From: a virus | Lineage: Duplodnaviria > Heunggongvirae > Uroviricota > Caudoviricetes | Direction: 5' to 3' (one strand) | IMG/VR virus record: IMGVR_UViG_2609459857_000001 | DNA length: 4,513 nucleotides | In this document: positions 1-4,513 of the stretch, one piece after another | How the letters are laid out: each line of letters begins with the position of its first letter | How positions within the stretch are numbered: position 1 is the stretch's first letter | Translations under genes and position numbers: made by a program | The notes under the pieces: generated by a model | What the model was told of the DNA's origin: nothing | What the model saw: only the letters and a program-made list of their open reading frames with translations | The model's database searches: none

Positions 1-322
1 GCGTATGAGCACCAATACCGACAGTATGTGCGTGTGCACCTGCGCTTGCAGCAGTACCCGATACAGAGTGCGTATGAGCGCCTGCAGAAGAAGTGTTAAC
101 ACTGTATTTAGAATAATCAGGTGATCCACTTCCCGGAGCACCACTGGAACCACCTGAAACAAATGTCATCGAATGGGTATGTGCACCGGCTGAAGCAGCC
201 GTACCGCTAACACTATGGGTATGCGCACCAGTGTTATTCGTGGATTTAGTGCCGTAATCAAACGACGATGTGGTTTTCGTCCCCAAATCCGTACTGGATA
301 CGCTGGCGCTGTGGGTGTGTGA
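1..322 (-). other. C-terminal His-x-His motif array of stf (probable metal-binding fibre tip), truncated by the window edge
   Basis: HTH occurs at Stf aa 976-978, 1008-1010, 1022-1024 and 1057-1059, HAH at 1071-1073, and a further His at 1080 sits at the window edge. The motifs are embedded in Gly/Ser/Thr/Ala-rich sequence. The 17-residue block [17 protein letters not shown] occurs twice (aa 1006-1022 and 1055-1071). Confidence 0.6.
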
Positions 323-3244
323 TTTAATGCCGTCCTGTTCCTGAGACAATACGGCTCGATCACTGGCGGGCTTGCCCTTAATCGTCCAGCCACGCATATC
401 AGGGATCACGCCTGACGGATAAGCAACTGCAAGTTTCGGGTAAGCAGATTTGTCAAAAGTCTGCCCCTGCATCAGGGCATAACCAGACGGAACGGTATCT
501 GATGGCCACGGGATTGGTGCGCCGACTGGATAAAACTCTGCAGGAGGATGAGCCGAGGTGTAAAGCTGCGCCCACGGCGACCAGTTTGCGTCGGTCGTAT
601 CCCGTCGTGAACGAATAAATGCCGGAGCATGATCGCCGCTGGTTCCACTCCAGCCAATAAGTAACTCACCCTCTCCTACTGCGGTTACACCAGTGAGATG
701 AAGCACATTACCATAGGTTGTTGGGTAGCCATTGTTGTATGCCTCATACATCTGAATGCCTGGTGTACCCTTTGCGCTCCCACTTAATGCCGTAACACGG
801 TTTCTGGATACTAACGTATTAATATTTATATCGCTGGAACCATCAAATTTAACTCCATTTATATTTATCGCATTTTGTAACTTGGTTGCTGTCAATGCGT
901 TACCGTTCAGACTTGCGGACAGTTTGGTTCCAATAACCAGTTCGCCGGTTGCGTTATCAATAGCAAACGGTCTTAATGTATTCCAGCCACCATAAACATC
1001 ACCTTGATTGGTAAGCAGCAGGTAAGTTTTAGCGCCATCATTACGCCATAATGCACCATACTCCCCACCTATCATTCGAATCTGATTACCACCACGCGCT
1101 ACAATTTCGTCTGTGGCAAAAAGTTTTTTGCACGACAAGTTATCGTTAACGATTAACGAATGAGACTCATAAAAACCACGCCCACTCTTAAAATCAAGGA
1201 TAACGTCCGCCGCGATACATTCAGTCGCCGGATTTGTTGCCCCAAACTTATAGGTCGTATCATTAACAACGAGATCAGCACCAGGTGCGGATATTGACAG
1301 GCCATCTTCGATAAACGCAAAAACAGGGAAAGCAGCGCCATCAACATAGAACACAGAGCGCAAATCATCGCCCTTATTACTCATCATTATTGAGTGGATG
1401 GCTCGTTCATTGTTTTGATATTGCCAGAACATTCCATAAGCATAACGCCCCCTGTCAGTCCAGCCACCAGGCATAACAAATCCGTTAAACTCGCAGTTAT
1501 TCATCGGATCGCCTGCGGTTCGCGTTGCCGTGGTGATAATGACCCTTGATGCCAGTTCGCTTACTGAGCCAGTAGAACGCATAACAACAACAGGGTAATA
1601 TTTTCCAGATGTTGCACCTGCAGGAGCGTTAACCCGCACATAACGCATACCACGCTTATCAGCAAAGTCTGTTTTACTGACCGCGTTAATGTTGTTCAGG
1701 AAGCGTCCCTTATCGGGTATATCAGCGCCGTTCTGGTCTTTCTGCAGACGTTTCTCTGCATTGTCATAGGCTGATTTTACTGCCTTTGGCGTTGCCGCCA
1801 GCGTTTCAGACGTACTGTTGGTCGCACTGCTGAGCTGTACTATCCCCTTTTTCGTCGTGCTTGCATCCTCAAGCGCCACGGCAGATGCAATATCCTCTGC
1901 TCGTTTTGCCGCTGTCTCGGCGCGCGTTGCCGCGGATTCCGCCGTACTTTTGCTCTGTGCTGCCGCCGTCGCACTGCCAGCTGCCTCTGTCGCCTTCGTG
2001 GATGCTGTCGTGGCGCTGCCCTTCGCTGCTGACGCCTGTCTGGTCGCCTCATCTTTTGAAGCAGACGCCGATGATGCCGATGACGCCGCCGAACTGGCGG
2101 ACGATGCCGCTGCCGTTTTTGAGGATTCTGCACGGGTTTCCGACGCTTTCGCGTTCGTTTCGGATGTCTTCGCTGCGGAAGCTGACCTCGCTGCTGCACT
2201 GGCCTGTTCAGTGGCTTCGCCAGCCTTCGTTGTGGCTGTTGAAGCGGACGATGCGGCGCTTTCTGCCGATTTTCCGGCGGCGCTAGCACTGGCTGAGGCC
2301 TGCCCGGCACTTGTTGACGCTGCACTGGCAGACGACGCAGCCGCTGTTTTTGAGCCTGCTGCTGCTGAGGCACTCTGTGCTGCTGCCGTTTCAGAGGACT
2401 TGGCGTTTGTCTCAGACGTCTTTGCCGCCTTCGCGGAATTTCCTGCCGCCGTTGCCGAGGAAGCGGCACTACTGGCGCTTGATGATGCGTTCGTTTCTGA
2501 TGATTTCGCTGCCTCTTTTGAGGCCGCCGCATCCCGGGCTGAGGTGGCAGCTTCTGACGCCTTTGTGGTCGCGGTGGATGCAGAAGTGGCTGCTGATTGT
2601 TGTGACGCTGCAGCATTCGTTTCTGACGTTTTCGCGGCACTGGCACTGGTAGCTGCCGCGCTTTTTGAGGACTCTGCAGCAGCAGCACTTTTCGATGCTT
2701 CAGTGGCCTTTGTTGATGCCGTTCCTGCGCTGGAAGACGCTGACTGAGCCGACGAAGCGGCCTGTCCGGCTGACGTGCTGGCTGCGCGTGCTGAGCCTGC
2801 AGCATCAGTCGCATGGGTTGCCGCCTCACGGGCTGATGTGCTGGCATCACTGGCTGACTTCTTCGCGGCTGCCGTGTTCTGTGCCACCACGGACGCGTTA
2901 CGCGCCACCTCTTCCACCATCAGCTCAAAACGGCGCAGTGCCTCCGGACGGGCATCATCCTCCGTCATGGCACCGAGAAAATCATTCAGCGTACCGGGTC
3001 GGGAATCTTCATACACTGTGATGGTCCCGGCATGTGACGGCGGGAATCCTTCCACCAACAGAATAACGCTGTACTGACCGTACTCAACGTCCATACTGTA
3101 ACGCCCGGCTTCATCCGGATTTTCTGAGGCCAGCGTGTTCACCACCACCGTGGTGCTGTTACGTTTTGCTTTCAGCTGGATTGTGCAGTTCTGTACCGGT
3201 TTTCCTGTGCCGTCTTTCAGTACACCTGAAATTTTTACTGCCAT
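1..3244 (-). CDS. stf: Side tail fibre protein of a lambdoid prophage (Stf family, long Rac-StfR-like form); 1081 codons in window, 3' end beyond the left edge
   Basis: ATG at 3244-3242 is preceded by GGGGUGAAU (SD-like). My hand translation of the minus strand gives [118 protein letters not shown]..., then a ~330-aa Ala/Ser/Thr-rich region, then ...[56 protein letters not shown]..., then ...[49 protein letters not shown]..., then ...KSHTHSAS...[20 protein letters not shown]...[27 protein letters not shown]. There is no in-frame stop across all 1081 codons. The N-terminus is recognised as the lambda Stf / E. coli prophage side-tail-fibre N-terminus. The frame is missing from the ORF track because no stop codon falls inside the window. 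Confidence 0.93.
362..523 (-). other. Phage tail collar-type domain inside stf (Stf aa ~908-961)
   Basis: Sequence [49 protein letters not shown] fits the collar-domain pattern P.G(W/Y)..(C/M).G......YP.L......G.(I/L)PD(L/M)RG as I remember it from the Pfam 'Phage Tail Collar Domain'. No HMM search was run. Confidence 0.6.
1775..1846 (-). other. Conserved phage tail-fibre motif ([24 protein letters not shown]-like) inside stf
   Basis: Stf aa ~467-490 read [24 protein letters not shown], followed by [12 protein letters not shown] recognise this as the short motif widely shared among tail-fibre proteins (P2/lambda/T-even types). The Pfam assignment was not verified. Confidence 0.5.
1874..2860 (-). 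repeat. Protein-level heptad repeat array inside stf: 47 consecutive 7-residue units of form x-S-A-x-x-A-x (Stf aa ~129-457), a probable trimeric coiled-coil shaft
   Basis: Parsing the translation in sevens from K129 gives [56 protein letters not shown] ... TSETNAK ... [21 protein letters not shown] with no register break. Ala sits at positions 3 and 6 of almost every unit and Ser dominates position 2. The sub-motif (T/S)SETNA(A/S/K) recurs at aa 206, 248, 276 and 360, with spacings of 42, 28 and 84 residues, all multiples of 7. At DNA level the units use varied codons, so this is a coding periodicity rather than a tandem DNA repeat. Confidence 0.8.
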
Positions 3245-3255
3245 ATTCACCCCAC

Positions 3256-3282
3256 AAAAAAGCCCACCTGAAACGGCGGGCT
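3256..3282 (-). terminator. Intrinsic terminator-like hairpin downstream of lom
   Basis: Minus-strand RNA reads AGCCCGCC-GUUUCA-GGUGGGCU, an 8-bp stem with one G-U pair, followed by UUUUUU (3261-3256) then GUGGGG. It lies between the lom stop (3309) and the stf start (3244). Confidence 0.6.
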
Positions 3283-3308
3283 GTCATAACACTGTGTTAC
3301 CTGGCTAA

Positions 3309-3908
3309 TCAGAACTTATAACCGACACCCACGATGAAACCGTCAGTGCGCCAGTCGCCACTGCCGGAGCCTTCATAAGCAATATCAATGGCCACGGATT
3401 CGGTCGGGTTAAACTGCACGCCAGCTCCCCACGCCAGAGACGTGTTGCTGTGGCGACCGTCATCACTTCCGGTCAGCACATCGTGCGTTTTCCCCTTGTT
3501 GTCAGTTACGCGGAGATAATCCCCGGAGAAAGTCGACACACGGCTGTAAGCCACACCCGCCATCGCATACGCGCTGAACCATTCATTCACGCGTACAGAC
3601 GGCCCCGCCATCACGCTGAACCAGCGGTTACGCACGGAATCTTCATGCCAGCGGGTATCGCTGTAACGGGTAATCTGGCGATTCTTGTCTCCTGCATAGC
3701 TGAACGACGTCACCATTCCCAGAGTGTCCGTAAACTCATAACGGTATTTCACGTTAATCCCGTTCAGATCATCGCTGCCGGAAACGTTCGTCGAGGCATG
3801 AAGATAGCCCGCGCTCAGCGTGGACTGATGTTCAGACGCCCATGCAGGCGCACCGGATACGGCCAGACAAATGGCTGCGGACAAAATGGCGGCATAAAGT
3901 TTACGCAT
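3309..3908 (-). CDS. lom: Outer-membrane protein Lom (Ail/Lom/PagC family 8-strand beta-barrel), a lysogeny-expressed accessory ('moron') gene
   Basis: 199-codon ORF with ATG at 3908 and TGA at 3309-3311. N-terminus [24 protein letters not shown] is a typical Sec signal peptide ending in an AxA cleavage motif. C-terminus ...GVGYKF has the terminal aromatic residue typical of beta-barrel outer-membrane proteins. The sequence is recognised as near-identical to phage lambda Lom, and it sits between J and stf as in lambda. Confidence 0.95.
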
Positions 3909-3912
3909 AATT

Positions 3913-3918
3913 ACCTCT
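3913..3918 (-). promoter_or_regulatory. Shine-Dalgarno / ribosome-binding site for lom
   Basis: Minus strand reads AGAGGU followed by AAUU and then the lom ATG (3908-3906), giving a purine-rich SD with about 4-8 nt spacing. Confidence 0.55.
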
Positions 3919-3932
3919 CGCTTTTCTGCAAT

Positions 3933-3956
3933 AAAAAAGGCGTCATTTCTGACGCC
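3933..3956 (-). terminator. Intrinsic (rho-independent) terminator-like hairpin immediately downstream of J
   Basis: Minus-strand RNA reads GGCGUCA-GAAA-UGACGCC, a perfect 7-bp GC-rich stem with a GNRA-type tetraloop (plus coords 3939-3945 / 3950-3956), followed directly by UUUUUU (3938-3933) then AUU. It lies 19 nt after the J stop codon. Confidence 0.7.
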
Positions 3957-3974
3957 CGTTATGGGTTATAAAAT

Positions 3975-4513
<539 letters not shown>

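Follow-up and report, generated by a model that had tools for sequence, protein, structure and literature searches.

An exact 17-residue repeat with divergent codons at the tip of a lambdoid side tail fibre and its counterpart in the T4 gp37 needle

The 17-residue peptide that is encoded twice at the distal end of the side tail fibre gene (stf) described here, with every amino acid the same and most codons different, very probably corresponds to the ascending and the descending strand of one section of a trimeric, six-stranded, iron-binding needle that bears the receptor-binding head, the two copies being ancient paralogues under purifying selection. The repeat is already known as a structure (the gp37/Stf needle), as a Pfam repeat and as a landmark of recombination, and its protein-identical but DNA-scrambled state is to be expected of a repeat that is ancient and held by a structural constraint both strong and symmetric. 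The DNA analysed, hereafter the window, is the whole stretch of 4,513 nucleotides from IMG/VR virus record IMGVR_UViG_2609459857_000001, of which a preliminary description had drawn attention to the repeat.

Locus and gene content

The window contains three genes on the minus strand in the order J-lom-stf, which is the lambdoid arrangement:

1..3250, minus strand: stf, side tail fibre gene; GTG start at 3250 and ATG at 3244; the 3' end lies beyond the window, with ~37 codons missing.
3309..3908, minus strand: lom; PHROG 108, Lom outer membrane protein (E=4e-109).
3975..4513, minus strand: 3' end of tail tip gene J; matches PHROG tail fibre and central tail fibre J families, with the same synteny in the homologous locus L001.

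The stf ORF matches PHROG tail fibre families with E values down to 8e-211, and its N-terminus resembles the annotated Stf of PhiR42_1, a phage with the same gene order and with annotated Stf, Tfa and Pin-type recombinase. Its position downstream of J and lom, together with the tail-fibre N-terminal and shaft domains recognized by PHROG and Pfam, places the product among the lambda-type Stf proteins. The last 1200 nt of the gene are 99.8-99.9% identical in two Escherichia coli chromosomes (loci L002 and L003) in which the full 3' end is present, and the 37 missing C-terminal codons were supplied from these two loci. The window stops within stf; in the homologous loci L001, L002, L003 and L086 the gene is followed by tfa, and in T4 gene 37 is followed by gp38.

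The central part of the Stf shaft (window ~1800-2850) is of low complexity, rich in Ala, Ser and Thr and with KTSETNA-like repeats, and this composition gives rise to very long spurious ORFs, such as those at 1818-2747 on the plus strand (309 aa) and 1840-2850 on the minus strand (336 aa). Alternative-frame ORFs over the repeat region (e.g., 166..393, minus strand) were likewise rejected as mechanical, being inside a strongly supported CDS. Just 5' of the tip (window 535-1200; residues 208-307 of L003) the shaft carries a Gp34_trimer domain (PF21446, E=1.6e-27), and the joining of this shaft variant to this tip is rare, most alleles (e.g., that of PhiR42_1) having an unrelated segment there.

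The repeat in protein and in DNA

Re-translation gives the same peptide twice in the stf frame, on the minus strand at 229..179 and 82..32, with 17/17 residues identical, exactly as the preliminary description had placed it. The protein match continues one His further on either side, and the chance expectation of an exact 17-residue repeat at the composition of Stf is ~1e-12. In DNA, the copies are direct repeats 147 bp apart that differ at 17/51 nt (66.7% identity) and at 12/17 codons, one codon more than the 11 counted at first, when one Ala or Thr change had been missed; the codon pairs then quoted as examples are all correct. The longest in-register identical run is 8 nt. At three Ser positions the copies also switch between the AGY and TCN codon families, as had been pointed out (copy 1/copy 2: AGT/TCT, AGC/TCG and TCA/AGC), with 2, 3 and 3 base changes needed, in each case at least the two that were claimed. 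The only DNA-level repeats in the region are short His-box 13-20-mers, the 13-15-mers at 73-93% identity, while no inverted repeats were found in the repeat region and the 221-nt region folds no better than shuffled sequences (z=-0.94).

The extent of this divergence was compared with a null model of two independent back-translations of the peptide using the gene's own codon usage. Identical codons number 5/17 against 5.4-6.0 expected (P(<=5)=0.41-0.53), in a comparison of 17 codons only, where a modest selective lowering of DNA identity would escape detection. The null predicts 37 +/- 2.6 identical nucleotides (34/51 observed) and a longest identical run of 8.1-8.5 nt (8 nt observed), and it gives a switch of codon family at all three Ser positions, as observed, a probability of 0.09. 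When 13 lineages are pooled, identical codons at identical residues amount to 78/197 (0.40, compared with 0.32-0.35 expected), slightly above random. We relied on this null because the NG86 estimates between the copies (dN=0.22, dS=2.28) include a non-zero dN that is an artefact of the AGY/TCN paths. The synonymous sites of the two copies are fully randomised and not more different than random, with no signal of selection for dissimilarity.

Homology to the T4 gp37 tip

In a phmmer search against PDB, the last 214 residues of Stf matched the T4 gp37 tip (2XGF chain A; E=1.7e-87, 296 bits), with query residues 66-279 aligned to chain residues 28-242. This entry is the crystal structure of the T4 gp37 long tail fibre receptor-binding tip (Bartual et al. 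2010). The seven HxH boxes are spaced by 32, 14, 35, 14, 9 and 9 residues in Stf and by 32, 14, 37, 14, 9 and 9 in T4, box 6 (partly) and box 7 having been read outside the window, from the 99.8% identical L003. The assignment of the repeat to the fibre tip and its association with HxH motifs, both already made from the letters of the window, agree with this match, and the tip can be laid out as follows:

1..535, minus strand, continuing past the window: T4 gp37-like receptor-binding tip (collar, needle and head), by phmmer against PDB 2XGF chain A.
380..523, minus strand: phage tail collar domain PF07484 (Pfam, 46.8 bits, cut-off 24), mapped from residues 453-500 of a full-length homologue.
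311..319, minus strand: His box 1 (H-T-H within KSHTHSAS), upstream of box 2 at a spacing of 32 residues, as in T4 gp37.
179..229, minus strand: copy 1, predicted ascending needle arm, reaching from His box 2 to box 3, of which it takes in the first His; aligned with T4 gp37 G913-H929.
173..181, minus strand: His box 3 (H-T-H), overlapping the final codon of copy 1.
83..172, minus strand: head, predicted receptor-binding segment of 30 residues, the core of a hypervariable cassette; aligned with T4 gp37 ~932-963.
32..82, minus strand: copy 2, predicted descending needle arm, reaching from His box 4 to box 5, of which it takes in the first His; aligned with T4 gp37 G964-H980.
26..34, minus strand: His box 5 (H-A-H), read from the sequence.
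2..13, minus strand: first part of His box 6 (GAHT..), truncated where the window ends; the full gene goes on with the rest of box 6 and with box 7.

The start of copy 1 (residues 548-561) also matches the 14-residue Phage_fiber repeat PF03335, with 29.2 bits against a gathering cut-off of 20. The 30 residues between the copies align with the T4 head, the site of host-range and receptor-contact residues, and this head is hypervariable between conserved needle strands, at least 10 unrelated heads having been found between conserved arms and flanks.

In T4, gp37 is a trimer and its tip a six-stranded antiparallel needle, in which the chain goes up to the head and then back down, with seven irons along it held by the HxH histidines (PMC6957217). 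Since the T4 chain takes this path, one and the same part of the needle would be formed by copy 1 on the way up and by copy 2 on the way down. Two contacts between T4 chains bear on how the arms face each other, namely that of G921, which packs on F970 of another chain, and that of G964, which contacts the iron ligand H929 of a neighbouring chain (Islam et al. 2019, PMC6957217). In the numbering of the arms obtained by alignment, G921 and H929 are positions 9 and 17 of the ascending arm, and G964 and F970 are positions 1 and 7 of the descending arm, and the published contacts therefore suggest that the arms are antiparallel partners with i+j ~16-18. From these two contacts and the residue mapping we infer that the arms pair about an approximate two-fold axis perpendicular to the fibre. 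Equivalent positions with equivalent surroundings would fit the matching observed at position 7 across 24 distinct arm pairs (V/V in 9/24, L/L in 3 and F/F in 1), as well as the complementary G/F solution of T4.

On this basis, each copy would span the 14-residue interval between successive HxH boxes, and in the trimer the three HxH motifs of each level would give six histidines to one iron ion in octahedral coordination, with the inter-box residues, all of them small (G, A, S, T and V), allowing tight packing of the six strands. Antiparallel arms related by an approximate two-fold axis would offer the same environment at equivalent positions and favour the same amino-acid optimum, and this pseudo-dyad would be the reason for the sequence optimum shared by the arms. 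The arm units would be ancient paralogues, older than the divergence of the T4 and lambdoid forms of the module, with synonymous sites that would have become fully random and amino acids that purifying selection would have kept equal or close to the family consensus in both arms, which gives 17/17 in the cassette lineage of the window. For the Stf of the window, iron binding and trimer packing are predicted by analogy with T4. The exact identity of the arms could come in part from convergence or from the history of the cassette lineage; the arms of T4 are identical at 8/17 positions, so the constraint is not absolute.

Comparison with relatives

The relatives compared were 80 IMG/VR loci, the T-even phage AV116, T4 and three metagenomic contigs. 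Among 24 distinct arm pairs, from cassette types that are not phylogenetically independent and whose counts overstate the number of independent observations, identity between the arms ranges from 8/17 (T4) to 17/17, the latter being seen with two different heads, and the arm pair of the window is the top of a continuum rather than an outlier. In four head types the arms are identical at 16-19/19 residues and yet share just 6-8 codons, the PISQ type, for instance, combining 19/19 identical residues with 6 codons in common.

Across about 13 related tip lineages, the DNA of the arms groups by position and not by gene. In 23/24 cases the nearest DNA neighbour of an arm is the same-position arm of another cassette, and the mean DNA identity is 0.70 between ascending arms and 0.77 between descending arms, compared with 0.65 (within a cassette) and 0.63 (between cassettes) for ascending with descending. 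Most types carry the same Ser signature, ascending arms having AGY, AGY, TCN and descending arms TCN, TCN, AGY; T4 shares the pattern at positions 8 and 13 (ascending AGT, ACA; descending TCT, AGT), and the pattern at positions 6 and 8 is common to a metagenomic lineage that is ~61% identical. Because a change between AGY and TCN requires a non-serine step or a double hit, the arms appear to have been separate lineages since before the divergence of the module, and their grouping by position, which holds across deep lineages, lets plain age account for how far their DNA has diverged. In one head type (SVTG/SVIG; L044, L046, L047 and L063) the descending arm has the ascending-type Ser codons AGT, AGC and TCT and the ascending arm has AGT at position 13, which hints at a past exchange of arms between the two positions.

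When cassette types are compared, the codon differences in the arms number 780 synonymous and 269 non-synonymous (omega 0.01-0.2), and the arms of the SMTF and PISQ types differ by 16 synonymous changes and 1 non-synonymous change. Positions 10-14 are variable in the ascending arms of relatives, which read STNAA, STGSA, TANSA or STNTT there. Arm units of 14 residues are present on both sides of the head in 39 tips and absent in 40, and the 4 mismatched tips are all evident deletion derivatives.

Several propositions of the preliminary description can be judged against these data. Strong purifying selection on the motif is borne out, for relatives keep the motif under saturated synonymous change. 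The codon divergence of the copies proved to be largely conserved, as the Ser AGY/TCN pattern recurs across cassette types and in part in T4. The proposed old duplication holds as an ancient split, the arms grouping by position, but not as an event peculiar to this gene, since the needle module is shared with T4 gp37 and PF03335. The two copies, whose constant presence it had proposed to check, occur together or are both lacking, save in the 4 deletion derivatives.

Along the needle, the number of ascending 10-residue TSSFDYGTK repeats tracks the number of descending 9-residue (T/S)VxIGAHTH units in the listed homologues P0001-P0120: a gap of 32 between boxes 1 and 2 goes with two descending units in 53 tips, and a gap of 41-42 with three units in 24 tips, P0059 being the exception. 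The needle thus seems to lengthen by matched up-and-down module pairs.

Mosaic junctions and distribution of the tip cassette

Compared with other stf alleles, the DNA of the window is near-perfectly identical up to codon 6 of copy 1, and in the constant 3' flank it becomes identical again from about codons 10-15 of copy 2. An exchangeable tip cassette is bounded by constant flanks that take in the first 6 codons of copy 1 and, in copy 2, the final ~4-8 codons. In these alignments each arm copy is part constant region and part cassette, and the arms are the sites at which tip cassettes are joined to the constant fibre. The head of the window is found at 88% DNA identity in gp37 of the T-even phage AV116; head and descending arm of AV116 are 88-91% identical to those of the window, and the core of its ascending arm is different.

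The head cassette is present in 618 of the 5426 complete E. coli genomes (~11%), while the combination of shaft and tip seen in the window is represented in only 2/5426, when coverage of at least 80% of the last 1200 nt is required. The same tip cassette also occurs at 100% identity in plasmid tail fibre genes, both in H93 (NZ_CP122497.1, a 107-kb E. coli plasmid) and in 7 other plasmid places; the plasmids that carry it are presumably phage-plasmids.

In many decayed prophages, fragments of J, capsid, tail tube or small terminase genes are fused to the fibre tip, as at 2480-2520 of L086 (a Qin-like remnant of E. coli BUCT2930) and in P0015, P0024, P0029, P0030, P0067-P0069, P0093, P0106 and P0118. 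Several of the fusion junctions are at or beside the THS of the ascending His box 2, or at CAGCCGG within copy 1, and P0030 and P0067 have a common breakpoint in J (..KYDTPIT) with different joining positions in stf. These fusions, with their recurrent breakpoints, look like microhomology deletions.

Alternative explanations

A different history of the ascending arm, which would once have been of the STN type found in T4, AV116 and PhiR42_1 and would later have evolved to the descending peptide, or been replaced with it by recombination with the ascending arm of another lineage, so that the identity would not go back to a common ancestor, is unlikely, and it is a variant of the explanation preferred here, not an alternative mechanism. 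It draws on AV116, whose orthologous head adjoins a different ascending arm (GAHTHSLSGSTNTTGAH), with DNA homology to the window only from ~codon 13, and on the greater variability of ascending arms (172 non-synonymous codon differences vs 97 for descending arms), whose core appears to assort as a mini-module, the ascending arms of the SMTF, PISQ and TVAC types being 84-91% identical in DNA. However, ascending arms of the form SVSGTAAS(A/S)G occur in the distant metagenomic lineages L087 and L088 (61-62% overall identity), and such TAAS-type arms favour TAASA as an old ascending state, i.e., its retention. Saturation prevents the polarising of these changes, and the proximate structural constraint is the same either way.

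It is improbable that selection keeps the arms dissimilar on the ground that identical direct repeats would delete the head by homologous or slipped-strand recombination. Deletions between other boxes give the idea some substance: His boxes 4 and 6 share an exact run of 14 nt (GCTCATACGCACTC) within a match of 18/20 nt (90%), at window 66-79 and 1-10, the second site continuing off the window (5619-5638 and 5688-5707 in L003), and a 23-residue deletion (GAHTHSV|AIGSH) in P0012 (2 members) and P0013 (11 members) is exactly what a crossover between boxes 4 and 6 predicts. Other small between-box deletions are found in P0053 and P0099, and no headless ascending/descending recombinant was found among the 120 listed homologues. 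In T4 gp37, small-domain duplications arise between His boxes. Duplications of a small gp37 domain in T4 are named in the title of Tetart et al. 1996. On the other hand, the identity of the arms is not below random, in the window or in the pooled lineages, and their position-wise grouping across deep lineages makes age sufficient; moreover, other box pairs of the same gene retain 14-nt identities, which speaks against efficient purging, and second-order selection of this kind is expected to be weak. Selection against recombination between the repeats, which the preliminary description had entertained beside an old duplication, is thus unneeded. An actively maintained loss of arm similarity, with long identical runs leading to loss of the head by Red/RecA or slippage deletion, accordingly has little to recommend it; if true, fibre-tip genes would owe the scrambled codons of repeats that the structure demands to selection against recombination.

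A recent intragenic duplication whose synonymous sites then changed unusually fast, or a match due to chance or low complexity in a region biased towards G, A, S, T and H, is almost certainly wrong and was rejected, since an exact 17-residue match by chance is as good as precluded by the expectation given above, identity of the copies in nucleotides and codons is not above the level expected when the peptide is encoded twice independently, none of the relatives has the near-identical DNA arms that the preliminary description had named as a sign of recent duplication (maximum 10/14 codons), and Ser codon-family differences common to cassette types and T4 are impossible from a recent event.

Significance

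With the copies read as paired strands of an ancient needle, what is new is mild, namely the obligate pairing of ascending and descending modules and the frozen signature of Ser codon families. The needle would consist of matched pairs of modules, one ascending and one descending, whose gain and loss go together, and the AGY and TCN families would serve as frozen markers of two arm lineages that were already distinct before the T4/lambdoid split. In practical terms, the analysis gives the exact placing of the head (window 83-172), the two arms and the cassette junctions for a tip cassette that is found in about one in nine complete E. coli genomes, and junctions situated inside the arms are useful for the design of Stf or gp37 chimeras. 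Beyond annotation, the finding matters little.

Comparison with known systems

The closest known system is the T4 gp37 tip, which is alike in its collar, its needle with seven HxH boxes, its variable head between boxes 3 and 4 and its C-terminus (..NTVKNIAFNYIVRLA). The two differ in the arms, which are only 8/17 identical in T4 (GGHTHSGSGSTSTNGEH vs GNHSHTFSFGTSSAGDH) and 17/17 identical in Stf; in T4 an arm with G7/G9 faces an arm with F7/F9, Gly packing on Phe, whereas Stf has V7/G9 on both arms. The head sequence of T4 is unrelated to that of Stf, and the Stf module sits on a lambdoid Stf shaft.

The repeated unit of the arms in the window is the 14-residue Phage_fiber repeat of PF03335, a motif known in T-even adhesins as the GxHxH "His boxes". 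Work by Tetart et al. in 1998 is said to have described the exchange of T-even adhesins at conserved motifs. The mosaic junctions of the window's cassettes lie inside boxes and arms, as in T-even adhesin exchange. Exact 17-residue identity of arms with fully randomised codons was not found described in the literature, in which the boxes are treated as DNA or protein motifs that mediate exchange.

The lambda-type Stf loci are alike in their J-lom-stf synteny and, in the homologous loci, in the genes for a Tfa chaperone and a Pin recombinase downstream. In the lambda-type Stf/gp37 receptor-binding family (Magaziner and Salmond 2022, PMC9659904; Ur-lambda structure paper, PMC12617516), a tip of ~215 residues is conserved, the differences being concentrated in the specificity region, as they are in the Stf of the window.

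Follow-up and report, generated by a model that had tools for sequence, protein, structure and literature searches.

A gp37-like HxH needle module at the distal end of a lambda-type prophage side tail fiber

Three tail genes on a prophage contig

The stretch of DNA analyzed here, which we call the window, is one entire 4513-bp draft contig; an exact look-up of its Lom protein identified it as JNNA01000080.1 of assembly GCA_000700165.1. It holds three genes, all on the minus strand and in the order J-lom-stf, as in phage lambda (Table 1). Translation of window 3244 to 2 on the minus strand gives a stf reading frame of 1081 codons without a stop, and 36 codons plus the stop are missing as measured against near-identical E. 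coli loci. An earlier note on this DNA had placed the 3' end of stf and any tfa gene outside the window, and this was correct.

Table 1. Genes of the window, domains of the distal part of Stf, and HxH motifs (positions in the window)
Feature	Position	Strand	Description
3' end of gene J	3975..4513	-	C-terminal receptor-binding domain, central tail fiber; PF12421 Ig_GpJ_C, E=3.1e-37
lom	3309..3908	-	gene for an Ail/Lom outer-membrane beta-barrel, lying between J and stf; PF06316, E=5.8e-119
stf, side tail fiber gene	1..3244	-	ATG at 3244-3242; 1081 codons; open at left contig end
Collar domain, N-terminal part	323..538	-	Stf aa 903-974 = T4 gp37 D10 residues 811-881
Descending stem	173..322	-	Stf aa 975-1024 = gp37 882-931; HxH 1-3
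Tip subdomain	95..172	-	Stf aa 1025-1050 = gp37 932-959; 26 residues
Ascending stem, cut by contig end	1..94	-	Stf aa 1051-1081 = gp37 960-990; HxH 4, 5 and start of 6
HxH 1	311-319	-	H976/H978; HTH; aligns with gp37 H883/885
HxH 2	215-223	-	H1008/H1010; HTH; aligns with gp37 H915/917
HxH 3	173-181	-	H1022/H1024; HTH; aligns with gp37 H929/931
HxH 4	68-76	-	H1057/H1059; HTH; aligns with gp37 H966/968
HxH 5	26-34	-	H1071/H1073; HAH; aligns with gp37 H980/982
HxH 6, begun	5-7 and 2-4	-	H1080 at 5-7, T1081 at 2-4; base 1 = first base of next His codon; aligns with gp37 H989/991
HxH 7	beyond contig end	-	Stf 1089, sequence from L001/L002; aligns with gp37 998

Many complete E. coli chromosomes match the window with 97-98% DNA identity, and these matches cover 92-93% of it. 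For window 1-330 there are 314 complete E. coli records at an identity of at least 99%, and the eight records listed among them, including ATCC 8739, are all 100% identical. Window 1-330 is found in up to 6 places per E. coli genome, and the whole window in up to 16. The start of the contig falls within the HxH needle of stf, and its end within the receptor-binding domain of J. Both modules are present in multiple copies per E. coli genome, and the assembly most likely broke at each end on repeated prophage sequence; the repetition of the module among prophages would explain the break here.

Stf is of the lambda type by its N-terminal domain and by its position directly after J and lom. Residues 1-134 match the Pfam family phage_tail_N (PF08400, E=1.5e-71), and for residues 1-94 a phmmer search of PDB chains finds the tail fiber protein in entry 9e7m (E=1.8e-51); in RefSeq, matching genes are named 'stfR' or 'prophage tail fiber N-terminal domain-containing protein'. 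Completed with the 36 residues of its relatives, the protein is 1117 aa long. Its shaft is a mosaic, with the lambda-type N-terminal domain followed by an Ala/Ser/Thr-rich region and then by Mu-S-like and gp34-like segments that span window 959-1924 (Stf aa 441-787). The segments resembling Mu tail fiber protein S (PDB 5yvq) cover aa 441-521 and 710-787, and one resembling the C-terminal trimerization domain of T4 gp34 (PF21446; PDB 4uxe/5nxf) covers aa 663-762. Just N-terminal of the needle, aa 908-955 match the Collar family (PF07484, E=4.4e-11, 43 bits against a cut-off of 24), and the collar also matches a short-tail-fiber chain, 9cuy_c (E=1.7e-6, phmmer against PDB).

Relatives of the window differ in which part of it they share. 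The Qin-type locus L002 shares window 1-2208 at 99.5% identity, and strain H1 (L003) shares window 828-4513 at 97.4%. Strain H1 gives no blastn match for some 260 nt that lie immediately upstream of the collar (window 565-827, Stf aa ~806-893), and both flanks of this patch are 96-97% identical to H1. The pattern indicates a recombination patch within stf, which is ordinary mosaicism.

Two minor features of the locus were also recorded. Terminator-like hairpins with T-runs lie on both flanks of lom (window 3261-3282 and 3938-3957, minus strand), one between J and lom and the other 17 nt ahead of the start codon of stf. With 2 sites observed in the terminator scan against 1.0 expected by chance, which is weak evidence, they faintly suggest that the transcription of lom may be insulated from that of the late tail operon. 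In addition, long ORFs (309, 336, 141 and 113 aa) on the plus strand and in the other minus-strand frames overlap stf at window 1818-2872, where they cover its Ala/Ser/Thr-rich region (aa ~125-455). These ORFs, with translations rich in Ala/Asp or in Arg/Gln/Pro, look like side effects of a GC-rich, periodic codon composition rather than genes.

The HxH array and the T4 gp37 tip

The earlier note had described five complete HxH motifs (four HTH, one HAH) and the start of a sixth in a Gly/Ser/Ala/Thr-rich tail. Translation confirmed the motifs, which are spread over 106 residues, and also the composition, with G, S, A and T making up 65.7% of the last 108 residues. Each of the 11 histidines in these 108 residues falls inside an HxH motif. 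The second half of HxH 6 and HxH 7 are known from two relatives, L001 and L002, that differ from window 1-1500 at 1-2 positions. Shuffling the 108-residue tail produced a mean of 1.0 HxH, with five or more arising at P=0.0008; when the whole of Stf was shuffled, the mean fell to 0.29 and 0 of 20,000 shuffles reached five.

One 17-residue unit occurs twice in this region, at about window 26-76 and 173-223. The two copies differ at several DNA positions, apparently synonymous as judged by eye, which argues against a recent duplication, and Tandem Repeats Finder reported no DNA-level array in the HxH region.

The earlier note had also suggested comparing the C-terminal part of Stf with the gp37 tip. 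Run as a phmmer search against all PDB chains, this comparison aligned Stf aa 904-1081 with residues 28-206 of 2xgf_A (E=2.1e-64) in a single ungapped-like stretch, and the match stops exactly at the contig end. For a full comparison, we took the missing 36 residues from E. coli locus L001 (NCTC11023), which matches the window at 1499 of 1500 bases; L002 matches at 1498 of 1500, and its extension is identical. Completed Stf and gp37 811-1026 share 150 of 216 residues (69%) and are collinear to the C-terminus, the 36 borrowed residues being the exact number left in gp37 past the aligned part. With the D10 and D11 boundaries given by Islam et al. 2019 (PMC6957217), identity to Stf is 85% in the D10 collar (gp37 811-881 and 1010-1026), 70% in the D11 stem (882-931 and 960-1009) and 18% in the D11 tip (932-959). 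D11 begins at window 322, so that window 1-322 is exactly the part aligning to D11, stem and tip together.

The histidines are in register throughout. All 14 His of gp37 785-1026 lie in seven HxH pairs, starting at 883, 915, 929, 966, 980, 989 and 998, and each of the seven aligns one-to-one with an HxH of Stf, at 976, 1008, 1022, 1057, 1071, 1080 and 1089. The C-terminal strand that returns to the collar lies beyond the contig end and is identical in L001, L002, L003 and phage PhiR29_2. A 14-residue tail-fiber repeat with HxH (PF03335 Phage_fiber) scores 26.7 bits at Stf aa 1003-1016, against a cut-off of 20, and 30.8 bits when the C-terminus is completed. The likeness to the gp37 tip that the earlier note proposed therefore holds, on the 2XGF match and the seven of seven HxH in register, but its term 'analogy' does not, as 69% identity points to direct homology. 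We conclude that, judged by their sequences, the Stf tip and the gp37 tip are the same module by descent, homologous rather than analogous.

Much of what this homology implies has been described for other phages. Islam et al. (PMC6957217) place seven coordinated Fe along the gp37 needle. In the same paper, gp37 H929 from three chains forms a metal site, H929 and H931 are iron-binding, and no plaques form at all once Ala replaces H929 or H931. Conservation of the HxH motifs extends to coliphage lambda (PMC11705849), and Goulet et al. 2020 modelled lambda Stf 578-774 on 2XGF (PMC7291167). The latter paper, citing Montag 1989, states that lambda Stf and T4 gp37 both bind OmpC and that their parts are functionally interchangeable, and Trojet et al. 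2011 (PMC3157838), citing George 1983 and Hendrix & Duda 1992, have the C-terminal part of T4 g37 together with g38 replaced by lambda-like phage sequences. The relationship between Stf and gp37, the seven irons and the chaperone requirement are thus all published, and the array is an ordinary, already-described feature.

A model of Stf aa 898-1081 by AlphaFold2, from a single sequence and as a single chain, gave no usable fold (pLDDT 38, pTM 0.17). Such a poor monomer model would be expected for an obligate intertwined, metal-bound trimer.

The downstream tfa gene and the tip subdomain

The gene that follows stf can be read in its relatives. In L001, the two genes overlap, with the stop codon TAA of stf sharing bases with the ATG of tfa (TAATG), and in L002 a tfa gene is annotated at the same position. 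The L001 Tfa (193 aa) matches PF02413 Caudo_TAP (E=6e-43) and is of the lambda type, being 93% identical to the Tfa of the lambda-type phage HK629; its identity to T4 gp38, which is required for gp37 folding (PMC6957217), is 26% (E=8e-18). The order J-lom-stf-tfa is found in strain H1 (L003), HK629 (L005) and PhiR29_2 (L006), and tfa is present in relatives wherever the neighborhood downstream of stf is readable, the window itself ending before that point. Full-length Stf counterparts of 1116 aa, each followed by tfa, occur in complete genomes (L003) and in an isolated phage (PhiR29_2). By tblastn, the completed tip matches 687 phage records, mostly from Escherichia, Salmonella and Shigella phages, both lambda-like and T4-like.

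The tip subdomain is the one part of the module that departs from T4, with 18% identity to the T4 tip versus 70-85% for its flanks. It also differs from the tips of the lambda-like HK629 and of PhiR29_2 and is identical in L003. Mosigvirus AV116, a T-even-like phage, has an almost identical tip in its gp37 (L011 762-1460). We presume that the window's tip forms the hypervariable, receptor-contacting end of the fiber, which would make window 95-172 a likely host-range determinant. The tip shared with AV116 appears to illustrate the exchange of specificity cassettes between conserved, HxH-flanked stems; a 'His box' recombination model is reportedly that of Tetart and Krisch. The cassette is apparently common to a temperate siphovirus-type prophage and a lytic myovirus.

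Because the tip is only 18% identical to that of T4 and 2 residues shorter, the OmpC/LPS specificity of T4 cannot be assumed for it. It is conceivable, at somewhat less than even odds, that the tip, common to widespread E. coli prophages and a Mosigvirus gp37, is a distinct specificity cassette with no sequence relationship to the tips with which T4 and lambda bind OmpC/LPS, and that it recognizes a surface receptor other than OmpC.

A putative metal needle and its alternatives

Taking these observations together, we propose, with a probability of about 0.9, that window 1-538 on the minus strand is the coding sequence for the greater part of a lambda-type prophage Stf's distal receptor-binding module, a gp37-type metal needle whose assembly is assisted by Tfa. 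Three Stf chains would form the collar, from which each chain would descend a six-stranded antiparallel stem through HxH 1-3, build a small intertwined tip with the others, and ascend through HxH 4-7 back to the collar. At each HxH, two histidines from each of three chains would supply six imidazoles arranged octahedrally around one axial metal ion, so that seven ions (Fe in T4) would be stacked along the core of the needle. Tfa, encoded immediately downstream, would assist folding and trimerization. The 26-residue tip between HxH 3 and HxH 4 would contact the receptor and act as the specificity determinant, and lambdoid prophages and T-even phages may exchange it as a cassette. We infer trimer formation, metal occupancy and identity, the dependence on Tfa and the receptor role of Stf from the homologous structure. 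The 3' end used here for stf is that of its relatives and, the gene being a mosaic, its own 3' end could in principle differ.

The HxH spacing might instead be a by-product of low-complexity Gly/Ser/Ala/Thr/His repeats with no structural role, as the HxH region is 66% G/S/A/T and contains the 17-residue unit twice. The HxH columns, however, are conserved in T4, HK629, PhiR29_2 and AV116, whereas the interval between HxH 3 and HxH 4 diverges freely; the shuffled tails (P=0.0008) argue against chance spacing, and the homologous gp37 histidines are, according to Islam et al. (PMC6957217), metal ligands in the crystal structure and essential in T4. A chance or low-complexity origin is effectively refuted by the column-wise conservation and the shuffling. 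A subtler possibility keeps the fold and changes what it binds, with a metal other than iron (e.g. Zn, Ni or a mixture) or only partial occupancy of the sites. Metal identity is not specifiable from sequence alone, and the collar has the short-tail-fiber match noted above. The metal in the T4 short tail fiber's receptor-binding domain is Zn, bound by a His cluster. In the reference list of Islam et al. (PMC6957217), that same domain is cited as a 'knitted trimeric metal-binding fold'. We nonetheless regard a departure from iron or full occupancy as improbable, since with a stem that is 70% identical and every ligand His in register the coordination geometry of gp37 is expected, and PMC6957217 places Fe at all seven gp37 sites.

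A different kind of doubt is whether the gene is still in use. On this account stf is a relic in a defective prophage, and the HxH array is inherited baggage with no functional fiber made in the strain. The identical 3' module is also found in truncated tail-fiber genes of defective Qin-type prophages, and such cryptic prophages carry it in N-terminally truncated or short genes; the L001 gene is annotated 'incomplete; missing N-terminus' and the L002 protein has 662 aa. The window covers only 4.5 kb of the prophage, which may not make particles. Set against this, the ORF is uninterrupted for 1081 codons, its N-terminal, shaft and collar domains are all of full length, the genes follow the canonical J-lom-stf order, and full-length counterparts with tfa occur in complete genomes and an isolated phage. 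We consider the relic account rather unlikely, and it concerns expression alone, not the product that the gene encodes.

As an encoded product, a gp37-type needle on a lambda-type fiber resembles several known systems. It shares with the T4 gp37 tip (2XGF) the collar upstream, the seven HxH in register and a gp38/Tfa-type gene downstream, which for Stf is seen in the relatives, but gp37 is the long tail fiber of a myovirus, whereas the window's module sits on a lambda-type Stf shaft in a siphovirus-type prophage. The lambda (Ur-lambda) type, represented by the 'tail fiber' gp24 and Tfa gp25 of Lambdavirus HK629, has the same J-lom-stf-tfa order, PF08400 domain, collar and HxH needle. The HK629 fiber differs by an additional FDYGTK repeat and by an inserted eighth HxH (HQH), compared with seven HxH in the window's Stf, and its tip is longer and unrelated. 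Lambda Stf has 774 aa against ~1117 aa here and lacks the Mu-S-like and gp34-like shaft segments. E. coli prophage stfR genes, such as WP_073544676.1 of strain H1 and that of ATCC 8739, have nearly the same DNA, with the patch at 565-827 replaced in H1. The gp37 of Mosigvirus AV116 has a near-identical tip, and its DNA is 81.5% identical over window 3-289, but it carries extra FDYGTK and GIGAHTHTV repeats (eight HxH) in a myovirus context with a T4-type gp38 gene. In T4 gp12, the R-pyocin fibers and the P2 gpV apex, the three chains each contribute an HxH motif that helps to enclose a single metal ion on the axis of the trimer. These proteins differ in having a single site or few sites and other folds, and they are without a significant sequence match to the window's needle.

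The homology of Stf and gp37, the HxH-iron sites, the Tfa/gp38 chaperones and cassette exchange are textbook phage biology, and identifying the truncated ORF as a probable lambda-type Stf with a gp37-type iron needle is of little import beyond annotation. As a likely host-range determinant, window 95-172 could be of use in lambda- or T4-based particles with swapped tips and in predicting prophage host range.

Two arrangements downstream of stf were seen in related loci. In L002, tfa is closely followed by a gene for a Pin-type serine recombinase (pinQ, Resolvase family; 4628-5218), which is also found in a further locus, L007 (9112-9702); its placement resembles that in cryptic prophages with invertible tail-fiber segments. 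In L007 (4206-8549), the Lom protein is the same residue for residue, but the Stf downstream of it is another one altogether, of 785 aa. This protein has the same PF08400 N-terminus; in place of the HxH needle and tfa, L007 has an 89-aa ORF and a gene for a Peptidase_S74 protein (intramolecular chaperone), an arrangement that points to a swap of the distal end of the fiber downstream of a conserved J-lom-stf 5' region.

Follow-up and report, generated by a model that had tools for sequence, protein, structure and literature searches.

The window analysed here, the whole stretch of 4,513 nucleotides taken from a virus record of the Caudoviricetes (IMG/VR IMGVR_UViG_2609459857_000001), carries on its minus strand, between 1874 and 2860, coding sequence whose translation consists largely of alanine, serine and threonine, raising the question of whether this stretch is a folded shaft, a flexible tether or an outcome of repetitive DNA. 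A sequence-only reading had proposed the first: a side tail fibre (Stf) shaft, built as an alanine-core coiled coil of a single register, unusual in kind and grown by duplication of short blocks.

The stf coding sequence (1..3244, minus strand) begins with an ATG at 3244 and stays open for 1081 visible codons, running past the left edge of the window, which ends before the stop codon. Pfam matches of the translation (PF08400, Gp34_trimer, Collar and Phage_fiber), PDB sequence matches, and phage records in which stf homologues are labelled side tail fibre all bear out the proposed identity as a side tail fibre shaft. On the same strand lie lom, directly upstream of stf (3309..3908; Ail/Lom outer-membrane protein, PF06316, E=5.8e-119), and the 3' end of gene J (3975..4513; PF12421, E=2e-37), which encodes the receptor-binding C-terminal domain of the central tail fibre, is named J in phage records and has a frame open to the window edge. 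The order J, lom, stf on one strand recurs in phage 2H10 and in Rac; the window DNA is 96.6% identical to 2H10, a lambdoid phage whose 1117-residue Stf is the closest phage homologue and in which tfa comes after stf, tfa having been seen only in the homologous 2H10 and Rac loci. Judged from sequence, the protein is a lambda-type side tail fibre, on the grounds of its PF08400 N-terminal domain, the J-lom-stf order, the residue at which its rod starts and its gp37-like tip.

Several modules can be assigned along the protein, all encoded on the minus strand. Residues 1-94 make up the N-terminal collar domain (2963..3244; PF08400, E=1.5e-71, with the match spanning residues 1-134; PDB 9e7m/9mgh chain 1-94, E=1.8e-51), the domain reported to dock Stf on the tail tube (PMC12617516), and are followed by a short flexible linker to the rod, residues 95-100 (EDDARP; 2945..2962), which lies outside the heptad register and corresponds to the lambda linker 92-101 (PMC12617516). 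The rod comprises four initial heptads (residues 101-128; 2861..2944), where the EALRRFE anchor kept across the Stf family is found, and the Ala/Ser-rich heptads of residues 129-457 (1874..2860). Beyond the rod, residues 458-521 (1682..1873) form a junction common to Mu gpS, PDB 5yvq (Mu tail fibre protein S) aligning to residues 441-521 with E=1.4e-16 for that stretch; residues 663-787 (884..1258) resemble the C-terminal trimerisation domain of T4 gp34 (PF21446, E=3.2e-27; PDB 4uxe, 5nxf, 5yvq); and residues 904-1081 (2..535), cut by the window edge, contain a collar domain and a T4 gp37-like needle with HxH repeats, the receptor-binding tip (PDB 2xgf, E=2.1e-64; PF07484, PF03335). Identical rods bear differing C-termini, with total lengths of 791-1176 aa, and the C-terminal modules are swapped from about residues 458-521 onward.

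Translation of 2860..1874 yields residues 129-457, exactly the 329 residues and 47 heptads of pattern x-S-A-x-x-A-x that had been claimed. A heptad HMM that penalises register jumps returned one unbroken segment, without stutter, stammer or skip, in each of two runs (126-457 and 101-457); the single register thus stands, and the break that alignment might have exposed did not appear in Stf. Alanine fills position 6 in 46 of the 47 heptads (the exception is valine), serine fills position 2 in 37, and position 3 is alanine in 34 (the rest being K6, E6 and Q1), with alanine also at positions 5 and 7 in 18/47 and 19/47 heptads, respectively. The power of the alanine indicator is 10.5 at a period of 3.50 residues and 3.9 at 7.0, compared with a maximum at any period of 1.3 +/- 0.3 (mean), never above 2.6, in 500 residue shuffles, and alanine is maximal in the same register in every 21-residue window from ~123 to ~450. 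In residues 101-128, positions 3 and 6 are occupied by L/F/V/V/A/V in the register of residues 129-457, which therefore extends N-terminally to residue 101 and makes the run 51 heptads, not 47. The same start at residue 101 is seen in lambda Stf and in 153/153 locus-derived homologues, the register being unbroken in 150 of these 153.

The composition of residues 129-457 (125 Ala, 83 Ser and 39 Thr among 329, while Gly, Pro, Val, Ile and aromatic residues are nearly absent) is extreme enough to suggest an intrinsically disordered, low-complexity Ala/Ser/Thr linker, acting as a flexible tether and not a folded rod. AF2, applied to the monomer only, and prone as such predictions are to call long Ala-rich sequence helical, nevertheless placed model residues 4-381 of 383 in one helix, with a mean pLDDT of 72 falling to about 50-59 over model residues 151-240 (Stf ~245-334); this agrees with the initial claim that the region is helical and neither beta-structured nor disordered, although the moderate confidence, down to ~50 mid-rod, could also be taken as a sign of disorder. 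So could the instability in solution to which all-alanine-core trimers are liable, reported for the Lpp mutant Ala-14 (PMC4137666). A tether, however, has no reason to hold alanine at one position with a single exception, or one register over 51 heptads; the register is preserved across the homologues, length variants differ by whole heptads, the predicted helix is continuous, and in the lambda homologue the fibre appears hinged, its proximal domain turning as a rigid body (PMC12617516). Disorder is judged highly improbable. A beta-structured fibre, either a triple beta-helix or a beta-spiral like those of many tailspikes and distal T4 fibres, would be in keeping with the C-terminal two thirds of Stf, in which the gp34-like and gp37-like domains are beta-rich, yet the rod has a dominant period of 3.50 residues and not 2, is rich in alanine while nearly lacking the Gly, Pro, Val, Ile and aromatic residues noted above, is predicted as helix throughout, and has a lambda homologue described as a coiled coil (PMC12617516), all of which makes a beta fibre extremely improbable.

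The reading favoured here, with a probability of about 0.85, is that the proximal rod of lambda-type Stf is a parallel trimeric alpha-helical coiled coil, for which the periodicity, unbroken register, helical prediction, homology, genomic context and whole-heptad variants come from the present data, and the trimer and coiled coil are carried over from the literature on the lambda homologue. Three parallel chains in register are further supported by the three-helix coiled coil of DT57C LtfA and by one relative (L102), in which collagen-like GXY repeats, an obligate trimer motif, follow a shorter rod of the same register. A study of Ur-lambda Stf by cryo-EM, cryo-ET and AlphaFold3 already assigns a trimeric coiled coil to this region, with an N-domain at 1-91, a linker at 92-101 and the proximal coiled coil from residue 102, and the cryo-EM depicts a trimeric bundle tied to three collar domains by ~10-residue linkers (Yu et al. 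2025, Sci Adv, PMC12617516); the Stf chain of the deposited entries (9e7m/9mgh) has only 94 residues, and the rod rests on low-resolution density and AlphaFold3 segments. The trimeric coiled coil suggested at the outset is thus in agreement with a published homologue.

An arrangement in which the chains instead fold back into an antiparallel helical bundle must also be weighed, since heptads rich in alanine, with Ala at every seventh residue, are also the hallmark of antiparallel alacoils. AlphaFold3 did produce a folded-back structure for full-length lambda Stf, but this model was judged by its authors to be inconsistent with cryo-ET of extended side fibres (PMC12617516). The AF2 monomer is moreover a single straight helix with no turn or fold-back, residues 101-457 contain neither a Gly/Pro-rich turn segment nor a register break, and the N- and C-terminal domains must sit at opposite ends of the fibre; fold-back is considered very unlikely.

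In the parallel trimeric coiled coil, each of three identical chains would supply a single unbroken alpha-helix of ~357 residues (101-457), and the three would wind in register into a left-handed assembly. An inward stripe of the smallest side chains, position-6 Ala flanked by position-2 Ser and position-3 Ala (sometimes Lys, Glu or Gln), would allow very close helix packing, and so a thin rod of perhaps ~2 nm diameter and ~53 nm length. The length arithmetic of the sequence-only reading was right for its 329 residues (~49 nm), the longer figure being that of the full 357. The four N-terminal heptads, with their Leu, Phe and Val, are a probable nucleation or cap segment, and Ile, Val and Leu at the C-terminal end probably act likewise; the ends would further be held by the trimeric beta-rich C-terminal domains and by the collar attachment. 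Given the instability of Ala-14 in solution, we infer that the stability of the Stf rod must come from its length and end domains. The rod would serve as a spacer, keeping an OmpC-type receptor-binding tip off the tail so that the tip, and only later the central fibre J, meets the cell surface.

The composition of the core is less uniform than first described. The placement of alanine at two positions spaced 3 and 4 residues apart holds well for position 6 (98%), but position 3 is alanine in just 72% of heptads, and because 13 of its 47 residues are Lys, Glu or Gln, alanine at both positions is a consensus and not a rule. The phrase 'all-alanine core' was accordingly an overstatement: K/E/Q occupy position 3 in 28% of the heptads of this Stf, and in a sister Stf class E/Q/K, mostly Glu/Gln, do so in 24 of 36, so that a simple core of Ala at a and d is not established. 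Family-wide, the conserved features are position-6 Ala and, with more exceptions, position-2 Ser, which makes the a/d assignment ambiguous; the second candidate core position is either position 3 or position 2 (Ser 79%), and an Ala(a)/Ser(d) core, in which position 3 would be an e position at its flank, fits just as well. On inspection of the heptad table, charged pairs between the putative g and e' positions were too few to tell a from d.

The DNA itself might hide an overlapping gene in another frame or record a recently expanded tandem repeat. Long ORFs do overlap the rod (1818-2747, plus strand, 309 aa; 1840-2850, minus strand, 336 aa), but open alternative frames are to be expected because no frame of a run of GCN, TCN and ACN codons contains a stop, and the products would be Pro/Arg/Gln-rich or Ala/Val/Phe/Asp-rich low-complexity strings; an Rfam search gave no family match, and a promoter scan of 1700-4000 gave no promoter-like site. 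As to a tandem repeat, no array of period 21, 42 or 84 nt was found by TRF, a repeat search returned only families that are 60-78% identical with spacings in multiples of 21 nt, and the longest exact repeat is 11 nt, compared with 13.1 +/- 1.9 nt in synonymous-codon shuffles (11 nt or less in 22% of them). Either form of this explanation has next to no probability. The absence of DNA-level repetition that had been remarked on is confirmed by the lack of a TRF array and the weakness of the repeats, but is not notable, synonymous-codon shuffles giving the same level. The idea that DNA repeats are avoided was rejected on this account, the repeat content being typical of such shuffles.

Growth of the rod by duplication finds little footing at the protein level. 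The motif [TS]SETNA does recur in phase, as had been pointed out, at residues 206, 248, 276 and 360 (spacings of 42, 28 and 84). Each TSETNA spacing spans an even number of heptads, but for three spacings the chance probability of this is 1/8. When 4-heptad blocks were compared at all in-register offsets, against a null shuffling each heptad column, the best internal similarity was 20/28, which equals just the 95th percentile of the null; there is therefore no robust internal duplication, and the proposed 14- or 28-residue growth blocks are not supported. A tandem or recently duplicated DNA array was rejected in view of the missing TRF array, exact repeats not above those of shuffles and protein blocks no better than the null.

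Rods of 51, 36, 35, 22, 20, 19 and also about 33 heptads occur among relatives, as counted from related loci and a representative search (a protein search with the N-domain gave only partial fragments of 113-224 aa), and 20 of 23 cluster representatives have anchors separated by a distance exactly divisible by 7. Differences between natural length variants amount to 1, 15, 16 or 32 heptads and do not keep to the units of 2 or 4 that had been raised as a question. Length probably evolves as whole heptads are lost or gained in register, through recombination between degenerate repeats. A 15-heptad length quantum (51, 36, 21) was rejected as a rule, the wider sample adding 35, 22, 20, 19 and ~33.

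Lengths of 36 and 51 heptads dominate, and the 15 heptads (105 residues) between them come close to one turn of the supercoil. It has also been considered, as an unlikely possibility, that the rod is a selected design, in which an Ala/Ser core would make the trimer very thin, only marginally stable and soft in torsion, layers of Lys, Glu or Gln at position 3 would lock the axial register of a core of small residues otherwise prone to slip, and a few preferred sizes would tune the reach and azimuth of the tip. Were this so, the rare natural variants of +4, -3, +9 and -1 (mod 7) would be natural experiments on stutters and beta-layers in a fibre that works.

The very regular repeat is real, yet it is a common, already described module and in that sense ordinary: E. 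coli K-12 StfR contains it, as do 3592 (two thirds) of the 5426 complete E. coli genomes, and the description 'unusual' does not fit. The finding opens no new question, its main value being correct annotation, whereby an odd low-complexity Ala/Ser stretch becomes the spacer rod of a side tail fibre. Genomes contain several prophages with this near-identical module, which may contribute to the truncation of many database Stf entries near the N-terminal domain. With the rod conserved as a unit onto which receptor-binding C-termini are swapped, its length (36 vs 51 heptads, ~37 vs 53 nm) is a natural variable for engineering lambda-type particles with chimeric Stf, and the whole-heptad rule indicates to engineers which insertions and deletions the fibre will probably tolerate. 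Nothing relevant emerged from the literature on SASAAA, MDETNR and ADAKKS, motifs taken to be Stf fusion points.

Among the closest known systems is StfR of the E. coli K-12 Rac prophage (b1372, 1120 aa), which has the same 51 heptads and is 99% identical in the N-domain, 96.9% in the rod (101-457) and 98% in the junction, with an ungapped identity of just 50% after about residue 560; its context (lomR, stfR, tfaR, then the invertase gene pinR) is that of Stf here, and the literature searched yielded no work on how the StfR rod is built or what it does. Ur-lambda Stf is nearly identical over the N-domain (1-94), and lambda-derived contigs are about 91% identical over residues 1-128. Lambda Stf shares the linker, the heptad start at residue 101 (EVLRRLE, EALRRFE here), the x-S-A-x-x-A-x heptads and the C-terminal junction at DIASAVA, but has 36 heptads in place of 51 and a different region downstream of the junction. 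In a MAFFT alignment with lambda orf-401, the difference corresponds to residues 304-408 (2021..2335, minus strand), a 15-heptad block (105 aa, ~15.6 nm) missing from lambda without any change of register. In the sections of the Ur-lambda report drawn on here, neither the Ala/Ser core nor the continuity of the register is discussed (PMC12617516).

Further afield, a rod-only PDB sequence search gave just two borderline matches, to a chain of the 8hqz lateral fibre protein (E=0.031) and to T7 gp17 (E=0.036). In the first, the heptads GSAAAAK GSEIAAK ESELNAK of the T5-family lateral fibre (T5 pb1/DT57C LtfA) align to the Stf rod in a match that is driven by composition. A long helix of DT57C LtfA from T40 forms a three-helix coiled coil radial from a dodecameric collar, 8hqz being cited (PMC10713586), an architecture as in lambda, although the T5 family uses a separate collar protein, LtfC, where Stf has a built-in N-domain. 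The T7 gp17 segment (172-271) is rich in Asn, Glu, Arg and Phe, not Ala/Ser, and belongs to a podophage with six fibres and a much shorter rod; that proximal rod is described as a triple-helical coiled coil between the N-terminal attachment domain and a hinge, and is reported to unwind dynamically (bioRxiv 10.1101/2025.10.22.683886). A physical model for a thin rod is offered by Lpp-56 and its Ala-5 to Ala-14 mutants (PDB 1EQ7, 1JCD), in which, as proposed for Stf, alanine lies at the core of parallel trimers: the alanine-zipper mutants crystallise as such, with the supercoil radius decreasing from 6.1 to 5.1 A in Ala-14 (PMC4137666), although Lpp-56 has no homology to Stf and spans only 56 residues against 357, and the Stf stripe has Ser and occasional Lys, Glu or Gln mixed in.

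The long minus-strand open frame that begins at ATG 3244 and leaves the window at its left end after 1081 codons carries a PF08400 'prophage tail fibre N-terminal' domain at residues 1–134 (E=1.5e-71), a T4 gp34-like trimerisation domain at residues 663–762, a collar domain at residues 908–955 and a T4 gp37-like needle tip (PDB 2xgf, E=2.1e-64). Upstream lie lom (3309–3908, −; PF06316, E=5.8e-119) and the 3′ end of gene J (3975–4513, −), with a PF12421 receptor-binding domain in a frame open to the window edge. Lambdoid phage 2H10 is 96.6% identical across 89% of the window length, and after its 1117-codon stf homologue come a tail-fibre assembly gene and an invertase; together with the domain matches, this identity and gene order identify the frame as the side tail fibre gene, stf, of a lambda-like phage or prophage. 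Two GC hairpins with T runs resemble terminators, one at 3261–3282 (−), just after lom and ahead of the stf ATG, the other at 3938–3957 (−), just after J and ahead of lom, so that lom is bracketed by terminators, as is also annotated in phage mEp460. Beyond stf-tfa, outside the window, an invertase/site-specific recombinase gene in opposite orientation in 2H10 (locus L198, 128–718) and in the Rac prophage (pinR; locus L199, 9085–9675) suggests invertible tail-fibre ends.

The heptad run first reported in Stf, residues 129–457 (window 2860..1874, −), comprises 329 residues, exactly 47 heptads of the pattern x-S-A-x-x-A-x (positions 1–7). The power spectrum of alanine occurrence has its top peak at exactly 3.50 residues (10.5) and its second at 7.0 residues (3.9), whereas the strongest peak at any period in 500 shuffles averaged 1.3 and never exceeded 2.6. 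The alanine maximum keeps one phase in every 21-residue window from ~123 to ~450, and a heptad HMM, in which register jumps were permitted at a cost, returned a single unbroken segment; the 47 heptads in one register described in the sequence-only reading are borne out on all these counts. Residues 101–128 already follow the register, their positions 3 and 6 being occupied by Leu, Phe and Val, and the last heptad is DIASAVA (451–457), giving a total of 51 heptads, longer than first reported. Four copies of the motif [TS]SETNA are present, all in phase and spaced 42, 28 and 84 residues apart.

Alanine fills position 6 in 46 of 47 heptads (the exception being Val), serine fills position 2 in 37 (otherwise K, Q, A, H or I), and position 3 is Ala in 34, the remainder being Lys (6), Glu (6) and Gln (1). 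The proposal of alanine at two heptad positions is therefore sound for position 6 and a consensus of 72%, not a rule, at position 3, and the 'all-alanine core' survives only in part, with Lys, Glu or Gln at position 3 in 13/47 heptads, often adjacent ones (K194/E208/Q215, K243/E250, E278/E285/K299, E362/E369/K376). A sister Stf class of the E. ruysiae type (36 heptads) has Glu, Gln or Lys at position 3 in 24/36, with Ala at position 6 and Ser at position 2 each in 32/36, and position 5 turning to Ala in 25/36. Plotted on a heptad wheel, position 6 lies between positions 2 and 3 on adjacent spokes, and two core assignments fit the spacing: a=3, d=6, as originally proposed and as favoured by the N-terminal cap, or a=6, d=2 with position 3 as a flanking e, where charged residues become canonical, as favoured by the sister class and by I452 and V456 of the C-terminal cap. 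The core assignment is ambiguous, the choice lying beyond sequence alone; under either, the smallest residues make up the inward stripe. Physical precedent for such a stripe is provided by alanine-zipper mutants of Lpp-56, which form parallel trimers in crystals with the supercoil radius reduced from 6.1 to 5.1 Å, the all-Ala version being reported as unstable in solution (PMC4137666). Stability of the Stf rod would come from its sheer length, the hydrophobic end heptads and the trimeric domains C-terminal of it.

A single-sequence AlphaFold2 monomer of residues 95–477 is predicted as one continuous helix (model residues 4–381 of 383; mean pLDDT 72, dropping to ~50–59 at Stf residues ~245–334), which, as a monomer prediction only, argues against the beta structure or disorder that would have undermined a helical shaft. 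The Ur-lambda homologue offers stronger evidence for a coiled-coil rod. In the tail solved by Yu et al. 2025, each side fibre is described as a gpStf trimer whose N-domains (1–91) join a dodecameric collar, whose linker (92–101) runs into a 'trimeric bundle', and whose residues 102–393 are assigned to a proximal coiled-coil domain with a hinge at its end, on the combined basis of cryo-EM, cryo-ET and AlphaFold3 models of segments (PMC12617516). The deposited Ur-lambda Stf chain comprises 94 residues only, leaving the rod without an atomic experimental model, and a PDB sequence search with the rod alone gave just two matches, both borderline: an 8hqz 'L-shaped tail fiber assembly' chain (E=0.031) and T7 gp17 (E=0.036), for which a triple-helical coiled coil has been described in the proximal region. 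In L102, a related locus from a MAG labelled 'Clostridiales' (SFGJ01000067.1), the Stf N-domain and a shorter same-register rod of ~18 heptads are directly followed at residues ~227–330 by collagen-like GXY repeats (GPPGPKGEQGPAGPQGPKGDKGERGD...), the coiled-coil rod being replaced by a collagen triple helix within one fibre scaffold; protein representatives P0145 and P0153 are similar.

Variation in rod length mostly respects the register. The window protein and lambda Stf can be aligned without any change of register: the lambda heptads begin at the same residue and end at the same DIASAVA junction, but the 15 heptads of window Stf residues 304–408 are missing from lambda. Of 23 cluster representatives (50% identity) that retain both anchors, one of them the conserved start (EALRRFE, residue 101), 20 have an anchor-to-anchor distance of whole heptads only, namely 36 (ten), 51 (four), 35 (four), 22, 20 and 19; the other three are all offset by −1 residue. 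The 16 heptads from SSETNA(248) to TSETNA(360) are absent from one 35-heptad form, 32 heptads are absent from a 19-heptad form, and forms of 36 and 35 coexist inside the sister class, at odds with the anticipated steps of two or four heptads. A 15-heptad quantum (51, 36, 21) was also considered and dropped, being contradicted by the wider sample.

Register breaks were found in 3/153 locus-derived proteins: a 4-residue duplication (a stutter), a 3-residue deletion (its equivalent) and a 9-residue duplication (+2 modulo 7). Following Hartmann et al. 2016 (PMC4786415), stutter-type breaks are the mildest and the +2 type forces a beta-layer; these rare variants may reflect errors of assembly, or may be experiments of nature on stutters and beta-layers. 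Breaks are carried by loci L009 (~aa 224), L035 (~aa 392) and L079 (~aa 198) and representatives P0138, P0143 and P0174, and comprise a gain of 4 aa by duplication of TSAS, a loss of 3 aa, a gain of 9 aa by duplication of SKSAAAAES, and a deletion that amounts to −1 mod 7.

Window Stf shows no sign of recent growth by duplication of 14- or 28-residue blocks: its best pair of four-heptad blocks matches at 20/28, equal to the 95th percentile of a column-shuffle null, and none exceeds it. Rod DNA likewise contains no TRF array of period 21, 42 or 84 nt, and a repeat search recovered only families of 60–78% identity spaced by multiples of 21 nt. When synonymous codons were permuted among positions with the same amino acid, the longest exact repeat (11 nt observed; 13.1 ± 1.9 nt permuted) and the number of repeated 12-mers (0 observed; 3.2 ± 3.1 permuted) both fell within range, 22% of permutations being at or below the observed value in each case. 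Weak DNA repetition, singled out earlier as notable, is thus neither avoidance nor preservation but what random synonymous codon choice for Stf yields, and the excess repetition left by recent duplication was not found in the rod DNA by this permutation. The sister class (loci L101, L103 and L118–L197; E. ruysiae / E. coli viral contigs) has at residues 101–352 a 35–36-heptad rod in which a 14-residue unit (TSETNAK xSxTAAK) predominates, with a ~9-heptad higher-order repeat; here duplication of blocks is evident in the protein sequence, and the C-terminal part of this class is unrelated (…EPYKQVLQPLPDVWIPFNDSL…). Open frames cross the rod on both strands (window 1818–2850), including 1818–2747 (+, 309 aa) and 1840–2850 (−, 336 aa, Pro/Arg/Gln-rich); such frames are to be expected, since consecutive GCN, TCN and ACN codons hold no stops in any frame, and they are very likely not genes.

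Far from being unusual, the shaft is ubiquitous: rod DNA is present at ≥80% coverage in 3592/5426 complete E. coli genomes, in up to seven places per genome. The rod is called at exactly 101–457 in 57/153 Stf proteins from viral and genomic contigs, with five more differing solely at its C-terminal end. Most compared rods are 93–99% identical to that of the window and carry C-termini giving totals of 791–1176 aa, indicating that N-domain, rod and junction act as one conserved cassette on which receptor-binding ends are exchanged. The best 120 database clusters for the Stf N-domain (P0001–P0120) are all 113–224 aa, most named ones being labelled 'partial', so many entries end near the N-domain/rod boundary, possibly because short-read assemblies break where several prophages share a near-identical rod (≤7 copies). 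The frameshifted stf of lambda PaPa (orf-401, 401 aa; ~91% identity to the query) occurs in genome contigs L083–L100, L105, L108, L112, L114 and L116, in assemblies labelled Leeuwenhoekiella, Pseudomonas, Shewanella, Oceanobacillus, Bradyrhizobium, Kitasatospora and others; these contigs are either ~48.4–48.5 kb or tiny and low-coverage, and look like lambda DNA contamination.

The heptad run is genuine and its original description precise, and it is the well-known, ubiquitous Stf/StfR shaft, the coiled-coil nature of which is already published for the lambda homologue; what the analysis adds is small, namely how strictly the family keeps the register, a length polymorphism in whole heptads (51, 36, 35, 22, 20, 19) and the ambiguity of core assignment. 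Rac StfR of E. coli K-12 (b1372), neighboured by lomR, tfaR and pinR, shares all 51 heptads, with 96.9% identity. Ur-lambda is described as carrying four side fibres, longer than the central fibre, that bind OmpC and make adsorption 10–30 fold faster (PMC12617516). By homology, the window rod would be a ~53 nm spacer presenting the gp37-like tip, its length plausibly setting reach, compared with ~37 nm for the rod of lambda.
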